A DNA stretch of 11,829 nt from Candidatus Eiseniibacteriota bacterium (lineage in GTDB: Bacteria > Eisenbacteria > RBG-16-71-46 > JABDJR01 > JAWXBZ01), in the NCBI GenBank assembly GCA_034440375.1, contig JAWXBZ010000208.1, forward strand, positions 1 through 11,829, in the 5' to 3' direction. Shown here piece by piece: positions 1 to 11,829 of the stretch; position 1 is the first letter of the stretch; the number at the start of each line of letters is the position of its first letter. The translations under genes were made by a program, and so were the position numbers. The notes under the pieces were generated by a model. It searched no databases and was not told where the DNA came from. It saw only the letters and a program-made list of their open reading frames with translations.

Positions 1-98
1 GCGACTCAAAAAGAACGAAGAACTGCTTCGGTCTTTCATCCAGGGCACGCCTCTTTCTTTACGCCTGTTATGAGACATTAGTTATGCAGTAGTCAATA
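1..98 (+). mobile_element. Right end of probable IS630-family insertion sequence (transposase C-terminus, terminal region, TA target)
   Basis: Frame 2 from the window edge reads RLKKNEELLRSFIQGTPLSLRLL* (stop 71-73), resembling IS630 transposase C-termini. It is followed by ...TTATGCAGTAGTCAA-TA (TA at 97-98), exactly where the peptidase reading frame becomes plausible. IS630 elements insert at and duplicate TA. The left end is outside the window. Confidence 0.65.
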
Positions 99-1927
99 GT
101 CGGTAAGGCGTTTCCGAACTTTAACCCCGCGGACACGCTCGGCGTTGGCCACAACGGTCAAGTTGTGCGTCTCATGAATTTCGGTCTCGTCTACCGGTTA
201 CGGCTGCCTGCCTCAGGCGATCCTCAGGCCCTCGCGGACGCGCTCAAGCAATTTCCAGAGGTTGTCTATGCGCACCGCAACGGGTCGACGGAAGCATGCG
301 TGGTCGAGCCGAACGACCCACGATTCCAGAATGGCAATCAGTGGAGCCTGCGCAACTATGGTCAGAGCGGAGGCACACCCGGCGAAGACATCCAAGCCGG
401 CGATGCATGGACCAGAAGTACGGGCGCGTCTACGACAATTATCGGCGTCATCGACTACGGAGTCTCCAACACCCACGTTGACTTGTTCGGCAAGGTGACT
501 GGAGACATTGGGCTCACACGCCATCCGAGCCGAATCACGGAACACACGTCGCCGGCATTGCCGCCGCGCGCACAAACACGATGCCAGCGGAAGGCGTCGC
601 AGGTGTTGACTGGAATGCCCTCATCCACTCGCAGCGCATCGACGCGCCGGGAGACGATGCAACCATCGCCGCCATCCAGGATGCTGTCACAGCAGGATCG
701 GACATTCTGAACAACAGCTGGCATATGACCGACAGCGGTGGGGACGCTCGATATTCTGACTCTGTGCGTGCGGCATTCATGAATGCCTACAAGTTGAACC
801 GCGTGGCATGTGTCGCGATGGGCAATGAGGAGGATACGGACCCGGGGGTCACCCAGTATCCGGCTGGATTCGGCCAGGGAATCATCGCGGTGGGCTCCAC
901 GGATCGAAGGGGCGCGATTGCATTCTCTTCAAGTACTGGCCCTCACATCGATGTGGCGGCGCCCGGAGTTGGAATCTGGAGCACAATCCCATACGCAGCC
1001 GGTTCTCCGCCTGCCTACGGGTCTAACAGCGGTACGTCAATGGCGACGCCGCACGTGGCCGGACTTGCCGGCCTACTCCTCGCTCGAAACCCTGCGCTAT
1101 ACAACGACGACATTGAGCAGCTGATTCGACTTTCTGCCACGGACAAGGGAGCCCCTGGATTCGACAACACTTTCGGTATGGGTCGCATTGATGCATACAA
1201 AGCCCTACTCTTCCTCGAGGCGCCCTACGCCCTCCTTCAAGAGGCCGCAACTGGTGGAACCATTCATTCCTCCACGTCCTCGTACTACACCCAGGGCTTT
1301 CTTGCCGGGGCCGGACCAACGGACGGAACATACCTTGCCAAGCGCCACGAAGTTCGCAAAGCCGTGACTTTCTCTAGTGCCTACGCCGAAGTGCCAGAGG
1401 TTTGGGGGCGGGGTGTCGATACTCGAGGGTATTCGACCGACAACCCGAATTGGGGAATGGGATGGTGCGAGCCGGTTCCAGGCACGATTACAGCGTCTGG
1501 GTGCACATTACGGACGTACATCTATGAAGTGAGAAACATCAACGGCACGCCGCTCGGGTGGTATCCGACGACTGCAGGTAATACGGCTTTTGCATGGACC
1601 TCGCTCGGCAGAACCGCGATTTCCCAAGTCGGGAATACACCCGATCCTGTCACGGCGATGTCGGTCCACCCTCACGTTAATCCGGTCACCGGCCCCTGCG
1701 TGTTCAAGGTCAGCATCCCCAGCTCGACAGTCGGCAGCCTCGAAGTGTTCGACGTCCAAGGCCGACGAGTGCGCACTATCAAAAGTGGAGCCTTCGAGGC
1801 GCTCGAACAGGAAATCAGCTGGGATGGACGGAGCCAAGCTGGCACGTTGGTACCACCGGGAACCTATCTATACCGGCTCCGCACCGGCTTAGGCGAGACC
1901 TCCGGTAAGCTCACGGTTGCACGGTAA
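99..1927 (+). pseudogene. S8 (subtilisin-like) serine peptidase with C-terminal FlgD-Ig/T9SS-like domain; 5' interrupted and frameshifted near 510-535
   Basis: The catalytic triad is split over two frames: IGVIDYG (Asp 453-455, frame 3), then HGTHVAG (His 536-538) and GTSMATPHVAG (Ser 1037-1039) in frame 2. Oxyanion motif AMGN is present. The propeptide-like frame 3 is open back to a TAG at 90-92, with no signal peptide. The C-terminus has VFDVQGRRVRT..WDGR..GTYLYRL. Confidence 0.9.
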
Positions 1928-1933
1928 GTCCGC

Positions 1934-2956
1934 ATGCTCCCGCTTCTCGCTCATTCCAGGAGGTTTAGAACAGGCTGCAGGCCACTTGTACCCCTGACGC
2001 GCCAACGATGCTGTGCGGTGGTGCTGGCAGCTCTCATGAGTGTTGTCGGATGTACCGACGATGATGGGAACATGGTCAAGCCACCGACAACAGTCTTTGC
2101 CCCGCATCACGAGGCGCCGGCATGGTCCACCCTGAATCAACTCGCCTACACGGATAATGGTTTTACGTGCGTAGGTGATGACGGGTCGGCGCTTGCTGAT
2201 CCCGACCTAGCCGGGCTATGGGTTTTGGATTTCCCCTCCGGGCAATCCCGCCGCATCCTTCCCTACGGTTTCGATGCGGACTGGACCCAAGACGGAATGC
2301 GGATTGCTTTCGTGCACAATGCTCACATTTACGTTGTCGAGCGAGATGGAACAAACCTTCGCCAACTGACTGACGAGGGTGAGAATGGTTGGCCTCGATG
2401 GGATCCACAAGGCCAGCGGATCTGTTACACCTCAAGCGTGGATGATGCAAACGGAGCACAGCTCGTGTGGGTTATGAACGCCGACGGCTCTGGGATGACC
2501 GACATTAGCAGGCACGGCGTCGGCGAGTGGTTGTATCCAGATTGGTCACCGGACGGCCTTCGGATCATTCACACGCGCTTCGTACCAGGACTTCAGTATT
2601 CAGAACTCTTTACCATGACAGCGTCGGGCGAAGACGCACGGAGGTTAACGACCAATAGTCGAGAGGAGCGCTGGCCGCAGTATTCCCCCGGTGGACTCCT
2701 CGTCGCCTTCAGCGCCAGATCGGAGTCGGGAGGCGGGGTCCAAGTGTGGACGATGAATGCTGATGGCACCGGCGTGGACCAGTTGACTCAGCGAGGCGGA
2801 ATCAACCCAACCTGGTCCCCGGACGGAAGTGAAGTCGCTTACGTTGCCGGCATGTCCGCGACGAACATGGCTTCCGACGGGGTGATATGGACGATAAACG
2901 TGACTACCGGTCTGGAACGACAATTAACGGTCAAGTGGCCGGAGGCATGCCCGTAA
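1934..2956 (+). CDS. TolB-like PD40 beta-propeller protein, probable lipoprotein
   Basis: Repeated PxWSPDG-type motifs (PAWS, WTQDG, PRWDPQG, PDWSPDG, PQYSPGG, PTWSPDG) and MNADG(S/T)G..QLT motifs. Hydrophobic stretch plus lipobox-like VVGC (Cys40). Starts 6 nt after the peptidase stop; the exact start codon is uncertain. Confidence 0.85.
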   Translation: MLPLLAHSRRFRTGCRPLVPLTRQRCCAVVLAALMSVVGCTDDDGNMVKPPTTVFAPHHEAPAWSTLNQLAYTDNGFTCVGDDGSALADPDLAGLWVLDFPSGQSRRILPYGFDADWTQDGMRIAFVHNAHIYVVERDGTNLRQLTDEGENGWPRWDPQGQRICYTSSVDDANGAQLVWVMNADGSGMTDISRHGVGEWLYPDWSPDGLRIIHTRFVPGLQYSELFTMTASGEDARRLTTNSREERWPQYSPGGLLVAFSARSESGGGVQVWTMNADGTGVDQLTQRGGINPTWSPDGSEVAYVAGMSATNMASDGVIWTINVTTGLERQLTVKWPEACP

Positions 2957-3025
2957 TCGCATGAGATGCCGTAATGATGCGATTCAGAATTGTGCCAGAG
3001 ATTCACCCCTAGCTCCCACGAGTTT

Positions 3026-3106
3026 CCAACCGTGACCCAACTGTGACCAATCTCCAGCCAAGACCACCCAACCAAGCCCAACGACCGCGCCTGCAACCTA
3101 TTGATT
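3026..3106. promoter_or_regulatory. Integrase arm-like region with IHF consensus site
   Basis: GTGACC pair at 3032 and 3043. CCAA recurs at 3026, 3037, 3047, 3058, 3068 and 3078 (10-11 bp period). CAACCTATTGATT (3094-3106) exactly matches the IHF consensus YAANNNNTTGATW. Confidence 0.55.
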
Positions 3107-3189
3107 TTCCTTGCTCAGATTGGCCTGCGGGGGCTGGATTCTCACCTTGGACGACCCTCATGACCCAAAAGTCGCGGCCACAGTTGAGT

Positions 3190-3208
3190 CGTCTCCAAAA
3201 CGTCTCCA
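3190..3208. repeat. Direct repeat CGTCTCCA x2 (arm-type-like pair)
   Basis: CGTCTCCA at 3190 and 3201, 11-bp spacing. Confidence 0.5.
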
Positions 3209-3367
3209 TAGCTCGGGTCGATTCGCGGGAATCGAGCGGACTGCCGGGGACACAGCAGTACTGACCCATCTCGTGTGACTAGCGATGTTACATCGGAAGT
3301 CGTGCGCCATCACCAAGATACGAGGATAGGTGCTGCCCGGGTTCGAATCCTTGGGCATAGCCCGTGA

Positions 3368-3675
3368 GTGCCGACAACTGTGCCGAGCTCGCCCCGCTAA
3401 TTCATTCCTCGTGCTTCAGTCCAGTTCAGGCTGCTTCAGCTTGTGCCACAAGCCAAACTGGCCGTAATTACGTTTCCTGCAAAAATCTATGACTGTAAAC
3501 GCCGCTGACCACACGACCTAGCTCGAGAGTCGGCTAAGTCTTGAATTCTCGTTCTTGTCGGTCTTGAAAACCGGCGTGGTGAAAGCCACCGTGAGTTCGA
3601 ATCTCACTCCCTCCGCCAGGTTACAGCGTTTTCAGTTTTCGAGAATCCGGGGTGTGCCGCCTACTGTGCCGAGCT
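3368..3675 (+). repeat. 22-bp direct repeats (paired GTGCCG arm-type sites) flanking tRNA fragment 1
   Basis: GTGCCGACAACTGTGCCGAGCT (3368-3389) vs GTGCCGCCTACTGTGCCGAGCT (3654-3675), 20/22 identical. Each contains GTGCCG twice, 12 bp apart. Confidence 0.75.
3558..3618 (+). tRNA. tRNA-Ser(TGA) 3' fragment 1 (att site, not a full gene)
   Basis: Anticodon arm TCGGT-CTTGAAA-ACCGG, long variable arm GTGGT-GAAA-GCCAC, T arm GTGAG-TTCGAAT-CTCAC, then TCCCTCC-G-CCA. No 5' acceptor strand (GGAGGGA) or D arm upstream. Confidence 0.92.
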
Positions 3676-3977
3676 GGTGACGGGATTCGGTGATGCCGGC
3701 GGTGTGGCCGTTGGTGGGAATGGTCCAACCCGCACGGAGCCGACAGGTCGCCGGCGCCTCCCGTGGGCACAGTTTCTTCGCCGCGTCGTCGGGTCTAGCA
3801 CTGGGATGCGCAGTGCCCGATGAGGATTCCACTACGAGCACCAGGCAAGATCACGCGAGGTAACACGTCAGCACGGCCTGAATGCGCGCGAAGGCGACGC
3901 GCACGCGGTCAACTCGAACCCGCGAGCGTCGCTGCAGGCCGTCACCTCGTCGTGCCCGCCCGCTGGTACCCCCCCGA

Positions 3978-6650
3978 TCACTTCTTCAACGTAGCGGGCC
4001 AGTTCTGCACGAGAGTGATGGGCTCCACGCCGCGAGTCTCGATCGCGCGGTTCACGAGGAAGCGCTCCCCGTCGGCCGAAACATCCCAGGCCTGAAGATT
4101 CTGCACACGGGCCCGCGGATCGAAGAGCGGATTCGGGGTCCCCGCCTGGAACATGGGCTCGAGGCGGATGTCCACAGCCACGAGCTTGCGGTCGGCACCC
4201 TGGTAGATGATCTCCCTCCCGCCGCGCGTCCACGCCGGTCGCGAGCCACCGTCGGTGGAGATCTGCCACTTGCCTCCATCGTCGAGGAGCGACTGGACAT
4301 AGATTTCGTCCCGCCCGGACTCGTTGGACGTGTACGCGAGCCAGCGGCCATCGGGTGAGGGAACGGGATGGGTCTCGTTGAAGGGCGTCGACATGAAGAC
4401 CGAGGCCTGCCCGGTCTGCAGATCGAGCCGCAGGATGTCCGAACCCATCTTGGGCGGAAAGGTCACGACCCAGGCCGTCGCTCCGTCGGGCGAGACGGTC
4501 CAGAGGTAGTCCGGATTGGGGCTCCCGTAAACTGGTTCGTCCTTCCCGGTTCCCGAGCTCGACTTGGAATAGACGTCGCTCTTCCCCGCGCGAGAGGACG
4601 AGAAGTAGATCTTCCGGTCGTCGGGCGACCAGAAGGGGGCCCAGTCGCTCTCGGGATCGAAGGTGAGGCGAGTGGAGGTTCCCCGTGCCACGTCCAACAC
4701 CCAAATGTCGCCCTTCGTGGTGCCCGGGTCGGCGATCGCCGCAACCACGCGCGACTCGTCGCGTGAAAACCTCGGCGCCCGATAATCCGCGACGGTCTTG
4801 CTGGCGAGCCCCACGTCCCTTCCGGAACGGTCGATCAGGACGAGTTGGGCCGGCTCGGTGGCGCTGCCGACCTCGAAGGCGAGAAGTCCGTTCCGGGAAA
4901 TGCTGAAGTCCGCCTCAAATCGGGCGCTCCGCTTGACGTTCTCCGCAACCGGCAGAGCCTCCCCGGACAGGCCCTGCGTGCGCGGATCGAACTTCTGCGC
5001 GACCAGCGTTCCGGCTCGCACGAAAAGCAGGTACCCCGTCGCCGGTGAGTACCGCGCCTGCCCGTTCGTGGCGACCACCAGCTTCTTCTGCTTCGAGCCG
5101 AGTTCGCCCGCGAAGACCGCGAAACCCTGGTCGGTCCCCGGGGTCTCGGCAGCGGACTCGACCAGGAACAGGTAGTGCTTCCCGTCGGGCAGGAACTCAG
5201 CATAGCGATGCGAGACCTCGCTGCGAGAGGAATCCAGCGCGGTCTCTGCGACCGGTGTGCCTCCCGTCACCGGCACGCGGTGGAGGGGCATTCCCGTGCC
5301 TGGAGTGAAGAGAATCGTCCCGCCGCTCCCCCACGCGGCTCCGCGCCCGTCGGCCGCGTCGCAGATCGCCTGCGGCGGTCCGCCCGCCGCGTCGATCCTC
5401 CTGAGCTTGCCCAAGGAGAAGAACGCCACTTGGCGGCTGTCGGGTGACCAAACGGGGTGCGTGGCCCGTTCGGTGCCCGGCATCAGCTGCGCGGAGCCGG
5501 TGGAAAACGTCCTGATCCAGAGTGCGGACTTGCCGTCCTGCCCGACTGCGACGAACGCGAGGCGCTGACCGTCTGGCGCCAGCACGGCTGCGCCGAGGCC
5601 GCTATCGAAGCGCAGGTCCTTCGGAGGAAGGACGGACGAATTGATGGCCGGCATCGGCTCGTGCCGCAGCGTCGCGAACGCGAGCGTCATGATCACGGCC
5701 GCCGCCGCCGTGGCGGCGTTCAGCGCCCACGCGGTGCGCAGGCGGAAGCGCCGCCGTGCCGCCAGCGGGGCCGCCTCGCCGGCGCGCGAACCAGCCTCGG
5801 AAATCCAGCGCAGCTGGTTCCCGATGTCGGCTGCGCTCTGCCAGCGGTCATCCGGTTCCTTCTCGAGACAGCGGCGTACCACGTGCTCGAGCGCGGGGGG
5901 CGTGAGCGGTATCAGTTCGCCCATCGGGCGCGGCGTTCCCGACACGATTGCCGCGATCAGCGAGGTCCGCGTGGCCCCTTCGAACGCCCGCTTTCCCGTC
6001 GTCATCTCGTAGAGCAGCGCCCCGAAGGCGAAGATGTCCGTGCGCGCGTCGACTTCGATTCCCTCGAGCTGCTCGGGGGCCATGTACTGGAAGGTCCCGA
6101 GGATCGTCCCTTCCTGGGTCAGTGGCGCCGCCTGCGTCGCCATGGCTGTCAACCCATGCACCGGCGACGCCTCGGGACCGGATCGGGCGAGGCCGAAGTC
6201 CAGGAGCTTGGCCCCCGCCTTGGTGATCATCACGTTGCCGGGCTTGAGGTCCCGGTGGACGATCCCCTGCCGGTGTGCGCGGCCCAGCGCGTCGGCGATC
6301 TGCGCGCCGTAGCGAAGCACCTGCTCCAGCGGAAGCGGACCCTTCTGGAGCCGCTCGGCCAGCGTCTCTCCCTCGATCAGCTCCATCACGAGGAAGTGCG
6401 TGCCGTCCTCGCGGCCGACGTCGAAGAGGGTGCAGATGTTCGGGTGGTTCAGGGAGGAGACGGTCCGCGCCTCACGCTCGAAGCGGGCGCGCAGCTCCTC
6501 GTTGGCGGCAAAGCCGGGCGGGAGTATCTTGATCGCCACGTCGCGCCCGAGTCGCGTGTCGCGCGACCGATAGACTTCCCCCATGCCGCCGGCGCCGAGC
6601 GGGGCGACGATCTCGTAGGGGCCAAGGCGGGTGCCGGGAGTGAGTGGCAT
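3978..6650 (-). CDS. Hanks-type Ser/Thr protein kinase with a hydrophobic segment and C-terminal PD40/TolB-like beta-propellers
   Basis: Kinase motifs LGAGGMGEVY, VAIK, HRDLKPGN, DFGLA and YMAPE. An Ala-rich hydrophobic segment is followed by multiple WSPD/SPDG repeats. 890 aa, intact. Confidence 0.95.
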   Translation of the reverse strand: MPLTPGTRLGPYEIVAPLGAGGMGEVYRSRDTRLGRDVAIKILPPGFAANEELRARFEREARTVSSLNHPNICTLFDVGREDGTHFLVMELIEGETLAERLQKGPLPLEQVLRYGAQIADALGRAHRQGIVHRDLKPGNVMITKAGAKLLDFGLARSGPEASPVHGLTAMATQAAPLTQEGTILGTFQYMAPEQLEGIEVDARTDIFAFGALLYEMTTGKRAFEGATRTSLIAAIVSGTPRPMGELIPLTPPALEHVVRRCLEKEPDDRWQSAADIGNQLRWISEAGSRAGEAAPLAARRRFRLRTAWALNAATAAAAVIMTLAFATLRHEPMPAINSSVLPPKDLRFDSGLGAAVLAPDGQRLAFVAVGQDGKSALWIRTFSTGSAQLMPGTERATHPVWSPDSRQVAFFSLGKLRRIDAAGGPPQAICDAADGRGAAWGSGGTILFTPGTGMPLHRVPVTGGTPVAETALDSSRSEVSHRYAEFLPDGKHYLFLVESAAETPGTDQGFAVFAGELGSKQKKLVVATNGQARYSPATGYLLFVRAGTLVAQKFDPRTQGLSGEALPVAENVKRSARFEADFSISRNGLLAFEVGSATEPAQLVLIDRSGRDVGLASKTVADYRAPRFSRDESRVVAAIADPGTTKGDIWVLDVARGTSTRLTFDPESDWAPFWSPDDRKIYFSSSRAGKSDVYSKSSSGTGKDEPVYGSPNPDYLWTVSPDGATAWVVTFPPKMGSDILRLDLQTGQASVFMSTPFNETHPVPSPDGRWLAYTSNESGRDEIYVQSLLDDGGKWQISTDGGSRPAWTRGGREIIYQGADRKLVAVDIRLEPMFQAGTPNPLFDPRARVQNLQAWDVSADGERFLVNRAIETRGVEPITLVQNWPATLKK

Positions 6651-6686
6651 CCGGGGAACCTACACCAGCTGTGCCTCACGCGTCAG
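6651..6686 (-). promoter_or_regulatory. Candidate sigma70 promoter giving a leaderless kinase mRNA
   Basis: Minus strand reads CTGACG-N18-TAGGTT-CCCCGG-ATG: a TAnnnT hexamer 6 nt before the ATG, with no convincing Shine-Dalgarno. Confidence 0.4.
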
Positions 6687-6823
6687 GCCTGCTGTCACCG
6701 ATCCCGTTGGTCGCCGATTGGTCGCATGTTCAAAGTCCACTCCTGCCCGTGCCTGGTCCCCTTCATAACCACAAGACGAAGTCCCGCCTGTGTGGCTGTC
6801 CACAAGCGGGGCATTGAGTGACA

Positions 6824-6946
6824 CTTCAGCAGCAGGCGCCGGAAAAGCTCTTCCACGACCTGCGGCGTCAACTGTGGTAAATCCCTAAACGCGCCGTTCG
6901 GCGTCATGACTTCGTTGGTCACCAGGGCGTGTCAATGCGGATGCCG
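6824..6946 (-). pseudogene. Relic of IS91-family (HUH/Y2 rolling-circle) transposase
   Basis: Minus frame reads RHPH*HALVTNEVMTPNGAFRDLPQLTPQVVEELFRRLLLK. This matches the IS91-family HPHxHxxVT-G motif and the following segment, with a TGA (6932-6934) at the U position of HUH. Confidence 0.75.
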
Positions 6947-7099
6947 GGTGGCGCAAGATCCGAACGTCTGGATCGAGATCACCTCCCCGGCAGGGCGCGT
7001 TCATGCGGAAGCCGGCCGCCCATGTCCTGCACACGAGGTCGTAGTCTGATACAACGATTTGGCTCGACAGCACTCAAGTGACAGGTATTCGTCCCGGCG

Positions 7100-7158
7100 G
7101 GTCTTGAAAACCGGCGAGCTGAAAGGCTCCGTGAGTTCGAATCTCACCCACTCCGCCA
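7100..7158 (+). tRNA. tRNA-Ser(TGA) 3' fragment 2 (att site)
   Basis: GGT-CTTGAAA-ACCGG, variable arm GAGCT-GAAA-GGCTC, identical T arm, then CCACTCC-G-CCA. The 5' half is absent. Confidence 0.92.
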
Positions 7159-7427
7159 GGTTGCCGGGATTGGTCTATTCCGAAGTGGCAAGGATAAGCA
7201 GACCTGTCTTGCCGACCCGAAGCTGGAGAGCCTTGCGGAACGCTAACCGGCTGGCCGCCGCTCTTTCCGTGCCGCCCCTACCATTCGCGCGGGGACGAAT
7301 CGGCATGAATCCCTTCCCCCCACCCGCGCATCTCATGGCTCCAGCGTGCGACGGGTAAGCCGCAGCCATAGCAACTCTTGTACACCGCCCGAGACCAAAT
7401 CCGTTTCATCAACCTAAGGAGCTCCTC

Positions 7428-7628
7428 ATGTCAAATGAACAGCAGACCTGGCCCGACCTTGCCATTGGCCTCTATGACCGGCTGACCGGCCGCGGTGCCG
7501 AAATCACTTATGAAGCCGTGGACCTCAGCGTTGCCGTGCCGAGCCGCGTGGGCGACACGACGAATCAGACACGGTGGGTGGTCAATGGCACGGTGAAGAT
7601 CCGCGCGAAAGATACCGTCTCCAAGTGA
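7428..7628 (+). CDS. Small hypothetical protein (TWPDLAIGLYDRLTGRGAEITYE motif)
   Basis: Strong RBS AAGGAG at 7416-7421. 66 aa with protein-like composition. The stop overlaps the next start (GTGA). Confidence 0.85.
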   Translation: MSNEQQTWPDLAIGLYDRLTGRGAEITYEAVDLSVAVPSRVGDTTNQTRWVVNGTVKIRAKDTVSK

Positions 7629-8020
7629 CGTTGGCAGCAGGCGGCGCGATAGCGACCACGGGAAGTGTGGAAGAGGGCGGTGCAGGGGCCCGACGTCATT
7701 TGGACGTTCTCGCGGCGGTTCACATCGAGACCCCGGCCGGGCTCATCGAGCTTTCCGGCCGGGGTTCTTCGCTTGTGATCGATCTGCAAAAACCCTCTAC
7801 CCTTCGCGAACTGTGGCGGCCGGTGTGGGCGGCACGCCACTTGATCCCGCGTTTGGCCCATCTCCTCGAATTCGCCGGGCTGGAAGTGGAACTGCGCGTG
7901 GGAAGTCGGCGCATCGCGTCGATCGGCGGGGGACAGCCGATTTCCATGCCGGCGCGGCTCCTCGGGCTGCACGGATGTATCATTTATCCGCGTGCGTTAC
8001 TCCGCTCCCTCGTCGCCTGA
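7625..8020 (+). CDS. Hypothetical protein
   Basis: In-frame GTG at 7625 overlaps the upstream TGA (translational coupling). It ends 15 nt before the next ATG. The start is uncertain. Confidence 0.65.
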   Translation: MTLAAGGAIATTGSVEEGGAGARRHLDVLAAVHIETPAGLIELSGRGSSLVIDLQKPSTLRELWRPVWAARHLIPRLAHLLEFAGLEVELRVGSRRIASIGGGQPISMPARLLGLHGCIIYPRALLRSLVA

Positions 8021-8035
8021 AGCGCTGCCAGTGAC

Positions 8036-9085
8036 ATGAGCTACGCGCGTGCCCGGCTCTGGCTGGGAATAGCAACCGTCGGCACGCTCACCCTGGCCGC
8101 CTCCCTGGCCCTGGTATCTGGACTCCCCGGGCGTCTCCTCGATCACCAGGGCTTTTTATACGACCTGCGCGGACTCGCATTCGTCCTGCTGGGTTACGTG
8201 GCCATCAGCGCGCCCTTCGACTGGATTGGTGGCTTCATCCTGCCCCGTCGCCATGGCCGATCCCACGCGACGGAGGGACGATTCGGCGCGCCGGGCGGGA
8301 TTTTCGGATTTACGGCGCTTTCCATCGGTCTCCTCGCATTTCAGTTTCCCCTGGCCAGGATCGTAGGCGGATTCGGATATCAACGCGGTGGCAAGGACCT
8401 TCCCGGAGCCTCGGTCAATCGCGCGCACGGGCGGGACATTTTGATGGCCGACGCCAGGGATGAAGGCTTCGTCGGCGGCCTGATCGGACTGCCCGGACTT
8501 GAGAGGCTGGTGCTGCCCAAGGCCTGGCTACATGAACTCAAGTCCGATGAATTGGCGATCCAGCTGGCACGGCGCGAGGCGGCACTGGCCACGGGGTCGC
8601 GGCTGCGCGGCGTGATCCTCGCGCTGGCCTGGAACGTGGCCGGCTTCATCCTCTCCGCGCGCCTGACGGGCTCTGATACGGGGACGCTCTCCGGGCTCGT
8701 GACCACGGCGATCGGCTTCACGCTCTGGTCGTTCATCGGGCTGCTCCTGTTGCCCACGCCAAGCCGGGCCGGAGTGTTCGAGGTCGACCATGCCATCGGG
8801 GCGAAGGGCTTCTCTCCCTTTGCTGTGGAACGCCTGCTGCGCATCCTCGACGCCCGGCAGGATGGCGAACCTGATCGACCGGCCGGTGTTGAGATGATCT
8901 TCCATCCCGTGCCCGCCTTGGGCAGCCGCCTCGCGTCGATGCGCCGAGCCAAGGCTGGAAACGGTTGCTGGCACGCGGCGCGAATGGTACTGCCGCTCTC
9001 CTGGGCCGGTCTCGGGTTCCTGTCCCGCGCGGTGCACTGCAATTGTGGCCGCCCGGAACTCTGGGTCCTGCTGCCGGGGGACTGA
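8036..9085 (+). CDS. Multi-pass membrane protein, M48/Ste24-like layout but lacking HEXXH
   Basis: Several hydrophobic segments. RLVLP..LKSDELAIQLARREA sits where M48 has LxxxELxAVxAHE, and IFHPVPALGSRL resembles the M48 HP motif. The C-terminus has SRAVHCNCGRPELW. Confidence 0.8.
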   Translation: MSYARARLWLGIATVGTLTLAASLALVSGLPGRLLDHQGFLYDLRGLAFVLLGYVAISAPFDWIGGFILPRRHGRSHATEGRFGAPGGIFGFTALSIGLLAFQFPLARIVGGFGYQRGGKDLPGASVNRAHGRDILMADARDEGFVGGLIGLPGLERLVLPKAWLHELKSDELAIQLARREAALATGSRLRGVILALAWNVAGFILSARLTGSDTGTLSGLVTTAIGFTLWSFIGLLLLPTPSRAGVFEVDHAIGAKGFSPFAVERLLRILDARQDGEPDRPAGVEMIFHPVPALGSRLASMRRAKAGNGCWHAARMVLPLSWAGLGFLSRAVHCNCGRPELWVLLPGD

Positions 9086-9147
9086 ACGGCCCAACCGGGG
9101 CCATGGATGCCGAAATCCGCTGCGAGGCGTCATTCGCCATTCCCCGC

Positions 9148-10656
9148 TCACAGCTTCTTCAGAAAGGCCGCTGCCTGCCGTTGGACGGTTTGCCGCTCCG
9201 CCTCGTTCAAATGCTTCAGGCCGAGCACGTTCGGCCCCATGCGCGGGTTGGCTCGCAACTGGCGTTCGAACCGCAGCAGGAAATTCCAGTAGAGAAAATT
9301 GAACGGACAGGCGTCATCGCCCGTGCGCGCTTTCGGATCAAAGCGGCAGCCTTTGCAATAGTCGCTCATCCTGTTGATGTAGGCCGCAGAGGCGATGTAA
9401 GGCTTCGTTCCCACCACGCCGCCGTCCGCGCACAGGCCCAGGCCGATGACGTTTGGCGTGACGACCCAATCGTAGGCATCCACGTAGCCATCCAGAAACC
9501 AGTCGTTGACATCCTTCGGCTTGATTCCGGCGATCAGCGCGAAATTGCACAGCACCATCAGCCGTTCGATGTGGTGGCTGTAGCCCGTCTCCAACACGCG
9601 TCCGATTACCTGATGCAGGCAGTTCATCTCCGTTTGTGCCGACCAGAAGAAGTCGGGCAGGGGCTGCTCGGCTTGCCAGTGGTTGCGTTCGTGAAAGCCC
9701 GGCATCATCCGGTGATACCGCCAGTAGACATATTCGCGCCAGCCGATGATCTGCCGGATGAACCCTTCGACCGAATTGATCGGCGCTGCGCCGGCGTGAT
9801 AGGCCGCCTCGGCGCGCCGCACCACCTCCAGCGGTCCAAGCAGCCCGATGTTCATCAGAGGCGAGAGCACGGAGTGAAAAAGGATCGGCTCGCGCGCAGC
9901 CATCGCATCTTCAAACGCGCCGAATTGCGGCAGCCGGTGGACGATGAAATCGTCGAGCGTTTGCAGCGCCTGCTCGCGCGTCACGGCCATCGCAAAGCCG
10001 CGGGTTGAACCCATGCTGCTCTTCGCCTCTCGCTCGACTTTGGCCATCACCTCTGCCGTGATCGCGTCCGGCGCGAATTGGATCGGCGGCATCGGGCGGA
10101 TCTTGCTGTCATAAGGCTTTCGGTTTTCGCGATCAAAGTTCCACTCACCACCGATGGGGTCTCCCGTCGCGTCGAGCAATACGCCGAAATGCCTACGCAT
10201 CGCCCGGTAGAAAAATTCGAGCACTAATTTCCTGCCCGACTTTTCTTCCGGCGCAAACCGCTCACAGAGAAAGTGACCATTGGGAATGATCTCGATCTCC
10301 GCGTCAAGATCGTCTTTAAGTTGATGCTGCCGCTGTCGCGCCTGCCATTCGGCGGCTTCCATCATGTACAATTTCCGGCTTCCCGTTTCGCGCAGGTGCG
10401 CCCGCAATTCGGCGCCGAAAGACGCTCCCTCCCGATAGTCCACGCGCCAGCCCGCACGGCGCAGCGCGTCAGCGTAATGACGCATCGCCGAAAGCATGAG
10501 CGTGGCTTTCTGTTTGTGAGGGGGCCGCTCGTCAAGCTGGTCGGGCGAGTCGATCATCACGACAACCCGCCGCGATTGGTGCGCGGAATCGAGCAGCGGA
10601 TGATCGGGCATCAACTGGTCACCTGGAATCCAGGCTGATTCGAGGGCGTCTTTCAT
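9148..10656 (-). CDS. Cryptochrome/photolyase family protein, FeS-BCP (PhrB/CryB-like bacterial (6-4) photolyase) type
   Basis: Motifs GDQL, HKQK..SAMRHYA, EFFYRAMR, GGEWNFDRENR, FGAFEDAM, LFHSVLSPLMNIGLL, EGFIRQIIGWREY, HHIERLM and KPYIASAAYINRMSDY. Four Fe-S cysteines (MNC, YCKGC, ACPF). ATG at 10656 is preferred over GTG at 10680. Confidence 0.93.
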   Translation of the reverse strand: MKDALESAWIPGDQLMPDHPLLDSAHQSRRVVVMIDSPDQLDERPPHKQKATLMLSAMRHYADALRRAGWRVDYREGASFGAELRAHLRETGSRKLYMMEAAEWQARQRQHQLKDDLDAEIEIIPNGHFLCERFAPEEKSGRKLVLEFFYRAMRRHFGVLLDATGDPIGGEWNFDRENRKPYDSKIRPMPPIQFAPDAITAEVMAKVEREAKSSMGSTRGFAMAVTREQALQTLDDFIVHRLPQFGAFEDAMAAREPILFHSVLSPLMNIGLLGPLEVVRRAEAAYHAGAAPINSVEGFIRQIIGWREYVYWRYHRMMPGFHERNHWQAEQPLPDFFWSAQTEMNCLHQVIGRVLETGYSHHIERLMVLCNFALIAGIKPKDVNDWFLDGYVDAYDWVVTPNVIGLGLCADGGVVGTKPYIASAAYINRMSDYCKGCRFDPKARTGDDACPFNFLYWNFLLRFERQLRANPRMGPNVLGLKHLNEAERQTVQRQAAAFLKKL

Positions 10657-10894
10657 CTGGCCGGGATCGCGGAAGCCCACTCGTCCAGGGGCGCGGCATC
10701 GGGATTTCTAAACCAGGGCTTGGGGCTGTAACTTTCCGGGTTCTTAACCGCCCGGCGCAGGTCCCGGGCGGAACCGCGTACTTTGTCCTGGGGCATGGCG
10801 GTGACCTCTTGGGTGGACGATGCGGCAAGCGCGCGGCGGCCGCTGGACGACCCTGATCTTACGCCCATTGCCCGGTACTCGGCCTGCCGCCCGG

Positions 10895-10955
10895 CCGGTC
10901 TTAAAAACCGGCGAGCCGAGAGGCTCCGTGAGTTCGAATCTCACTCCCTCCGCCA
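10895..10955 (+). tRNA. tRNA-Ser-derived 3' fragment 3 with TAA anticodon variant (att site)
   Basis: CCGGT-CTTAAAA-ACCGG, variable arm GAGCC-GAGA-GGCTC, identical T arm, then TCCCTCC-G-CCA. The 5' half is absent. Confidence 0.9.
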
Positions 10956-11117
10956 AGTTGCAAGACTTCCTGGGATTGACAAGGTCCGGTGCCAAGCTTA
11001 GGGAGGCCGGGAGTACCAAATCGAACTGTCTGCAGGACGGGGAGCTTACGAGACAACGATCCTCACGGCTCGCTAACTACTTGTCCGAATCCGCGCTAAT
11101 GTCTTTGTTGGGGCTCC

Positions 11118-11147
11118 TTGACAGAATGACCCACCAAGCTTTAGTCT
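11118..11147 (+). promoter_or_regulatory. Sigma70-type promoter of TA operon
   Basis: TTGACA (11118-11123), N18, TAGTCT (11142-11147), upstream of the antitoxin. Confidence 0.6.
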
Positions 11148-11187
11148 AACAGTACGACTTTCTAACTCTAGCTCTTTGCTCCCAACT

Positions 11188-11499
11188 ATGAGTGCCGAAA
11201 TGGCCACCAAAGCCCGCATTCGCCGGAAATTTCAGGTCACGATCCCCCAGGAGGTGCGGGAAGCCTACCCTTTGGAAGAGGGTCAGTATGTAAACGTCGA
11301 AGCCACGCCTCGCGGCATCCTCATAACTCAGACTCGAGAAGTGGACGCTGCTCAGACTTGGTTTTGGAGCCCACGCTGGGCTGACATGGAGCGCTCTGCT
11401 GATGAGGACTTCCGTGCCGGCCGGATAACCGAGACGCCATCGGCTGAAGCCGCAATTGCCGCCCTCAAAAGGAAACCAGGCAGTCCGAAGCGGAAATGA
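11188..11499 (+). CDS. AbrB/MazE/SpoVT-family antitoxin
   Basis: KFQVTIPQEVREAYPLEEGQYV..GILI swapped-hairpin motif and C-terminal QTWFWSPRW..ERSADED..GR. The start is ATG 11188 or 11200. Confidence 0.88.
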   Translation: MSAEMATKARIRRKFQVTIPQEVREAYPLEEGQYVNVEATPRGILITQTREVDAAQTWFWSPRWADMERSADEDFRAGRITETPSAEAAIAALKRKPGSPKRK

Positions 11500-11768
11500 A
11501 GGTTGCCTTTTCGCGGACCTTTCACGAGAACTACCAAGTTCTCCCTTCCAGCATCCAGAAACGCGTTGACAAGACCATCCGGTTCTTGGCCTCGAAGCAG
11601 GTGAACAAACCGTTTCACCCCAGTCTACGCGCCAAGCGCATCAAGGGCACAGCGGACATCTGGGAGGCGAGTGTGACCATGAAGTACCGCCTCACGTTTC
11701 AGATTCACGAAGACACCTTATACCTGCGCGTTGTCGGAGATCATGATCCAACACTCAAGAACCCATAA
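11496..11768 (+). CDS. RelE/ParE-superfamily toxin (probable mRNA interferase)
   Basis: ATGA overlap with the antitoxin. 90 aa basic protein with FSRTF..Y..L, HPSLRAKRIKG..IWEASV..YRLTF and VGDHD. Confidence 0.85.
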   Translation: MKVAFSRTFHENYQVLPSSIQKRVDKTIRFLASKQVNKPFHPSLRAKRIKGTADIWEASVTMKYRLTFQIHEDTLYLRVVGDHDPTLKNP

Positions 11769-11829
11769 CTAAGGGAATTCCGCATCTGGACACCAATCCA
11801 TGCAATCCTGGAATCGACTAAAAGATTCA

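Follow-up and report, generated by a model that had tools for sequence, protein, structure and literature searches.

A stretch of 11,829 nucleotides from a Candidatus Eiseniibacteriota bacterium (the window; contig C208 of a metagenome-assembled genome, MAG) carries three similar tRNA-like segments. This raises the question of what the segments are, and whether they come from three different tRNA-Ser genes, as the initial annotation proposed.

tRNA-Ser(UGA) tails in the window and beyond

A repeat search of the window identifies one direct-repeat family with three copies, at 3549-3631, 7089-7171 and 10886-10968. Over 83 nt, the second copy matches the first at 82% identity and the third at 76%, with spacings of 3540 and 3797 bp. 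In each copy, 61 nt read in register as anticodon stem and loop, variable arm, T arm, 3' acceptor strand, discriminator G and CCA, so every copy is a 3' half of tRNA-Ser(UGA). As ARAGORN finds no intact tRNA in the window, all three are fragments. The fragments, and two related features, are:

3558-3618, plus strand: fragment 1; variable arm GTGGT-GAAA-GCCAC, T stem GTGAG/CTCAC, acceptor TCCCTCC-G-CCA
7098-7158, plus strand: fragment 2; variable arm GAGCT-GAAA-GGCTC, acceptor CCACTCC; one pair of the anticodon stem broken
10895-10955, plus strand: fragment 3; variable arm GAGCC-GAGA-GGCTC, acceptor TCCCTCC; anticodon mutated, TAA rather than TGA
contig C136, 2105-2165: fragment 4; 3924 bp beyond fragment 3, outside the window
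3361-3389, plus strand: decayed copy of the type A flank described below (repeat family D2, 83% over 29 nt; blastn E 0.002; flank alignment)

The three variable arms and the acceptor strands TCCCTCC, CCACTCC and TCCCTCC are exactly as first annotated. Any two of the 61-nt fragments are 87-95% identical (3 to 8 differences); fragment 3 differs from fragment 4 at 3 positions, and fragment 1 differs from fragment 4 at 5 and from the tail of the host gene at 4. On the fragments, Rfam returns only sub-threshold matches to tRNA-Sec and a plastid 3'-UTR; an Rfam IRES match within the kinase gene was dismissed as fortuitous. Near 3340, a T-loop-like GGTTCGAATCC precedes the decayed flank copy at 3361-3389, which is probably a fifth, badly eroded junction.

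The same array is present at 99.95-100% identity in three other metagenome assemblies, ruling out an assembly artefact. The window and C136 are contiguous in an 88.6-kb metagenome contig.

Compensatory changes and the origin of the tails

Stem pairing was assessed in an alignment of fragments 1-4, the host intact gene and one metagenomic intact gene. Standard pairing is retained in 89 of the 90 stem cells of these six sequences, and 3 of 15 pairs are altered on both sides; none of 500 shuffles reaches the covariation score. Across the four fragments, the variable and T helices are paired in every cell (40/40). Fragment 1 differs from fragments 2, 3 and 4 at two variable-stem pairs, both fully compensated, and the present gene of the host differs from every fragment at one compensated T-stem pair. 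When 2,000,000 random sets of five substitutions were simulated, only 134 produced two doubly changed pairs with the variable and T stems all still paired.

Taken together, the two compensated variable-stem pairs and the compensated T-stem pair indicate at least three functional tail alleles. The best explanation of these differences is that every tail once had to function within a tRNA. The annotated view that the segments are not random decay of one duplicated sequence thus holds, with compensated pairs setting fragment 1 apart from fragments 2, 3 and 4, and the present gene apart from all. The proposal of three different tRNA-Ser genes stands in part: at least three functional alleles are indicated if the present gene is included, but fragments 2, 3 and 4 represent one allele with single-sided or unpaired changes (C-G to U.G, loop A to G, and anticodon G to A), for which neutral decay would account equally well.

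The host genome has four tRNA-Ser genes (GCT, CGA, GGA and TGA). Only the TGA gene resembles the fragments (95%, 85% and 94% over 60, 59 and 31 nt), and none is identical to them, so the counter-case named at the outset, in which all variants are host paralogues, does not apply. Pairing with the host 5' acceptor strand GGAGGGA, also suggested as a check, gives a divided answer: TCCCTCC pairs fully, whereas CCACTCC of fragment 2 mismatches at two pairs. This strand occurs in tRNA-Ser(UGA) in none of 205 other genomes of the phylum, so that the acceptor of fragment 2 may be a mutation acquired after displacement.

Donors were sought with a degenerate tail pattern spanning all fragment variants, scanned against one genome for each of 185,579 species. 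The scan returns no exact match to any fragment tail and seven stretches matching the degenerate pattern. All seven are intact tRNA-Ser(UGA) genes (five from Patescibacteria, one from Geobacteraceae, one from Gammaproteobacteria); these were rejected as donors, having acceptor CCCCTCC and other variable arms, with none equal to any fragment. Viral contigs contain no match to the pattern. A metagenome scan yields 12 stretches, of which 11 are the same locus and one is L054, a metagenome contig with an intact tRNA-Ser(UGA) whose tail equals that of fragment 4 except at one base. The 90 nt downstream of this gene closely match the flank after fragment 1, and the lytic transglycosylase upstream is 36% identical to its best match in G000.

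All four fragments share one T arm, which is otherwise seen only in one metagenomic tRNA and occurs behind a UGA loop in 0 of 205 other phylum genomes. Such sharing suggests that the elements or hosts belonged to a narrow, related pool rather than to disparate taxa. The variable arm of the present tail is found in none of the tRNA-Ser(UGA) genes of 30 relatives; that of fragment 4 is the arm of three relatives from the same order.

Probable serial insertion at the intact gene

The reading that best fits these data, held at a probability of roughly 0.75, is that the locus is a decaying tandem array of tyrosine-integrase islands at the anticodon loop of tRNA-Ser(UGA), with the gene re-tailed at each insertion. 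The three repeats and the fourth beyond the window would be the displaced 3' halves of a single tRNA-Ser(UGA) gene, marking island junctions. Attachment sites in tRNA genes reportedly fall into sublocation classes, as Williams is said to have set out in 2002; here, small genomic islands would have entered one by one at the anticodon-loop sublocation, through site-specific recombination by tyrosine integrases. The attP of each arrival would carry a tRNA copy from the anticodon stem to CCA, together with tens of bases of adjoining sequence. Through crossover within the anticodon stem-loop, the gene would acquire the tail of the element, and the former tail would be moved downstream, where it would form the junction with the older island. 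Subsequent loss of the integrase genes would leave a frameshifted C-terminal remnant only in the newest island, beside the intact gene; the other islands would be reduced to cargo units of 3.5-3.9 kb bounded by attP-like junctions.

In all four fragments, homology to the tRNA sets in with the 5' strand of the anticodon stem and extends as far as CCA. The gene and fragment 1 agree at every position of a 23-nt block, 3559-3581, and the crossover likely fell somewhere within it. Partial conservation is seen on both sides of the junctions, as expected if these are attP-like junctions of related elements. Two flank types are seen downstream. Type A sits behind fragment 1 and behind the L054 gene, recurs as the piece at 3361-3389 and is partly kept behind the intact gene; type B sits behind fragments 2 and 4. 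On the upstream side, every fragment has the same short CTGA block, which in fragments 1 and 2 opens a longer stretch common to both.

The sole intact tRNA-Ser(UGA) of the host is an 88-nt gene at 3018-3105 of contig C249 (ARAGORN), with a fully paired GGAGGGA/TCCCTCC acceptor stem. Upstream lie a glyoxalase and a 936-aa propeller protein, both syntenic in a genome of the same family (G001; 61-65% identity); the 3 kb downstream of the tRNA have no match in G001. A frameshifted integrase C-terminus occupies C249 2648-2925, 90-370 bp behind the tRNA 3' end. By tblastn, this remnant matches the integrase that the same genome carries on contig C13 (E 8e-13), a related non-Xer enzyme, and an integrase abutting a tRNA-Ser(CGA) fragment in genome G014 (E 6e-10; 50-59% identity over 56 aa). 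Its matches to Pfam PF00589 are weak alone (E 0.08 and 0.17) and collinear. The remnant points towards the tRNA from the downstream side and the G014 integrase sits upstream of its fragment, so the two elements are not built alike. Comparable arrangements at tRNA-Ser, detailed below, occur in the relatives G014 and G003 and favour the island reading.

The gene on C249 and the fragments on C208 and C136 lie on separate contigs of the MAG, within which no contig-end overlaps joining the three were found. We infer the physical link between C249 and the window, and the order of events. In soil run X14, two contigs place the tRNA 5' half (matching C249 at 30/30 nt) immediately ahead of window position 3559, and one of these, of 1017 nt, continues through 3559-3766 and 3969-4183 (the X14 joints are metagenomic, with one contig each and 88% minimum likeness). 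This junction has the form of the state before the newest insertion. Because the tRNA 5' half abuts position 3559 in this relative, positions 1-3557 are read as an insert, and would be part of the most recent one, between the intact tRNA of C249 and fragment 1. In another X14 contig, a tRNA fragment is flanked by about 6780-6837 on one side and by 9140-9476 on the other, so that the content next to a junction differs between relatives. Parts of the window are without cover in runs X10, X11 and X14.

The native 5' flank, the integrase remnant, the X14 junction and the variable arm of the present gene, absent from the 30 relatives, thus support serial insertion with re-tailing, as first suggested; the accompanying idea that the tails came from previous hosts gains no such support, as no donor tRNA was identified.

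The segments between the junctions are:

1-3557, plus strand: putative right-hand part of the newest insert; subtilase with FlgD_ig tail (581-1927) and PD40 beta-propeller protein (1934-2956) (Pfam)
3619-7097, minus strand: unit A, 3479 bp, GC 67%; type A flank at 3619-3700; a single gene
3978-6650, minus strand: the unit A gene, a Ser/Thr kinase with PD40 repeats, 890 aa (Pfam)
7159-10894, no strand assigned: unit B, 3736 bp, GC 63%; starts with the type B flank containing TTCCGAAGTGG
7428-7628, 7574-8020 and 8036-9085, plus strand: three unit B ORFs without a family in Pfam, NCBIfam or PHROGs
9148-10680, minus strand: photolyase/cryptochrome-related DPRP gene of unit B
10956-11829, plus strand: start of unit C, 3864 bp in total, continuing into C136
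11176-11499, plus strand: AbrB/MazE-type antitoxin of unit C
11496-11768, plus strand: RelE/ParE-type toxin of unit C

On C136, unit C continues with two secreted FlgD_ig proteins, followed by fragment 4. Unit by unit, GC along the array is 58, 67, 63, 62 and 59%, and the 58% of positions 1-3557 compares with 63.8% for the genome. Units A to C are unrelated in content and are not paralogous segments. The kinase has paralogues at 40-45% identity elsewhere in the genome, and DPRP homologues occur in 12 of 205 other phylum genomes (best identity 46%). A kinase near tRNA-Ser(UGA) in genomes G029 and G040 was rejected as the same arrangement, since it lies upstream of, and divergent from, the tRNA. 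The cargo (kinase, photolyase-related protein, toxin-antitoxin pairs) is in keeping with life in a light-exposed microbial mat or with a defence island.

The units also lack integrases, a point the initial annotation had not considered. PF00589 has no match on C208 or C136 at E up to 10, and tblastn with four integrases against both contigs gives a best E of 0.28. No integrase remnant was found beside fragments 1-4, either by tblastn or by reading all three minus-strand frames, and Pfam, NCBIfam and PHROGs reveal no relaxase or phage-family protein in units A, B and C. Three clean integrase losses out of three, together with similar unit sizes, count against the island array as not the simplest outcome of random decay. 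So does the farthest fragment (4) being the least decayed, as a simple age order predicts the opposite. The acceptor of fragment 2, likewise, would either never have served in this host or have mutated later.

One alternative, unlikely on the present evidence, is that the units never had their own integrase and are cargo mobilised in cis or in trans at attP-like sites that mimic tRNA tails, resembling cis-mobilizable elements (CIMEs) or an integron. A family integrase encoded elsewhere would then capture and release units at tRNA-Ser; the non-Xer C13 enzyme, with its kinship to the remnant, would suit this role. The missing integrase trace in all three units, their similar sizes, the conserved sequence on both sides of the junction core, and the X14 relative that keeps a fragment while the adjoining content differs are all consistent with such a platform, as are integrase-less units at tRNA-Ser in G003 (a 0.9-kb unit) and in G014. 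However, G014 carries a pair of tRNA-Ser(CGA) fragments, which begin at the stem position seen here, with an intact integrase beside one and a truncated integrase beside the other; with the remnant in the newest element of the present locus, this documents loss by decay in this integrase family. Besides that remnant, no integrase flanks the intact gene, over 6.6 kb on the upstream side and 3 kb on the downstream side. Neither a circular or excised form nor an empty inner-unit site was seen among the assembled contigs, and unit sizes of 3479, 3736 and 3864 bp are three values, too few to test for regularity or for it to mean much.

A bolder form of this idea, which is distinctly unlikely, treats the junctions as complete attP-like sites (upstream arm, anticodon stem-loop core and downstream arm) across which a family integrase still exchanges the 3.5-3.9-kb units in trans. 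If so, tRNA-Ser(UGA) would anchor an integron-like cassette array in a little-known phylum, and the tails would form a readable ledger of which cassette arrived with which tail.

It is very improbable that the tail and flank were copied in place, by slippage or unequal crossing-over, followed by drift and by gene conversion from the intact gene. The single T arm in all four fragments, absent from the intact gene, and the presence of only two flank types would suit local copying, but the two doubly compensated pairs split fragment 1 from the rest, and conversion cannot create a T arm or variable arm that the intact gene lacks. In addition, the unit contents are unrelated and differ in GC, and the X14 state is an insertion, not a duplication. 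Equally remote is present selection on the fragments as tRNA-like RNA or DNA structures (processing sites, terminators or insulators): the variable and T stems are intact in all four and X14 retains a fragment though both flanks differ, but mutation has hit the fragment 3 anticodon and a fragment 2 stem pair, the 3 to 5 substitutions separating each fragment from fragment 4 are not enough to demonstrate selection, and the att-scar register fits every fragment.

Comparison with known systems

The closest counterparts of the proposed island array are the tandem islands of Islander/TIGER. In the Islander report (Hudson, Lau & Williams 2015, PMC4383910), the anticodon-centred attP class accounts for 2083 of 3919 islands, arrays of three or more are rare (4 of 3919 candidates), and a tandem array is accepted only with an integrase per island. 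As described there, the target gene is restored by island sequence, displaced 3' fragments form direct repeats at island ends, and newer arrivals at an anticodon-centred site shift older ones away from the gene, all as at the present locus. Of the recognised crossover sublocations (anticodon loop, T loop and T/acceptor junction), the first is where each of the four fragments starts, and the 88-nt tRNA of C249 is a complete target gene restored by island sequence. In the X14 relative, the tRNA 5' half runs straight into fragment 1 with matching orientation; no link between the intact gene and the fragments was found within the MAG. Unlike the islands described in that text, none of the three inner units here has an integrase, the frameshifted remnant on C249 being the only trace, and the intact gene is on a separate MAG contig.

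CIMEs and site-specific accretion, as presented in ICEberg 2.0 (PMC6323972, which cites Bellanger et al. 2011), offer a second parallel: CIMEs have also lost integration and transfer genes and kept flanking att repeats, and they share a site with a related element in a tandem stack. Each of units A, B and C has att repeats on both sides and neither integration nor transfer genes. CIMEs were defined in Firmicutes beside ICEs, with mobilisation proven by experiment, whereas for the present units, known from contigs, no conjugation genes, helper or mobility were observed. An integron differs further: the junctions here are tRNA halves rather than attC, both strands of the 3.5-3.9-kb units carry genes, and no integrase gene other than the remnant lies at the array or intact tRNA.

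In the Prochlorococcus tycheposon preprint (Hackl et al., bioRxiv 10.1101/2020.12.28.424599), the authors infer successive integrations that push older ones inward, and describe islands that, as here, hold degenerate remnants, fragmented integrases and extra partial tRNAs; tRNA-Ser(TGA) appears in a figure legend as an example of the tRNA gene labels. Phylum and habitat differ. The tycheposon module of helicase, primase and intact recombinase was not found by Pfam, NCBIfam or PHROGs in the window, C136, the region downstream on C249, or L055/L056, and no tyrosine recombinase with a replication module accompanies the cargo.

In aggregate, the locus is a familiar type of genomic-island stack, here in an uncultured mat bacterium, and leaves knowledge of how such islands form unchanged. 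For a phylum seen so far only in metagenomes, it records a hot spot of integration. It also offers a clean worked example of how mobile DNA can re-tail a single-copy tRNA gene again and again, with the old tails kept in order and readable as functional alleles.

tRNA-Ser(UGA) 3' halves in and beyond the window

The locus is best explained as a decaying tandem array of tyrosine-integrase islands at tRNA-Ser(UGA). A repeat search of the window, which is contig C208 in full (11,829 bp), returned a single family of direct repeats; its three copies lie at 3549-3631, 7089-7171 and 10886-10968. Read in register, each is the 61-nt 3' half of a tRNA-Ser(UGA), comprising: both strands of the anticodon stem and the loop; the variable arm and T arm; and the 3' acceptor strand, the discriminator G and CCA. 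BLAST against the genome, a 3.96-Mb assembly of 264 contigs with 63.8% GC, located a fourth half on contig C136.

tRNA-Ser(UGA) 3' fragments and the basis of each assignment
3558-3618: fragment 1; repeat family read in register
7098-7158: fragment 2; repeat family read in register
10895-10955: fragment 3, in which TAA replaces the TGA anticodon; repeat family read in register
C136 (3150 bp), 2105-2165: fragment 4; BLAST against the genome

The variable arms and acceptor strands that the initial annotation assigned to fragments 1-3 match the sequence exactly. According to ARAGORN the window is free of intact tRNA genes, and Rfam returns only sub-threshold tRNA-clan matches on the fragments.

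The array is real and longer than the window. A pattern scan of metagenome contigs returned 12 stretches, 11 of which are the present locus, found with 99.95-100% identity in four further contigs; the remaining one is L054, a contig with an intact tRNA-Ser(UGA). On one metagenome contig of 88,663 bp, the window sequence is followed by an 885-bp gap and then by C136, and the four fragments are spaced 3540, 3797 and 3924 bp apart. Left of fragment 1, a 29-nt stretch at 3361-3389 is 83% identical to the flank after fragment 1 and is preceded by a T-loop-like motif; it is probably a fifth, eroded junction. Elsewhere, the 2.9-kb contig C244 contains, at about 895-925, an isolated 21-nt T-arm and partial acceptor-like piece, 95% identical to the T arm region of the fragments and possibly another tRNA scar.

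Both sides of the core are partly conserved between copies. On the upstream side, all four fragments have an invariant short CTGA block some 55 nt ahead of the core, and a longer block beginning with it is common to fragments 1 and 2. Downstream, one type of flank (type A) follows fragment 1, the relic at 3361-3389, the L054 gene and, in part, the intact gene of this genome; a second (type B), with TTCCGAAGTGG, follows fragments 2 and 4. This attP-like appearance is expected of junctions between tandem related elements.

The intact gene, its integrase remnant and the cargo units

Four tRNA-Ser genes are present in the genome, and the sole UGA gene lies on contig C249 (3018-3105, minus strand). 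The genes upstream of it are syntenic with those of G001, a genome of the same family, at 61-65% identity, which identifies the 5' flank as native. The 3 kb downstream have no match in G001 and contain no family matches; an integrase remnant lies there, 90-370 bp behind the tRNA 3' end.

Integrase remnant behind the intact gene
C249 (L001) 2648-2925, plus strand: remnant of the C-terminal part of a tyrosine integrase, frameshifted, opposite in strand to the tRNA and pointing towards it

Its HxxR and GH...Y motifs are still readable. In tblastn it matches the genome's own integrase on contig C13 (E 8e-13) and the integrase adjoining a tRNA-Ser(CGA) fragment in the relative G014 (E 6e-10); its Pfam matches are weak alone (E 0.08 and 0.17) and collinear.

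Cargo between and beside the fragments
Left of fragment 1, GC 58%: subtilase and PD40 protein
3619-7097, GC 67%: unit A, one gene on the minus strand, an 890-aa Ser/Thr kinase with PD40 repeats
7159-10894, GC 63%: unit B, three ORFs without family assignment plus a DPRP gene (next line)
9148-10680, minus strand: DPRP gene of unit B, related to photolyase/cryptochrome
Unit C, 3864 bp, GC 62%: AbrB/MazE-RelE/ParE pair and secreted FlgD_ig proteins
Beyond fragment 4: AbiEii-type gene

The three successive units are similar in size and all lack an integrase trace: PF00589 searches up to E 10 gave no match on C208 or C136, and four integrases used as tblastn queries found nothing on either contig. 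Paralogues of the kinase elsewhere in the genome are 40-45% identical. The strand opposite the kinase gene has long open frames (for example 5457-6821, plus strand); these were rejected as genes, being expected by chance at the 67-72% GC found there. The DPRP gene is island cargo of patchy spread, whose homologues turn up in 12 of the 205 other genomes searched in the phylum, at 46% identity or less; the only genome of the same family has none. The window DNA recurs in microbial-mat runs, which makes a light-related accessory gene plausible there.

Comparison of the window with Logan contigs of four sequencing runs bears directly on insertion. In two contigs from the soil run X14, the 30 bases that immediately precede 3559 are those of the C249 tRNA 5' half and of the two bases before it. 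This joint implies a relative with an intact gene in place of fragment 1, followed by unit A. Read in this way, everything left of fragment 1 would be an insertion relative to the X14 state. A further X14 contig brings together about 6780-6837, a tRNA fragment and 9140-9476; there the DPRP gene lies next to the junction and the three ORFs are missing. As each comes from one contig at relaxed likeness, we take these joints as good leads, not proof.

One of the two 5'-half contigs (1017 nt) runs through 3559-3766, skips 202 bp and resumes at 3969-4183. The skipped segment (3767-3968), absent from the X14 relative's contig, lies between the flank of fragment 1 and the kinase stop. If the arrangement on C249 is a guide, an integrase gene would once have sat in this spacer.

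Tail alleles and their provenance

The initial annotation assigned the three fragments to three different tRNA-Ser genes, each tail supplied by a previous host. In an alignment of six sequences (the host tail, fragments 1-4 and the L054 tail), 89 of 90 stem cells are paired and three pairs have changed on both sides. Variable-stem pairs 20-31 (A-U/U-A) and 22-29 (C-G/G-C) set the host tail and fragment 1 apart from fragments 2, 3 and 4 and L054, and T-stem pair 37-47 (A-U/G-C) separates the host tail from all five others. The five differences between fragments 1 and 4 are confined to the variable stem, where four make up two compensated pairs and one yields a G.U pair. In simulation, an equal result came from 134 of 2,000,000 random sets with five substitutions each. 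Together, the compensated pairs and the simulation indicate at least three tails that were once functional: the present one, that of fragment 1 and the fragment-4 type.

The evidence from fragments 2 and 3 is less decisive. Relative to fragment 4, fragment 2 has a C-to-U change in one C-G pair, two changes in the acceptor strand, one that breaks the anticodon stem and, on the element-arm side, a first-column U/C difference. Fragment 3 shares this last difference and adds one loop change and the anticodon change. These differences would fit decay and separate origin equally well. Because decay can explain them, the assignment to three genes is half right: the three fragments of the window represent two alleles, and for the locus, with three or more, the proposal holds in spirit.

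Of the acceptor strands weighed against the host 5' end, TCCCTCC (fragments 1, 3 and 4 and the present tail) pairs perfectly with the host's GGAGGGA, whereas CCACTCC of fragment 2 would mismatch it at 5-68 and 7-66. A search of 205 other genomes of the phylum yielded no UGA-loop tRNA with CCACTCC; the GGAGTGG/CCACTCC combination is present in some tRNA-Ser(GCT) genes of the class.

Identifiable previous hosts did not emerge for the tails. The seven stretches from a scan of species genomes all differ in acceptor and variable arms, leaving no exact donor tRNA, and a search of viral contigs for the tails returned none. The T arm common to all four fragments, behind a UGA loop, occurs in none of 205 other phylum genomes and recurs in one metagenomic intact gene.

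Metagenomic intact gene
L054 1965-2052: intact tRNA-Ser(UGA)

The tail of this gene equals fragment 4 save one base, its D arm is that of the host, and the 90 nt downstream closely match the flank after fragment 1. The genes upstream are only distantly like any in the source genome (36% identity). Its acceptor stem contains a U4.C69 mismatch (5' GGATGGG against 3' CCCCTCC), exactly as expected if an element had replaced the tail.

Among relatives, the variable arm of fragment 4 is identical to that of G002, G005 and G007, genomes of the same order; that of fragment 1 is one base off that of G028, from another family; and that of the present tail is found in none of 30 relatives' tRNA-Ser(UGA) genes. 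This is only suggestive, the arms being just 14 nt, of a near-native tail in fragment 4 and an imported one in the present gene. The common T arm speaks for related elements or hosts from a narrow pool and against far-flung donors. Overall, the fragments, register and arms of the initial annotation are confirmed, and the interpretation placed on them is partly supported.

Relatives and known island arrays

Among 40 relatives, at least G003 and G014 have 3' fragments at tRNA-Ser genes with this same starting point in the stem.

Fragments in relatives
L060 (G003) 8442-9463, minus strand: intact tRNA-Ser(UGA) and, 0.9 kb later, a fragment starting in the anticodon loop
L057 5695-5754 and L058 8583-8643 (G014): tRNA-Ser(CGA) 3' fragments 4.8 and 65 kb behind the gene

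The G003 unit has at least 40 nt of duplicated downstream flank and only family-less small ORFs inside. The G014 units measure 4.8 kb and 60 kb. The inner one carries DUF3800, DUF5131 and a truncated integrase before the inner fragment, and the outer one has an intact integrase of 339 aa, its end 20 nt short of the outer fragment; integrase decay is thus documented in arrays of this kind. It is a less likely possibility that the integrase-less units A, B and C still move.

None of the tycheposon modules is present here. By the definition in the relevant part of its source (PMC6323972), the units fit CIMEs, being integrase-less with att repeats on both sides. In what the Islander source says of its anticodon-centred class, the displaced-fragment logic is the same as here, and arrays of three or more account for 4 of 3919 candidates (PMC4383910). 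The locus is a further case of an already known kind of island array.

Follow-up and report, generated by a model that had tools for sequence, protein, structure and literature searches.

A tandem array of tRNA-Ser(UGA) 3' fragments in an uncultivated mat bacterium, best read as an eroded composite genomic island

Results

The window, the whole 11,829-nucleotide stretch of DNA analyzed here, is best read as the middle of a composite genomic island of ~20 kb at a single tRNA-Ser(UGA) gene, with four full and two degenerate scars. The island probably grew by tandem accretion at that one gene and was then eroded to integrase-less, CIME-like remnants. The locus runs from the tRNA through the scars to core-like genes and is a clean, fully bounded example, in an uncultivated microbial-mat bacterium, of a single tRNA gene gathering small accessory modules. 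These modules carry a relative of UV-repair-type photolyases, a kinase, toxin-antitoxin and abortive-infection genes, and secreted proteins.

Three fragments of tRNA-Ser(UGA) lie in the window, all on the forward strand, and each represents the 3' part of the tRNA from the 5' strand of the anticodon stem to the terminal CCA, with lengths of 59-61 nt. Against the genome's intact 88-nt tRNA-Ser(UGA), fragment 1 (3559..3618) is 95% identical over tRNA positions 29-88, fragment 2 (7100..7158) is 85% identical over positions 30-88, and fragment 3 (10895..10955) is 84% identical over positions 28-88. The variable arm of fragment 1 resembles that of the resident tRNA; fragments 2 and 3 carry a second variable-arm type. 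Fragment 2 also has one anticodon-stem mismatch and two acceptor-strand changes. A first-pass annotation, made from the sequence alone, had described three co-oriented ~60-bp tRNA-Ser fragments running from the anticodon stem to CCA and spaced 3540 and 3797 bp apart, and the tRNA alignment and a repeat search (family D1, n = 3 copies, same start-to-start spacings) confirm this. One correction concerns the third copy, whose anticodon is mutated to TAA and does not read TGA.

ARAGORN predicted no tRNA genes in the window and Rfam gave only sub-threshold tRNA-Sec matches, indicating that the copies are fragments and not missed genes. Searching the 3.96-Mb genome with a profile built from the fragment copies yielded strong matches (E<=3e-18) to the three fragments, one copy on contig C136 and the intact tRNA, followed by weaker matches (E 1e-6 to 0.2) to other Ser tRNAs on contig C235 and to one on contig C244. 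A reversed-pattern control search yielded no matches, and a chance origin of the fragments is excluded. No Pfam domain found in the window overlaps a fragment. Beyond the CCA, the flanks have ~13 nt in common; upstream they share nothing, and no common arm-type sequence was found in them. An additional degenerate, tRNA-like scar (f0, ~3290..3390, forward strand) consists of a 12-mer resembling a T loop, near 3339-3350, together with a 29-nt repeat at 3361-3389 that is 83% identical to 3647-3675, the sequence 3' of fragment 1 (repeat D2). The downstream flanks of f0 and fragment 1 agree at 20/22 positions, and the 9-mer GTTCGAATC occurs five times in the 18.9-kb locus, always on the forward strand, once in each of the four fragments and once in f0. 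None of the tRNAs of the genome matches f0.

To the left of the window, an intact tRNA-Ser(TGA) and a tyrosine integrase had been predicted. The sole intact tRNA-Ser(UGA) of the genome is on contig C249, and ~70 nt past it, in convergent orientation, lies a tyrosine-integrase relic, so the predicted integrase is present beside the tRNA but is no longer intact. In tblastn, the relic matches residues 252-349 of the integrase encoded on contig C13 of the same genome (E=1e-12, two HSPs of 37% and 62% identity), and it also matches the integrase of a same-class tRNA-Ser island (E=8e-10). Its match to PF00589 covers profile positions 60-143 with a TAA stop, positions 149-169 are matched separately, and a frameshift is also present; the relic is a pseudogene.

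Placement of the tRNA relative to the window depends on an insertion sequence. The window opens with the right end of an IS630-family element (1..98, forward strand), with a terminal inverted repeat within 69-96 and a TA at 97-98 that is a putative target duplication. The corresponding transposase, with HTH_33/HTH_32 and DDE_3 domains, lies just left of the window in the 850-b left extension of a longer metagenome contig locus (L139) that contains all 11829 window bases at 99.992% identity. Positions 69-99 of the window agree with positions 68-98 of C249 at 29/31, and no other contigs of the genome match this IS end. The end of C249 and the start of the window each lie ~98 nt inside one of two inverted IS630-type ends, with a TA after each, and C249 holds the start of an IS630-type transposase ORF. 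Public run X2 contains an 'opposite strands' joint at 1/69. The matching ends would place the intact tRNA ~4 kb left of the window, co-oriented with the fragments. C249 and the window are thus probably contiguous through one IS copy, a link made by matching IS ends, with ~75-105 nt of the IS unseen.

More fragments had been expected outside the window, and to the right both a further fragment and a terminal scar were found. On L139, fragment 4 lies 3924 bp right of fragment 3 and is co-oriented with it; all four fragments begin at tRNA positions 28-30. Another assembly links the unit beyond fragment 4 to contig C70 (YtxH, DUF948, LigD). At the junction, 10 nt are identical to the end of the tRNA plus its flank, a terminal scar that adjoins core-like genes and forms the right boundary. 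Three of the units are alike in size (3540, 3797 and 3924 bp). Similar unit sizes had been said to fit, without proving, a cassette system; with the degenerate scars counted, the sizes are not uniform (about 0.25, 3.5, 3.8, 3.9 and 1.1 kb).

The module left of fragment 1 holds an S8 subtilase gene (165..1927, forward strand) whose C-terminal domain is of the FlgD_ig/T9SS type. A frameshift separates its catalytic motifs: the reading frame of ORF 165-710 contains the Asp motif and that of ORF 581-1927 the His motif, and in the latter ORF the PF00082 match begins only at profile position 73. The frameshift makes a pseudogene likely, and L139 carries the identical subtilase sequence. Next in the same module is a PD40/TolB-like beta-propeller protein (1934..2956, forward strand; Pfam PD40 2.8e-16, with an NCBIfam TolB-propeller match below cut-off). 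Unit 1 carries an 890-aa Ser/Thr protein kinase with C-terminal PD40 repeats (3978..6650, reverse strand; Pkinase 1.3e-45, PD40 7e-29), paralogues of which are found on at least 36 other contigs of the genome. In unit 2, ORFs of 148 aa (7574..8020) and 349 aa (8036..9085), both on the forward strand and each unique in the genome, had no match in Pfam, NCBIfam, PHROGs or PADLOC. The longer one had an atlas feature score of 0.96 and a TM of 0.73 to PF01435 clusters, and may be a distant M48-type peptidase, which we offer as a lead only.

Unit 2 also contains a 510-aa photolyase-related protein of the DPRP family (PF04244; 9148..10680, reverse strand; Pfam 3.6e-62), encoded by a gene with one copy in the genome. 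Homologues with 38-49% identity occur in 6/40 relatives, never at the relatives' tRNA-Ser(UGA) locus, and none of the 13 other window ORFs queried against 77 other DPRP loci found a match there. Unit 3 starts with an AbrB/MazE-type antitoxin (11176..11499, forward strand; Pfam MazE_antitoxin 4.4e-7) and a RelE/ParE-type toxin (11496..11768, forward strand; PHROG RelE-like 1e-6, TIGR02385 1.5e-4, the latter below cut-off), and past the window, in ORFs of L139, it continues with two FlgD_ig secreted proteins up to fragment 4. Accessory genes across the modules also include abortive-infection genes. Cargo genes occur on either strand, one to five in each unit; in agreement with the original annotation, Pfam shows a kinase and a photolyase-related protein, which is accompanied by unnamed ORFs.

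Units 1-3 gave no matches to integrase, relaxase or conjugation genes. PF00589 had no match even at E<=10 in the window, contig C208 or contig C136, in line with the initial statement that the window holds no intact recombinase. Likewise, tblastn with seven integrase queries against the 18.9-kb array locus returned only noise (E>=0.25), and the ORF directly 3' of fragment 1 does not align with the integrase relic.

The differences among the fragments keep the tRNA structure. With the four fragments and the tRNA aligned, 74/75 cells are paired over 15 pairs and three pairs are changed on both sides; in a shuffle control, 0/500 reached the observed paired percentage or covariation score. One T-stem pair is A-U in all four fragments and G-C in the resident tRNA, and three of the four fragments have a variable arm unlike the resident's, with two compensatory pair swaps. 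Such structure-keeping differences show that the fragments were copied from different working tRNA-Ser alleles, which is what attP copies would be expected to look like, and not duplicated in place, and the compensatory differences among the scars are direct evidence that each scar came from a different element. Of 80 loci retrieved from other bacteria with the same 3' sequence type, 79 are intact tRNA-Ser(UGA) genes, the one other being at a contig edge. Base composition also changes along the array, with successive GC contents of 58.3% (below the 1st percentile), 67.1% (unit 1, no lower than the 95th percentile for 3.5-kb windows genome-wide), 63.3%, 62.3% and 59.7%, next to flanks of 62.6-63.5%, and the GC jumps coincide with the fragments. 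Signs of decay include the integrase pseudogene, the IS insertion, the frameshifted S8 gene and the anticodon mutation of fragment 3.

Discussion

Tandem accretion followed by erosion would proceed as follows. Integrative elements with tyrosine integrases, whose attP sites reproduce the tRNA from its anticodon stem through the CCA and ~13 nt beyond, would have entered one tRNA-Ser(UGA) gene in succession. At every insertion the tRNA would be rebuilt with the incoming element's 3' half, and the previous half would be displaced downstream together with the older element, the displaced halves being the joints seen at present. Deletions would then have stripped the older elements of their integrases and of most other genes, with 1-4 kb modules of intact accessory genes persisting; as these are flanked by att scars, they would be CIME-like remnants. 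By this order of arrival, the rightmost unit is presumably the oldest. Of the two readings originally proposed, a stack of islands eroded after repeated integration at the anticodon loop is the one supported, by the tRNA and integrase relic on the left and the additional fragment and scar on the right. There is a same-class precedent for such a stack: genome G014 has a tRNA-Ser(CGA) with two co-oriented fragments 4.8 and ~65 kb downstream, one after an intact 339-aa integrase and the other after a 164-aa relic. Some points run against accretion and decay, since four units are without an integrase, yet the 60-nt sites are nearly pristine and the cargo is intact. An original integrase in every unit is an assumption, since the searches found no relic of one in units 1-4 or the window's left module, and the combination of integrase-less units and pristine sites also fits elements that never had one. 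The size similarity of the three units of 3.5-3.9 kb is not predicted by simple decay.

Tandem accretion, decay to att-flanked remnants and islands studded with partial tRNAs are already described, and the locus opens no new question on these points. It resembles the tandem islands of Islander/TIGER in its regenerated tRNA and displaced co-oriented 3' fragments at island ends, as well as in crossover at the anticodon region with repeated integration displacing older elements outward (PMC4383910). According to the same source, 2083/3919 islands use an anticodon-centered attP subsite, and arrays of at least three islands number 4 cases among the 3919, with an own integrase required for each member. 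Here, an intact tRNA is followed by co-oriented fragments in the same replicon (by the probable contiguity described above), all four fragments start at the known crossover subsite, and the units (3540, 3797 and 3924 bp) fall within the 2-200 kb length range and end in fragments outside conserved coding domains. Unlike the arrays in that account, at least four full fragments and two degenerate scars are packed into ~20 kb, and in place of a tyrosine integrase in each island the only integrase trace is one pseudogene, in the tRNA-adjacent module.

CIMEs, the att-flanked remnants of decayed ICEs and IMEs that figure in the accretion-mobilization model (Pavlovic 2004 and Bellanger 2011, as cited in PMC5704250), are similar in that their units keep attL- and attR-type sites without integration or transfer genes and in that deletion, together with tandem accretion at the target gene's 3' end, gave rise to them (PMC5704250). 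Units 1-3 have att sites on both sides and no integration or transfer genes. The definition of CIMEs comes from streptococci, where they lie beside related live ICEs and their mobilization was shown experimentally, whereas no live partner element is seen at this locus. The tycheposon-built islands of Prochlorococcus likewise combine tandem integration, scattered partial tRNAs and older remnants with fragmented integrases, and a figure legend of the preprint describing them (10.1101/2020.12.28.424599) includes the label tRNA-Ser(TGA). The tRNA site is shared with tycheposons, but their recombinase and replication module (helicase/primase) has no counterpart: scans of ORFs in the window, in C136, in the ~4 kb of C249 nearest the tRNA and at both ends of L139 turned up no recombinase, helicase or primase domain. 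Prochlorococcus is also a streamlined cyanobacterium, in contrast to the high-GC mat bacterium studied here.

The best-surviving alternative, though an unlikely one, is that the units lack integrases and are nevertheless mobile in a CIME-like or integron-like manner, being excised, captured or reshuffled in trans by a cognate integrase elsewhere, such as the intact 375-aa enzyme of C13, or carried in cis by an incoming element. In its favor, the sites are well kept (84-95% identity to the tRNA, with nearly all stem cells paired), no integrase relic was found in four units, the cargo genes are mostly intact and three units share a size of 3.5-3.9 kb. The C13 enzyme and the tRNA-adjacent relic are members of one family (E=1e-12), att-flanked remnants are mobilized in cis in streptococci according to PMC5704250, and two assemblies diverge at the distal end of the array, at most ~10 nt from the terminal scar. 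Against mobility, the array order is unchanged in the MAG and three other assemblies at 99.96-100% identity, the mixed gene orientation leaves no common expression logic, and flank likeness limited to ~13 nt after the CCA leaves no shared arm sites visible. Moreover, the fragments lack the tRNA 5' half that forms the left half of a normal attB, no tRNA-Ser fragment is near the C13 integrase, the locus has decayed down to the integrase beside the live tRNA, and the DPRP homologues of the six relatives lie elsewhere without fragment boundaries. No fragment-to-fragment joints are listed in the contigs of four runs, although contigs drop rare forms.

Less likely again is the specific proposal that integrase-less units are swapped as cassettes at tRNA-Ser half-sites, with an integrase acting in trans (C13 being the candidate) or in cis. 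The suggested integron-like system served in trans went unsupported, given genes on both strands, no common arm sites, an identical array across assemblies and visible decay. The likeness to integron cassette arrays is one of picture only: short units of unrelated cargo, set apart by recurring recombination sites and free of a recombinase of their own. Here those sites consist of tRNA 3' halves rather than attC hairpins, the nearby relic is of the tRNA-island type, and no PF00589 domain that could represent IntI beside an attI at the array head was found in the window, C136 or the L139 locus. As a rule, integron cassettes consist of one ORF without a promoter, share an orientation and end in attC; these units instead hold several genes in some cases, on both strands, and presumably carry their own expression signals. 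If such a tRNA-half-site array were real, the mat population could shuffle small accessory modules without a recombinase in each, and the locus would gain greater importance only if its integrase-less units are still mobile.

Very unlikely, by comparison, is an in-place segmental duplication of the tRNA 3' half and its flank by slippage or unequal crossing-over, with unrelated DNA inserted afterwards. An order-level relative (G003) provides some precedent, having 103-bp tandem repeats behind its tRNA-Ser(UGA) that each end in the last 19 nt of the tRNA, together with a 57-nt fragment 0.9 kb downstream with no integrase nearby. Coordinated double stem changes are not expected from copies of the resident gene, however, and the integrase relic adjoining the tRNA and the GC steps at the fragments also speak against this reading.

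More improbable still is that the fragments persist because they function at the RNA level, for instance by giving neighboring genes tRNA-like signals for processing or termination. The anticodon, variable and T arms have all retained their pairing, but origin from working tRNAs accounts for the stem-keeping differences, and without the 5' acceptor strand and D arm the complete tRNA fold is absent. Neighboring genes face both ways relative to the fragments, and the unpaired and acceptor changes of fragment 2 and the anticodon change of fragment 3 fit neutral drift.

Finally, there is next to no chance that the fragments are an assembly or binning artefact made of chimeric joins at a repeat common to the tRNA genes of other organisms: short contigs of public runs do end inside fragments 1 and 3, where many foreign tRNA-Ser reads pile up, but the MAG contig and three separately assembled metagenome contigs concur across them at 99.96-100% (L139 as above, L137 at 99.956% over 6880 b and L138 at 99.981% over 5404 b). 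Fragment 2 is additionally spanned with 0 differences by contigs of two further runs, X2 (6222-8081) and X6 (6597-7230).

tRNA-Ser(UGA) fragments in the window

A repeat search of the window, which is the complete contig C208 of a metagenome-assembled genome (264 contigs, 3.96 Mb, 64% GC), returned a single repeat family with three direct copies at spacings of 3540 and 3797 bp. All three copies align to the 3' part of the only intact tRNA-Ser(tga) of this genome, located on contig C249. Fragment 1 (3559-3618) matches positions 29-88 of this tRNA at 95%, fragment 2 (7100-7158) positions 30-88 at 85%, and fragment 3 (10895-10955), whose anticodon is TAA, positions 28-88 at 84%. Each fragment runs from the 5' strand of the anticodon stem to the terminal CCA, and the ~13 b past the CCA are similar in all copies and behind the intact tRNA. 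A profile derived from the copies found the three in the window, one on contig C136 and the intact tRNA, with nothing else strong in the genome; weaker matches fell on other Ser tRNAs (C235) and at one place on C244. The three fragments reported in the first-pass annotation, and their extent from anticodon stem to CCA, are therefore borne out by the repeat search, the alignment to the genome's own tRNA and the profile. ARAGORN found no tRNA gene in the window, and the only Rfam matches, to tRNA-Sec at two of the three copies, were below threshold.

Independent assemblies reproduce the array. With the photolyase-related protein of the window as query, three loci were retrieved from metagenome contigs that represent other assemblies of the same population: L139 carries all 11829 b of the window at 99.992%, L137 6880 b at 99.956%, and L138 5404 b at 99.981%. 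These matching loci, together with contigs from two further public runs that bridge fragment 2 with 0 differences, rule out an assembly artefact as the source of the array. The runs containing the window are metagenomes of microbial mats. The joints listed for contigs of four runs (X2, X6, X8 and X10) all fall within the multi-copy kinase region or the insertion sequence (IS) repeat, and none connects one fragment to another. Contigs cannot show rare circles or deletions, so this result does not count against mobility. The sediment run X10 contains pieces 90-99% alike to parts of the kinase, photolyase-related and toxin-antitoxin genes, and one of its contigs (2025 b) matches the window only over 3791-4019; parts left uncovered in this run are uninformative.

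The locus beyond the window

Locus L139 is part of an 88,663-b contig that extends the window by 850 b to the left and 6212 b to the right. On the left it reveals an IS630-type transposase. The first 96 b of the window are the right end of the IS, and the first 98 b of C249 are the inverted left end with the start of the transposase ORF. The two ends match at 29/31 positions with a TA after each, and within the genome only C208 and C249 match. We infer from these ends that a single IS630 copy joins C249 to the window, with ~75-105 nt of the IS unread; the IS630-family copy is the reason that the bin assembly broke at the window start. With this contiguity, the intact tRNA would lie ~4 kb to the left of the window's first base and be oriented like the fragments. 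The element itself (HTH_33/HTH_32 and DDE_3 domains) covers window positions 1-98 and 850 b leftward (L139 17969-18891, minus strand), and its insertion point is ~65 nt upstream of an S8 protease gene.

The C-terminal third of a tyrosine integrase lies on the opposite strand of C249, ~70 nt past the intact tRNA. In tblastn searches, the 375-aa integrase encoded on contig C13 of the same genome covers it over residues 252-349 (E=1e-12), and the integrase of a same-class tRNA-Ser island also matches it (E=8e-10). Its two active-site blocks stand in different frames; the PF00589 match spans positions 60-143 with an internal TAA and positions 149-169, and the short ORF with the last block reaches E=0.017 to the same family. 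This remnant is a pseudogene. The prediction that a tRNA-Ser(TGA) and a tyrosine integrase would be found to the left thus holds for both genes on C249, linked to the window through the IS ends, except that the integrase survives only as a pseudogene. An ORF just after fragment 1 (3632-3841, minus strand) that by eye resembled an integrase C-terminus gave no BLASTP alignment and no Pfam match at E<=10, and was discarded as a candidate. On contig C60, which also carries a tRNA-Leu(taa), a weak PF00589 match (1659-1796, E=0.005) may represent another decayed integrase at a tRNA locus.

To the right, where further fragments had also been predicted, L139 contains a co-oriented fragment 4, located 3924 bp past fragment 3; it is the copy on C136. 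The unit between fragments 3 and 4 has genes for a MazE/RelE-type pair and for two secreted FlgD_ig-domain proteins, and an AbiEii-type gene follows fragment 4. The assemblies L137 and L139 diverge ~1.07 kb past fragment 4 (L139 1-2085 vs L137 1-668), ~10 nt before a terminal tRNA-like scar. The L137 branch leads into the end of contig C70, with YtxH, DUF948 and LigD genes that look like core chromosome, and the first bases on the C70 side include a 10-nt exact match to the tRNA end and flank, which we read as a truncated last scar. The L139 branch carries another 2.1 kb of unnamed ORFs with no counterpart in the genome bin; this split could mean that strains have gained or lost a module, or that one contig end is chimeric. 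The LigD neighbourhoods of four relatives contain no tRNA, and thus an empty site could not be reconstructed there.

From left to right in window orientation, the array totals ~20 kb. Core-like genes and the tRNA-Ser(UGA) are followed by the integrase relic with three unnamed ORFs, the IS630 element, and a frameshifted S8 protease with a PD40 protein. A degenerate scar (~3290-3390) then precedes fragment 1, the kinase, fragment 2, two unnamed ORFs with the photolyase-related gene, and fragment 3, after which come the toxin-antitoxin pair with two secreted proteins, fragment 4, the AbiEii module, the terminal scar, and core-like genes again. GC content shifts at the fragments: DNA left of fragment 1 has 58.3% GC, under the 1st percentile for 3.5-kb windows of the genome, the unit between fragments 1 and 2 has 67.1%, at or above the 95th percentile, and successive units have 63.3%, 62.3% and 59.7%, with flanks at 62.6-63.5%.

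Cargo genes

The kinase (3978-6650) is a Ser/Thr kinase with PD40 repeats and has paralogues on at least 36 contigs of the genome; in relatives of the class the family is present in many copies, often in tandem. PADLOC PD-T4-6 kinase models match it, but this number of paralogue-bearing contigs indicates generic kinase similarity, and the match is not taken as evidence of defence. Within the genome, the photolyase-related gene (PF04244), its two adjoining unnamed ORFs and the toxin-antitoxin pair each occur only once. Among relatives the photolyase-related gene is patchy, being found in 6 of 40 at 38-49% identity and in none of those six at the tRNA-Ser(UGA) locus. A comparison of 13 window ORFs with 77 further loci carrying a photolyase-related homologue matched only the query gene. 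A 349-aa ORF (8036-9085) had no family match in four libraries; its language-model features and predicted structure resemble M48-type clusters, a lead that it may be a distant M48-type (Ste24/HtpX-like) peptidase. Neighbours in the Atlas belong to Acidobacteriota, Gemmatimonadota and Planctomycetota, which is no more than a lead to the phylum. The S8 subtilase region (165-1927) is split between frames: ORF 165-710 shares its frame with the catalytic Asp motif, and ORF 581-1927 with the His motif. As the sequence is the same in an independent assembly, this gene is probably a real pseudogene.

Origin of the fragments

When the four fragments are aligned with the 3' part of the tRNA, standard pairs occupy 74 of the 75 stem cells, and three pairs are changed on both sides. 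One T-stem pair is A-U in all four fragments and G-C in the tRNA, and fragments 2-4 also have two swapped variable-arm pairs. Neither this degree of pairing nor this covariation was attained in any of 500 shuffles, and the pairing collapses when the register is shifted. Changes that would break a tRNA are few, comprising one stem mismatch and two acceptor changes in fragment 2 and the anticodon of fragment 3. Dead copies that merely drifted would not be expected to show such coordinated stem changes. The fragments derive from different working tRNA-Ser(UGA) alleles, as expected for the attP sites of elements from different hosts.

The fragment sequence type is common among normal tRNA-Ser(UGA) genes of other bacteria. 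A pattern scan of species genomes returned more than 119 stretches, and of the 80 fetched, 79 are intact tRNA-Ser(tga) genes and one is at a contig edge; each has one pattern match, so that no other array was found among these 80. The pattern is absent from 200 further genomes of this class, as they have a different tRNA-Ser sequence. Its one match in viral contigs is an intact tRNA-Ser with no integrase match. A by-eye likeness between the flanks of the tRNA and of fragment 1 was not significant by blastn; only the flanks of fragment 1 and of the degenerate scar at ~3290-3390 match.

Probable tandem accretion at one tRNA gene

The data support tandem accretion at a single tRNA gene, which corresponds to the stack of eroded islands that was one of two readings in the first-pass annotation. 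An incoming element would recombine in the anticodon region of the tRNA, and its own 3' half would restore the gene while displacing the previous 3' half and the older element. Each fragment would then have arrived with the DNA on its right, the host's original tRNA end would be the rightmost scar, and the youngest element would be the one whose integrase relic still adjoins the tRNA. Deletion would subsequently have stripped integrases and other element genes, leaving small modules. The tRNA with its adjacent relic, fragment 4, the terminal scar and the decay at the locus (integrase pseudogene, IS, frameshifted S8 protease) are all consistent with this sequence of events. Corresponding descriptions exist for tDNA islands (PMC4383910), for Prochlorococcus islands, which contain partial tRNAs and pieces of integrase genes (10.1101/2020.12.28.424599), and for CIMEs, integrative elements decayed to att-flanked remnants (PMC5704250).

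The other reading, that the integrase-less units are integron-like cassettes exchanged at tRNA half-sites and served in trans, would account for four units without any integrase trace whose sites are nearly pristine, and an intact integrase of the relic's family does exist on C13; in addition, two assemblies disagree at the distal end, near the terminal scar. Nothing requires this reading, however, and we consider it very unlikely: there is no integron integrase and no attC-like site, the units hold several genes in mixed orientation, the flanks share nothing past ~13 nt, and the array is identical across all assemblies. The similar unit sizes once counted in its favor disappear when degenerate scars are included, as units then range from ~0.25 to 3.9 kb. 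If it did hold, it would still be a variant of the known cis- or trans-mobilisation of att-flanked remnants. With tandem accretion as the preferred explanation, the array is another instance of an already-described phenomenon.

tRNA-Ser loci in relatives

Among five genomes with fetched regions (G002, G003, G014, G032 and G037), true fragments occur only in G003 and G014; several "partial" tRNA-Ser matches in relatives proved to be other intact Ser tRNAs. In G014, of the same class, two co-oriented fragments with the same tRNA start position lie behind a tRNA-Ser(CGA), one 4.8 kb downstream and preceded by a 164-aa integrase relic, the other ~65 kb downstream and preceded by an intact 339-aa integrase. 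In G003, of the same order, a 57-nt anticodon-to-CCA fragment lies 0.9 kb behind the tRNA-Ser(UGA), with no integrase near the locus. Because of these two loci, we conclude that Ser-tRNA genes are repeated integration sites in this group, with integrase loss there too.

A twice-repeated short motif precedes both G014 fragments (L223 2393-7254, L224 15544-16643), and the integrase genes end ~20 nt before the fragment. These integrases are on the attR side and co-oriented, whereas the relic in the window's genome is convergent and beside the tRNA. Behind the tRNA of the G003 locus (L222 16340-17463), a 103-bp unit is repeated in tandem 3.2 times, with the last 19 nt of the tRNA at the end of each copy, and this unit appears again after the 57-nt fragment.
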